NCBI RefSeq assembly: GCF_021054785.1
Contig: NZ_CP088239.1
Span: forward strand, 810,001 to 842,000
DNA: 32,000 bases
Direction: 5' to 3'
From: Tannockella kyphosi
Lineage (GTDB): Bacteria; Bacillota_I; Bacilli_A; Erysipelotrichales; Coprobacillaceae
Part shown: piece after piece, positions 1 through 32,000 of the stretch
How the letters are laid out: every line of letters begins with the position of its first letter
Position numbering within the stretch: position 1 is the stretch's first letter
Notes under the pieces: generated by a model
Database searches by the model: none
Told to the model about the DNA's origin: nothing
What the model saw: only the letters and a program-made list of their open reading frames with translations
Translations under genes and position numbers: made by a program

Positions 1-589
1 ATGGATAATCAAATTCTTTACTAGCAGCTATATAAGCCTTTATAGTAAGCATAGTATTTGATGATTTTAATGATATACAGGTATCATAAAAGTCTAAAGA
101 TTCTAATATTTCAACATGTTTTCTAGCACTTTCAATCATTCCTTCTACTGTTGGTTTTCCATATTTTTGTAATATCTCTTTTTCTAAAGAACCACCATTA
201 ATACCAATACGAATAGGAATTTGTTTTTCTTTACAAGCATCTACGACAGCTTTCACTTTTTCAATATTACCAATATTTCCAGGATTAATACGAATTTTAT
301 CGATACCAGATTCAATGGCTAGTAAAGCTAATTTATAATCAAAATGAATATCAGCAACTAAAGGTATGGATACTTGAGATTTGATTTCTTTAATAGCAAG
401 AGCATCTTCTTTATCAAAACAAGCAAGACGAACTATTTGACACCCTGCTGCTGTTAGTTGTCTAATCTGTTCTACAGTTGCCACAATATCTTTGGTTTTA
501 GTATTAGCCATTGATTGTATAACAACCGGATTATCTCCACCAATTAAAATATCACCAACTTTTATTACTCTTGTTAAATTACGTTTCAT
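1..589 (-). CDS. ispG: 4-hydroxy-3-methylbut-2-enyl diphosphate synthase (IspG/GcpE). N-terminal part only; the 3' end runs off the window.
   Basis: Reverse-strand translation from the ATG at 589 gives [34 protein letters not shown]...GCQIVRLAC...[15 protein letters not shown]...[11 protein letters not shown]. These are classic IspG motifs. The frame stays open to position 1. Confidence 0.9.
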
Positions 590-616
590 AATATCCCTCA
601 TTTCTAAATTATTATA

Positions 617-2389
617 TCATGATTTCATTAACTCTTGGAAATTATTTAAAACATCTTCAAAATAACCAAAAGCATCTTTATATAAATCATCATTTAATGG
701 ATTTACATTTGCTAGCTGTAATAAATCAATAGGACTCATACTACCACCTGATTGTAAAAATTTTAAATAATTATCTCTTTGTTCTTGATCTCCACTTTGT
801 ATTCTTTTTACAATTGCTAATGCTAAAGTCATACCAATCGTATACTTATAAACATAGTAATTATAATAAAAATGAGGAACATAATAACAAGAATAAGCAG
901 TAATAGGAGCTACTGTAATATCTTTACCAAAATAATCAACACTCATTTGTTGATACAAATCAGTAATCACTTTCGAAGAAAGTGCTTCTTTACGTAATGC
1001 TTTTAGATGTAATTCATCTTCAAAAGCAGCAAACATAGGTTGTCTAAATAATAAACCAACACAATTTTCTAACTGTTCATATAAATAATAACATTTCTCT
1101 TCCTTTGTTTTTGCTTTTTCAATCATTGTATGAATTAATAAAGTCTCATTGACTGTTGATGCTACTTCAGCAACAAAGATTCGATAACCTGAATTAGAAA
1201 AACTTTGATGACTGTTAGATAAGTAACTATGTGCACTATGACCAAGTTCATGGATTAAAGTAGATAATGAATTATAATCATGGATATAGTTCATTAAAAT
1301 AAATGGTTTTGTATCATAGCTACCACTACTATAAGCACCACCTCTTTTTCCTGGAGTAGGGAAGAAGTCAATCCATCTTTCTTCTTTTGCTTTATCAATA
1401 ATTTTTAGATAATTTTCTCCTAAAGGTTTTAAGGCTTCTTTTATATATTCAAAGCTTTGTTCAATTGTAAAAGTTTGATTTACTTTATCTACTAAAGGAA
1501 CAGATAAATCATAATTATATATTGTATCTAATTGTAATAACTCTTTTTTCAAAGCATTATATCGATGAAATAAAGGTCGATAGGTATTGTTAGCGTGATT
1601 TAATACTTTATAAAATAATTCTGTAGGTACTTCATCATCAAAAACACTAGCCTCTAAAGCAGTAGAGAATTTTCTTTGGGTTGCAAAGAAAACATCTTTT
1701 TTCATAACACCACCTAATGTAGTAGCATAAACATTTTCAAATTTTTTATACTCTCCAAAAAACTTATGATAAGCATTTTTACGTACTTTTTGATCTTTGT
1801 TTTTTAAGAATTGTTGTAGAGTAGCACTATTTAAAGTTTCTCTTTTTCCATTTACTATTATTTTAGGGAACTCTAAACGTAGGGCATCAAATACTTGGCT
1901 ACTTGATGAACTAATAGATTCTACATTGGATAATAGTTCTTCTTGTTCTTTTGATAAGATGTGTTCTTTAAAACGTAGAGTAGATTGAATTTTATAGCGA
2001 TATTCTTTCATTCTATCTTCTAATAAATAACTATTAATTAATTCATCATGATCACATAGTACATTAGTTAAGAAAGATAGTTTTGTTGAAGCATCTTCAA
2101 TAAAACTAATTGTACTAGCAAACATCGTTTGATAGTCTTGATTTGTTGGATTGCAATCGCATTGCATATGACAATAAGCATATAATTTATTAAGAATTCT
2201 TTCAAAATCATCTTGTTTTAGTAAAAAAGAATAGAAATGATTACTATCATTTACTATTTTATTTCCTAAATCAAGTACTTGTTCTAATAATTGTTTTGCT
2301 AATTGTAAATCATTATAAAACGAAGACTCATTTTCATAAATTGAATCTAAGTCCCAGATATAAAGTTGTTCAATTTCTTCTCTTTTCAT
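617..2389 (-). CDS. pepF: Oligoendopeptidase F (M3B family metallopeptidase)
   Basis: 590-aa ORF with the zinc motif HELGH (LIHELGHSAHSY). Length and overall sequence are typical of PepF. AGGAGG-type SD upstream (rc of 2393-2400). Confidence 0.88.
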   Translation of the reverse strand: MKREEIEQLYIWDLDSIYENESSFYNDLQLAKQLLEQVLDLGNKIVNDSNHFYSFLLKQDDFERILNKLYAYCHMQCDCNPTNQDYQTMFASTISFIEDASTKLSFLTNVLCDHDELINSYLLEDRMKEYRYKIQSTLRFKEHILSKEQEELLSNVESISSSSSQVFDALRLEFPKIIVNGKRETLNSATLQQFLKNKDQKVRKNAYHKFFGEYKKFENVYATTLGGVMKKDVFFATQRKFSTALEASVFDDEVPTELFYKVLNHANNTYRPLFHRYNALKKELLQLDTIYNYDLSVPLVDKVNQTFTIEQSFEYIKEALKPLGENYLKIIDKAKEERWIDFFPTPGKRGGAYSSGSYDTKPFILMNYIHDYNSLSTLIHELGHSAHSYLSNSHQSFSNSGYRIFVAEVASTVNETLLIHTMIEKAKTKEEKCYYLYEQLENCVGLLFRQPMFAAFEDELHLKALRKEALSSKVITDLYQQMSVDYFGKDITVAPITAYSCYYVPHFYYNYYVYKYTIGMTLALAIVKRIQSGDQEQRDNYLKFLQSGGSMSPIDLLQLANVNPLNDDLYKDAFGYFEDVLNNFQELMKS

Positions 2390-2501
2390 AATTCCTCCTA
2401 TTTATTGTTAAAGTATAGTCTTTATTATAAAGGATAATACATAAAAAAGCGAATAGGCTTATCTATTTTATAGAAATAATTTTAAAATAAAAAACCCTAC
2501 C

Positions 2502-2765
2502 TTAGTCGATAGAGTTTACTAATTTAGCTAATCTTGATTTTTGTCTGTTAGCATAATTTTTATGATGAATTCCTTTAGTTACAGATGCATCTAATTTAGA
2601 CGCACATTCATTGTAAGCTAAAACAGCATCTTCTTTATTACCAGCTTCTGTAGCAGCAATAACTTTTTTAACTGCAGTTTTTAATGCAGATTTGTAAGAA
2701 GCATTGTGTGCTCTTTTTGCGTTATCGTTTTTATAACGTTTAATTTGTTGTTTCATATTTGCCAT
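2502..2765 (-). CDS. rpsT: 30S ribosomal protein S20
   Basis: 87-aa basic protein starting MANMKQQIKRYKNDNAKRAHNASYKSALKT, characteristic of S20. GAGGTG SD upstream. Confidence 0.95.
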   Translation of the reverse strand: MANMKQQIKRYKNDNAKRAHNASYKSALKTAVKKVIAATEAGNKEDAVLAYNECASKLDASVTKGIHHKNYANRQKSRLAKLVNSID

Positions 2766-2842
2766 GATTTTTTCACCTCACTTTATTACTTGCTTTTATA
2801 TTATATAAAAAAGAGTAACTAAATGCAATCTTTTTTTTTAGT

Positions 2843-2871
2843 TTATAATAAATCATTTTTTGGGTAAACTA
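2843..2871 (+). promoter_or_regulatory. Possible forespore (sigma-F/sigma-G type) promoter for gpr
   Basis: GGGTAAACTA (2862-2871) fits the sigma-F -10 pattern GGnnAnAHTR. TTATA (2843-2847), 14 nt upstream, is a 4/5 match to the -35 GYATA. It sits 17 nt before the gpr ATG. Motif match by eye only. Confidence 0.3.
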
Positions 2872-2887
2872 GGGATGGTGAAAAAAG

Positions 2888-3841
2888 ATGAAAGAATACA
2901 TGATTAGAAGTGATTTAGCAAATGAATCACTAGATGAATTAAAGGAAAATAAACATTATCAAAGAGAAGAAATAAATCAAGATGGCATTAATATAGAAAC
3001 CTTTCATATACTACAAGAACACCCTTCTATTTCTCAAAAGAAAGGAATATATACAGAAATATCTTTTGAAGATTATCATAATTCTAGTATTTCTAAACAA
3101 TTAACAAATACGATTAAGAAGTTAGTAGGTAACAATAATCCTCGTATCTTTATTGTTGGTTTAGGAAACCAATATTTAACAAGTGATGCCATTGGACCAA
3201 GAACACTGCGAGATATACGAGTCACTCATTATATGGAACAACTTCAAAGAAATGAAAACCATTATTATGATACATTGGCTTTGATTCCAGGTGTTACGAT
3301 TCAAACAGGAATGGAGTCATGTGATATTATTAAATCAATTGTAGATCAAGAAAAAATAGATTTAGTTATTGTAATTGATGCACTTTGTGCAAAAGACTAT
3401 AAAAAACTATGTCATGTTATTCAAGTAAATAATGTTGGAATTCATCCGGGTCATGGAATAGGTAATAAAAGAAAAGCAATTGATGAAAAAACAATCGGAG
3501 CAAAAGTAATAGCAATTGGTGTTCCTACTGTTATTTATGCAAGTAGTTTAGTTAAACAAGTTATTGATACATCTTATTGTTATTTTGGAGATCAGTTAAA
3601 ACCAGAAAATATATTAAAAGTAGGACAGCGTAAAAAATATGAAGGGGAACTATCAAACCAACAAAAAGAACTTATGTTTGGTCAAATTGGAAAGTTAGAA
3701 GGAGAAAAATTAGAGAAGTTATTTCAAGAAATACTGGTTCCAATCGGACAAAATCTAGTGCTTAGTGATAAACAAATCGATGAGCAATGCGAGATTATGT
3801 CCAAAATAATTAGTGAAGCAATTAATCAATTAAGGTGCTAA
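2888..3841 (+). CDS. gpr: Germination protease (GPR endopeptidase, spore protease)
   Basis: 317-aa ORF with IFIVGLGNQYLTSDAIGPRT and GVPTVIYA segments typical of the GPR family. It is divergent from rpsT and upstream of spoIIP, as I recall for Bacillus. Confidence 0.85.
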   Translation: MKEYMIRSDLANESLDELKENKHYQREEINQDGINIETFHILQEHPSISQKKGIYTEISFEDYHNSSISKQLTNTIKKLVGNNNPRIFIVGLGNQYLTSDAIGPRTLRDIRVTHYMEQLQRNENHYYDTLALIPGVTIQTGMESCDIIKSIVDQEKIDLVIVIDALCAKDYKKLCHVIQVNNVGIHPGHGIGNKRKAIDEKTIGAKVIAIGVPTVIYASSLVKQVIDTSYCYFGDQLKPENILKVGQRKKYEGELSNQQKELMFGQIGKLEGEKLEKLFQEILVPIGQNLVLSDKQIDEQCEIMSKIISEAINQLRC

Positions 3842-3881
3842 AGCATCTTTTTTTGCATAGTTTATAATAGGAGGGGGGAAT

Positions 3882-4592
3882 ATGAACAAAACTAAGTTTC
3901 AAATTATGATAAAAAGTATTTTAGTTTGTTGTATTTTATATCAGTTACCGGTATTTGAAAGTGATTCCATGAGTTCTATGGAAGTAGTAACTACAACTAA
4001 TGAATCGAAAGGTAGTATTTATATTTATAACACACATCAAGGAGAAGAGTATGAGGGGTTTGATGTGATGTTAGGAGCTGATTTGTTGCAAAGTAATTTA
4101 CAGGCTTTAGGTTATCAATGTAATCGAGAACAAACAAGCATTGAAGACTATTTATATCTAAATTCAATGGATTATAGTCAATGTTATACTGTTTCCCAAA
4201 TGTATTTAGAAGAAGAGTTAGAAGAATATGGTGAATATGATTTAATTATCGATTTTCATCGAGATGCAATTAGTAAAGAACTATCAACCATTACTTATGA
4301 AAATAAAGATTATGCAAAAATTATGTTTGTTGTAGGAAAAAGTAGTGGTAATTATGAATTGGTTAGTGAAATATCACAGTTATTATCTGATTATGCAGAA
4401 GATTTAGTGCCTGACATAAGTCGTGGTATTATGGAAAAGGAGTCTGATTATAATCAGGGAGTAAGTGAAAATATTGTGTTAATCGAAGTTGGGGCTTATC
4501 AAAATACAAAGGAAGAAGTGGAGAATACGATTGAAGTACTTACCCAAGTTATCAATCGTTATATGGAAGAAAATGAGACAACTACTAATTGA
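3882..4592 (+). CDS. spoIIP: Stage II sporulation protein P (SpoIIP, engulfment amidase/endopeptidase)
   Basis: N-terminal signal/TM segment, then IYIYNTHQGEEY, IIDFHRDA, MFVVGKSS, YNQG and VLIEVGAYQNTKEE, which are SpoIIP family signatures. Strong SD GGAGGGGGG at 3862-3870. Confidence 0.85.
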   Translation: MNKTKFQIMIKSILVCCILYQLPVFESDSMSSMEVVTTTNESKGSIYIYNTHQGEEYEGFDVMLGADLLQSNLQALGYQCNREQTSIEDYLYLNSMDYSQCYTVSQMYLEEELEEYGEYDLIIDFHRDAISKELSTITYENKDYAKIMFVVGKSSGNYELVSEISQLLSDYAEDLVPDISRGIMEKESDYNQGVSENIVLIEVGAYQNTKEEVENTIEVLTQVINRYMEENETTTN

Positions 4593-4851
4593 TATATGTT
4601 TATTATGTTTATGCCTTTATCTAATTGTCATCACATTAGATAGCTATGCAATAGAAAATCAGATCATCGATGTCCAAATAGCACAATTTGAACAACAAAT
4701 TGAATATGAAACAAATTTGATAGAATATCAAGACAATCCCTACCAAGAAAATAATATATCGATTATAATTAAAGAAATAAGTAATATTTGTATAAAAATA
4801 ATAGAAACATTGATACTAATTGTTTCTAATTTAATCCATATTTTGTTATAA
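4573..4851 (+). CDS. Small hypothetical membrane protein (92 aa; same position as Bacillus yqxA downstream of spoIIP)
   Basis: The ATG at 4573 overlaps the spoIIP 3' end by 20 nt. It encodes one hydrophobic segment (LLIDICLLCLCLYLIVI). No family recognised. Real coding status is uncertain. Confidence 0.35.
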   Translation: MRQLLIDICLLCLCLYLIVITLDSYAIENQIIDVQIAQFEQQIEYETNLIEYQDNPYQENNISIIIKEISNICIKIIETLILIVSNLIHILL

Positions 4852-4875
4852 TATTTTGGAAAGAAGGTAGATAGA

Positions 4876-5820
4876 ATGAAAGATAAGAAAATACTATTTA
4901 TGGGTACAGCAACCTTTTCAAAAGAAGTATTAGAAAAATTAATTGAAAATAATTATTCTATTATAGCTGTCGTAACACAACCTGATCGTTATGTTGGAAG
5001 AAAAAAAGAAATTAAGATGCCAGAAGTAAAAGAAGTGGCATTAGCACATAATATTCCTGTTTATCAAATGCAATCGATTAAACAAGATTACATTGAATTA
5101 GTTGAACTACAACCTGATTTAATTATTACTGCTGCTTATGGACAAATTATTCCGGAGGCATTATTAGAGAGTGCTTCGATTGGTGCTATTAATGTTCATG
5201 CATCATTATTACCAATGTATCGTGGTGGAGCACCAGTTCACCAAGCAATCATTGATGGACAAGATCAAACTGGAGTAACAATTATGTATATGGTAAAACA
5301 AATGGATGCTGGTAATATTATTTCTCAAGCAAAAATAGATATTTTAGATGAATATACAACTGGAGTATTATATGATTTACTAGCAACAGTTGGTGCTAAT
5401 TTATTAATCGAAACATTACCAAGTATTATAGAAGGAACCAATGCATCGATTAGTCAAGATAGTGATAAAGTTACTTTCTCTCCCATTATTACAAGAGATA
5501 AAGAAAAAATCGATTTCAATAAAGATGCAAGAGCTGTCTTTAATCAAGTTCGTGGACTGAATCCTTGGCCTGTTGGTTATACAATTCATAAAGGAAATAG
5601 TGTTAAGTTATGGAGTGGTTTTGTTTATAGTGGTCCAAAACAATTTAATAATGCAAAAGCAGGTACAATTGTGGATATTTCTTCATTAGGTATGGTAGTA
5701 AGTACTGGGGATGGCTTTTATGTAATTGATGAATTTCAAGTAGCAGGAAAGAGAAGAATGTTTGTTAAAGATTTCTTGAATGGAAATAATTTATTTTTTG
5801 TAGGAGATGTTTTTGAATAA
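4876..5820 (+). CDS. fmt: Methionyl-tRNA formyltransferase
   Basis: 314 aa. KILFMGTATFS at the N-terminus, AAYGQIIP, NVHASLLPMYRGGAPV (the formyltransferase SLLP/HxSLLPxxRG motif) and a C-terminal tRNA-binding domain. Confidence 0.92.
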   Translation: MKDKKILFMGTATFSKEVLEKLIENNYSIIAVVTQPDRYVGRKKEIKMPEVKEVALAHNIPVYQMQSIKQDYIELVELQPDLIITAAYGQIIPEALLESASIGAINVHASLLPMYRGGAPVHQAIIDGQDQTGVTIMYMVKQMDAGNIISQAKIDILDEYTTGVLYDLLATVGANLLIETLPSIIEGTNASISQDSDKVTFSPIITRDKEKIDFNKDARAVFNQVRGLNPWPVGYTIHKGNSVKLWSGFVYSGPKQFNNAKAGTIVDISSLGMVVSTGDGFYVIDEFQVAGKRRMFVKDFLNGNNLFFVGDVFE

Positions 5821-5886
5821 TTTATTGAACAAATAGAGACTTTTTTATTATAAATTTGATATACTAGTTGCAAGGGAGGATTTAAA

Positions 5887-6726
5887 ATGAAATATTTATT
5901 TTTTGATATTGATGGGACTTTGGTTGGAGAATCCAAAAAAGTCACTAAAAAAACAAGAGAAGCAATACAGTTAGCCAAAGCAAATGGTCATCATGTTTTT
6001 CTTTGTACAGGTAGAGCACCAACATCTATTAATGAAGATGTAAAAAGCGTTGGGTTTGAAGGGATTATTTCTTCAGCAGGTGGATTCGTTCAAGTTGGAG
6101 ATACGTATATTTATGAAAATTTTATTAATCAATACATATTAGCAGAAGTTATGTTACTGTTTACTAATAAAAAAATATTATTTAGTTTAGAATCAAAAGA
6201 TGCGCTATACCAAACACCTGGTGTGCTGGAGTTTTTCCAAAAACAAATGCATGAACGCATTCCGGAAGGAAATTTAGAATTAGCACGATTTTTAGAAGAA
6301 AGAAGAAAAGAAGAAATTCGTTTACCAATTAGTAAGTTTGATATTTTAACTACTCCTATTACTAAACTTTGTTTTATTAGTCCTGATAAATTTGCCTTTT
6401 TAGATTGTGTTAAATATTTGTCAGAGTTTTTTCATATTGTTACTTTTTCAAAACCGGAAGATAGTTTTATAAATGGGGAAATCATTTTGAAAAACTGTAC
6501 AAAAGGGGATGGAATGGAACGTATTATTCATCATATTGGTGGTACTATGGAAGATACGATTGCATATGGAGATAGTTTAAATGATTATCAAATGATTGAA
6601 ACTGCCAACATCGGAGTAGTATCTGTTTTATCTCCGGATAAGTTAAAATCGATAGCTAATGATTTTTTTGAAGATCCAGATAATGATGGTATTGCGAAAC
6701 ATTTAGAAAAGATTGGAATTATATAA
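5887..6726 (+). CDS. Cof-type HAD-IIB family hydrolase (sugar-phosphate phosphatase-like)
   Basis: The DxD nucleophile motif FFDIDGTL is at the N-terminus. CTGR comes next, with the GDSLNDYQM motif near the C-terminus. This is the typical Cof/YidA subfamily layout. Confidence 0.8.
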   Translation: MKYLFFDIDGTLVGESKKVTKKTREAIQLAKANGHHVFLCTGRAPTSINEDVKSVGFEGIISSAGGFVQVGDTYIYENFINQYILAEVMLLFTNKKILFSLESKDALYQTPGVLEFFQKQMHERIPEGNLELARFLEERRKEEIRLPISKFDILTTPITKLCFISPDKFAFLDCVKYLSEFFHIVTFSKPEDSFINGEIILKNCTKGDGMERIIHHIGGTMEDTIAYGDSLNDYQMIETANIGVVSVLSPDKLKSIANDFFEDPDNDGIAKHLEKIGII

Positions 6727-6750
6727 AACTATCTTAGGATAGTTTTATTT
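6725..6750 (+). terminator. Intrinsic terminator after the HAD gene
   Basis: AAAACTATC-ttag-GATAGTTTT forms a perfect 9-bp stem (6725-6733 / 6738-6746). It overlaps the stop codon and is followed by a T-rich tail. Confidence 0.6.
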
Positions 6751-6751
6751 C

Positions 6752-7165
6752 ATGATGAGTAGTTTAGATATAGCCCTAGGCAACGCTATTAGAACGGCTA
6801 GAAAACGAAATTGCATGACTATTGAAATGTTGGCAAAAAGAATTAATAAGTCGAATGCTTATATTTCTAGAATAGAAAATGGCATAATTAGTATTGAATT
6901 AGATGTATTACATCAAATTAGTACTGTTATTAATGAACCAGTATTAGAATTATTAAAAAAATCAGAATATATTCCTGATCATCAAAACTATCATTATACA
7001 GTTTTAGAAAAACAATTCATTTCATTTATTGAAATGATTAATTCAAATATGCATTATAATATTGATATTTATAAAATAAGTCGTAAAGATATGGAACAGT
7101 CATTATGGTATTTAGACGGAGTAGTAGAATTACTAAATAAAAAATACCCAGGAAAGGAAGTATAA
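6752..7165 (+). CDS. XRE-family helix-turn-helix transcriptional regulator with an uncharacterised C-terminal half
   Basis: The N-terminus LGNAIRTARKRNCMTIEMLAKRINKSNAYISRIENG matches the Cro/C1 HTH pattern. No SD precedes the ATG. The stop lies 1 nt before the next gene. Confidence 0.7.
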   Translation: MMSSLDIALGNAIRTARKRNCMTIEMLAKRINKSNAYISRIENGIISIELDVLHQISTVINEPVLELLKKSEYIPDHQNYHYTVLEKQFISFIEMINSNMHYNIDIYKISRKDMEQSLWYLDGVVELLNKKYPGKEV

Positions 7166-7166
7166 C

Positions 7167-8447
7167 ATGAATACAAAATTATTAGAGTTTATAGATGCTT
7201 CACCTTCTGCTTTTCAAGCAGTTGTTAATATTAAAAAAGAATTAAATCAGGCAGGATTTATTGAATTAAATGAACAAACAGAATGGTCTTTACAAAAGAA
7301 TCAAAAATATTATGTTTCTAGAAATAGTTCTGCTTTGTTTGCTTTTTGTATACCTGAAACTTTTGATTCTATACAAATGGCAGCTAGTCATTTAGATTCT
7401 CCAACTTTTAAAATAAAAGCAAATGGAGCAATGATTGATAAAAATCAAATTCGTTTAGATGTTGAAAAATATGGTGGAATGATTTTACATACTTGGTTTG
7501 ATCGTCCTTTAAGTATGGCAGGACGTATGGTTGTGAAAAATAAAAAAATGGAATCTATTTTATTTGATGATAAAAAACCATGGTTAATGATTCCTAGTGT
7601 TGCAATTCACTTGAATCGTGATGTTAACCAAGGGAAAGCAATTAATGTACAAAAAGAAATGTTACCGATTGTTGGTCAAGGAAGTGATTTTGAATTAGAG
7701 AAATACTTACAAGAAAAACATCATATCGAAGGTGAGATTTTAGCAGTAGATGCATTTTTATACAATCCAGAATCAAGCAAAGTGTGGGGTATCAATGATG
7801 AATTTCTATCAGCACCAAGAATTGATAATTTAGAGTGTACTTATGCTATCTTGGAAGCAATTAAAGAAAGTAGTTCTAAAAATGTATTGAACATGGCCTT
7901 ATTCTTTGATAATGAAGAAGTTGGAAGTGGTACGAAACAAGGAGCGGATTCTAGCTTTTTAACAGATGTACTTGCCAGAATAAAAGAAGCATGTCATTTA
8001 TCACAACAACAAGTTTTATCTATGATTGCTAGAGGGTTTATGATTTCAGCAGATAATGCCCATGGCTATCATCCAGGGTATGGGGAGTTATATAGTCCAA
8101 GTGATCAACCAAAAATTAATGAAGGAATTGTTGTAAAACATAATGCGAATCAAAAGTATACAAGTGATGCAATAAGTGCTGCTATTTTTTATCAGTTATG
8201 TAAAGAAGCAGGGGTGAGCCATCAAAATTATTATAATCATACAAATGCTCCAGGTGGATCTACTTTAGGTAATATCGCTAATACACATGTTTCATTAAAT
8301 ACTGTTGATATTGGTTTAGCACAATGGGCAATGCATTCTAGTTATGAAACTGCAGGAACAAAGGATTATCAAGATTTAGTTTCTGTTTTAACTTATTTCT
8401 ATCGTCATAAAATGGAAATATGCAACGAAGACTATATGAATTTATAG
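7167..8447 (+). CDS. M18 family aminopeptidase (aspartyl aminopeptidase-like)
   Basis: 426 aa. FIDASPSAFQAV at the N-terminus, SHLDSP, DNEEVGS and a C-terminal MHS motif typical of M18. The SD GGAAAGGAAG lies inside the end of the upstream gene. Confidence 0.85.
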   Translation: MNTKLLEFIDASPSAFQAVVNIKKELNQAGFIELNEQTEWSLQKNQKYYVSRNSSALFAFCIPETFDSIQMAASHLDSPTFKIKANGAMIDKNQIRLDVEKYGGMILHTWFDRPLSMAGRMVVKNKKMESILFDDKKPWLMIPSVAIHLNRDVNQGKAINVQKEMLPIVGQGSDFELEKYLQEKHHIEGEILAVDAFLYNPESSKVWGINDEFLSAPRIDNLECTYAILEAIKESSSKNVLNMALFFDNEEVGSGTKQGADSSFLTDVLARIKEACHLSQQQVLSMIARGFMISADNAHGYHPGYGELYSPSDQPKINEGIVVKHNANQKYTSDAISAAIFYQLCKEAGVSHQNYYNHTNAPGGSTLGNIANTHVSLNTVDIGLAQWAMHSSYETAGTKDYQDLVSVLTYFYRHKMEICNEDYMNL

Positions 8448-8499
8448 TCTTTTTTTCATATTCTTTCTATTCTTGAATATAGTAGATAGAGGTGTAAAA

Positions 8500-9624
8500 A
8501 TGAAAAAAATAATAGGCTGTTTATTAGTGATTGTTATCTTACAAGATAATATATATGGATTAGGAGATAATGCCAAAGCAATGGTTTTAATGGAAGCTAG
8601 TACCAATCAAGTATTGGAACAAAATAATCCTAGTGAGACTTTATATCCTGCATCAACAACCAAAATAATGACAATGATTTTATTATTTGAAGCCCTTAAT
8701 CAAGGAGTTACTTCTTTTGATACAATGGTTTCAACAAGTGAATATGCTAGTGGAATGGGCGGAAGTCAAGTATATTTAGAAACAGGAGAACAAATGAGTG
8801 TCTATGATTTATTTAAGTCTATTGCAATAGCTAGTGCTAATGATGCGAGTGTGGTTATTGGAGAGCATTTGGGTGGAACAATTGAAAACTTTGTAGTAAT
8901 GATGAATGAAAAGGCTGTTGCTTTAGGATTAGAAAATACGAACTTTACAAATGCAACTGGATTACATGATGATAACCATTATACTAGTGCTTATGATTTA
9001 GCAGTTATGGCTAGTTATTTAATTGAAATAGGTGGACAAGATTTATTGGATGTGACATCTTTATATGATAGTTATATTAGAGAAGATAATGAACAACCTT
9101 TTTGGTTAGTAAATACGAATAAATTATTAAAGACTTATAATGTAGATGGACTTAAAACAGGTTATACAAGTGAAGCAGGATATTGTTTAGTATCGACTAT
9201 TGAAAAGGATGGAATGCGTTTAATTGGCGTGTTGCTAGATGAAGAATTACCAGATATAAGAAATCAAGAGATGATTGAATTATTAGAATATGGTTTTAGT
9301 CAGTATACAAAAGATACGCTTTATTCCCAAGGGGATCAAGTAGATATTTTAGAAATAGAAAATATCTCATCCAATCATATTGATGTTATTGTCAATCAAG
9401 ATGTAGCTATTGTTATGAAAAAAACAGAAACCAGTACGATAGAAACAAAGATTTCTTATTATGAAGATATTGGATCTATCTTTTTAGATACACCGATTGG
9501 AGTATTAGAGATATATAAAGATGGTGTAGTAGTAGAACAAATTAATTTATATAGTAAAGAAGTAGTATTAGAAGATAATTATTTTACTAGAGTATATTAT
9601 ACATTTAGTCAGCTTTGGCATTAA
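8500..9624 (+). CDS. dacF: D-alanyl-D-alanine carboxypeptidase (class C low-MW PBP, DacF-like)
   Basis: Signal peptide, then the active-site SxxK (ASTTKIMT), an SAN motif (IASAN, the SxN equivalent) and KTGYT. It sits immediately upstream of the spoIIA operon, as dacF does in Bacillus. ATG 8500 is preferred over TTG 8473 because the SD AGAGGTG precedes it. Confidence 0.85.
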   Translation: MKKIIGCLLVIVILQDNIYGLGDNAKAMVLMEASTNQVLEQNNPSETLYPASTTKIMTMILLFEALNQGVTSFDTMVSTSEYASGMGGSQVYLETGEQMSVYDLFKSIAIASANDASVVIGEHLGGTIENFVVMMNEKAVALGLENTNFTNATGLHDDNHYTSAYDLAVMASYLIEIGGQDLLDVTSLYDSYIREDNEQPFWLVNTNKLLKTYNVDGLKTGYTSEAGYCLVSTIEKDGMRLIGVLLDEELPDIRNQEMIELLEYGFSQYTKDTLYSQGDQVDILEIENISSNHIDVIVNQDVAIVMKKTETSTIETKISYYEDIGSIFLDTPIGVLEIYKDGVVVEQINLYSKEVVLEDNYFTRVYYTFSQLWH

Positions 9625-9651
9625 GAGATTTCTTAGTAAATCTCTTTTTTT
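9623..9651 (+). terminator. Intrinsic terminator after dacF
   Basis: AAGAGATTT-cttagt-AAATCTCTT is a perfect 9-bp stem followed by T7. Confidence 0.7.
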
Positions 9652-9670
9652 GTTGATAAAATTCTACTTT

Positions 9671-9677
9671 TGTCGAA
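9671..9677 (+). promoter_or_regulatory. Exact Spo0A-box consensus (TGTCGAA) upstream of spoIIAA. A possible sigma-H type GAAT -10 element lies at 9707-9710.
   Basis: TGTCGAA is at 9671-9677, 55 nt upstream of the spoIIAA ATG. The Bacillus spoIIA promoter is Spo0A-activated and sigma-H dependent. The -35 here is not convincing. Confidence 0.4.
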
Positions 9678-9731
9678 TCGGTTTTTTTTGAAAAACAGAT
9701 AGTATAGAATAGCGTTAAAGGAGTGGAAAAT

Positions 9732-10055
9732 ATGGAAAATAAGTTAGAGTATCAATATCTTAATGGTGATTTAATAGTTTATTTTATAGGTGAATTAGAT
9801 GGCTTAGTAACCCCAAAATATCGCTATATTTTAGATGAATTATTAAGTAATAAAAAAACGAATATTATCTTTGATTTTAAAAAGACAATATTAGTGGATA
9901 GTGCAGGAGTTGGTTTATTGATAGGTCGTTATCAACAAGTGAAGCATACAGGACATGTTTGTAGCATTCAAAATACGAGTAATGTTACGTATAAGTTGTT
10001 GGATTTATCGGGTATTTTTAAGATTATGGAGTATAGGGAGGAAGTTAAATGTTAA
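9732..10055 (+). CDS. spoIIAA: Anti-sigma-F factor antagonist SpoIIAA (STAS domain)
   Basis: ~107 aa STAS protein with the DSAGVG phospho-serine motif (VDSAGVGLLIGRY). It overlaps spoIIAB by 7 nt. ATG 9732 is preferred over GTG 9723, which lies within the SD. Confidence 0.88.
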   Translation: MENKLEYQYLNGDLIVYFIGELDGLVTPKYRYILDELLSNKKTNIIFDFKKTILVDSAGVGLLIGRYQQVKHTGHVCSIQNTSNVTYKLLDLSGIFKIMEYREEVKC

Positions 10056-10486
10056 GGGAAATGGAAGTGAGTTTTAATGCTTTGTTAGAGAATGAACCTT
10101 TTGCTAGAACATCTGTAGCATCTTTTATTGCAAGTTTAAATCCAACAATTGATGAAATGATTGAAATTAAGACAATTGTAAGTGAGGCAGTTAGTAATGC
10201 AATTGTTCATGGGTATCGGAGTGATGCTAGTAATAAGGTTGTTATTAAAGTAAAGATAGAAGAAAAACGTTTTGTAGAGATTCAAGTACAGGATTATGGA
10301 AAAGGTATCGAAAATATTGAAAAAGCAAAAACACCTTTATATAGTACGATGCAAGAATTAGAACATGCGGGGATGGGGTTTACGATTATTGAAGCATTAT
10401 CAGATAATTTAGACATAGTTTCTTCTATTGATTTAGGAACAAAACTAATTATTAAAAAAAGATTGAAAGATATGAATTTTGAATAA
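10049..10486 (+). CDS. spoIIAB: Anti-sigma-F factor SpoIIAB (serine protein kinase, GHKL ATPase)
   Basis: 145 aa with SEAVSNAIVHGY (N-box), DYGKGI (G1) and GMGFTII (G2). Confidence 0.92.
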   Translation: MLREMEVSFNALLENEPFARTSVASFIASLNPTIDEMIEIKTIVSEAVSNAIVHGYRSDASNKVVIKVKIEEKRFVEIQVQDYGKGIENIEKAKTPLYSTMQELEHAGMGFTIIEALSDNLDIVSSIDLGTKLIIKKRLKDMNFE

Positions 10487-11198
10487 GGCAGAAACACTAG
10501 AACTATTACAATTAGTACAATCAGGGGATGAGAGTGCTAAAACTAAGATAGTAGAGTTAAATATAGGGTTGGTATGGTCTATTGTTCATCGTTTTAAAAA
10601 TAATTATTATGATAAAGAAGATTTGTTTCAGATAGGTTGTATTGGATTAATGAAGGCGATTAATAATTTTGATTCTTCTTATCAAGTTCAATTTTCAACT
10701 TATGCAGTACCTATTATTATGGGTGAAATTAAACGTCATTTTAGAGATGATGGAAGTATCAAAGTGAGTCGTTCTTTAAAAGAATTGAATTTAAAAATAA
10801 CAAAAGCAAAAGAAGTGTTTATTAATGAAAATAATTGTGATCCAACAATTACTCAATTAGCAAAGTATCTAGGAGTAGAAGACCAAGATATCGTAGAAGC
10901 TATTGATTCTTCGCATTATCCAACTAGTTTAAGTGAACCTATTTATGAAAGTGATGGAAGCTCAATTGATTTAGAAGATCGTATTGAAGATAAGAAAAAT
11001 AAGTTGTGGTTTGAAAGAATTGCATTACAGATGGAAATAGCAAAACTAGATGAAAAAGAAAAACAAATTTTACATATGCGTTATAATTTAGATTATAACC
11101 AAGATAAAGTAGCAAAAGCATTATCCATATCTCAAGTCCAAGTATCTCGATTAGAAAAGAAAATCATTATGAAATTAAAAAACCGTTTTAATGAATAA
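10479..11198 (+). CDS. sigF: Sporulation sigma factor SigF (sigma-70 family, group 3)
   Basis: 239 aa with region 2 (DLFQIGCIGLMKAINNFD, FSTYAVPIIMGEIKRHFRD) and a region 4 HTH (QDKVAKALSISQVQVSRLEKK). Third gene of the spoIIA operon. TTG start overlapping the spoIIAB stop. Confidence 0.9.
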   Translation: MNKAETLELLQLVQSGDESAKTKIVELNIGLVWSIVHRFKNNYYDKEDLFQIGCIGLMKAINNFDSSYQVQFSTYAVPIIMGEIKRHFRDDGSIKVSRSLKELNLKITKAKEVFINENNCDPTITQLAKYLGVEDQDIVEAIDSSHYPTSLSEPIYESDGSSIDLEDRIEDKKNKLWFERIALQMEIAKLDEKEKQILHMRYNLDYNQDKVAKALSISQVQVSRLEKKIIMKLKNRFNE

Positions 11199-11230
11199 CA
11201 AAAAATGATATACTGTTTTAGGTGATGAAA

Positions 11231-11740
11231 ATGGAAGAAACGAAAAAATTAGCTTTAATAGAAACAATAAAAGAGTATGCATTTATTATTATTGCAACAA
11301 TTCTTTTTACTTATATATTATTATTCTTTGTACAAATATCAAAGGTATATGGAACTAGTATGTTACCAACTTATGAACAGGGTGATGTTCTTTTGTTGGA
11401 TTGCTTTTTTTATAAACAGGGTGAACCAGAAGCAAATGATATTGTGGTTATTGATTATTATGATGCTAATAACGAAGAAACTTATATTATTAAAAGAGTG
11501 GTAGCAGTAGGTGGTGATCAATTAGAAATAATCGATAATCAATTATATGTAAATGGTGAATTAGTGATAGAAGACTATATTTATGAAGAGATGGATACAG
11601 AAGATATTTCTGTTTATGTCCCGGAAGGTAAAATATTTGTAATGGGTGATAACCGTAATGTTTCCTTAGATTCAAGAATGATTGGATATGTTGATTTTGA
11701 GGATGATGTTGTGGGAACTGTTCTTTTTCAAATATTTTAG
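11231..11740 (+). CDS. Signal peptidase I (S26 family). The start is ambiguous: GTG 11222, ATG 11225 or ATG 11231.
   Basis: TM anchor, then the catalytic Ser box GTSMLPT, the Lys box IKRVVAVGGD, and GDNRNVSLDSR. It begins about 25-30 nt after sigF, with no hairpin between them. Confidence 0.88.
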   Translation: MEETKKLALIETIKEYAFIIIATILFTYILLFFVQISKVYGTSMLPTYEQGDVLLLDCFFYKQGEPEANDIVVIDYYDANNEETYIIKRVVAVGGDQLEIIDNQLYVNGELVIEDYIYEEMDTEDISVYVPEGKIFVMGDNRNVSLDSRMIGYVDFEDDVVGTVLFQIF

Positions 11741-11757
11741 CCTACGGGCTTTTTTTA
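11739..11757 (+). terminator. Weak intrinsic terminator after the signal peptidase gene
   Basis: AGCC-tacg-GGCT is only a 4-bp stem, followed by T7. Confidence 0.4.
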
Positions 11758-11828
11758 TAAAATAAAAATAGCCTGTAGAAACGTGTTTTTTTTAGGAAAA
11801 ATGAAGATAAAATTATAGTAAAAATAAT

Positions 11829-11857
11829 TTGACAAACGTCTCTAAAAAAATTATAAT
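11829..11857 (+). promoter_or_regulatory. Perfect consensus sigma-A promoter
   Basis: TTGACA (11829-11834), exactly 17 nt of spacer, then TATAAT (11852-11857). This leaves a leader of about 140 nt before the ATG at 12007. Confidence 0.7.
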
Positions 11858-12006
11858 GAGAAAAATTAGATATTGTATACATTTTTTAAGGATAAAAAAC
11901 CCTAAGAAAAAGCTTTTTAGAGAAGAGAACTCAAGATAGAAGTTTATTTCTAATTATTAATTTATTTAAAAGACAAGTTGCAATATTGAAAGGAAAGGGT
12001 GATTAT

Positions 12007-13761
12007 ATGGCATATAAATTCAACATAACTAGAGGAAATGCGATACTTAACTTCTCACAAGAATATTGTCAATCAAGATGCGAATTGATTGAAAGTGAAT
12101 CTTTTGCGAGAGTTTTACGTGGTTTCATCAATGACTGTGTACGTAAAGAAAATACGATTTATACTTATCTAGATGAAGCAAATAAAGATGAATTAGATAC
12201 AGTAGAAGACTTGCGTTTAATTTTTAAACTATTATTAGTCATGTCAGTAGAAGAAGTTACTTCTTCTTATCCAGGGTTAGCTATTTATTTTAGAGATCGT
12301 GGGGAATTTGTTAAAGTTGTCGAAGAGGTGTATTTATATTGGAGAAGACTGCAACGTTATAGCGTTGTATTTAATGAAAAAACAAGTAAAGGATATCAAA
12401 ATGTTCAGTTTGCAGATGCTCAATCTAAATTTGAAGCATTAGTATTATCTGTATATCGTAGTATTGAAGAAACAGCGTTAGGATATCGTCATAACGTTTA
12501 TCGTCAAGTAACTGCAGGTGTAAATGCAGGATTACGTGTTACTAACATTCGTTCTTTCTTGCCTTATGAATATCGTTGTTTAGATGATATTCCTTTCATT
12601 GAAACAGTGATTATTCATCCACCGTTTATTACTTATTCAAAACGTAATACTCGTGATGGGATTTTTCCGGAAACAAAATCAAATCCGATTGAAGATTTAA
12701 AATTCGATAGTGATCAATGGTTCTGTTATCCAGCAAAAGTGGGAGATTTATTAGCGTTTGTTTATTTCAATGTTTCATTTATGGCTCAAGGGGTTACTTT
12801 ATGTAACTTATTTGAATTAGCAGATGAAGAAGAATATCGCAATCGTAAACCAGATATCTTATATGTATATGGATATGAAGATGGCAAAGGAGATCAATCA
12901 TTCTACCAAGATAATGTAAATGATATGATGGTTGCTAAATTATCTTTCAGTGATGAGTTTGATTATTTTGGATATATGAAAAAAATGGTTTTAACATTAC
13001 ACAATGTTCGTAAAATCAATAAAAAAGAATTACCAATTCATGGTGCAATGGTAAAGATTACTTTACATTCGGGGGAAGTAAAGAATATTGCTGTCATGGG
13101 AGACAGTGGTGCTGGTAAATCAGAAACTATTGAACAAATTAAGGTTTTTGGGGAACCTTATATCCGTGATATTATTACTATTTATGACGATATGGGTTTA
13201 TTGTCATATGATGAAGAAGGTAAAATTAAGTCTTCAGGGACTGAAATTGGTGCATTTGTACGTTTAGATGATTTAGATGCAGGATATAGCTTTAAAGAGT
13301 TAGACCGTTCTGTATTTATGAATCCAGATAAGATTAATGCTCGTATTGTTATCCCTATTGCAGACTATAAAGATGTAGTAGCAAAACATGATGTTGATTT
13401 CTTCTTATATGCTAACAATTATGATGAAGGTGGAGAAGCTTTAAGTTTCTTTGATAATAAAGAAGATGCGTTAAAAGTATTCCGTGCTGGAGCTCGTATG
13501 GCTAAAGGAACAACTACTGAAAATGGATTAGTAGAAAGTTATTTCGCAAATCCTTTTGGACCAGTTCAAAGAAAAGAACAAACAGAACCTATTTTAGAAG
13601 ATTATTTTGATCAAATGTTTAAACAAGGTGTTCAAGTTGGTCAATTAAGAACTCGTCTAGGTTTAAAAGGTTTTGAACATAAAGGACCGAAAGAAGCAGC
13701 TATTGAAATTATTAAATATATTACAGGTGAAGATGAATTAAAATTAGATATCACTAAATAA
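12007..13761 (+). CDS. Uncharacterised ~585-aa protein with a C-terminal HPr-kinase/PEP-carboxykinase-like P-loop domain
   Basis: IHGAMVKI...VMGDSGAGKSETIEQI...IYDDMGLL...GTEIGAFVRL (Walker A at 13099-13125) parallels HprK (lHG..v...G.SG.GKSE..LeL...vaDD...EIRG). I did not recognise the first ~350 aa. ATG 12007 with SD AAAGGGTG is preferred over TTG 11986. Confidence 0.6.
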   Translation: MAYKFNITRGNAILNFSQEYCQSRCELIESESFARVLRGFINDCVRKENTIYTYLDEANKDELDTVEDLRLIFKLLLVMSVEEVTSSYPGLAIYFRDRGEFVKVVEEVYLYWRRLQRYSVVFNEKTSKGYQNVQFADAQSKFEALVLSVYRSIEETALGYRHNVYRQVTAGVNAGLRVTNIRSFLPYEYRCLDDIPFIETVIIHPPFITYSKRNTRDGIFPETKSNPIEDLKFDSDQWFCYPAKVGDLLAFVYFNVSFMAQGVTLCNLFELADEEEYRNRKPDILYVYGYEDGKGDQSFYQDNVNDMMVAKLSFSDEFDYFGYMKKMVLTLHNVRKINKKELPIHGAMVKITLHSGEVKNIAVMGDSGAGKSETIEQIKVFGEPYIRDIITIYDDMGLLSYDEEGKIKSSGTEIGAFVRLDDLDAGYSFKELDRSVFMNPDKINARIVIPIADYKDVVAKHDVDFFLYANNYDEGGEALSFFDNKEDALKVFRAGARMAKGTTTENGLVESYFANPFGPVQRKEQTEPILEDYFDQMFKQGVQVGQLRTRLGLKGFEHKGPKEAAIEIIKYITGEDELKLDITK

Positions 13762-13784
13762 AAAGTGTCGAAAGACACTTTTTA
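13761..13784. terminator. Bidirectional intrinsic terminator shared by convergent genes
   Basis: AAAAGTGTC-gaaa-GACACTTTT is a 9-bp stem with a GNRA-like loop. It has A/T runs on both sides and overlaps both stop codons. Confidence 0.75.
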
Positions 13785-14516
13785 CTTTGTTCTTATTAAT
13801 AATTCATAAGGAATATAATGAGCTAATTGATTGTCATCTCTGGTAAGTTGTTTTGCATGTTTTTTTAATCGTTGCATTACTTGATTTATGATGTTTTTTG
13901 GTGGCATTTTTGTAATGTGGAAACAAGGTTGGATATAATAGTCAGTTATTTTTTTAAATCCTAAATGAATTGTTTCTAATAAATCAATAAGAGAGGAGTC
14001 ATTACCCTCAAATAAGAATAAATAAAAATCATTAACATCTTCTCTTAGAAAATGGGTTCCTAAATAAGGAATTGTTTGACGAAGGATATTTAGTATCTCT
14101 TTTTCTATTTCTAGATTTGATAAATCTATATTTGTATAAAAATCAAAGTGAAGGATATAAGGACCAACTTTGCTAGAGTGATAAATACTGTTTTCAAATA
14201 GTGGAATTGTATTTATTGGAAATGAGAAGGTAGAAATAGGATCACTTTGTGTTTTAAATTCTAAGACAGTTACATGATTAAGGTTACTTTGGTTTTTAAT
14301 GATTAAGATATTATCTTTTGTTTGGATGCTATTGTTATTTTTTAATAGTTTTTTTATAGGATATTTTTTAAAGAATGTAGCGAGAGGTTGTTCTTTGTTT
14401 GTTTCTAATTGATAAACAGTTTCTTCGTTTAATGAAATTAGATATTTTTTATGAAAGTATAAATTCATAAAATCTATTTCCGATAGTGTATGATAAAATA
14501 TTTGTTCTTTGTTCAT
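13782..14516 (-). CDS. Hypothetical protein, 244 aa, no confident family assignment
   Basis: ATG at 14516 is preceded by the SD AAGGAG (rc of 14521-14529). The TTG-extended form to 14603 is unlikely. The stretch THFLREDVNDFYLFLFEGND faintly resembles a degenerate GGDEF region. Confidence 0.55.
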   Translation of the reverse strand: MNKEQIFYHTLSEIDFMNLYFHKKYLISLNEETVYQLETNKEQPLATFFKKYPIKKLLKNNNSIQTKDNILIIKNQSNLNHVTVLEFKTQSDPISTFSFPINTIPLFENSIYHSSKVGPYILHFDFYTNIDLSNLEIEKEILNILRQTIPYLGTHFLREDVNDFYLFLFEGNDSSLIDLLETIHLGFKKITDYYIQPCFHITKMPPKNIINQVMQRLKKHAKQLTRDDNQLAHYIPYELLIRTK

Positions 14517-14634
14517 AGTTTCTCCTTTTTGTGTTTCAAGATAATAGCATAAATAGAATAGAAAGGAAAGAGTTTTATCAACAACGACATAATAACTCGA
14601 CAACCAGAATAGACTAGAAATAAAGAGGGATTCG

Positions 14635-15630
14635 ATGAAACATATTCAAGAGAAAAAAGAACGTATTATATTCTTTATTTATTATTTAATCATAGGATTA
14701 AGTCTATTCGTTATTTGTTATGTTATTAAAAATTATTTAATGGGTTTGGTATGTTGTTTGTTGGTGGTTGGAAGTATGCAATCACTACTGTCAATGTTAG
14801 AAAAGAAAGATATAATTCATTCTAAGATAGCAAGAATACTTGTTTGTTTTGTTGTTTATATAGGACTATTTATTGTGATAAGTGGGGGTAGTTATTTTTT
14901 ATCGCAACGATTTATAATGGTTATTACTTGGTTTTTTAATCAGATTGAAAAGATTGATACTTCTAATTATATAGTATCTAAATTGATTGATTATATTCAT
15001 ATAAATCAAGTTAGTATAATGAATAATAGTATTGCATGGATTCATCAGTTCTTAATTAGTTTACCTAATCTTTTTTTGAATCTTTTTTTTGTGATATTAA
15101 CTTCTTTTTTAGTTTTATTTGATTATTATCATTTGAAAATGAAACTAATGGACTTGTTAGGGAAATATGCTTTGCAGGGATATTTTATAGTAGAAACTAG
15201 TAAACGGGTGTTGGGGATTTATTTGAAAGTGCATATTAAGATTTATTTTTGTTTGTTAGTAGAGATGTTGATTGGATTTTATTTATTTGGGATAAAACCA
15301 GCTTTTTGTTATGCGTTTGTTTTTTCTTTTTTTGACTTATTGCCAGTGATAGGAATAGAGTTAGTCTTTTTACCATGGATTTTCTATTTATTTATTCAAG
15401 GAGATCTTATTTTTGCTTTTCAGTTATTGTTGTTATATAGCGTTTTGTTTTTTTCAAAACAATGGATTGAAACAAAAGGAATGGCGGATTATTGTGGGAT
15501 ACCAGTCCTATATATGTTAATAGGGATTTATATATGTATTCGTTTTTTTGGATTAATAGGCATGTTAATTGGGCCATTTTTATGTATAATGTTATATGAA
15601 ATATATATAAAGGGGAAAGAAAATGGATAA
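14635..15630 (+). CDS. Polytopic membrane protein, AI-2E (PerM) transporter family / sporulation YtvI-like
   Basis: 331 aa with about 8 hydrophobic segments. The topology and the C-terminal GxxGxxxGP-like segment (FGLIGMLIGPF) are typical of the AI-2E family. SD AGAGGGA. Confidence 0.55.
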   Translation: MKHIQEKKERIIFFIYYLIIGLSLFVICYVIKNYLMGLVCCLLVVGSMQSLLSMLEKKDIIHSKIARILVCFVVYIGLFIVISGGSYFLSQRFIMVITWFFNQIEKIDTSNYIVSKLIDYIHINQVSIMNNSIAWIHQFLISLPNLFLNLFFVILTSFLVLFDYYHLKMKLMDLLGKYALQGYFIVETSKRVLGIYLKVHIKIYFCLLVEMLIGFYLFGIKPAFCYAFVFSFFDLLPVIGIELVFLPWIFYLFIQGDLIFAFQLLLLYSVLFFSKQWIETKGMADYCGIPVLYMLIGIYICIRFFGLIGMLIGPFLCIMLYEIYIKGKENG

Positions 15631-16396
15631 GAAATATTTTTTCTTTGATATAGATGGTACATTAGTAGATAATCAAACCAAAGAAATTGTACCCTCTGCA
15701 TTAGAGACATTAAACTTATTACAACAAAATGGTCATTTTGTAGCAATAGCGACAGGGAGAGCACATTATAAAGCAATTCATTTTAGTAAATCTGTTGGTA
15801 TTAAAAATATGATTTGTAATGGTGGGTATGGAATCGTTGTAAATGAGGAGTTAATTGAAAATAGACCATTAGATAGAGAAAAATCAATAGCACTTTATCA
15901 AGAAGCAATACGACTAGGATATGGTGTATTATTAGCGTTAGACGATAGTCAATATGTTACTAGCCAAGATATGCAATTTATCAAACAAGTAGGTTATCGT
16001 AATGAACCAACTACTTATTTAATAGATAGTGACTTTGATATTCATCAAGTTGAAAATATTTATAAAATATATGTAGCTATATCTTCAAAAGAAGAAGATA
16101 AACTTACTTTAAAAGATACATTAGGTCATTTACGATTTGTAGAAGAGTATTTAATGTTTCAAAATGATGATAAAAAATGGGGTGTTTGTAAAATGATGGA
16201 CCTATTAAACGCTAATTATAAAGATGTTGTCGTCTTTGGTGATGATTTTAATGATTTAGTGATGTTTGATAAGTACTGGTACAGTATTGCAATGGGGAAT
16301 GCCTGCGATGAATTGAAACAAAAAGCAGACTATATTTGTGATACGAATATAAATGATGGTATTTATAAAGTGTGTCGTGAAAAAGGTTGGATTTGA
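15623..16396 (+). CDS. Cof-type HAD-IIB family hydrolase (second copy in the window)
   Basis: FFDIDGTLV, ATGR and FGDDFNDLVM motifs. It overlaps the upstream membrane gene by 8 nt. Confidence 0.8.
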   Translation: MDKKYFFFDIDGTLVDNQTKEIVPSALETLNLLQQNGHFVAIATGRAHYKAIHFSKSVGIKNMICNGGYGIVVNEELIENRPLDREKSIALYQEAIRLGYGVLLALDDSQYVTSQDMQFIKQVGYRNEPTTYLIDSDFDIHQVENIYKIYVAISSKEEDKLTLKDTLGHLRFVEEYLMFQNDDKKWGVCKMMDLLNANYKDVVVFGDDFNDLVMFDKYWYSIAMGNACDELKQKADYICDTNINDGIYKVCREKGWI

Positions 16397-16419
16397 GAGG
16401 TTAAAAAATGATTTTTTTA

Positions 16420-16448
16420 TTGACTCTATCGTATAAATAATTTATAAT
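16420..16448 (+). promoter_or_regulatory. Sigma-A promoter for rpsO
   Basis: TTGACT (16420-16425), 17 nt of spacer, TATAAT (16443-16448). The ~80-nt leader contains hairpins. Confidence 0.65.
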
Positions 16449-16534
16449 GTTCATTGCAGCAGTATCTAGGATATACGAACACTCAACGTATTGCTTGGAA
16501 CTAGCTAAGCAAATAACATTAGGAGGATAATAAA

Positions 16535-16801
16535 ATGTTAACAAAAGCAGAAAAAACAGCTATCATGACTGAATATGCAACAAAAGAAGGAGATACAGGA
16601 TCTCCAGAAGTACAAATCGCAGTATTAACTGCTGATATCAACAAATTAAATGGTCACTTTAAAGATCATCCAAAAGATTTCCATTCAAACCGTGGATTAT
16701 TAAAAAAAGTTGGTAAAAGAAGAGATTTATTAAAATATTTAAAAAACAAAGATTTAGAAAGATACACTGTATTAATCAAAAAATTAGGTTTAAGAAGATA
16801 G
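16535..16801 (+). CDS. rpsO: 30S ribosomal protein S15
   Basis: 88 aa with [14 protein letters not shown]...HLKDH-like ([23 protein letters not shown]) S15 signatures. SD AGGAGG. Confidence 0.95.
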
Positions 16802-16807
16802 TAAGAG

Positions 16808-16832
16808 AAGGTGTCCTAGGATACCTTTTTTT
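16808..16832 (+). terminator. Intrinsic terminator after rpsO
   Basis: AAGGTGTC-ctag-GATACCTT is an 8-bp stem with one G-U pair, followed by T-run. Confidence 0.7.
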
Positions 16833-16848
16833 ATAAAAGGAGACAAAA

Positions 16849-17238
16849 ATGAAGTATTCAGAACTAAGACTATTTATTTTACATTCTATTTTTTGTTTGT
16901 TATTAATAATAGCAGGAGCTTATTTTTATTTAATAGCAGATAAGATTCGATTATTAATTATTCTTTTTATGATTGTTAATTTATTATTTATTTTATTTGT
17001 TCGTAATAAGTTAAAAATATTTGATGATTCATTTGTTGCTTATTCCTATAGAGGAATAGGAATATTACCTTATATTATAGAGTTTAGTGATTTGGATTGT
17101 TTTGAATTGTTGTCAAAACATCGTATACGTATTACTACAAAGCAAAAGAAGGTTACTTTATATATTATGAATGCTAGTTTGTTTTGTGATGAACTAACTG
17201 AAAAATATGATTCTTATCAACAAACGGTTACTAGTTAG
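16849..17238 (+). CDS. Small hypothetical membrane protein (two N-terminal TM helices plus a ~70-aa soluble tail)
   Basis: 129-aa ORF. The SD AAAGGAG lies 6 nt upstream. Hydrophobic segments are LFILHSIFCLLLIIAGAYFYLI and LLIILFMIVNLLFILFV. Confidence 0.5.
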   Translation: MKYSELRLFILHSIFCLLLIIAGAYFYLIADKIRLLIILFMIVNLLFILFVRNKLKIFDDSFVAYSYRGIGILPYIIEFSDLDCFELLSKHRIRITTKQKKVTLYIMNASLFCDELTEKYDSYQQTVTS

Positions 17239-17267
17239 ATTTTTTAAATGAAATAAATTATATAAAG

Positions 17268-17298
17268 AAGTCCATGATCTATGTCATGGACTTTTTTT
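17268..17298 (+). terminator. Intrinsic terminator
   Basis: AAGTCCATGA-tctatg-TCATGGACTT is a perfect 10-bp stem followed by T7. Confidence 0.8.
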
Positions 17299-17601
17299 GT
17301 CAATAATATCGATTTATTTGATAATTGTTATAGAAAAATAGTATTCATATAGAAGGTATTAGATATTTATGAGGCATGTTTCTGTATTTCAGTAGCCATT
17401 TTTAACAAGAAGGATAGTTAAAAAGAAATGTGGGATAAAAAATGGGATAAAGATGTTAAATTTAGACAACCCAAAGCAATTCTTTGTATAAGTGAATAAC
17501 TAAACTATAAATCTAAATAATTCCCTATTTTACAAAGCTTTTTAAGTTTTATTAAGTCTTTTTACTAGTTATACAATGTTATGTTTTTTAAAATGTAAGC
17601 G

Positions 17602-17630
17602 TTGACATTTTGGTGTCATTGTGGAATAAT
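17602..17630 (+). promoter_or_regulatory. Candidate sigma-A promoter for the ABC transporter operon, with an overlapping small palindrome
   Basis: TTGACA (17602-17607), 17 nt of spacer, AATAAT (17625-17630). The inverted repeat TGACA-n6-TGTCA (17603-17618) overlaps the -35 and the spacer. Confidence 0.45.
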
Positions 17631-17663
17631 ATGGGTATACAATTCAAAAAGGAGAGGAATTTG

Positions 17664-18713
17664 ATGAAAAAATTATTGGTATTAGTTTTAAGTGTATGTT
17701 TATCATGCACAACATTAGTTGGATGTTCTTCAAGTGAAGAGGAAGAAGATAGAGAATTGGTTATCTATGGTTCTTGCGAAGAAGAATATTTAGCAGCAGT
17801 TGCAGTTGCTTTTGAAGAATATTCTGGTATATCTGTTAGTTATCAAAGATTGTCAACTGGAGAAGTTTTAACAAAAATTGAAGAAGAAGATGGTAACCCA
17901 AGTGCCGATGTATGGTTTGGGGGAACTACTGATCCTTACAATGAAGCAGCTGAATTAGGTTTGTTATATGCTTATGATGCAGAGAATGCAGAAAACTTAA
18001 TTGGTGATCAGTATAAACATGAAGATAATTATTGGTATGGTATCTATACTGGTATCTTAGGTATCTTCTGGAATACGGAAGAATTAGATCGTTTAGGTTT
18101 AGAAGCACCTAGTGATTGGGATGATTTATTAAATCCTGAATATGAAGGATTAATTGCATTTGCAAATCCTAATACTTCTGGTACAGGTTTATTATTCATT
18201 AACACTATGGTTCAAATTATGGGTGAAGATGCAGCAATGGATTATTTTGCAGAATTAGATAATAATATTATGCAATATACAAAGAGTGGTTCTGGTGCAT
18301 CTAAAATGGTTCCTTTAGGGGAAGTTGTTATAGGTGTTGGATTCTTACATGACGTAGTATATCAAATTGTTGATATGGGATATGATAACATCGGTATGAC
18401 TGCTCCAACATCAGGAACATCATATGAAATTGGTGCTACTGCAATTTTTGAAGGAGCTACTAATATGGATGAAGCACAAGAATTTATTGAATTTGCTTTA
18501 TCACCAGACTGTGTTGATATTGCACAAGAAAATGGTTCTTATCAATTCTTAGTAATTGATGGTGCTGCAGATGTTCAAGCAGCTGTTGATGCTGGATTAG
18601 ATACTATCGAAACAATTGAATATGATTTCGAAGATGCTACAGCAAATGGTTCTGCTTATAGAGAAACATTCTTTGAAGTTATTAACAACGATGATCGTGT
18701 AATGACTGAATAA
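17664..18713 (+). CDS. ABC transporter substrate-binding lipoprotein, Fe(III)-type (family 1 extracellular solute-binding protein)
   Basis: Lipoprotein signal MKKLLVLVLSVCLSCTTLVGC with the lipobox LVGC. The mature protein resembles FbpA/AfuA-like binding proteins (VWFGGT, NPNTSGTG). ATG 17664 follows the SD AAGGAG. The longer 17610 form is rejected. Confidence 0.75.
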   Translation: MKKLLVLVLSVCLSCTTLVGCSSSEEEEDRELVIYGSCEEEYLAAVAVAFEEYSGISVSYQRLSTGEVLTKIEEEDGNPSADVWFGGTTDPYNEAAELGLLYAYDAENAENLIGDQYKHEDNYWYGIYTGILGIFWNTEELDRLGLEAPSDWDDLLNPEYEGLIAFANPNTSGTGLLFINTMVQIMGEDAAMDYFAELDNNIMQYTKSGSGASKMVPLGEVVIGVGFLHDVVYQIVDMGYDNIGMTAPTSGTSYEIGATAIFEGATNMDEAQEFIEFALSPDCVDIAQENGSYQFLVIDGAADVQAAVDAGLDTIETIEYDFEDATANGSAYRETFFEVINNDDRVMTE

Positions 18714-18733
18714 TATTAGTTAAGTAAAATAAT

Positions 18734-18773
18734 AAACAGAGTGCGTGGCACTAGCCACCACTTTGTTTTTGTT
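18734..18773 (+). promoter_or_regulatory. Strong intercistronic hairpin between the binding-protein and permease genes (partial terminator or mRNA stabiliser)
   Basis: AAACAGAGTG-c-GTGGC-acta-GCCAC-CACTTTGTTT (18734-18768) forms about 15 bp with one bulge and one G-U pair. It is followed by TTGTT. Confidence 0.6.
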
Positions 18774-18801
18774 AAGAAAAGTTATTTTAAGGAGGTAAAT
18801 T

Positions 18802-20511
18802 ATGGACTTGAAACAAGCGAAAAAATTAGAGAGAAAGAAGTTTTTTTCTGATCCATTTACGGTAATAGCTGTTGTAGGGCTATTTTTATTCTTATTTTTA
18901 TTTATTTTATATCCATTAACTATTTTACTTGTGGACAGTATGTATATTGATTCAAAGTTTACGTTTGATACATTTATACGAATTTTTAATATGTCTGCAT
19001 TTAAGATTGCAATTAAAAATACGTTAGTTCTAGGTACTATTACTGGTATTGGTGGGACTGTTATAGGTTTTGCTTTTGCGTATTTAGATGCTTATATTTT
19101 AATTAAAAATAAGTTTATAAAAGGAATGTTTAATGCAATATCTATTTTACCAGTAGTATCACCACCTTTTGTATTATCTTTGTCAGCTATCTTTTTGTTT
19201 GGTAGAACTGGATTTATTACAAGAGGAATATTTGATTTAAGTACAATTGCGTTGTATGGATTACCAGGGATAGCTTTAGTTCAAATTCTAACATTTTTCC
19301 CTGTGTGTTATTTAATGTTAAAAGGGTTACTTCGTAATATTGATCCTTCTTTAGAAGAGGCTGCAAGAAATATGGGTGCTTCTCGTTGGCAAGTTTTTAA
19401 AACTGTTACGTTGCCATTGTTGTTACCTGGACTTACAAATGCATTTTTAATTACATTTATTGAGTCAGTAGCTGATTTTGCTAATCCAATGTTAATTGGG
19501 GGAAGTTATGATACGTTAGCAACTTCTATTTATTTACAGTTAACAGGGGCCTATGATAAAGCTGGAGCAACTGCGATGGCTGTTGTGTTGCTTGTTATAT
19601 CGATGGGATTGTTTATTTTTGCCAAATATGGAGTAGAAAGTAAATCTGTATCTACTTTAACAGGAAAAGCGTCAAGAGAAAGACAATTAGTTTCTGAACG
19701 AAATGTCAAAGCTCCATTGATGATTTTCTGTACTTGTATTGGTGGTTTTGTTTTATTAATGTATTTTATTGTTCCATTAGGATCATTGTTTACATTATGG
19801 GGACAAGATTATTCATTATCATTTAAATGGTATGAATATGTCTTTAAAAACAAAGGATATACCGTCTTTACAGATTCGATGATCTTAGCGGCTATTGCTG
19901 CACCAATCACGGCATTCTTGTCGATGTTGATTGCATATCTAGTTGTAAAGAAAAAGTTTTTTGGGAAGAGTATTATGGAATTTGTTGCTATGTTAGCAAT
20001 GGCAGTTCCTGGAACGGTATTAGGTGTTGGATTTATTCGTGGGTTTAGTAGTGGATTGTACTACACTGGAATACTATCAGGTTTATATGGTACAGGGGCA
20101 ATTATTATTATTGTTTTTGTTGTTCGATCGTTGCCTGTTGGAACTAGAAGTGGGATTGCTGCATTACGACAAATTGATAAATCGATTGAAGAATCGGCGT
20201 TTGATTTAGGTGCCTCGGGAGCAAAAGTATTTACTTCTGTTACGTTGCCACTTATTAAAGATTCTTTCTTTAGTGGATTAGTAACTACATTTGTACGTTC
20301 TATTACTGCTATTTCTGCAATTATCTTATTAGTAACACCAGAATACTTATTGATTACAGTACGTATCAATGAGTTTGCAGAAAAAGGAAGTTATGGTGTA
20401 GCATGTGCTTATGCAACTATATTAATTATTATTACTTTTACAGCAATTATGTTAATGGAAGCTGTGTTAAAGAGAATCAGTACTACAAAACAATTTACAG
20501 GAGGAGAGTAG
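18802..20511 (+). CDS. ABC transporter permease, fused double-domain (FbpB/AfuB-like)
   Basis: 569 aa with about 12 TM segments and two EAA-like loops (EEAARNMGASRWQVFKTVTLP and EESAFDLGASGAKVFTSVTLP). This indicates tandem BPD-type permease domains. Confidence 0.85.
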   Translation: MDLKQAKKLERKKFFSDPFTVIAVVGLFLFLFLFILYPLTILLVDSMYIDSKFTFDTFIRIFNMSAFKIAIKNTLVLGTITGIGGTVIGFAFAYLDAYILIKNKFIKGMFNAISILPVVSPPFVLSLSAIFLFGRTGFITRGIFDLSTIALYGLPGIALVQILTFFPVCYLMLKGLLRNIDPSLEEAARNMGASRWQVFKTVTLPLLLPGLTNAFLITFIESVADFANPMLIGGSYDTLATSIYLQLTGAYDKAGATAMAVVLLVISMGLFIFAKYGVESKSVSTLTGKASRERQLVSERNVKAPLMIFCTCIGGFVLLMYFIVPLGSLFTLWGQDYSLSFKWYEYVFKNKGYTVFTDSMILAAIAAPITAFLSMLIAYLVVKKKFFGKSIMEFVAMLAMAVPGTVLGVGFIRGFSSGLYYTGILSGLYGTGAIIIIVFVVRSLPVGTRSGIAALRQIDKSIEESAFDLGASGAKVFTSVTLPLIKDSFFSGLVTTFVRSITAISAIILLVTPEYLLITVRINEFAEKGSYGVACAYATILIIITFTAIMLMEAVLKRISTTKQFTGGE

Positions 20512-20514
20512 AGT

Positions 20515-21594
20515 ATGAAAACTCCAAAAGGTGTTCAATTAAAAGATATATCGAAAGTATATCTTGATCCAAAAACAAAAAAAGAATTTTATGCAGTTGA
20601 TCATATATCATTAGATATAGAACCAGGTCAATTTGTCACTTTACTTGGTCCCTCAGGATGTGGTAAAACAACAACATTAAGAATGATTGCTGGTTTTGAA
20701 AGTCCAGATAGTGGGGAAATAGATTTAGGTGGAGAGGCTATCAATGAACTACCACCAAATAAAAGAGATACTGCCATGGTTTTCCAAAGCTATGCTTTAT
20801 TACCACATATCAATGTATACCAAAATGTAGCTTATGGTTTAAACATTAAAAAATTACCTAAAAATGAAATTAAAGAACGTGTTACTAAAATGTTAGAATT
20901 AGTGGAATTAGAAGGTATGGAAGAAAGAATGACAAATCAATTATCCGGAGGACAACAACAACGTGTAGCGCTTGCTAGAGCGTTAGTTATGGAACCAGGA
21001 GTATTGTTGTTTGATGAACCTTTATCTAACTTAGATGCGAAGTTACGTGTTTCTATGCGAACAGAAATTCGAAAAATTCAACAAATGATTGGTATTACGG
21101 CTGTTTATGTTACCCATGATCAATCGGAAGCAATGAGTATTTCTGATCAAGTTATTGTCATGAATAAAGGAGTTATTGCTCAAAAAGGAACTCCAAGAGA
21201 AATTTATTTACAACCAAAAGATAAATTTGTTGCTCAATTTATTGGAGAAGCTAATTTTATTAATGGAAAAGTACTTGATAAAGCTGAAAATGAAGTGACA
21301 GTGGAATTAAATGGATCACCTGTTCAAATTCCTTTTAAAGGAAGTTTGGAAGTAGATGAAGTATGTGAAATCGTGATTAGACCAGAATCAATTGTTTTAG
21401 AAGATGAAGGATTACTTCCATGTGAAGTTATTTTATCTACATTTATGGGAACTCATCAATATTATGAAGTATTAGTAGATGGTGTTCGTTTTACTGTAAC
21501 AGAATATAATCCAAAATCTCATAAAACATATAATGCGGGAGATAAAGCTTTCTTAGTATTTGATGTCCATAATTTACATATTTTAGATAAATAA
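20515..21594 (+). CDS. ABC transporter ATP-binding protein with a C-terminal TOBE-like domain (FbpC/PotA-like)
   Basis: Walker A GPSGCGKTT, Q-loop, signature LSGGQQQRVALARA, Walker B LLFDEPLS and an H-loop THDQ. The ~120-aa C-terminal extension is also present. Confidence 0.9.
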   Translation: MKTPKGVQLKDISKVYLDPKTKKEFYAVDHISLDIEPGQFVTLLGPSGCGKTTTLRMIAGFESPDSGEIDLGGEAINELPPNKRDTAMVFQSYALLPHINVYQNVAYGLNIKKLPKNEIKERVTKMLELVELEGMEERMTNQLSGGQQQRVALARALVMEPGVLLFDEPLSNLDAKLRVSMRTEIRKIQQMIGITAVYVTHDQSEAMSISDQVIVMNKGVIAQKGTPREIYLQPKDKFVAQFIGEANFINGKVLDKAENEVTVELNGSPVQIPFKGSLEVDEVCEIVIRPESIVLEDEGLLPCEVILSTFMGTHQYYEVLVDGVRFTVTEYNPKSHKTYNAGDKAFLVFDVHNLHILDK

Positions 21595-21606
21595 TTATTT
21601 TAAAAG

Positions 21607-21636
21607 AAGGATAAGATAACTTATCCTTTTCTTTTT
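21607..21636 (+). terminator. Intrinsic terminator after the ABC operon
   Basis: AAGGATAAG-ataa-CTTATCCTT is a perfect 9-bp stem followed by TTCTTTTT. Confidence 0.75.
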
Positions 21637-21698
21637 GTATTTATTTTAAAACAATCACACTATTTTTAACATTAATGTATACAATTTAACAATATTAC

Positions 21699-21728
21699 TT
21701 GATTATTTAATAATGATTGTGTTATTAT
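21699..21728 (+). promoter_or_regulatory. Candidate his operon promoter with an extended -10
   Basis: TTGATT (21699-21704), 18 nt of spacer, then TGtTATTAT (TG at 21720-21721, hexamer at 21723-21728). Confidence 0.5.
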
Positions 21729-21750
21729 TACAAAAACGAGGAGGTAGTTT

Positions 21751-21804
21751 ATGAAAAAAGCAAATATTTCACAATTACATCATCATTGGAGCTCACAGGG
21801 TTAA
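21751..21804 (+). CDS. Candidate histidine-operon leader peptide (17 aa, MKKANISQLHHHWSSQG)
   Basis: A strong SD GAGGAGG (21738-21744) lies 6 nt before the ATG. Three consecutive CAT His codons occupy 21778-21786. A hairpin and an intrinsic terminator follow, immediately upstream of hisZ. Confidence 0.6.
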   Translation: MKKANISQLHHHWSSQG

Positions 21805-21870
21805 ATCTTTTTGATATAGCCCATTTTAACATATTTATAAATGAGTTATATCTAATGTGCAAGTAAGACA

Positions 21871-21905
21871 AAAGCGTTCGTTAGGTTTAACGATACGCTT
21901 TTTTT
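21871..21905 (+). terminator. Intrinsic terminator inside the his leader (attenuator terminator)
   Basis: GCGTTCGTT-aggttt-AACGA(t)ACGC (21874-21898) is a 9-bp stem with one bulged T. It is flanked by AAA/T7 and ends 17 nt before the hisZ ATG. Confidence 0.7.
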
Positions 21906-21921
21906 AATAGGAGGGAAAACA

Positions 21922-22893
21922 ATGAAAGAATTTATGTATATCGTACCAGAGGAGAGTATTGACTGTGTTTTTGAGGATGTCACAAGTCTACGTTTTGTTG
22001 AAAATCAATTAAGGGAATGTTTTGTATCGAAACAGTACCAAGAAGTTTTGTTACCAAGTTTAGAGTATACAGATTTGTATATGTCACTTGATCCAAACTT
22101 AAAAACTAGTGAGATCTTTCAATTTATTAATCATGAGGGAAGAAGTATTGCGATGAGGTATGATTTTACGGTTCCTTTAGCTAGGCTTTATGCAACAACG
22201 CAAAAAGAAAATGAAGGGCGTTATTGTTATTTTGGGAAGGTTTATCGTAAAGTAAAACGTCATAAAGGAAGAAGTAGTGAAATTTATCAAGGTGGTGTTG
22301 AATTAATAAATTGTCCGGGTATTCAGGGTGATATTCAATGTCTTAATTTAATGCAACAAACAATACCAATGTTAGGTTTGGATAAAGTGATTGTGGAAGT
22401 TGGTTATGCACCATTTTTCCATCGTTTAATTGAGATTGTGGGTCATCCTGAAACGTTAACAAAAATATTGAAATATCGTGATATTAGTGGAATGAAGCAA
22501 TTTGTAGCAATATTAGATATTGATGTAACAATGCAACAATTATTATTAGCTTTACCAATGTCATTTGGTTCTTTAGATGAAATAAAAGATAAGATTTTAG
22601 CTACGAAAGATATGGTTTTAATAGAATGTTTACATTATTTAATAAAAATTAATGAATCAATGAGTTCTACATCGACTATTATTTTTGATTTAGGAATGGT
22701 TCCATCGATGCATTATTATACTGGGATTATGATCAAGGGTTATGCTAGTGAAAGTGTAGATTGTATTGTGAATGGTGGTCGTTATGATCATTTGTTAGAA
22801 AGATTTGATTTACCAGTAGGAGCAGTTGGGTTCTGTTATAACATTAGTCAAATTATTCAATCGATGCAAAAAGGGGTACAAAACAATGATTAA
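21922..22893 (+). CDS. hisZ: ATP phosphoribosyltransferase regulatory subunit HisZ (HisRS paralogue)
   Basis: 323 aa with class-II aaRS-like motifs ([29 protein letters not shown]) but no anticodon-binding domain. It lies directly upstream of a short-form hisG. Confidence 0.85.
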
Positions 22894-23512
22894 AATAGCA
22901 ATAACAAAAGGACGTATTGAAAAACAAGTTTGTAAAATGCTTGAAAAAGCAGGATATGATATGGATCCTATTTTTAATAAAGATAGAGAATTATTAATTG
23001 AAACAAAAGATGGTTTATCAATGATCTTTGGTAAAGCCAATGATGTCATTACATTTTTAGAACATGGTATTGTAGATGTTGGTTTTGTAGGGAAAGATAG
23101 TTTGGATGATAGTGATTTTGATGATTATTATGAGTTATTGGATTTAGAAATAGGGAAGTGTGTTTTTGCTCTAGCTGCTTATCCAAGTTATCGTGATTGT
23201 GATTTTAAACGTCGTAAAAAAATAGCTAGTAAATATCCTTTGGTAACTAAAAAATATTTTGCATCTAAAAAAGAAGATGTTGAAATTATTAAGTTAGAGG
23301 GTTCTGTAGAATTAGGACCTATTGTTGGTATTTCGGATGCAATTGTAGATATTGTAGAAACTGGTTCTACATTAAAAGCAAATGGATTAGAAGTAATTGA
23401 GGAAATAAGTGAAATATCAACACGCTTTATTTGTAATAAAGTTAGTTTGAAATTTAAAAAAGATGAAATCTTAGAAATGGTAGAAAAATTAGAAAAACAG
23501 GTAGGGAGATAG
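22886..23512 (+). CDS. hisG: ATP phosphoribosyltransferase, short form
   Basis: [14 protein letters not shown]..., VDVGFVGKD and [18 protein letters not shown]. About 208 aa, so it lacks the C-terminal regulatory domain, consistent with HisZ dependence. The ATG at 22886 overlaps the hisZ end by 8 nt. Confidence 0.9.
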
Positions 23513-23513
23513 T

Positions 23514-24818
23514 ATGTTAAAAATAATTCAATATACTGGTGATGTTTTCGAAATTGAAAATATTTTACAGAGTCGTAAAGAAAATGTCTCAAAAAAAGTA
23601 AATGAAGATGTCCAAGCAATCTTAGAAGATATTCAATGTAATAAAGATGAAGCATTAATGAAATACGCTAATCAATTTGATGGATATGTGATTGAAAAAC
23701 AAGAAGATTTATTTGTAACACAAGATGAAATAGAAGAGGCTATGAATGAGATAGATGATGATTACTTGCGTATTTTACAAAGAACGAAAAAACAAATTAC
23801 TGATTTTCATCAAAATCAAGTTGATAAATCTTGGTCTATGTATAAAGATAATGGAGTCATGTTAGGACAAATAGTACGTCCGATTGCTCGAGTAGGGCTT
23901 TATATTCCAGGAGGAACTGCTTTATATCCTTCTACCGTCTTAATGAATGCTATTCCAGCAAAACTTGCTGGAGTAAAAGAACTAGTTGCTTTTACTCCTG
24001 TTAAAGCAAATGGGAAGGTAGATCCTAAATTAATTGGTGCTGCAAAAGTATGTGGTGTTGATACGATTGTAAAAGTAGGTGGTGTTCACGGTGTAGGCGC
24101 TTTAGCGTATGGTACAAAGTGGTTAAAGAAGGTTGATAAAATTGTTGGTCCAGGTAATTTATATGTCGCTACAGCCAAAAAACAATGCTATGGAGTAGTG
24201 GATATTGATATGATTGCAGGACCTAGTGAAGTGCTTATTATTGCAGATGAAAATGCAAATCCTAAGTATGTTGCAGCTGATTTAATGTCTCAAGCAGAAC
24301 ATGATGTTTTAGCTAGTTCTATTTTGATTACAACATCGAAAGAGTTAGCGAATGAGGTGAATAAGGAAATTATTCGTCAAATGGCTTATTTAAATAGAAA
24401 AGATATTATTGAACAATCATTGAATAATTATGGTGGTATTATTTTAGTAGATAATTTATTAACTGCTTATCAAGTATCTAATGAATTAGCTCCAGAACAT
24501 TTAGAAATCTTAATTGATCAACCAATGGAAGCATTGCCTTATATAGAAAATGCTGGAAGCATATTCTTAGGGCAACATTCACCAGAACCTTTAGGAGATT
24601 ATATGTCTGGTACAAATCATGTATTACCTACTGGTGGTACTGCTAAATTCTATTCTGCTTTAGGAGTATATGATTTTGTAAAATATTCTTCTTACAGTTA
24701 TTATCCAAAACCAGTTTTAGAAACATTTAAAGAGGATGTAATCGCTTTTGCGAATAGTGAAGGACTAGATGGTCATGCGAATAGTATTGCAGTTCGTTTT
24801 GAGGAGGATGAGTTATGA
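23514..24818 (+). CDS. hisD: Histidinol dehydrogenase
   Basis: 434 aa with IPGGTALYPSTVLMNAIPAKLAGV, AGPSEVLIIAD, QAEHD and HVLPTGGTAKF motifs. Confidence 0.95.
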   Translation: MLKIIQYTGDVFEIENILQSRKENVSKKVNEDVQAILEDIQCNKDEALMKYANQFDGYVIEKQEDLFVTQDEIEEAMNEIDDDYLRILQRTKKQITDFHQNQVDKSWSMYKDNGVMLGQIVRPIARVGLYIPGGTALYPSTVLMNAIPAKLAGVKELVAFTPVKANGKVDPKLIGAAKVCGVDTIVKVGGVHGVGALAYGTKWLKKVDKIVGPGNLYVATAKKQCYGVVDIDMIAGPSEVLIIADENANPKYVAADLMSQAEHDVLASSILITTSKELANEVNKEIIRQMAYLNRKDIIEQSLNNYGGIILVDNLLTAYQVSNELAPEHLEILIDQPMEALPYIENAGSIFLGQHSPEPLGDYMSGTNHVLPTGGTAKFYSALGVYDFVKYSSYSYYPKPVLETFKEDVIAFANSEGLDGHANSIAVRFEEDEL

Positions 24819-25402
24819 GAGCAAGTAGTTTGAAAAGAGAAACTTTAGAAACTAGTATTGAATTATCATTGAATTTAGATGGGAATGGAACTAGTAATAT
24901 TCATACAGGTGTTGGCTTTTTTGATCATATGCTAACATTATTAGCTTTTCATGGTAATTTTGATTTAGAAGTTACTTGTCATGGTGATTTGGAAGTAGAT
25001 TGTCATCATACGGTTGAAGATATTGGAATTGCCTTAGGGATATGTATGAAAGAAGCTTTAGGGGATAAATTGGGAATTATGCGTTATGGGAGTTTTACTA
25101 TCCCAATGGATGAAGCAAAAGTAACAGTTGATTTAGATATTAGTGCTAGACCATATTTAGTATATAATTGTGATGTTTCATTGCCTTTACTAGGAAATTA
25201 TGAAACAGAAATGACAGAAGAGTTTTTTAGAGCTTTTAGTCAACAAGCAGGTATCACATTACATATTAATAAGGCATATGGTAAAAATACACACCACATT
25301 ATTGAAGCAGCTTTTAAAGCGACAGGTAGAGCTTTAGCAATAGCATTAAGTAATGATCCAACTAGAAGTAACAAAGTAATTTCTTCTAAAGGAGTTATTT
25401 AA
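24815..25402 (+). CDS. hisB: Imidazoleglycerol-phosphate dehydratase
   Basis: 195 aa with RETLETSIELSLNLDG, GVGFFDHML, DCHHTVEDIGIALG and HHIIEAAFKA. ATGA overlap with hisD. Confidence 0.95.
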   Translation: MRASSLKRETLETSIELSLNLDGNGTSNIHTGVGFFDHMLTLLAFHGNFDLEVTCHGDLEVDCHHTVEDIGIALGICMKEALGDKLGIMRYGSFTIPMDEAKVTVDLDISARPYLVYNCDVSLPLLGNYETEMTEEFFRAFSQQAGITLHINKAYGKNTHHIIEAAFKATGRALAIALSNDPTRSNKVISSKGVI

Positions 25403-26007
25403 TGATAGCAATTATTGATTATAATGTGGGTAATTTATTAAGTGTTCAAAGTGCTTTTGATCGTTTAGAAATGGAGAGTGTCATTACAAGAGATCCAATT
25501 GTAATAAAACAAGCAAAAGGGATTGTTTTACCTGGTGTAGGAACTTTTAAAGTAGCAATGCAAAATTTAAAACAATTTGGATTAATTGAAATAATAAGTG
25601 AATGTAAAGATAAAGGAGTTCCAATATTAGGGATTTGTTTAGGTATGCAGATTTTGTTTGAAAAAGGATTTGAAGTAGAAGAAACAAAGGGATTAGGGTT
25701 TATTCCAGGAGTTGTTGATTATATGAATATTGATGAAAAAATACCTCATATGGGATGGAATCAGTTAGTCTTTTGTCAAGAATCTCCTTTGTTACAATAT
25801 ATTGATGAACATGATGATGTTTATTTTGTACATTCTTATATGGCTACTTGTCCACAAGATAATTTAGTAGCTTATAGTATGTATGGATCCAATAAAATAA
25901 CAGCTATTGTTAAAAATAAGAATGTAATGGGATGTCAGTTTCATCCAGAAAAAAGTGGTAAAATTGGAAGTAAAATATTAATGGGATTTAGGGAGATGAT
26001 AGGATGA
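25402..26007 (+). CDS. hisH: Imidazole glycerol phosphate synthase, glutamine amidotransferase subunit
   Basis: 201 aa with IAIIDYNVGNLLSV, GICLGMQ (catalytic Cys) and FHPEKSG. TAATG overlap with hisB. Confidence 0.95.
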   Translation: MIAIIDYNVGNLLSVQSAFDRLEMESVITRDPIVIKQAKGIVLPGVGTFKVAMQNLKQFGLIEIISECKDKGVPILGICLGMQILFEKGFEVEETKGLGFIPGVVDYMNIDEKIPHMGWNQLVFCQESPLLQYIDEHDDVYFVHSYMATCPQDNLVAYSMYGSNKITAIVKNKNVMGCQFHPEKSGKIGSKILMGFREMIG

Positions 26008-26729
26008 TATTACTACCAGCAATAGACTTAAAAGATGGTCAAGCAGTGCGTTTATATAAAGGTGATTATAATCAAAAAACAGTATACAGTAATGATCCTA
26101 GTCAAATAGCGAAAACATTTGAACAAGCAGGAGCAAAATGGCTACACCTAGTAGATTTAGATGGGGCTAAGGATGGCCAATGTAAAAACTTATCAACAAT
26201 TAAAACGATTAAAAAAGCAACAAATATGTCTTTAGAATTAGGTGGCGGAATTCGTAATATAGAAACAGTAAGTATGTATTTAGATGAAGTAGGAATAGAT
26301 CGTGTTATTTTAGGTACAGCTGCTATTCAAGACCCTCTATTTTTACAAGCAGCATTAGATAAATATGGACCTAAAAGAATAGTCGTTGGAGTGGATGTAA
26401 AAGATGGTTTTGTTTCTACTGCAGGATGGTTAGAAACAAGCCAAACTAATTATTTAGATTTTATTTGTCAATTAGAAAAAATAGGAGTTCGTTATATAGT
26501 AGTAACTGATATTTCAAAAGATGGTACATTACAAGGACCTAATTTTCATATGTATCAAGAAATTTCTAAAGTTTCTTCGATTGAGTTTGTGGTATCTGGT
26601 GGTATTAAAGATCAACAAAATATTCTTGATTGTGCTAATTCTAATTATTATGGATGTATTGTAGGAAAAGCGTATTACGAAGGAAAAATTGATTTACAGG
26701 AGGTTATTTCATGCTTACCAAAAGAATAA
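26004..26729 (+). CDS. hisA: ProFAR isomerase (1-(5-phosphoribosyl)-5-[(5-phosphoribosylamino)methylideneamino]imidazole-4-carboxamide isomerase)
   Basis: 241 aa with [30 protein letters not shown] and SGGI motifs. Confidence 0.93.
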
Positions 26730-27475
26730 TTCCTTGTTTAGATATTAAAGATGGAAAAGTGGTCAAAGGTGTAAACTTTGTTGGTTTAACAGAAGTTGGT
26801 GATCCTGTTGATCTAGCAAAACGATATGAACAACAATGTGGAGATGAAGTGGTTTTTTTAGATATTACAGCTAGTTATGAAGATCGTAATATTATGAAAG
26901 AAATCATTGAAAGAGGTGCCAAAGAATTATCAATTCCTTTAGCAGTAGGTGGAGGTATTCGTACATTAGATGATTTTCGTATGATTCTAGCAAGTGGTGC
27001 GGATAAGGTTTCTGTCAATTCTTCTGCTATCGCTAATCCTTTGCTTATAAAAGAAGCAGCAAATGAATTTGGGGTACAATGTGTCGTTGTTGCAATTGAT
27101 GCTAAAAAGAATGAAAAAGGTAATTATGATGTTTATGTAAAAGGTGGCAGAGAAAATACTGGTATTGATTTAGTAACATGGGCAAAGCAATGTGAACAAT
27201 TAGGGGCTGGAGAAATTCTACTAACTAGTATGGATGGGGATGGAACAAAAGCAGGATATGATATTGATATGATTAATGCAGTATGTTCTGTTGTAGATAT
27301 TCCTGTAATAGCAAGTGGTGGATGTGGAAGTATTCAACATATTGTCGATGTTTTCCAACAAACTAACTGTGATGCTGCACTTGTTGCTTCTTTATTTCAT
27401 TATAATGAAGCTAGTGTTCAAGATGTAAAAGATGCGCTTTTAGAAGCCGGAATACAAGTAAGGAGAACAAACTAA
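26711..27475 (+). CDS. hisF: Imidazole glycerol phosphate synthase, cyclase subunit
   Basis: 254 aa with [40 protein letters not shown] and ASGG. It overlaps hisA by 19 nt. Confidence 0.95.
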
Positions 27476-28113
27476 TGAGACCAGATTTTAATAAAATGGA
27501 ACTTATTCCAGCAATTGTCCAAGATTATCAAACAAAACAAGTGTTAATGTTGGCGTATGTTAATGAAGAAGCTTATGATAAAATGTTAGAAACAAATTTA
27601 ACATATTTTTATTCTCGATCAAGAAAAGGATTATGGCATAAAGGAGAAACTTCAGGTCATATTCAACATATTAAAGGAATGTATTTAGATTGTGATTTGG
27701 ATACGATATTAATTTTTGTTGATCAAATTGGTGTAGCTTGTCATACTGGTGCTTATTCTTGTTTTTTTGAAGAAGTAAAACCATTTGATGGTAGTGATAT
27801 TTTTGTTGAAATAGAAAAAATGATTATCGAAAGAAAAGAAACTCCTGTCCCAAAATCATATACTAATTATTTATTAGAACAAGGAATTGATAAAGTTTGT
27901 AAAAAAATTGGTGAAGAAGCAAGTGAAACGATTATTGCTGCAAAAAACAATGATAAAGAAGAATTAGTTGGTGAAATTGGTGACTTATTATATCATGTAA
28001 TGGTATTGATGAATCAACAAGATATCTCTTTAGAAGATGTTCAAAACATTCTAAAACAAAGACATCAAATAACAGGTAATAAAAAAGTATTTCATACAAA
28101 AGGGGAATACTAA
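27475..28113 (+). CDS. hisI: Bifunctional phosphoribosyl-AMP cyclohydrolase / phosphoribosyl-ATP pyrophosphatase
   Basis: 212 aa. The N-terminal HisI part carries LIPAIVQD, SRSRKGLWHKGETSGH and CDLD...CHTG. The C-terminal HisE part carries SYTNYLL, KKIGEEASE and DLLYHVMVL. Confidence 0.93.
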   Translation: MRPDFNKMELIPAIVQDYQTKQVLMLAYVNEEAYDKMLETNLTYFYSRSRKGLWHKGETSGHIQHIKGMYLDCDLDTILIFVDQIGVACHTGAYSCFFEEVKPFDGSDIFVEIEKMIIERKETPVPKSYTNYLLEQGIDKVCKKIGEEASETIIAAKNNDKEELVGEIGDLLYHVMVLMNQQDISLEDVQNILKQRHQITGNKKVFHTKGEY

Positions 28114-28901
28114 TGAAAAAAATTGATTATCATATTCATACTCATTTTTCTGCTGATAGCCAAGAATATGTAAAAAATCATATTGAAAAAGCAATTGAAT
28201 TAGGTTTAGAAGAAATATGTTTTTGTGATCATCAAGACTTTTCTTATCCTGGAACTTCTTTTGATTTAGATGTGGATGCTTATTATAAAGAAATACAAAT
28301 GTATCAAAACATTTATAAAGATCAATTGATTATTAAATGGGGGATAGAAATTGGATTAGATTGTAATTATCAAAAAGAAATAAATACACTTATTCATAGT
28401 TATCCTTTTGATTTTGTAATAGGTTCTATCCATGTTATTGATAATCAAGAATTTTATGATCCAGCAATATTCTTTCATGGAAAATCAAAGAATGATGCGC
28501 ATCGTGATTTTTTTAAAGAAACACTAAAAGCTGTTCAAACATTTGATTGCTTTCATGTTTTAGGCCATCTAGATTATATTGTACGATATGGTCCTTATGA
28601 AGATAAAGAAATAGAATATGATGTTCATCAAGAGATTATTGATAACATACTAAAAACACTAATTCACAAAGGGATCGGTTTAGAACTAAACCTATCAGGA
28701 TATAAAGTTCATCAAACATGTGGATTCCCAAATTATAAGATATTACAACGTTATTATGATTTAGGTGGTAGAATCTTAACAACAGGTAGTGATAGTCACA
28801 TTTGTGATACATTAGGATATTGTTTAGATGATGCTCATCAACAATTACAAAATATTGGTTTTACTATTTCTACTTTTACTAATAAAACAATAGACAAATA
28901 A
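28113..28901 (+). CDS. hisK: Histidinol-phosphatase, PHP family (HisJ/HisK type)
   Basis: 262 aa. DYHIHTHFSADS at the N-terminus is the PHP metal-binding motif. Later His/Asp motifs follow (GSIH, LGHLDY, GSDSH). Last gene of the his operon, with a TAATG overlap. Confidence 0.85.
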   Translation: MKKIDYHIHTHFSADSQEYVKNHIEKAIELGLEEICFCDHQDFSYPGTSFDLDVDAYYKEIQMYQNIYKDQLIIKWGIEIGLDCNYQKEINTLIHSYPFDFVIGSIHVIDNQEFYDPAIFFHGKSKNDAHRDFFKETLKAVQTFDCFHVLGHLDYIVRYGPYEDKEIEYDVHQEIIDNILKTLIHKGIGLELNLSGYKVHQTCGFPNYKILQRYYDLGGRILTTGSDSHICDTLGYCLDDAHQQLQNIGFTISTFTNKTIDK

Positions 28902-28971
28902 TGGGCTAGTTAGATGCTTCGATAGATTATTTATTGAAATGTCTTTCTAGCCTTCTATTTTGTAGCTAATT

Positions 28972-28980
28972 TGTTATAAT
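28972..28980 (+). promoter_or_regulatory. Extended -10 element (TGtTATAAT) upstream of the methionine synthase genes
   Basis: TGTTATAAT at 28972-28980. The -35 region is a poor match. It lies only about 25 nt before the ATG at 29005. Confidence 0.35.
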
Positions 28981-29004
28981 GTATTTAAAAAAAGGAGGGG
29001 TCTT

Positions 29005-29676
29005 ATGTTGCATATTAATAAAGAGGATGTAATACGTTACTTAGGATTAAATGATCAAAATATAGATGATCAAACAGCACAAGAAATATCTTTGGTAACA
29101 AAACAATTGCAACAAACAGACTCTTGGAAAGTAACCTATCGTATTTTCTCTTTAGAAAAATCAAAAACAAAAGTAGATTTGTTACATACTGCACTATCAT
29201 TGCAAGCAAAAAGTGCTTTACAACTACTTGTTGATTGTGATCAATGTATTTTGCTTGCAGTCACACTAGGTAGTCAAGTAGATCAACTTTTAACAAAAAC
29301 ACAATTATTAAATATTTCTCATGCTTATGTTATGGATTGTTGTGCTAGTAGTATGGTTGAAGAGTTAATGAATGATTTAGAGTTAAAATTAAAAGAAGAA
29401 TGGATGTCAAAAGGCATGTTTTTTACTGATCGTTTTTCACCAGGGTATGGGGATTTATCTTTAGATTATCAAAAACAAATATGTAGTATATTAGAGACTC
29501 AAAAACTAATGGGTCTTACTTTATCATCATTTGGAACAATGGTTCCTACAAAATCAATTACTGCAATCATTGGTATTGCAAGTAAACCTCAAAAAATGAG
29601 GATAAAAGGATGTCAATATTGTGATTTTATAAATAATTGTCATTATCGTAAGGGAGGAAAAAGGTGTGGTTCATAA
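29005..29676 (+). CDS. Stand-alone vitamin-B12-dependent methionine synthase activation (reactivation) domain protein
   Basis: 223 aa. The segment RFSPGYGD is typical of the MetH activation-domain fold. It lies immediately upstream of, and overlaps, a core metH that appears to end soon after its B12-binding domain (inferred). There is a C-terminal Cys cluster, CQYCDFINNCHYRKGGKRC. SD AAGGAGGGG. Confidence 0.7.
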   Translation: MLHINKEDVIRYLGLNDQNIDDQTAQEISLVTKQLQQTDSWKVTYRIFSLEKSKTKVDLLHTALSLQAKSALQLLVDCDQCILLAVTLGSQVDQLLTKTQLLNISHAYVMDCCASSMVEELMNDLELKLKEEWMSKGMFFTDRFSPGYGDLSLDYQKQICSILETQKLMGLTLSSFGTMVPTKSITAIIGIASKPQKMRIKGCQYCDFINNCHYRKGGKRCGS

Positions 29677-32000
29677 TTTATTAAAAAAAGAGTTTATTTT
29701 TCTAGATGGAGCAATGGGGACAATGCTTCAAGCTAGTGGTTTAGAATTAGGACAAAGACCAGAAGTTTTAAATAAAACAAATCCTGAATTAATTAAAAAT
29801 GTTCATAAAGCTTATATTGAAGCTGGTTCAAATATTATTTATGCAAATACATTTGGTGCCAATCGTCATAAATTAGAAGAAGAAGAATTAAGTGTTGAGG
29901 AGTTAGTTTGTTTAGCTATCAAAAATGCAAAAGAAGTAACAAAAGGAACAGATGTTCTTGTTGCTTTGGATGTTGGTCCAATAGGTACTTTATTAGAACC
30001 TTTAGGATCGTTAACTTTTGAACAAGCATATGATATTTTCAAAGAGATTATTATTCATGGATCTCGTGCTGGGGCTGATTTGGTTGTTTTTGAAACAATG
30101 ACGGATTTATATGAAGCAAAAGCAGCTGTGTTAGCAGCAAAAGAAAATAGTGATTTACCAATATTTGTAACGATGACTTTTGAAGAAAATGGTAGAACTT
30201 TTACAGGTTGTACATTAGAAAGCATGGCAATCACTTTACAAGGACTAGGTGTCGATGCCCTTGGGATTAATTGTTCATTAGGACCAAAAGAAATTTTACC
30301 TTTAATGCAACAATTATCAACTTATACCAATTTGCCTCTTATTGCTAAACCTAATGCAGGATTACCAGATCCCCAAACGGGTCTTTATGATCTTGGAGCC
30401 CAGGAATTTAGTGATATAATGAAAGACTATGCTTTGGCGGGTGTTTCTATTTTAGGGGGATGCTGTGGAACAACCAAAGATTTCATTGAATTGTTAATTA
30501 AAAAAATGAATGGATTATCATGCAGCCCTAGAAAGTATAATAAAATGACAAGAGTATGCTCTAGTAATGAAGTTGTTAGAGTTGATACGGTACGTGTTAT
30601 TGGAGAAAGAATAAATCCTACTGGTAAAAAAAGATTTGCACAAGCTATTATTGAGCGAGATATGTCGTATATTTTAAAACAAGCATTAGAACAAGTAGAA
30701 GCAGGTGCAGAAATTTTAGATGTCAATGTTGGAGTACCTCAAATAGATGAAAAACAAAGAATGGTGGAAGTTGTAAAAGCAATACAATCTATTGTGACAA
30801 CACCATTACAAATTGATTCTTCTAAATTAGAAGCACTAGAAGCTGGATTACGCTTTTATAATGGAAAACCGATATTAAATTCAGTAAATGGCGAAAAAGA
30901 GAAGTTAGATAAAATTTTGCCTTTAGCTAAAAAATATGGGGCATGTATTGTTGGTTTAACAATTGATGAAGATGGAATTCCTGATAATGCTAATAAAAGA
31001 TTCGAAATTGCTAAAAAGATTGTCGATAGTGCTTTAAGTTATGGTATTCCAAAAGAAGATGTTTTAATTGACTGTTTAGCTTTAACCGTTTCTGCAAAAC
31101 AAGATAGTTGTAACGAAACACTTCTTGCAATGGAACGTATTAAAAATGAAATTGGAGTTAATATGGTATTAGGAGTTTCCAATATTTCCTTTGGACTACC
31201 AAATCGTAATTTAATTAACCATAGTTTTTTAATGTTGGCAATGTCTAGAGGTCTGACATTACCAATCATTAACCCAAATAGTAGTTCGATGATGGATGCT
31301 ATCTATGCTTATCGAGTACTTTGCGGACATGATAAAGATAGTCAAAACTATATTGAACGATATAACAATGAAACTATTTCTAATAATGAGGTTCATCAAA
31401 CAGAATTAACAATTGAACAAGCTATTATGAAAGGTTTAGAATTAGAAACTGCAAAACTTACAAAAGAATTACTAAAAGAATTGGAACCAATGCATATAGT
31501 AAATCAAATATTAATACCAACATTAGACTTGGTTGGTTTAAAATATGAAAAAAATGAAATATTTTTACCACAATTAATTCGTAGTGCGAATGCTTCTTGT
31601 AGTGCTTTTGATGCAATTAAACAAGAGATTGCTTTGACATCATCGAAAAGTATTTTAAAAGGAAAAATCATTCTTGCAACAGTATATGGCGATGTCCATG
31701 ATATCGGTAAAAATATTGTAAAAGTAATATTAGAAAACTATGGCTATGATGTGATTGATTTAGGTAAATCAGTATCACCTCAAGTAATTGTAGATATGGC
31801 TATTGAACAAGATGTATCTTTAATCGGTTTATCTGCTCTTATGACCACAACAGTTGAAAGTATGAAAGAAACGATTGAATTAATTAGAAAATCAAATCAT
31901 CCATGCAAAATAATGGTTGGTGGAGCTGTATTGACACAAGAGTACGCTATGAAAATAGGTGCGGATTATTATGGTAAAGATGCCAAACAGTCAGCTGATA
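29666..32000 (+). CDS. metH: Methionine synthase core (homocysteine S-methyltransferase + pterin-binding + B12-binding domains). The 3' end runs off the window.
   Basis: The frame is open from GTG 29666 (SD AGGGAGGA at 29651-29658) to the window end. Motifs seen: FLDGAMGTMLQ, NTFGAN, GGCCGTT (Zn site), a pterin-binding region, the B12 motif GDVHDIGKN (DxHxxG, ~31690) and GGAVLT. It is absent from the ORF track because no stop falls in the window. Confidence 0.9.
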   Translation, partial: MVHNLLKKEFIFLDGAMGTMLQASGLELGQRPEVLNKTNPELIKNVHKAYIEAGSNIIYANTFGANRHKLEEEELSVEELVCLAIKNAKEVTKGTDVLVALDVGPIGTLLEPLGSLTFEQAYDIFKEIIIHGSRAGADLVVFETMTDLYEAKAAVLAAKENSDLPIFVTMTFEENGRTFTGCTLESMAITLQGLGVDALGINCSLGPKEILPLMQQLSTYTNLPLIAKPNAGLPDPQTGLYDLGAQEFSDIMKDYALAGVSILGGCCGTTKDFIELLIKKMNGLSCSPRKYNKMTRVCSSNEVVRVDTVRVIGERINPTGKKRFAQAIIERDMSYILKQALEQVEAGAEILDVNVGVPQIDEKQRMVEVVKAIQSIVTTPLQIDSSKLEALEAGLRFYNGKPILNSVNGEKEKLDKILPLAKKYGACIVGLTIDEDGIPDNANKRFEIAKKIVDSALSYGIPKEDVLIDCLALTVSAKQDSCNETLLAMERIKNEIGVNMVLGVSNISFGLPNRNLINHSFLMLAMSRGLTLPIINPNSSSMMDAIYAYRVLCGHDKDSQNYIERYNNETISNNEVHQTELTIEQAIMKGLELETAKLTKELLKELEPMHIVNQILIPTLDLVGLKYEKNEIFLPQLIRSANASCSAFDAIKQEIALTSSKSILKGKIILATVYGDVHDIGKNIVKVILENYGYDVIDLGKSVSPQVIVDMAIEQDVSLIGLSALMTTTVESMKETIELIRKSNHPCKIMVGGAVLTQEYAMKIGADYYGKDAKQSAD

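What the first reader, a model, noticed from the sequence alone, without database searches (positions are those of the whole stretch)
21699..21921. Candidate ribosome-mediated (leader-peptide) attenuator for the histidine operon in a Bacillota genome
Between a plausible promoter and hisZ lies a 17-codon ORF (MKKANISQLHHHWSSQG) with an ideal SD and three consecutive His codons (21778-21786). A 14-bp hairpin follows (21813-21826 / 21839-21852), then a clean intrinsic terminator (21874-21898 plus T7) ending 17 nt before hisZ. GTTAAATCT (21800-21808, spanning the leader stop codon) is complementary, with one G-U pair, to AGGTTTAAC (21883-21891, the terminator loop plus the top of its 3' arm). A ribosome stalled at the His codons would leave this alternative helix free to disrupt the terminator. 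A ribosome reaching the stop codon would mask it. His operons in Bacillota are generally described as T-box controlled, while His-codon leader peptides are the proteobacterial paradigm and are only sporadically predicted in low-GC Gram-positives. No T-box features are visible here. Caveats: there are only three His codons, and the proposed antiterminator is short, AU-rich and engages the loop and 3' arm rather than the 5' arm.
Basis: partly seen in the sequence, partly recalled or inferred. Interest (0 to 1): 0.75.

Follow-up and report, generated by a model that had tools for sequence, protein, structure and literature searches.

The report
Histidine leader-peptide attenuator before hisZ
The stretch before the histidine-biosynthesis operon is a real, conserved switch: a tiny gene with a run of histidine codons most likely lets a stalled ribosome decide whether transcription continues. 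The same switch was already predicted by others in related gut bacteria in 2022.

Summary
Between a promoter-like site and hisZ lie a 17-codon ORF (21751-21804) with three His codons, several hairpins and an intrinsic terminator.

Comparative evidence supports the main interpretation. Forty-eight of 50 assessable Coprobacillaceae-type hisZ loci carry the same leader (16-18 codons, 3-5 His or His/Arg codons, usually followed by Trp). A covariance model built without the window hits 21766-21904 at 67 bits. No T-box or Rfam His_leader is present.

The conserved switch is:
- last two His codons, Trp codon and ORF tail (21784-95) pair with 21842-57 (anti-antiterminator);
- 21850-60 pairs with 21876-86 (antiterminator, 95% paired, compensatory changes);
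- terminator 21870-83 with 21888-902, then T7.

A toggling pair of hairpins lies in between: 21798-807 with 21813-22, or 21813-26 with 21839-52.

It is not new. Ashniev et al. 2022 (PMC9413887) predicted His leader-peptide attenuators in six Erysipelotrichales species, two of which are in my alignment. This is a new member of a known, computationally predicted, experimentally untested kind. Interest is low to moderate.

The parts
21605..21640 (+). Terminator of the upstream ABC-transporter operon. It delimits the his regulatory region and is not part of the attenuator.
   Evidence: Terminator scan. The upstream ORF ends at 21594.
21699..21728 (+). Promoter-like site: -35 TTGATT (21699-21704), an 18-nt spacer, then an extended -10 TG-n-TATTAT (21720-21728).
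   Evidence: A TGnTAnnAT-like box sits at the same distance, about 10-12 nt before the Shine-Dalgarno site, in the relatives (upstream strings). The transcription start is inferred, not mapped.
21740..21744 (+). Shine-Dalgarno sequence (GGAGG) of the leader ORF.
   Evidence: A GAGG(T)-type Shine-Dalgarno site precedes the leader ATG in 47 of 48 loci.
21751..21804 (+). Leader ORF MKKANISQLHHHWSSQG* (17 codons plus TAA).
   Evidence: Homologous leaders are 16-18 codons long in 47 of 48 loci. Length differences in the His run are multiples of 3 nt.
21778..21786 (+). Three consecutive His codons (CAT CAT CAT). This is the proposed sensor, where the ribosome stalls when charged tRNA-His is scarce.
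   Evidence: Relatives have 3-5 His codons, or runs of His codons with one Arg codon in five loci. Stalling is inferred.
21784..21795 (+). Segment s1 plus tail (CATTGGAGCTCA): the last His codon, the Trp codon and the next codons. It is the 5' strand of the anti-antiterminator.
   Evidence: It pairs with 21842-21857 in the MFE of the free RNA. The helix is 84% paired across 47 sequences and shows covariation.
21798..21807 (+). Segment s2 (GGGTTAAATC). It pairs with s3 and, in this window, contains the leader stop codon.
   Evidence: 89% paired; present in the RNAalifold consensus; the apical pair covaries AU:19 / UA:12.
21813..21826 (+). Segment s3 (GATATAGCCC, extended by ATTT). It pairs either with s2 or with s4. 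The U-rich tail ATTTT is nearly invariant.
21839..21852 (+).
   Evidence: 84% paired; a C-G to U-A compensatory change in the window and L007.
21842..21857 (+). Segments s4 and s5 as the 3' strand of the anti-antiterminator (TGAGTTATATCTAATG). It pairs with 21784-21795.
21850..21860 (+). Segment s5 (ATCTAATGTGC), the 5' strand of the antiterminator.
   Evidence: It pairs with 21876-21886 when the His codons are masked. Conserved helix.
21876..21886 (+). Segment s6 (GTTCGTTAGGT), the 3' strand of the antiterminator. It overlaps the upper 5' arm and the loop of the terminator.
21870..21905 (+). Intrinsic terminator: stem 21870-21883 / 21888-21902 (one bulged U), loop GGTT, T7 at 21899-21905.
   Evidence: A terminator sits at the equivalent position in all relatives.
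21910..21924 (+). hisZ Shine-Dalgarno sequence (GGAGGG 21910-21915) and start codon (21922). Neither lies inside the terminator hairpin.

Best explanation
This is a ribosome-mediated (leader-peptide) transcription attenuator of the hisZGDBHAF-IE-J operon. It belongs to the family shared by Coprobacillaceae-type Erysipelotrichales.

How it most likely works:
- A transcript starting near 21735 carries a 17-codon ORF with three His codons.
- The last His codon, the Trp codon and the ORF tail (s1, 21784-95) are complementary to s4/s5 (21842-57).
- s5 (21850-60) is alternatively complementary to s6 (21876-86), which is the upper 5' arm and loop of the terminator.
- If no ribosome sits on s1, s1 captures s5 as soon as s5 is made. 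This happens when the leader has been translated and the ribosome released, or when it was never translated. The small s2:s3 hairpin lies inside that loop. s6 then stays free and the terminator forms, so the operon is off.
- If His-tRNA is scarce, the ribosome stalls on the His codons and covers s1. s5 stays single-stranded until s6 appears, s5:s6 forms, the terminator cannot form, and transcription reads through into hisZ.
- The alternative hairpins s2:s3 and s3:s4 are both under selection. They probably relay the ribosome's position, since a ribosome at the stop codon masks s2 and lets s3:s4 form. They may also provide a pause (hairpin followed by AUUUU) that synchronises RNA polymerase and ribosome.

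What is shown: sequence conservation, conservation of the reading frame, helix covariation, and folding predictions. What is inferred: stalling, timing, pausing and the regulatory outcome.
For: Leader conservation:
- 47 related loci have the leader directly upstream of hisZ, and L024 has a copy further upstream. The leaders have a Shine-Dalgarno site, an ATG, 16-18 codons, a His run and a stop about 110-135 nt before hisZ.
- Length differences within the His run are 3 or 6 nt, and His codons vary at third positions. This indicates the ORF is translated.

Membership:
- A model built without the window hits 21766-21904 at 67 bits, E 8e-12.

Helices:
- The antiterminator s5:s6 is 95.4% paired, and 3 of its 8 pairs show changes on both sides, for example U-A to C-G in 6 Catenibacterium sequences. 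RNAalifold recovers it without guidance.
- The anti-antiterminator is 84% paired, with a covariation score of 0.238 against 0.138 in shuffles (0 of 500 as high). The Trp to Arg-Gly change in Catenibacterium is compensated in s5.
- s3:s4 and the terminator are 84% and 91% paired, with compensatory changes.

Folding:
- For the transcript through s5 without a ribosome, s1:s5 is in the MFE in 36 of 47 sequences and s2:s3 in 43 of 47.
- In the window, P(s5:s6) rises from 0.10 (free) to 0.76 when the His-stall footprint is masked.

Other:
- No T-box, His_leader or other Rfam family matches.
- The upstream operon has its own terminator.
- An independent publication describes the same class in the same order (PMC9413887).
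Against: - There is no experimental evidence in any member of this family.
- The window has only three His codons. Its closest relative, L084, has His-Arg-His.
- At equilibrium the full-length RNA always folds into the terminator, whatever mask is applied. The model therefore rests on an untested kinetic order of folding.
- With a ribosome parked on the stop codon, predicted folds still show s5:s6. Termination under His excess therefore requires either fast ribosome release or that s3:s4 weakens the antiterminator. Neither could be tested.
- In free RNA truncated after s6, the two conformations are nearly isoenergetic in many relatives.
- s1:s5 is weak in Catenibacterium.
- Transcription-translation coupling is reported to be weak in B. 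subtilis (PMC7858274) and is unknown for this order.
Confidence: 0.85

Rival explanations
1. Same attenuator class, but a relay logic like the E. coli his leader sets the His-replete state. A ribosome reaching the stop codon masks s2, so s3 pairs with s4. That trims the antiterminator by the 1-3 nt it shares with s4, and the terminator wins. A ribosome stalled on the His codons leaves s2:s3 intact, so s4/s5 is fully free for s6. On this reading, s1:s5 serves only the untranslated ('super-attenuated') state.
For: s2:s3 and s3:s4 are both conserved and each has compensatory changes. The stop codon directly abuts s2 in 43 of 48 loci. With the stop-codon mask, the s5:s6 helix shortens from 8-9 to 5-7 pairs in most sequences.
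Against: The overlap of s4 and s5 is only 1-3 nt, and the two helices could stack coaxially. Predicted folds with the stop-codon mask still contain s5:s6. This reading does not explain the strong covariation of s1 with s5 unless both routes operate.
Confidence: 0.3
2. The conserved core (GGGUUAUAUC...GAUACAGCCCAUUUUG...) is the binding site of a protein or small ligand that controls the terminator. On this reading the short ORF is incidental or only modulatory.
For: Several positions in s2/s3 and the AUUUU tract are invariant beyond what pairing alone requires.
Against: The Shine-Dalgarno site, ATG, reading frame and His run are conserved, with frame-preserving indels. The His and Trp codons are themselves part of a covarying helix. 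No Rfam riboswitch matches. Erysipelotrichales lack the HisR repressor according to PMC9413887.
Confidence: 0.07
3. It is a T-box or another known riboswitch that the reader overlooked.
For: T-boxes control his operons in other Erysipelotrichales and in Lactobacillales (PMC9413887).
Against: There is no T-box hit, even at E up to 10, in 21560-21960. No family reaches its gathering score in the window or in 12 related loci.
Confidence: 0.01
4. It is a chance short ORF next to an ordinary terminator or insulator between two operons.
For: One CAYCAYCAY per window is expected by chance.
Against: The whole arrangement is conserved in 48 loci from many genera. The model hit has E 8e-12. The upstream operon already has its own terminator at 21605-21630.
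Confidence: 0.01

Closest known systems
[quoted passage not shown] 2022, BMC Genomics 23:558, PMC9413887, Additional file 6C)
   Same: It has the same gene context (hisZ first) and the same order of bacteria. It has a leader peptide with 3-5 His codons, an 'attenuator hairpin', a terminator and an antiterminator. Two of the paper's six species are in my alignment: Thomasclavelia ([Clostridium]) cocleata DSM 1551 is L002 and Catenibacterium mitsuokai DSM 15897 is L039. The model built from that alignment hits the window.
   Different: The window comes from an unnamed lineage. Its HisZ is at most 77% identical to any protein found and 54-57% identical to the best genome-collection loci. Its leader lost the usual UAG and ends two codons later inside s2. 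Its terminator sequence differs. The alignment panel for the Erysipelotrichales group in that paper could not be read here, so I cannot say which helices its authors drew.
E. coli / Salmonella his operon leader (Rfam His_leader RF00514)
   Same: It is a short ORF with tandem His codons. A chain of alternative hairpins ends in an intrinsic terminator. A stalled ribosome selects the antiterminator.
   Different: There is no sequence or structure match. Ashniev et al. also found no RF00514 hit in Firmicutes. This element has 3-5 His codons rather than 7. Its anti-antiterminator is a long-range helix between the His/Trp codons and a segment about 55 nt downstream, enclosing a small hairpin.
Candidate His attenuators of Peptostreptococcaceae / Lutispora and of the Bacillus cereus group (PMC9413887; Naville & Gautheret 2010, PMC2965389)
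   Same: They are leader peptides with His runs upstream of hisZ in Bacillota. The Peptostreptococcaceae and Lutispora sequences align collinearly with the profile of this family (His codons, AGGG, GAUACA(A)GCCC, U-run, GGG..UGUA). Their scores of 9.3, 7.5 and 4.6 bits exceed all 600 shuffles, whose maximum is 3.7.
   Different: The similarity is weak and common descent is not established.
Leucine-rich leader-peptide attenuator of the ilv-leu operon in Staphylococcus aureus (PMC5794164)
   Same: It is a leader-peptide attenuator in a Bacillota species, reported in an experimental study of the S. aureus ilv-leu operon. Only its title and the start of its abstract were read here.
   Different: It concerns a different amino acid, operon and RNA, and it acts together with CodY.

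Membership tests
Leader-peptide (ribosome-mediated) transcription attenuator | Short translatable ORF (Shine-Dalgarno site, start, stop) in the 5' leader, with tandem codons for the pathway's end-product amino acid | tested here: met
   GGAGG 21740-44; ATG 21751; three CAT codons 21778-86; TAA 21802-04. Conserved in 48 loci with frame-preserving indels.
Leader-peptide (ribosome-mediated) transcription attenuator | Intrinsic terminator between the leader ORF and the first structural gene | tested here: met
   Stem 21870-83 / 21888-902 plus T7. Equivalent terminators occur in all relatives.
Leader-peptide (ribosome-mediated) transcription attenuator | Antiterminator helix mutually exclusive with the terminator | tested here: met
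   21850-60 pairs with 21876-86. It is 95.4% paired across 47 sequences, with compensatory changes, and is recovered by RNAalifold.
Leader-peptide (ribosome-mediated) transcription attenuator | The segment that sequesters the antiterminator lies within the footprint of a ribosome stalled at the regulatory codons | tested here: met
   21784-95 (last His codon, Trp codon, tail) pairs with 21842-57 and covaries. Masking the stall footprint switches s5 to s6. The footprint size is assumed to be about 11 nt beyond the A-site codon.
Leader-peptide (ribosome-mediated) transcription attenuator | Read-through increases when charged tRNA-His is limiting and depends on leader translation | not testable with these tools
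   This needs reporter fusions or Term-seq. No experimental data were found for this family.
Erysipelotrichales His attenuator (Ashniev et al. 2022) | Sequence and structure match to the element upstream of hisZ in the published species | tested here: met
   Model R1 was built from 46 relatives, including T. cocleata DSM 1551 and C. mitsuokai DSM 15897. It hits the window at 21766-21904, 67 bits, E 8e-12, full length.
Rfam His_leader (RF00514, proteobacterial) | Covariance-model match | tested here: not met
   No hit at E up to 10 in 21560-21960 and none at gathering score.
T-box leader (RF00230) | Covariance-model match (specifier loop, T-box sequence) | tested here: not met
   No hit at E up to 10. 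None at gathering score in the window or in 12 related loci.
HisR (TrpR-family) repressor control | hisR gene in the genome and HisR operator upstream of the his operon | not tested
   Only 32 kb is available. PMC9413887 reports that all 20 Erysipelotrichales genomes it analysed lack HisR.

The most novel reading that the evidence does not exclude
The Erysipelotrichales, Peptostreptococcaceae and Lutispora elements may form one widespread Bacillota His-leader RNA family that is absent from Rfam. Its conserved five-segment relay (s1 to s6) and its invariant hairpin plus AUUUU tract after the leader stop codon may act as a programmed RNA-polymerase pause. Such a pause would synchronise ribosome and polymerase in a phylum where transcription and translation are thought to be largely uncoupled.
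Probability: 0.25. Interest if true: 0.5.

Novelty: new member of a known kind. Interest (0 to 1): 0.3.

Why it matters
The window adds one more, fairly divergent, example to a class of histidine attenuators already predicted in Bacillota. This analysis adds three things.
- The element is present in 48 of 50 assessable hisZ loci; the two without it are a Lactococcus and an unclassified Bacillota MAG.
- There is helix-by-helix covariation support for a concrete switch, in which the His and Trp codons are themselves one strand of the anti-antiterminator.
- That pairing explains why a Trp codon follows the His run.

Ribosome-dependent attenuation needs the ribosome to keep pace with RNA polymerase. 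A well-conserved family in cultivable gut Erysipelotrichales (Thomasclavelia, Catenibacterium) is therefore a usable test case for whether, and how, such coupling or pausing operates in Bacillota. The family has no Rfam model, so his operons in these genomes are currently annotated without a regulator.

Tried and rejected
- **Rfam scans.** I scanned the window at gathering thresholds and 21560-21960 at E up to 10. Only chance-level hits appeared (STnc40, freshwater-2 and others). There was no T-box and no His_leader.
Counted across the alignment, it is no better than shuffles, and its 3' strand lies in a terminator-loop insertion that most relatives lack. It is also lost in the closest relative.
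- **Equilibrium folding of the full leader.** I masked the RNA with ribosome footprints at three positions. The terminator is always in the MFE, so this test cannot discriminate the states. I switched to truncated, co-transcriptional intermediates.
- **T-boxes in loci without an adjacent leader (L024, L041, L042) and in Clostridia loci.** None reached threshold within the flanks held. L024 turned out to carry the attenuator further upstream.
- **Profile search against Peptostreptococcaceae and Lutispora sequences copied from the paper's supplement.** The matches are collinear but weak. This is suggestive only.
- **Weak secondary hits of model R1 in the window.** These include 9309-9397 on the minus strand at E 0.066. 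I judged them to be chance; ORF 8473-9624 (+) spans that position.
- **Single CAYCAYCAY statistics.** Not significant on their own.

Full report
**1. What is in the sequence**

The stretch reads as the first-stage reader described.
- After the stop of an ABC-transporter ATPase gene (21594) and its own terminator (21605-21630) comes a promoter-like site. It consists of TTGATT at 21699-21704, an 18-nt spacer and an extended -10 box TG-n-TATTAT at 21720-21728.
- A GGAGG Shine-Dalgarno site lies at 21740-44.
- A 17-codon ORF follows: ATG 21751 to TAA 21802-04, encoding MKKANISQLHHHWSSQG. Its CAT CAT CAT codons are at 21778-86.
- Downstream are a 13/14-bp hairpin (21813-26 with 21839-52) and an intrinsic terminator. 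The terminator stem is 21870-83 with 21888-902, followed by T7 at 21899-905.
- hisZ starts at 21922 and heads hisZGDBHAF-IE-J.

On its own this is not statistically remarkable. One CAYCAYCAY per window is expected by chance, and the fold z-score is -2.47.

**2. No known RNA family matches**

Rfam finds nothing at gathering thresholds in the whole window. At E up to 10 in 21560-21960 it finds only chance-level hits, with no T-box and no proteobacterial His_leader.

**3. Conservation**

HisZ homologues place the window among Coprobacillaceae-type Erysipelotrichales. These include Thomasclavelia, Faecalibacillus, Massilimicrobiota, Longibaculum, Stoquefichus, Coprobacillus, Catenibacterium and Beduini. 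The best genome-collection loci are only 54-57% identical, and the closest protein is 77% identical.

I fetched 79 hisZ loci.
- In 47 of them a homologous leader ORF lies 107-136 nt upstream of hisZ (233 nt in L008, which has an insertion).
- It is 16-18 codons long in 46 of these loci (L050 is the exception, section 8). A GAGG(T)-type Shine-Dalgarno site precedes the ATG, and the consensus is M-K-K-x5-Q-[LF]-H3-5-W-x-x-stop.
- A 48th copy (L024) sits about 560 nt upstream of hisZ.
- The two assessable loci without it are a Lactococcus and an unclassified Bacillota MAG, in which hisZ is preceded by another gene.
- Clostridia, cyanobacterial and proteobacterial loci lack it.
- Length variation within the His run is always 3 or 6 nt, and His codons vary at third positions. 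This is the signature of a translated ORF.

A covariance model built from the 46 distinct relatives, without the window, hits 21766-21904 full length at 67 bits, E 8e-12. It is the only significant hit in the window.

**4. The RNA switch**

The alignment (A2) shows seven conserved segments. In window coordinates they are:

| Segment | Coordinates | Description |
|---|---|---|
| s1 + tail | 21784-95 | last His codon, Trp codon, next codons |
| s2 | 21798-807 | pairs with s3 |
| s3 | 21813-22, extended to 21826 | pairs with s2 or s4 |
| s4 | 21839-52 | pairs with s3 |
| s5 | 21850-60 | pairs with s1 or s6 |
| s6 | 21876-86 | upper 5' arm and loop of the terminator |
| terminator 3' arm | 21888-902 | pairs with 21870-83 |

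The helix counts on 47 sequences were as follows.

| Helix | Cells paired | Evidence of selection |
|---|---|---|
| s5:s6 (antiterminator) | 95.4% | 3 of 8 pairs changed on both sides, e.g. U-A to C-G in six Catenibacterium sequences |
| s1+tail : s4/s5 (anti-antiterminator) | 84% | covariation score 0.238 against 0.138 in shuffles, 0 of 500 as high; slid controls 31-48% paired |
| s2:s3 | 88.9% | apical pair covaries (AU 19, UA 12) |
| s3:s4 | 84% | C-G to U-A change in the window and L007 |
| terminator | 91% | compensatory changes |

In Catenibacterium the Trp codon is replaced by Arg-Gly codons. The partner bases in s5 change so that pairing is kept: G-C becomes U-A and A-U becomes U-A. 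The conserved Trp codon is therefore explained by RNA pairing (UGG with CUA), not by the peptide. RNAalifold, run without guidance, returns s2:s3 plus s5:s6, which is the read-through conformation.

**5. Folding**

- For the free window RNA, the MFE pairs 21784-95 with 21842-57, encloses s2:s3 and forms the terminator.
- For transcripts ending just after s5, with no ribosome, s1:s5 is in the MFE in 36 of 47 sequences and s2:s3 in 43 of 47.
- For transcripts ending after s6, masking the footprint of a ribosome stalled on the His codons switches s5 to s6. In the window P(s5:s6) goes from 0.10 to 0.76, and the mean over all sequences goes from 0.40 to 0.64.
- With the complete terminator present, the terminator is always the equilibrium structure. 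This is usual for attenuators, and it means the decision must be kinetic.

**6. Mechanism and its open point**

The best-supported mechanism has three competing helices: the anti-antiterminator (s1 with s4/s5), the antiterminator (s5:s6) and the terminator (s6 with the 3' arm). It follows the classical trp/his attenuator logic as I recall it. The regulatory codons themselves are part of s1.
- A ribosome stalled for lack of His-tRNA hides s1. s5 then waits for s6, the terminator cannot form, and the operon is transcribed.
- Without a ribosome on s1, s1 captures s5 about 20-25 nt before s6 is made, and the terminator forms.

What happens while a ribosome sits on the stop codon remains open. The stop codon abuts s2 (43 of 48 loci use UAG). 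A ribosome there would free s3 to pair with s4, and predicted folds then still contain s5:s6, shortened from 8-9 to 5-7 pairs. There are two possibilities:
- ribosome release is fast relative to synthesis of the next 50 nt or so; or
- s3:s4 weakens the antiterminator enough, as in the relay of the E. coli his leader.

Both s2:s3 and s3:s4 are clearly under selection, so the relay idea deserves weight. I list it as the main rival for the His-replete route. The nearly invariant AUUUU after the s2:s3 hairpin could be a pause signal. This is speculation.

**7.

The helix 21800-08 with 21883-91 is complementary in the window but is not part of the conserved switch. Its 3' strand falls in a terminator-loop insertion absent from most relatives. 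Where letters exist, only 65.7% pair, and 278 of 500 shuffles do as well. In the closest relative (L084, HisZ 77% identical) both strands have changed without compensation, while s1:s5 and s5:s6 are kept.

**8. Known or new**

Ashniev et al. 2022 (PMC9413887) searched Firmicutes his operons that lack HisR and T-box control. They reported 'novel candidate RNA attenuators' with leader peptides of three to five His codons in three groups:
- the B. cereus group;
- five Eubacteriales species;
- six Erysipelotrichales species: Eggerthia, Erysipelatoclostridium ramosum, Catenibacterium mitsuokai DSM 15897, Coprobacillus cateniformis, [Clostridium] cocleatum DSM 1551 and [C.] spiroforme.

Two of those strains are rows L039 and L002 of my alignment. 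Naville and Gautheret 2010 (PMC2965389) had already described a His leader peptide upstream of hisZ in bacilli. From memory, and not verified here, Vitreschak et al. 2004 predicted such attenuators in B. cereus and C. difficile.

The class is therefore known, although only from computation. The window is a new and rather divergent member. Its UAG has been lost, so the ORF is extended by two codons into s2. Its terminator sequence differs, and it has only three His codons.

**9. Why it still has some value**

Ribosome-mediated attenuation requires that a ribosome be on the leader while the polymerase is still within about 120 nt. Transcription is reported to outrun translation in B. subtilis, though apparently not in C. 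difficile (PMC7858274, PMC8237595). A family conserved in 48 of the 50 assessable hisZ loci, in cultivable gut Erysipelotrichales, with an explicit helix-level model, is a practical system for testing that question. The family has no Rfam model.

A profile of it aligns collinearly, but weakly, with the Peptostreptococcaceae and Lutispora attenuator sequences printed in the paper's supplement. The scores are 9.3, 7.5 and 4.6 bits against a maximum of 3.7 in 600 shuffles. This hints at one broader family.

**10. Verdict**

I rate it a new member of a known kind, with interest 0.3.

Noticed in passing
window 21787-21789 and alignment A2 columns 28-30 / 107-109: The Trp codon after the His run is conserved in all loci except the Catenibacterium-type ones. 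It pairs with CUA in segment s5. In those loci it is replaced by Arg-Gly codons, with compensating changes in s5. The conservation is therefore RNA-structural, not peptide-level.
   Followed up: yes
window 21796-21804: The window (and L084) has CAG/GAG where relatives have the UAG stop. The leader therefore runs two codons further, to a UAA inside segment s2. A terminating ribosome would cover s2 and reach the start of s3.
   Followed up: partly
L084:1-173 (closest relative, HisZ 77% identical); also L016, L021, L030, L031: CAU to CGU (His to Arg) substitutions recur inside the His run. L084 is left with only His-Arg-His. It is unclear whether such leaders still sense histidine.
   Followed up: no
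L024:135-273 versus hisZ at L024:838: In this Coprobacillus MAG the attenuator (121 bits) is separated from hisZ by about 560 nt with no ORF over 50 aa and no Rfam hit. It may be an insertion or an unknown non-coding element.
   Followed up: partly
L008:2368-2500: Thomasclavelia spiroformis An567 has roughly 110 extra nucleotides between the attenuator terminator and hisZ.
   Followed up: no
L050 about 2290-2380: In Coprobacillaceae bacterium CR2/5/TPMF4, the ATG preceded by a Shine-Dalgarno site is out of frame with the His run, next to A-runs. This could be a homopolymer sequencing error or a decaying leader.
   Followed up: no
window 21823-21828 (ATTTTA); alignment A2 columns 71-76: An almost invariant AUUUU tract directly follows the s2:s3 hairpin. 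It resembles a hairpin-dependent pause or a weak terminator and might synchronise polymerase and ribosome.
   Followed up: no
Sequences in Additional file 6B of PMC9413887 (Terrisporobacter, Lutispora, Acetoanaerobium): They share collinear motifs with this family (His codons, AGGG, GAUACA(A)GCCC, U-run, GGG..UGUA, complement of the His codons). The match is weak but scores above all shuffles, so they may belong to one broader RNA family.
   Followed up: partly
window 21922-28901: The operon is hisZGDBHAF-IE followed by a HisJ-family histidinol phosphatase gene (28113-28901). No hisC lies between hisD and hisB, although PMC9413887 gives hisZGDCBHAF(IE) for the group.
   Followed up: partly
window 17610-21594: The upstream operon encodes an ABC transporter: a PhnS2-like binding protein, a fused PhnU2-like permease and a PotA/PhnT2-like ATPase. 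All score below the curated cut-offs, so the substrate is unknown. It has its own terminator at 21605-21630.
   Followed up: partly
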